Assembly: GCA_008932965.1 (NCBI GenBank)
Contig: WBXG01000056.1
Span: 1-11,928, forward strand
Reading direction: 5' to 3'
DNA from: Verrucomicrobiota bacterium
GTDB taxonomy: Bacteria > Verrucomicrobiota > Verrucomicrobiia > Chthoniobacterales > UBA6821
Length of the DNA: 11,928 bases
The stretch's first letter is position 1, and each line of letters begins with the position of its first letter. The notes below the pieces were generated by a model. The model did no database searches. It was not told where the DNA came from and saw nothing but the letters and a program-made list of their open reading frames with translations. The position numbers were made by a program, and so were the translations under genes. Of this stretch, positions 1 through 11,928 are shown piece by piece.

Positions 1-120
1 GGATTGCGACGACGGCTGTATGTTTCATACTGCCCGAGGAGCAATTCGAGACTGACGCAGTATCCATCAGGTGTTCGCAAGCCGCAGCAGAATCAGTATG
101 AAATATTCGGATTAACTCCA
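1..120 (-). repeat. Partial copy (cut by window start) of a structured repeat element, inverted relative to the copy at 11758-11928
   Basis: The reverse complement of 1-120 aligns by eye with 11758-11870. Shared blocks are tccgaatatttcatactgat / tccagatatttcatactgat, gatggatactgcgtcag / gatggatgctgcgttag, and gggcagtatga-aacatacagcc / gggcagtatgtacacatacagcc. There is an internal hairpin at 14-34 (ggctgtatg ttt catactgcc). Confidence 0.7.
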
Positions 121-124
121 ATAT

Positions 125-445
125 TTAGCCTGCGACAGGATTGAGAGTCACCTCTCCTAGCAAAGAAAATCCGTAACTAAGGAGTTTAGCTTCAATTTTT
201 TTACTCGTGCACACAAAAAGAAGTCTCACGTTGGAGTCCAGTAATTGTTGCAGTGAAGAGAGGAGGGCTTGCCATATTTGACGAGAGATCTCTTTTTCAC
301 CAATAAAACAAAGAGAACATTGCTTCAGTAATTCCTTGTTCATAATAGCATCAATTTTTAAAAACCCGATGAGATCTTCTGATGCATCGCTATTAAGGGA
401 CCATGTAATTTTCAGTTCACGATCTAATTGCTGCAGTGTTAGCAT
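125..445 (-). CDS. Hypothetical 106-aa protein. The C-terminal half weakly resembles a GNAT acetyltransferase motif-B region (...VRLLFVCTSKKIEAKLLSYGFSLLGE)
   Basis: Only long ORF in this interval, divergent from the main array. It is too short for a full GNAT domain and lacks a glycine-rich motif A, so the product is not assigned. Confidence 0.45.
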   Translation of the reverse strand: MLTLQQLDRELKITWSLNSDASEDLIGFLKIDAIMNKELLKQCSLCFIGEKEISRQIWQALLSSLQQLLDSNVRLLFVCTSKKIEAKLLSYGFSLLGEVTLNPVAG

Positions 446-523
446 GGATATTTGTTAACATAGAGGACACCTCAAAGTGAACCATTTTAGAAAAAGAATT
501 TTCAATTTTACTTTTTTCAATGA

Positions 524-551
524 TAGACAAGAGATGTTTCGCCGATAGAAT
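524..551 (+). promoter_or_regulatory. Candidate sigma70-like promoter TAGACA-N16-TAGAAT for the 619-3819 operon
   Basis: tagaca at 524-529, a 16-nt spacer, then tagaat at 546-551, about 68 nt upstream of the ATG at 619 in a divergent intergenic region. Pattern match only. Confidence 0.25.
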
Positions 552-618
552 TTCGATTCCTCAATTAAAATTTATCACCTATGAATTGTGATTTCTTACT
601 TCATGCTATTTATTTGAA

Positions 619-1506
619 ATGAAAATTCTTCTCACGCTTGATATCCATGAGCCATACTCACCGGAGCGTGCTAAATCGGAAAATTTGTTGCGACTTATTT
701 GGGATCAATTGCAAGTGACCGGTATGGTGATAGAAACTTTTCTTTCATCCCCACCCTCACTCCAACTTAACACATGGCCGATGTACGCCTCTTCGATGGA
801 AAAATATTTCCATGGCACACCATCTCCCTTATCCAGCTATGACTTGATCATTGGCATTAATCTTCCCTCAGGAGCAGAAGCGCTTTTCAATTCTTTAAAA
901 ATAAAGACCCTGATTCTTCGATCCATTCCATGCGCTCCCATGGCACGTGCTGTTTTGTGCCGTGCTAACTTTCCCATTGATGAAGAATTTTTGATCTCAT
1001 TACCTAACTATAAAATGTTGTATCTTCAAAATTTTGGGCACAAATGCCACTCTTCTCAAGACCGAATATGGTGGTTACCCAATCATTTTCTAGTCAACCA
1101 AGGAAAAAAAGATGCAACCATTTTATTTCTTGGAACAAGCATGTTTCAAGCGGAGAGGATGCGCAGCGGATCGATTATTAATCTATCCACGTATCATGAT
1201 GCGATCATGGAACTTTTAAAAGCGTGCCCCCATTTTTATTATTGCTCTCCTCTACCTATGGATCACTCCGAGCTTCGCTTCATGAAGAACTTGGGGGCGA
1301 CGTGCCCTACTTTTTCTATTGCTGAATTATTCGCGCGAGATGAATTTGATTTTTTCGTTTCACTCGATTCTGCCTATGTTCCAGTAGCAAAAGCTTTTGG
1401 TAGAAGAATCACAATCCTTGGAACTCAACCCACCTGGTCAACAATCCAAGTAAGGAAATTTTGTAGTAATGAATTCATTTCTCATATTCTTCAAACAAAT
1501 TTCTAA
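619..1506 (+). CDS. Hypothetical 295-aa protein, first gene of a 3-gene putative modification operon. Possibly a two-lobed Rossmann-like (GT-B-like) enzyme, not assignable
   Basis: Long ORF whose stop lies 5 nt before the next start. The N-terminal MKILLTLD and the later ATILFLGTS...YHDAIMELLKACP segments look like beta-alpha nucleotide-binding starts. No motif I can name with confidence. Confidence 0.65.
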   Translation: MKILLTLDIHEPYSPERAKSENLLRLIWDQLQVTGMVIETFLSSPPSLQLNTWPMYASSMEKYFHGTPSPLSSYDLIIGINLPSGAEALFNSLKIKTLILRSIPCAPMARAVLCRANFPIDEEFLISLPNYKMLYLQNFGHKCHSSQDRIWWLPNHFLVNQGKKDATILFLGTSMFQAERMRSGSIINLSTYHDAIMELLKACPHFYYCSPLPMDHSELRFMKNLGATCPTFSIAELFARDEFDFFVSLDSAYVPVAKAFGRRITILGTQPTWSTIQVRKFCSNEFISHILQTNF

Positions 1507-1511
1507 CTTCC

Positions 1512-3173
1512 ATGAGCAAGAACACAGATCCATTGAATATTACAAATCTTCGGAGTGATTGGAGGAAACTCAGAGAGACTGCTGCTGAGCAACTTATTCA
1601 AACACGAGCACTCCTTCGCAAGCTTGATTCCACTCCTGGAACTAGCTCCTCTGCAAAAAAAGAAATCGAATCACTAGCCAATCAGCTCACAGGAATTTGC
1701 AACCAAATTGATGCTCAGTTTTTGGTGGTACAAAACGCCATGCAAGAAAGTGATAAAGAGACCTTCGAACATCAAGTAGAAATTCTTATTCAGAAATTTC
1801 AAGGTTGGTACACATTCCTTAATATTGGCTCTATTGAGAGAAAAGACTTTATTTCTCTGTGGCTTCAGGCTTGGGGAGTTTCTCAAGAAAACAAAAACCC
1901 AGAGATGGCAAATTATCTTGGTTTGTCCCCAAAAAATTTTGCTGCCTGTCAAGCATGGGAAAAGGCTTTACTTTTTCCAAGAAGAGCAAGCTCTATATTA
2001 GAGGTCGGGTCTGGATTTGGGATTAATGCGATACGTCTTTCTTGCATGGCTCGTGTAGGAACCATCGAAAAAAAAGAGAAGGTGTTTCAATTCTCTAGAA
2101 ATATTGAGAAAATTTCTCCTATTTATGGCCGCACTCCCCCTATTTCTTTCAGTCATTGCGATTTTGAATTAAAAAGTGCATCAACGATACCAACTGATCT
2201 CTATGATGCCATTTGGTTTCATTCAAGTATTTGGAAACAGTGGATTGAACAAGATGGTCCAGGCTTAATTTCTGCTATCTCTGAACTAGCCAGAAGAGCT
2301 CATTTTTTGCTTTTTACTAGCAATGATGAAAAATTATTGAGAGAAGACCTCCTCTCTCCCCTCTACGAGATAGAGTCTATTGGATCAAACAATCAAGATG
2401 TTCAAAAAAAAATTTATTTTATCGCCCAACGGCGTTATGTGGATGTTGCTGGAAAGTTTTTTCCCTGCTCGGACATGCGTATTCATGATCCCACATGTCA
2501 AGGCTTTGAAACGCTTAACTATAAGGCAGCTTTTTTGCCATGGAATAAACCCTCTATTAAATTAAATACAAAACGCTATATTGTGGGTAAAAACCAAGTC
2601 CTACGTACTTTTTTAAAACGGACCCAGGATGCTAATCCTAGTTTTATTCATCACCGCGAAACCCAAATTTGGCCCTCTCTGTACGAATTAGCTCCTGAGT
2701 TTCCTAAAATAGTTGGACATTTTGAGGATGATATTGGATATCACCTCCTCCTAGAACTCAATGGCTCTTCGGCTCAGCTTCCCATGTTTCCTTTAAATAT
2801 GGACACGCAACATATTATTTTATGTTCTGCAATACGAATCCTCAGTGCCCTTCGAAAAAAAAATCTCCACCTCAATTTTTTACGACTAGGTAATTTTGCT
2901 CTATCGGGCAGTTTTGCAAGTCTTTTAGCAGGTGAATTCATTGGGTATGATGAAATTGAAGAGCCTCTAGATGCCCTTTTGTGGCTTCTTCGAGACCTGA
3001 GTGCTGATATTATTTATTGGCACGATTCACCAATTGAGTCTTTTCGATCTGAACTTGTCGACCAACTTGCTGAAGAGTACAAGATCATTGCTAATTTGGC
3101 ACTCCGTTCTAAAAATATTGATCAATTTTTAGCTGACCCGCTCGTTCAACATAGATTTTTAAACCCATTGTAA
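1512..3173 (+). CDS. 553-aa fusion protein with a class I SAM-dependent methyltransferase domain (central) and a C-terminal kinase-fold-like domain with degenerate catalytic motifs
   Basis: Methyltransferase motif I is ILEVGSGFGINAIRL (E-x-G-x-G-x-G), followed by an acidic beta-2 end (GTIEKKE) and DAIWFHSS. The C-terminal ~220 aa show a kinase-like layout: VLRTFLKR...HRETQIW...HLLLELNG...NLHLNFLRLGNFAL...AGEF. The catalytic Asp position is Asn and the spacing is off by one. Confidence 0.7.
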   Translation: MSKNTDPLNITNLRSDWRKLRETAAEQLIQTRALLRKLDSTPGTSSSAKKEIESLANQLTGICNQIDAQFLVVQNAMQESDKETFEHQVEILIQKFQGWYTFLNIGSIERKDFISLWLQAWGVSQENKNPEMANYLGLSPKNFAACQAWEKALLFPRRASSILEVGSGFGINAIRLSCMARVGTIEKKEKVFQFSRNIEKISPIYGRTPPISFSHCDFELKSASTIPTDLYDAIWFHSSIWKQWIEQDGPGLISAISELARRAHFLLFTSNDEKLLREDLLSPLYEIESIGSNNQDVQKKIYFIAQRRYVDVAGKFFPCSDMRIHDPTCQGFETLNYKAAFLPWNKPSIKLNTKRYIVGKNQVLRTFLKRTQDANPSFIHHRETQIWPSLYELAPEFPKIVGHFEDDIGYHLLLELNGSSAQLPMFPLNMDTQHIILCSAIRILSALRKKNLHLNFLRLGNFALSGSFASLLAGEFIGYDEIEEPLDALLWLLRDLSADIIYWHDSPIESFRSELVDQLAEEYKIIANLALRSKNIDQFLADPLVQHRFLNPL

Positions 3174-3207
3174 TGGCGCTCTATAAAAATCATTACGATC
3201 ACTAAAA

Positions 3208-3819
3208 ATGAAGACCGTTGTTTTAACTGCTTGGACCGAAAACATGCACAGCATTGTGGAGATCACCTCACCCACTAAAATTGAATATGCGCGTAAACAC
3301 GGTTATGAGTTCAGAGACCATATTTTTAATGAAAAAACCGATGAACATCCTGCCTGGGGAAAGCTTGCTCTTCTACTTGATGTATTGCCCGCAGTGGATC
3401 GTTTGCTTTGGATTGATGCCGATGCTTTCATCACTAACCCAGAAATTTCCCTAGAGAACATTCCACACATTGACGGTCTTACTGCTTCCAGAGATTGGGG
3501 TATTGATGCTTCCCTGCTCGATTTTTCCTCTGCAGGAATGATCTTAACTCCAAAAGCATTACCCCTCGTGGAGGCTGCATCCCGAAAAACACATTGGGCG
3601 AATTGCCCTCTCTGGGACCAAAATGGACTACGTGAAGCTGCTCGTGAGTTTAGGAATTTACTACATATTCTCCCTCGAAGAGCCCTTAATGCTGTTCCCC
3701 AGGAGCTTCATCCCTTCGCAGTAGAGCCGTGGCAGGAGGGAGATTTTCTTTGCCATCTTACTTGTAAAACCAACGAAGTAAGAAAAAAATTCCTCGACAA
3801 TTTTTTTTCACAACCATAA
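3208..3819 (+). CDS. Soluble 203-aa glycosyltransferase of the GMA12/MNN10 (CAZy GT34-like, nucleotide-diphospho-sugar transferase) type
   Basis: Family-typical string ...KIEYARKHGYEF...HPAWGKLALLLDVLPAVDRLLWIDADAFITNPEISLENI... This matches the N-x-x-YA-x-x-HGY, P-x-W-x-K and W-x-D-x-DA-x-I-x-N (DxD) layout of the GT34 family. No N-terminal membrane anchor. Confidence 0.75.
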   Translation: MKTVVLTAWTENMHSIVEITSPTKIEYARKHGYEFRDHIFNEKTDEHPAWGKLALLLDVLPAVDRLLWIDADAFITNPEISLENIPHIDGLTASRDWGIDASLLDFSSAGMILTPKALPLVEAASRKTHWANCPLWDQNGLREAAREFRNLLHILPRRALNAVPQELHPFAVEPWQEGDFLCHLTCKTNEVRKKFLDNFFSQP

Positions 3820-3912
3820 TTTAAGTGCACTTTAGATGTAGTCGTATTTTAAAACCAACTGTTACAAAACCAAACATCATGCTGATTCGAGGCTGATTTT
3901 ACCTTATTTATT

Positions 3913-4254
3913 ATGGCATCCTTACCTACCAATCCGGAATTCTACAACCCGGCTACCTCATGGAGTCTGATGACGAATAATTCTACGAACAATCCTCTTT
4001 ATACTGCAGGCCAGATTTCTCCAGTCGCAACCTATGGATTTAACCTTAATTTTATTGGAGCCGCTCTTTTCCCTCAAATTCAATCGACGTTCACTGGACT
4101 TCAAGCCTCGTTATTAAATATTGATGCCAGCAATCCTGCTGCTCTCTTACAAGTGCAGCTCCTCATGAGTGAGTATGAAAATGCGGTCCAATCTACCTCA
4201 GCCATGTATGCATCATGGGAAACGCTCTTAAAAGCGATTATTCAAAATATTTAA
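3913..4254 (+). CDS. sctF: T3SS needle filament subunit (SctF; YscF/PrgI/MxiH/CdsF family) with an unusually long N-terminal extension (113 aa)
   Basis: The C-terminus DASNPAALLQVQLLMSEYENAVQSTSAMYASWETLLKAIIQNI aligns by eye with PrgI/MxiH ...PS(D/N)P(A/Q)LLA(A/E)YQSKLSEY(N/T)LYRNAQSNTVKV(F/I)KD(I/V)DAAIIQNFR. No signal peptide. Followed by a TPR-like chaperone gene, as in yscF-yscG. Confidence 0.8.
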   Translation: MASLPTNPEFYNPATSWSLMTNNSTNNPLYTAGQISPVATYGFNLNFIGAALFPQIQSTFTGLQASLLNIDASNPAALLQVQLLMSEYENAVQSTSAMYASWETLLKAIIQNI

Positions 4255-4306
4255 GGTTTCATTAATCCAACAAAAACCATGAAAGAGACATTCTGAGGAT
4301 ATTTTT

Positions 4307-4750
4307 ATGAGCACTCACAATTCTCACAAAAAATCCGATAAAACAGATGAAAATCACGTGGATCAACCAGTAGGTTTGTTGACCAAAAGTGATCGACAGA
4401 TGTTCATGGAACTTGGCTTTACTGCTTCGTCCAACTTTCTCCCATGGGAAGGACATGCTCTCTTTAGTCAGCTCATGCTTGCTGAACCAGAGGAAGCATA
4501 TCCTCGCCTCGGTCTTGCCTATTGTAAAATCATGGGAGGACAATTTGAGGATGCTCACAACCTTTTAAAAAACAAGATAGTACTTTCCTCAAAACTCAAG
4601 GATTATGGAAATGCTTTACGCGGGTTGGCATTTCACTTAGAAAAAAAGCCTCAAGAGCTTGATGAACTTTTTAATAGTAATAAAAACTCTCTCCAGGAAA
4701 ATAGTACTGCCTACGGTTTCTTTCAAATATTATTAACGTCACTACCATGA
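4307..4750 (+). CDS. TPR-like needle-subunit chaperone candidate (YscG/PscG/CdsG position), 147 aa
   Basis: Lies immediately downstream of the needle gene. GAGGA Shine-Dalgarno at 4295-4299, 7 nt before the ATG. Helical-repeat-like segments (EEAYPRLGLAYCKIMGGQFEDAHNLLKN, YGNALRGLAFHLEKK). The assignment rests mainly on synteny. Confidence 0.55.
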   Translation: MSTHNSHKKSDKTDENHVDQPVGLLTKSDRQMFMELGFTASSNFLPWEGHALFSQLMLAEPEEAYPRLGLAYCKIMGGQFEDAHNLLKNKIVLSSKLKDYGNALRGLAFHLEKKPQELDELFNSNKNSLQENSTAYGFFQILLTSLP

Positions 4751-5055
4751 GCATTCCATCTTCAAACCATCCTAATTCTATCCGCCAAACTCCTACATCG
4801 ACGCAAGGGATCACCCCCTACTCTTCTGCATCTCACGTATCGAAGGCTCATCAAGAAGAGTTTGAAAAATCACTCGATGAGCCTTTAGAAACAGAAAAAA
4901 AGAGTGGGTGGAATGAAGCTAATCAAAAACAATTGTCTCTATCAATGTTCCAACTTGAACACGCTCATTCGATGAATCATACTCAGAAGATGAAAGAGAT
5001 TTATGATGGAATGAGTGATTCTGGTAAATCTAAATCGAATCATCGGCATAGTTAG
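4747..5055 (+). CDS. Hypothetical hydrophilic 102-aa protein in the yscH (YopR) position. Possible secreted early substrate or needle co-chaperone
   Basis: The start overlaps the upstream stop (ATGA at 4747-4750), which indicates translational coupling. The N-terminus is polar and S/T/P-rich, with no hydrophobic segments. Confidence 0.55.
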   Translation: MSIPSSNHPNSIRQTPTSTQGITPYSSASHVSKAHQEEFEKSLDEPLETEKKSGWNEANQKQLSLSMFQLEHAHSMNHTQKMKEIYDGMSDSGKSKSNHRHS

Positions 5056-5078
5056 GTTCCATTTCATCTCTAAAAACC

Positions 5079-5618
5079 ATGTCTGCTTTATCACTAGGAA
5101 CCTCTTTGCCTGCAGTCGATCCCCATGCTTCTGTGGCAAAGATGTCTAGCATTCATGATTCACCTGATATTGATTGCACAGATCATACAGCAGCTCAGAA
5201 TGTGAATGCCACTTCTGAAAATCAAAGACTTACTGATGACGTAGAGGCTTTTTACAGTGTGGGAAATAACAGATTAGGCATCGGTTCTCCACCAACGACT
5301 GTAAACATTCAACAAGAGCAAAGTCTTCATCATTCAGATACTTCTTATGCGTCTCACGAAAATCGGGGATCAGGTGCTATGCCTAGTGACGCCGGTGGCC
5401 TTCAATCAGAAAAAAATGAAGGTAACTACACTAATTTTTCTAACCTTTTTACGGAGTCTGGTAATTTTCTTCAAAAACAAGGGGGACCAAGCGATCCACT
5501 AGCCATGTTTAAACTCCAAGCACAAATGGTAGAAGTGACACTCAATTGGAGCCTGTATGGGCAAATGGCTTCGAAAGCAGTTTCTGGAATTCAAAGTTTG
5601 TTTAATAACCAAGTTTAA
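5079..5618 (+). CDS. T3SS inner-rod-like protein (SctI; YscI/PrgJ/MxiI family) candidate with a long disordered N-terminal region, 179 aa
   Basis: The C-terminal ~45 aa, SDPLAMFKLQAQMVEVTLNWSLYGQMASKAVSGIQSLFNNQV, resemble the PrgJ C-terminus DPKELAISQEMISDYNLYVSMVSTLTRKGVGAVETLLRS (DP..Q..M...L....K.V..I..L pattern). Gene order matches F-G-H-I. Confidence 0.5.
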   Translation: MSALSLGTSLPAVDPHASVAKMSSIHDSPDIDCTDHTAAQNVNATSENQRLTDDVEAFYSVGNNRLGIGSPPTTVNIQQEQSLHHSDTSYASHENRGSGAMPSDAGGLQSEKNEGNYTNFSNLFTESGNFLQKQGGPSDPLAMFKLQAQMVEVTLNWSLYGQMASKAVSGIQSLFNNQV

Positions 5619-5657
5619 TAATTAATTTCTAATCTTTTTTCATTGCCGTAGCGATTT

Positions 5658-5966
5658 ATGAAAGAAAAAATTAAATCCTTTATTCTTGAATCGAAGCGTA
5701 GTGCTAATCGTACTCAGGAACTTTTTGCCAGATCATTGTCAATTTGGGAGGAATTAGACGCTATCATAAAATCTACCCCTTATAGTATAGATAATTGGGT
5801 AGAAATCGCAAAAAAGACAGAGGGGGCTAAAGGAATTTTTTTTTCTGCCCACCTGGAAGTTATTAAATCTCATCACCAACTTGCTAAAAAAAGAAAAAAT
5901 TTAGAAAAGCCTCGTGCTTCTCACTTTAATACTATCCCCCCCTCTCGACTTATTAAAAAAGTATAA
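5658..5966 (+). CDS. Hypothetical small helical 102-aa protein with a basic tail, in the lcrG/pcrG-equivalent position. Possible chaperone or regulator of the downstream 397-aa protein
   Basis: ORF ends 6 nt before the next start. Size, predicted helicity and the K/R-rich C-terminus (LAKKRKNLEKPR...RLIKKV) resemble LcrG-type proteins only in general character. No alignable similarity seen. Confidence 0.5.
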   Translation: MKEKIKSFILESKRSANRTQELFARSLSIWEELDAIIKSTPYSIDNWVEIAKKTEGAKGIFFSAHLEVIKSHHQLAKKRKNLEKPRASHFNTIPPSRLIKKV

Positions 5967-5972
5967 TCCCTC

Positions 5973-11757: not shown

Positions 11758-11928
11758 CTAGTCCAGATATTTCATACTGATCTACTACGAAAGCCGGGAA
11801 GTCAGATGGATGCTGCGTTAGACTCCCATTTTGATTTGGGCAGTATGTACACATACAGCCCTGCATCAAAATGCTCGCCTGCCTTACCCCATCAGCCTTC
11901 GCGGCCTCCTCGTCACGATCAGTATGAA
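11758..11928 (+). repeat. Most complete copy of the structured repeat element with terminal inverted repeats (MITE/ERIC/Correia-like or structured ncRNA). It may extend beyond the window end
   Basis: A perfect 12-nt inverted repeat, ttcatactgatc (11771-11782) and gatcagtatgaa (11917-11928), continues imperfectly inward for ~20 nt more. A central hairpin gggcagtatgtacacatacagccc lies at 11838-11861. Homologous copies are at 1-120 (inverted) and 10626-10660 (partial). Confidence 0.8.

Follow-up and report, generated by a model that had tools for sequence, protein, structure and literature searches.

Maf-dependent glycosylation of flagellin takes place in the cytoplasm and precedes export by the flagellar T3SS (PMC4065374). 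In the corresponding flagellin glycosylation islands (Maf/Pse and others), genes for glycan enzymes are clustered with the gene of a T3SS-exported, polymerising, surface-exposed protein that is variable and rich in Ser and Thr. Related folds are found in enzymes of polysaccharide synthesis: WbdD terminates and measures the O9a O-antigen chains of E. coli (PMC3482155), and KrkA, WbbB, KpsC and WbdD all use lipid-linked or polysaccharide acceptors (PMC12887879, PMC3482155). Protein acceptors are used by the BAHT O-heptosyltransferases (TibC/AAH), of which TibC has an N-terminal barrel (residues 1-97) and an iron finger formed by Cys339/342/358/370 (PMC4358343).

We analyzed a three-gene cassette, ORF1-ORF2-ORF3, that precedes the needle gene sctF in an 11,928-nt stretch of Verrucomicrobiota DNA (the window; Table 1). 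Its likeness to the flagellin islands is an analogy in genome organization only, consisting here of linkage and of acceptor-like composition: the locus contains no Maf, Pse or Leg biosynthesis genes, shares no protein family with the islands, and belongs to an injectisome rather than a flagellum. The original prediction held that no equivalent injectisome module had been described, and indeed no glycan-modification cassette of this kind for an injectisome turned up in the literature searched.

Table 1. Coordinates of the cassette, its neighbors and their parts in the window.
Feature	Position (nt)	Strand	Description
up106, 106 aa	125-445	-	Conserved divergent neighbor; possibly STAS-like
Sigma-70-like promoter match	524-551	+	Best match upstream of ORF1; TAGACA-16-TAGAAT, 10/12; consensus match only
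ORF1, 295 aa	619-1506	+	GT-B-derived retaining Kdo-transferase fold, GT140-like
ORF2, 553 aa	1512-3173	+	WbdD-like, three parts
ORF2 aa 10-104	1539-1823	+	N-terminal helical hairpin (coiled coil); AF2 model
ORF2 aa ~140-312	1929-2447	+	Class I SAM-methyltransferase fold; AF2 model, Foldseek, profile
ORF2 aa ~315-553	2454-3170	+	Protein-kinase fold; AF2 model, Foldseek, profile
ORF3, 203 aa	3208-3819	+	Soluble GT34-like GT-A
ORF3 DxD, aa 70-72	3415-3423	+	
GT-sctF intergenic region	3820-3912	+	Includes a leader element, TTTTAAAACCAAC (3847-3859), that is also present upstream of sctF in relatives
sctF needle subunit, 113 aa	3913-4254	+	N-terminal extension of ~45 aa, variable and rich in P/N/S/T; candidate acceptor
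397-aa protein	5973-7166	+	30% Ser+Thr, 0.8% Lys+Arg; variable center, conserved C-terminal helical segment

Gene layout and linkage to the T3SS

The three genes are separated by gaps of 5 nt (1507-1511) and 34 nt (3174-3207), and 93 nt lie between the end of ORF3 and sctF. No terminator-like site was found in this last interval, and the junction RNA folded no better than shuffled sequences (z = 0.44) and formed no stable hairpin. The tight, terminator-free layout that had been described is thus confirmed by the ORF coordinates and by the terminator and folding scans. Each of the three is conserved across about 20-25 protein clusters (40-99% identity) and is therefore a real gene rather than a chance ORF, as the original prediction had assumed; no TM segment was detected in any of the products. 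The gap between the glycosyltransferase (GT) gene and sctF measures 83-429 nt in relatives. A conserved promoter-like motif occupies it in one subclade, in which sctF probably has its own promoter; the motif is absent from the gap in the window. The total count of sigma-70-like matches across the whole window was not above that in shuffles. On the other side of the cassette, every locus, even the distant L021, has up106 directly before ORF1 and in divergent orientation. The up106 protein had no match in Pfam, the PDB profile search was uninformative, and STAS was weakly matched by only two of nine up106 homologs (best E 0.026).

Members of the ORF1, ORF2 and ORF3 families are very scarce, and all those found belong to MAGs of uncultivated freshwater (lake) Chthoniobacterales; the GT and ORF1 homologs all come from Chthoniobacterales/Verrucomicrobia MAGs, with consecutive locus tags. 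A survey of relatives, which had been proposed as a check, places the trio in T3SS loci. The order up106 (minus strand), ORF1, ORF2, GT, sctF occurs in every sufficiently long contig except for one rearranged lineage, and 12 of 13 species-level genomes and three of four further metagenome loci retain the cassette order. Upstream of the cassette lie sctJ-K-L-N-O-P-Q(-R-S-T). In the rearranged lineage, which is represented by two independent assemblies, the GT34-like gene stands head-to-head with sctF, 12 kb from ORF1-ORF2. It still adjoins sctF, but because of this orientation co-transcription with sctF is not a conserved feature.

Two much more distant lineages carry ORF1-like and ORF2-like genes, only about 20% identical, beside sctJ...sctU. 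In these lineages the ORF2-like gene is followed by a GT9-like gene and then by housekeeping genes, with no sctF. Since the sctJ neighborhood is kept there without sctF, the cassette is linked to the T3SS as a whole rather than to the needle gene. What is conserved as its anchor is the divergent region on the sctJ side, and adjacency to sctF is not ancestral. The third cassette gene is not orthologous between lineages (GT34-like vs. GT9-like). Even when unlinked from the main locus, the GT9-like gene adjoins a class II T3SS chaperone gene and the gene of a 29%-Ser/Thr protein, and the transferase gene always lies after ORF2, in the same T3SS locus, or beside T3SS chaperone/substrate pairs. The physical link of the cassette to the T3SS is strong and evolutionarily deep. 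The association of the trio with the T3SS that was originally proposed therefore stands, distant lineages included, whereas the needle gene as its anchor does not, and the trio as the co-transcribed front of a needle array is not a conserved arrangement.

Folds and catalytic residues of the three proteins

ORF1 had no match in Pfam or NCBIfam. Its profile matched KrkA (GT140) in the PDB (E 4e-9), and its AF2 model (pLDDT 84.9), built like that of ORF2 on a shallow alignment of 21 sequences, retrieved KrkA in Foldseek (E 3e-13, TMq 0.6), followed by WbbB (GT99, ~2e-5) and KpsC (GT107, ~4e-4). Profile and Foldseek searches agree that ORF1 has the modified GT-B fold common to these three enzymes, and S-x-[DS]-S...V and (H)NG(K)-type segments of the KrkA/WbbB/KpsC/KpsS group are partly kept. 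The catalytic motifs, in contrast, are replaced. The QxxxD nucleophile motif, as defined for KrkA with D193 (PMC12887879), aligns Q189xxxD193 of KrkA to T173-S-M-F-Q177 of ORF1, so that the nucleophile Asp corresponds to a Gln that is invariant within the clade and is His in the distant L021/L031 orthologs, and the motif Gln to Thr, Asn or Pro. The (K/R)xHP CMP-binding motif (H227 in KrkA, where it is essential) aligns to S-P-L212-P213; the His position is L, F, I, S, Q or P across homologs, with SRHP in one sequence only, and the ribose-binding Glu is Val or Ala. Y74 is invariant and D75 near-invariant, to be compared with the general base E102 in the YE motif of KrkA, in an N-terminal domain that has no residue-level alignment. 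Many invariant polar residues are kept in the C-terminal domain. In contrast to the GT140, GT99 and GT107 group, ORF1 is a stand-alone protein in a T3SS locus and does not belong to a capsule or O-antigen polymerase. To judge from its motifs, it is probably non-catalytic or has altered chemistry.

ORF2 likewise matched no Pfam or NCBIfam family, and only 11 proteins matched its profile at E<=1e-3 among 1.84 billion representatives searched. The AF2 model has a pLDDT of 73.6, with only 50-70 in the methyltransferase region. Its top Foldseek matches were WbdD structures (4azs/4ax8; E 1.6e-12, about 400-450 columns), followed by eukaryote-like kinases and methyltransferases, and the ORF2 profile reached P0080 (Pfam Pkinase + Methyltransf_11; hhalign probability 95.8%, E 7e-9). 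Both results bear out the description of ORF2 as a methyltransferase fused to a kinase-like domain. WbdD of E. coli O9a (PDB 4AZS/4AX8) has the identical domain order, SAM-methyltransferase then kinase fold, and both proteins are soluble and cytoplasmic and have a coiled-coil segment; no sequence similarity between ORF2 and WbdD itself was detectable. The coiled coil is C-terminal in WbdD, where it serves as ruler and membrane anchor, but N-terminal in ORF2, and WbdD lies in an O-antigen (ABC-transporter-dependent) cluster whereas ORF2 is found among T3SS genes in all loci. The clade of the window keeps methyltransferase motif I (E164-x-G166-S-G-F-G170) together with E186 and D232, whereas in the ORF2-like proteins of distant lineages motif I is degenerate. 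In the kinase fold the beta3 Lys is replaced by R366 (R/H in homologs), the HxD Asp by F456 and the DFG Asp by Ala, leaving the catalytic-loop Asn (N461) as the one member of the catalytic set that is kept; the Mg/ATP ligands N356, D369 (DFG) and E274 of WbdD have no full counterpart. Because catalytic residues have been lost and motif I is degenerate in distant lineages, the ancestral role of ORF1 and ORF2 may be non-enzymatic.

ORF3 matched Pfam Glyco_transf_34 (PF05637) at 39.6 bits against a gathering score of 23 bits (E 6.5e-10). The match covers residues 12-84 only, the N-terminal 40% of the protein (profile positions 20-97 of 238), and the C-terminal 120 residues had no profile match. 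A precomputed PF05637 match is present in 20 of 25 homologs; D70 and D72 of the DxD motif (WIDADAF) and the C-terminal H183 are invariant in all 25. The weak PDB matches were all GT34 xyloglucan xylosyltransferases, aligned through the DxD (WxDxDA; DSD in XXT), and no hydrophobic segment was found in ORF3 (maximum KD19 1.44). These data uphold the prediction of a soluble GT34-type transferase, and ORF3 is probably active. It differs from the known GT34 enzymes (GMA12/MNN10; plant XXT1/2/5), which have type II membrane (Golgi) topology, in being short, bacterial, T3SS-linked and without a TM stem. The reading of the trio as three enzymes was accordingly right in its fold annotations; since the catalytic residues of their families are absent from ORF1 and from the kinase half of ORF2, however, the cassette is not a simple three-enzyme pathway.

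Candidate acceptors and the GT9-like transferase

In the window, T3SS_needle_F matched SctF over residues 55-113 (E 1.2e-6) at 29.1 bits, just under the cut-off of 29.4, and orthologs in relatives match this family without qualification. Across 19 aligned copies the helical hairpin is near-invariant, whereas the N-terminus varies; in relatives, sctF often occurs in two tandem copies. The 397-aa protein had no family match in Pfam or NCBIfam, and its homology to SctF was not significant. It is 71% identical between strains whose flanking sequences are 99% identical, a hypervariable block as expected for an exposed antigen, and may be a surface filament or tip protein. The SctF extension and the 397-aa protein are both Ser/Thr-rich, nearly free of Lys and Arg and variable, and we regard them as candidate acceptors. 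The original argument from sequons fared less well: the NNST in the needle N-terminus and the eight N-x-S/T sequons in the 397-aa protein are present as described, but eight is not an enrichment, composition-preserving shuffles having a mean of 11.2, and N-sequons are in any case irrelevant to a cytoplasmic GT-A.

The GT9-like protein, which is encoded outside the window, resembles TibC in having a GT-B core with an extra N-terminal domain of ~75 aa, the GT9 'DSxxxH' segment and, near residues 327-353, four invariant Cys. The Cys spacing is not that of TibC, and three PDB searches gave no sequence match to TibC and weak matches to RfaF only. Kinship with the BAHT family is thus a lead, not a membership.

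Possible roles of the cassette

We tentatively favor the explanation, which we rate as possible rather than probable, that the cassette is dedicated to the T3SS and glycosylates and methylates exported, Ser/Thr-rich needle or filament proteins in the cytoplasm. Ahead of export, the active transferase or transferases would glycosylate Ser/Thr residues of structural T3SS substrates that are exposed at the surface, the best acceptor candidates being the variable SctF N-terminal extension and the 397-aa protein, which is hypervariable and 30% Ser/Thr. The glycan would be capped or methylated by the ORF2 methyltransferase, and the catalytically degenerate ORF1 and kinase domain of ORF2 would bind glycan or substrate as adaptors and so link modification with the export machinery. 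That the transferase has been swapped (GT34-like/GT9-like) while its slot was kept speaks for a function in glycan addition connected with the T3SS. The counter-point is that all characterized relatives (KrkA, WbbB, KpsC, WbdD, plant and fungal GT34 enzymes, LPS heptosyltransferases) modify lipid-linked or polysaccharide acceptors rather than proteins.

This counter-point leads to a rather unlikely alternative, in which the cassette remodels envelope glycans in co-regulation with the T3SS, acting on a lipid-linked polysaccharide (O-antigen, capsule or LPS core) at the inner membrane face. A terminal sugar and a methyl cap would stop chain growth, and the shortened or altered glycan would let the needle reach its target. 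Shigella offers a precedent, as O-antigen glucosylation shortens its LPS and improves T3SS function. The closest characterized relatives are enzymes of this kind, including the O9a terminator WbdD (PMC3482155), WbbB (GT99), which terminates O-antigen, and KpsC and KrkA, which build capsule (PMC12887879); the GT9 relatives are LPS-core heptosyltransferases. Yet the Kdo-transferase nucleophile and the CMP-binding His are missing from ORF1, and ORF2 has neither the WbdD-type C-terminal membrane-anchoring coiled coil nor a predicted kinase activity, which WbdD needs for the phosphate that it methylates. Chain terminators are normally encoded within the polysaccharide cluster, whereas no ABC transporter, polymerase, polyprenol-phosphate transferase or other O-antigen or capsule gene was found in any locus. 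The same residue losses (in ORF1, nucleophile Asp to Gln or His and the HP His; in the ORF2 kinase, Lys to Arg/His, Asp to Phe and Asp to Ala), together with the degenerate motif I of distant lineages, would fit a role of ORF1 and ORF2 as pseudoenzymes, that is, as a non-catalytic T3SS accessory in assembly, sorting or regulation, for example with up106, to which the transferases are secondary, functionally separate additions. The strong conservation of ORF1 and ORF2, their fixed position beside sctJ with up106 in all lineages and the non-orthologous third gene are also in its favor. We nevertheless consider it unlikely: the constant company of a transferase, after ORF2, in the same T3SS locus or beside chaperone/substrate pairs, points to a shared glycan-related function, the SAM motifs of ORF2 are canonical and invariant in the clade of the window, and the C-terminal domain of ORF1 retains its many invariant polar residues.

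A role of the three proteins as translocated effectors, the alternative that the original prediction had offered, is highly improbable; they would then bind, glycosylate or methylate targets in the host in the manner of NleB/SseK, Legionella Lgt/SetA or effector kinases. GT34 and the protein-kinase fold are typical of eukaryotes, effector genes can sit within T3SS loci, and residues 1-9 of ORF2 are predicted to be disordered. In ORF1, however, strand beta1 starts at residue 2 (pLDDT 88), and the GT apparently starts likewise, with MKTVVLTAW as its first Rossmann strand, which leaves neither protein space for a disordered secretion signal at the N-terminus. The trio holds a fixed position and order within a structural operon, in all genomes and over deep divergence, its proteins remain 99% identical between strains in which exposed proteins fall to 71%, no dedicated chaperone gene adjoins the cassette, and PDB searches revealed no resemblance to known effectors of the glycosyltransferase or kinase type. 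This alternative is therefore weak.

Our preferred explanation, modification ahead of export, suggests a needle system with its own glycan-modification module. If true, an injectisome would possess a kind of module that is known for flagella but not for injectisomes.

Organization of the cassette and its linkage to the T3SS locus

Between ORF1 and ORF2 lie 5 nt, between ORF2 and ORF3 (the GT34-like gene, GT) 34 nt, and between the end of the trio and sctF, whose product matches the T3SS needle family, 93 nt. The GT-sctF junction (3820-3912) contained no terminator-like site, and its RNA fold was no better than that of shuffled sequence (z 0.44). The original prediction, which described three co-directional, tightly spaced ORFs ahead of the needle gene with no recognizable terminator before it, was therefore accurate. 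Because the gap is short and lacks a terminator or hairpin, it is plausible that the trio and sctF form one transcript in the window; the best promoter-like match for the trio lies at 524-551. In relatives, GT and sctF are 83 to 429 nt apart. A conserved promoter-like sequence, TTGATTTTTTTWAAAA-N2-GAGTAGTCT, precedes sctF in just one subclade, suggesting an independent needle promoter in that subclade; the window lacks this sequence. No regulatory motif common to the ORF1 and sctF upstream regions was found, the promoter-like motif being specific to sctF. An A/C-rich element, TTTTAAAACCAAC, present at 3847-3859 of the window, recurs in the sctF leaders of related contigs L013, L014, L016, L017 and L018. 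The T3SS block of the window strain closes with the tRNA-Leu(AAG) and rhomboid-like genes; other species carry at this position a block of chaperone, S/T-rich protein and GT9-like genes.

Features of the window locus and of the GT9-like gene in related contigs (L003 to L033), with protein identity between strains
Feature	Sequence	Position	Strand	Remark	Between-strain protein identity
up106	window	125-445	-	106 aa	
ORF1	window	619-1506	+	295 aa	98.5-99.7%
ORF2	window	1512-3173	+	553 aa	98.5-99.7%
ORF3 (GT)	window	3208-3819	+	203 aa	98.5-99.7%
SctF	window	3913-4254	+	113 aa	95.6-100%
CdsG-like TPR protein	window		+	downstream of sctF	
SctI-like protein	window		+	downstream of sctF	
397-aa Ser/Thr-rich protein	window	5973-7166	+	downstream of sctF	71%
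LcrH/SycD class II chaperone	window		+	downstream of sctF; TIGR02552, E 5e-35	84.6%
714-aa translocator-like protein	window		+	downstream of sctF; strongly hydrophobic segment near residue 487; 669-726 aa between strains	64-89%
CesT-like chaperone	window		+	downstream of sctF	
tRNA-Leu(AAG)	window	10750-10830		last of the listed features downstream of sctF	
Rhomboid-like membrane protein	window	10924-11715	-		
GT9-like	L003	19243-20379	-		
GT9-like	L006	847-1977			
GT9-like	L021	9746-10921			
GT9-like	L031	2543-3673			
GT9-like	L033	4627-5760			
~925-1000-aa protein	L003	20462-end		adjoins GT9-like gene	
~925-1000-aa protein	L006	1-551		adjoins GT9-like gene	
~925-1000-aa protein	L033	1553-4552		adjoins GT9-like gene	

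The three protein families are tiny, with 25, 22 and 23 clusters, all at least 40% identical, and their named members belong throughout to Chthoniobacterales or Verrucomicrobia MAGs and bear consecutive locus tags. When 1.84 billion representatives were scanned exhaustively with HMMER, only 11 ORF2 relatives emerged at E<=1e-3, and a metagenome scan with a diverse ORF2 alignment yielded only four extra loci, all in-clade. Gene order was compared in 13 species-level genomes, four further metagenome loci and several strain-level contigs. The usual arrangement is up106 on the minus strand, then ORF1-ORF2-GT34, one or two copies of sctF, the TPR gene and, further on, the genes for the 397-aa protein, LcrH, the translocator and the CesT-like chaperone; upstream of the cassette, on the opposite strand, lie sctJ-K-L-N-O-P-Q(-R-S-T). 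The sole exception, seen in two independent assemblies (L015/L006 and L028), retains ORF1-ORF2 with the downstream block inverted and the GT34-like gene standing head-to-head with sctF, 330 nt apart.

Two far more distant lineages are represented by the contigs L021 (44% GC) and L031 (47% GC, of the same lineage as a 47-kb contig), in which ORF2 is ~21% identical to that of the window. Here the order is sctU...sctJ and an up106-like gene on the minus strand, then ORF1-like, ORF2-like and a gene for a 376-391-aa GT9-like protein; nusG/secE or dnaG/rpoD come immediately after it, and there is no sctF. Homology between the GT34-like gene and the third-slot gene of L021 was tested and rejected. 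A divergent orientation of up106 relative to ORF1 was found in every locus, the distant ones included.

The GT9 (heptosyltransferase)-like protein is T3SS-linked in all lineages. In many genomes of Chthoniobacterales, orthologs with 44-48% identity occupy the far end of the T3SS locus; in the nearest sequenced relative of the window they lie in a separate locus. In either place the gene adjoins a second LcrH-type chaperone gene and one for a Pro-repeat protein with 29% Ser/Thr; its neighbor is always either ORF2 or this pair. From the synteny of the clade, of the L021/L031 lineages and of the GT9-like gene it follows that the part conserved throughout is up106 together with ORF1 and ORF2, next to the sctJ operon; that a transferase of varying identity always accompanies this core; and that only in the Chthoniobacterales clade does the cassette adjoin sctF. 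The original prediction had proposed co-occurrence of the trio with sctF across relatives as a check. Linkage to the T3SS was seen throughout, and the L021/L031 lineages have no sctF beside the cassette and a GT9-like instead of a GT34-like gene. The cassette is rare and conserved, it encodes cytoplasmic proteins with glycan-enzyme folds, and its linkage to the T3SS is tight and ancient.

Folds and catalytic residues of the encoded proteins

Searches of Pfam and NCBIfam gave no match for up106, ORF1 or ORF2. By eye up106 is STAS-like, and two of nine homologs weakly matched Pfam STAS (E 0.026). AlphaFold2 models of ORF1 and ORF2 were built on 21-sequence alignments. The ORF2 model (pLDDT 73.6) begins with a helical hairpin, after which come a Rossmann domain and a kinase-like domain of two lobes, and its best Foldseek matches in the PDB were four entries of WbdD (E 1.6e-12), the bifunctional kinase-methyltransferase that caps the E. 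coli O9a O-antigen, followed by protein kinases and small-molecule methyltransferases. Single-sequence and profile PDB searches with ORF2 gave only sub-threshold phosphorylase-kinase matches. The ORF2 profile reaches P0080, a database protein matching Pfam Pkinase/Kdo and Methyltransf_11 (hhalign probability 95.8% over 324 columns), and this sequence bridge supports the methyltransferase plus kinase-fold reading.

In the hhalign alignment to P0080 ('YHNDIRLWN', 'IDFD'), the HxD Asp is replaced by Phe456, the DFG Asp by Ala and the beta3 Lys by Arg366, and the residues invariant across five distant lineages (N455, R458, E481, E483, W491 and D495) are structural; the kinase fold of ORF2 is therefore a predicted pseudokinase by canonical criteria. 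The proposed fusion of a SAM-methyltransferase to a kinase-like domain is borne out by fold and profile. The methyltransferase motifs (E164-x-G-S-G-F-G170, E186 and D232) are canonical and kept in the clade of the window, and degenerate in distant lineages.

The ORF1 profile matches KrkA at E 4e-9, and the ORF1 model (pLDDT 84.9) matches KrkA (E 3e-13, TMq 0.6), then WbbB (GT99) and KpsC (GT107). KrkA is the founder of GT140, the retaining beta-Kdo transferases, and its key residues are the QxxxD nucleophile D193, the essential (K/R)xHP histidine H227 and the general base E102 (PMC12887879). In the HMM alignment, T173...Q177 of ORF1 replaces Q189...D193, and L212-P213 replaces H227-P228; Q177 is invariant within the clade, with His at this position in distant orthologs.

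For ORF3, the original GT34-type assignment agrees with a Pfam Glyco_transf_34 match above threshold (E 6.5e-10), covering the N-terminal 40% only. Its weak PDB matches were all GT34 xyloglucan xylosyltransferases, with the alignment passing through the invariant DxD; D70, D72 and H183 are unchanged in all 25 homologs. No hydrophobic segment was detected in ORF3, and a GC3 check of the gene found no signal of horizontal transfer. Each of the three proteins is distantly related to a known fold family, and two of the three lack the catalytic residues by which membership is judged; ORF3 is the only one that looks like a functional enzyme, with the ORF2 methyltransferase a possible second.

At its N-terminus the GT9-like protein carries an additional domain of ~75 aa, and four of its Cys are invariant (C-x4-C-x10-C-x9-C). 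This architecture recalls the TibC/AAH protein O-heptosyltransferases with their iron finger (PMC4358343), to which no sequence link was found; PDB sequence searches did not confirm it as a TibC/BAHT member. The ~925-1000-aa protein encoded next to it has a match to Phosphodiest (alkaline-phosphatase superfamily) and faint sulfotransferase matches; it is possibly a further enzyme of the T3SS locus that modifies glycans or lipids.

Candidate acceptors and strain variation

SctF proteins of this group (107-113 aa) combine an almost invariant helical hairpin with a variable, Pro/Asn/Ser/Thr-rich N-terminal extension of ~45 aa. Many relatives carry two tandem sctF genes (L007, 10751-11572; L013, L014, L016, L017, L018, L027 and L030), the window one; the helical cores of the paralogs are nearly identical and differences fall mainly in the extension. 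The 397-aa protein, with 30% Ser+Thr, 17% Asn+Gln and 0.8% Lys+Arg, has a variable center and a conserved C-terminal helical segment. It was rejected as a needle paralog (hhalign probability 14%). The two proteins have in common an N-terminal Pro/Asn/aromatic motif of [FY][FY]NP type (LPTNPEFYNP in SctF, 3913-3960; DPLYNNP...PSYFNPNIY in the 397-aa protein, 5973-6110), the overall hhalign comparison not being significant; the motif possibly serves both proteins as a signal for a chaperone, for secretion or for modification. The eight sequons of the 397-aa protein had been taken as a sign of glycosylation; since composition alone predicts 11.2, this argument carries no weight.

The window was compared with three strain-level contigs (L023, L024 and L025). 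Nucleotide identity is 99.0-99.4% in the flanks (1-6123 and 10157 to the end of each alignment), and ~85-90% or unalignable in a hypervariable block (6123-10157) containing the center of the 397-aa protein, the LcrH chaperone and the translocator. The between-strain protein identities (see table) follow the pattern expected of an exposed, diversifying surface component, and recombinational replacement, or else diversifying selection acting on exposed parts of the T3SS, would seem to explain the variability of the block. Two repeats lie within the translocator gene: a 171-nt tandem duplication (8304-8629; 1.9 copies, 93% match), which encodes a repeated segment rich in Ser, Pro and Ala, and a 21-nt unit present in 2.7 copies (9321-9376); the repeat-copy region differs between strains. 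The last 163 nt of the window (11766-11928) are 97% identical, reversed, to L023 3846-4008, between sctP and sctO, at a place with a predicted ORF of 64 aa; in L025, an ORF of this length comes after the rhomboid gene. The stretch is a duplicated small gene or a repeat flanking the island.

Proposed function of the cassette

We regard the cassette as a putative glycan-modification island that belongs to a filament system exported by a T3SS, here the injectisome. In the mechanism that we prefer, and consider quite possible though short of probable, the active transferase or transferases would act in the cytoplasm, ahead of export, and glycosylate surface-exposed T3SS substrates that are rich in Ser/Thr, the ORF2 methyltransferase would modify the glycan, and the degenerate ORF1 and ORF2 kinase domains would serve as binding adaptors. 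Flagellin glycosylation ahead of flagellar T3SS export provides a precedent (PMC4065374). It is rather unlikely, in our estimate, that this is the first dedicated injectisome glycosylation/methylation system, in which the needle extension and/or the hypervariable S/T-rich filament/tip protein would be decorated before export by an active GT34- or GT9-like transferase with WbdD- and Kdo-transferase-derived adaptors, producing a variable glycan coat comparable to that of glycosylated flagella.

The strongest rival, in which the cassette caps or remodels a lipid-linked glycan of the envelope in co-regulation with the injectisome, would fit the enzymology of the nearest relatives, but there are neither transporter nor polymerase genes and the residues that those relatives need are lost; we judge it fairly improbable. 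That ORF1 and ORF2 are pseudoenzyme accessory factors, with unrelated transferase neighbors, also appears improbable. The trio had alternatively been proposed to encode host-directed effectors. This is disfavored, and in our view very improbable, because ORF1 and GT begin at the first strand of their folds, the position in the structural operon is fixed, and the trio is near-perfectly conserved between strains in which genuinely exposed proteins diverge.

Both host innate recognition and vaccine design have the needles, tips and translocators of injectisomes among their major targets, and to our knowledge these are treated as unmodified proteins. The searchable literature, which takes in few subscription journals, yielded nothing on glycosylated injectisome needles, on a T3SS in Chthoniobacterales or on this trio in a T3SS context, nor, in keeping with the original prediction, on an equivalent module for an injectisome needle or tip. 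Needle or filament glycosylation, if demonstrated, would be the first for injectisomes, and a glycan-enzyme cassette at a T3SS locus would carry the principle of flagellin glycosylation over to them. It would also offer a testable case in which a machine for protein secretion puts folds of O-antigen and capsule terminators (WbdD and Kdo transferases) to new use, in part as pseudoenzymes. Should the target instead be an envelope glycan, a module for glycan capping encoded with the T3SS would still add a new kind of accessory function to injectisomes. The locus flags a little-known freshwater lineage of Verrucomicrobia with a complete T3SS, apparently host- or prey-associated.
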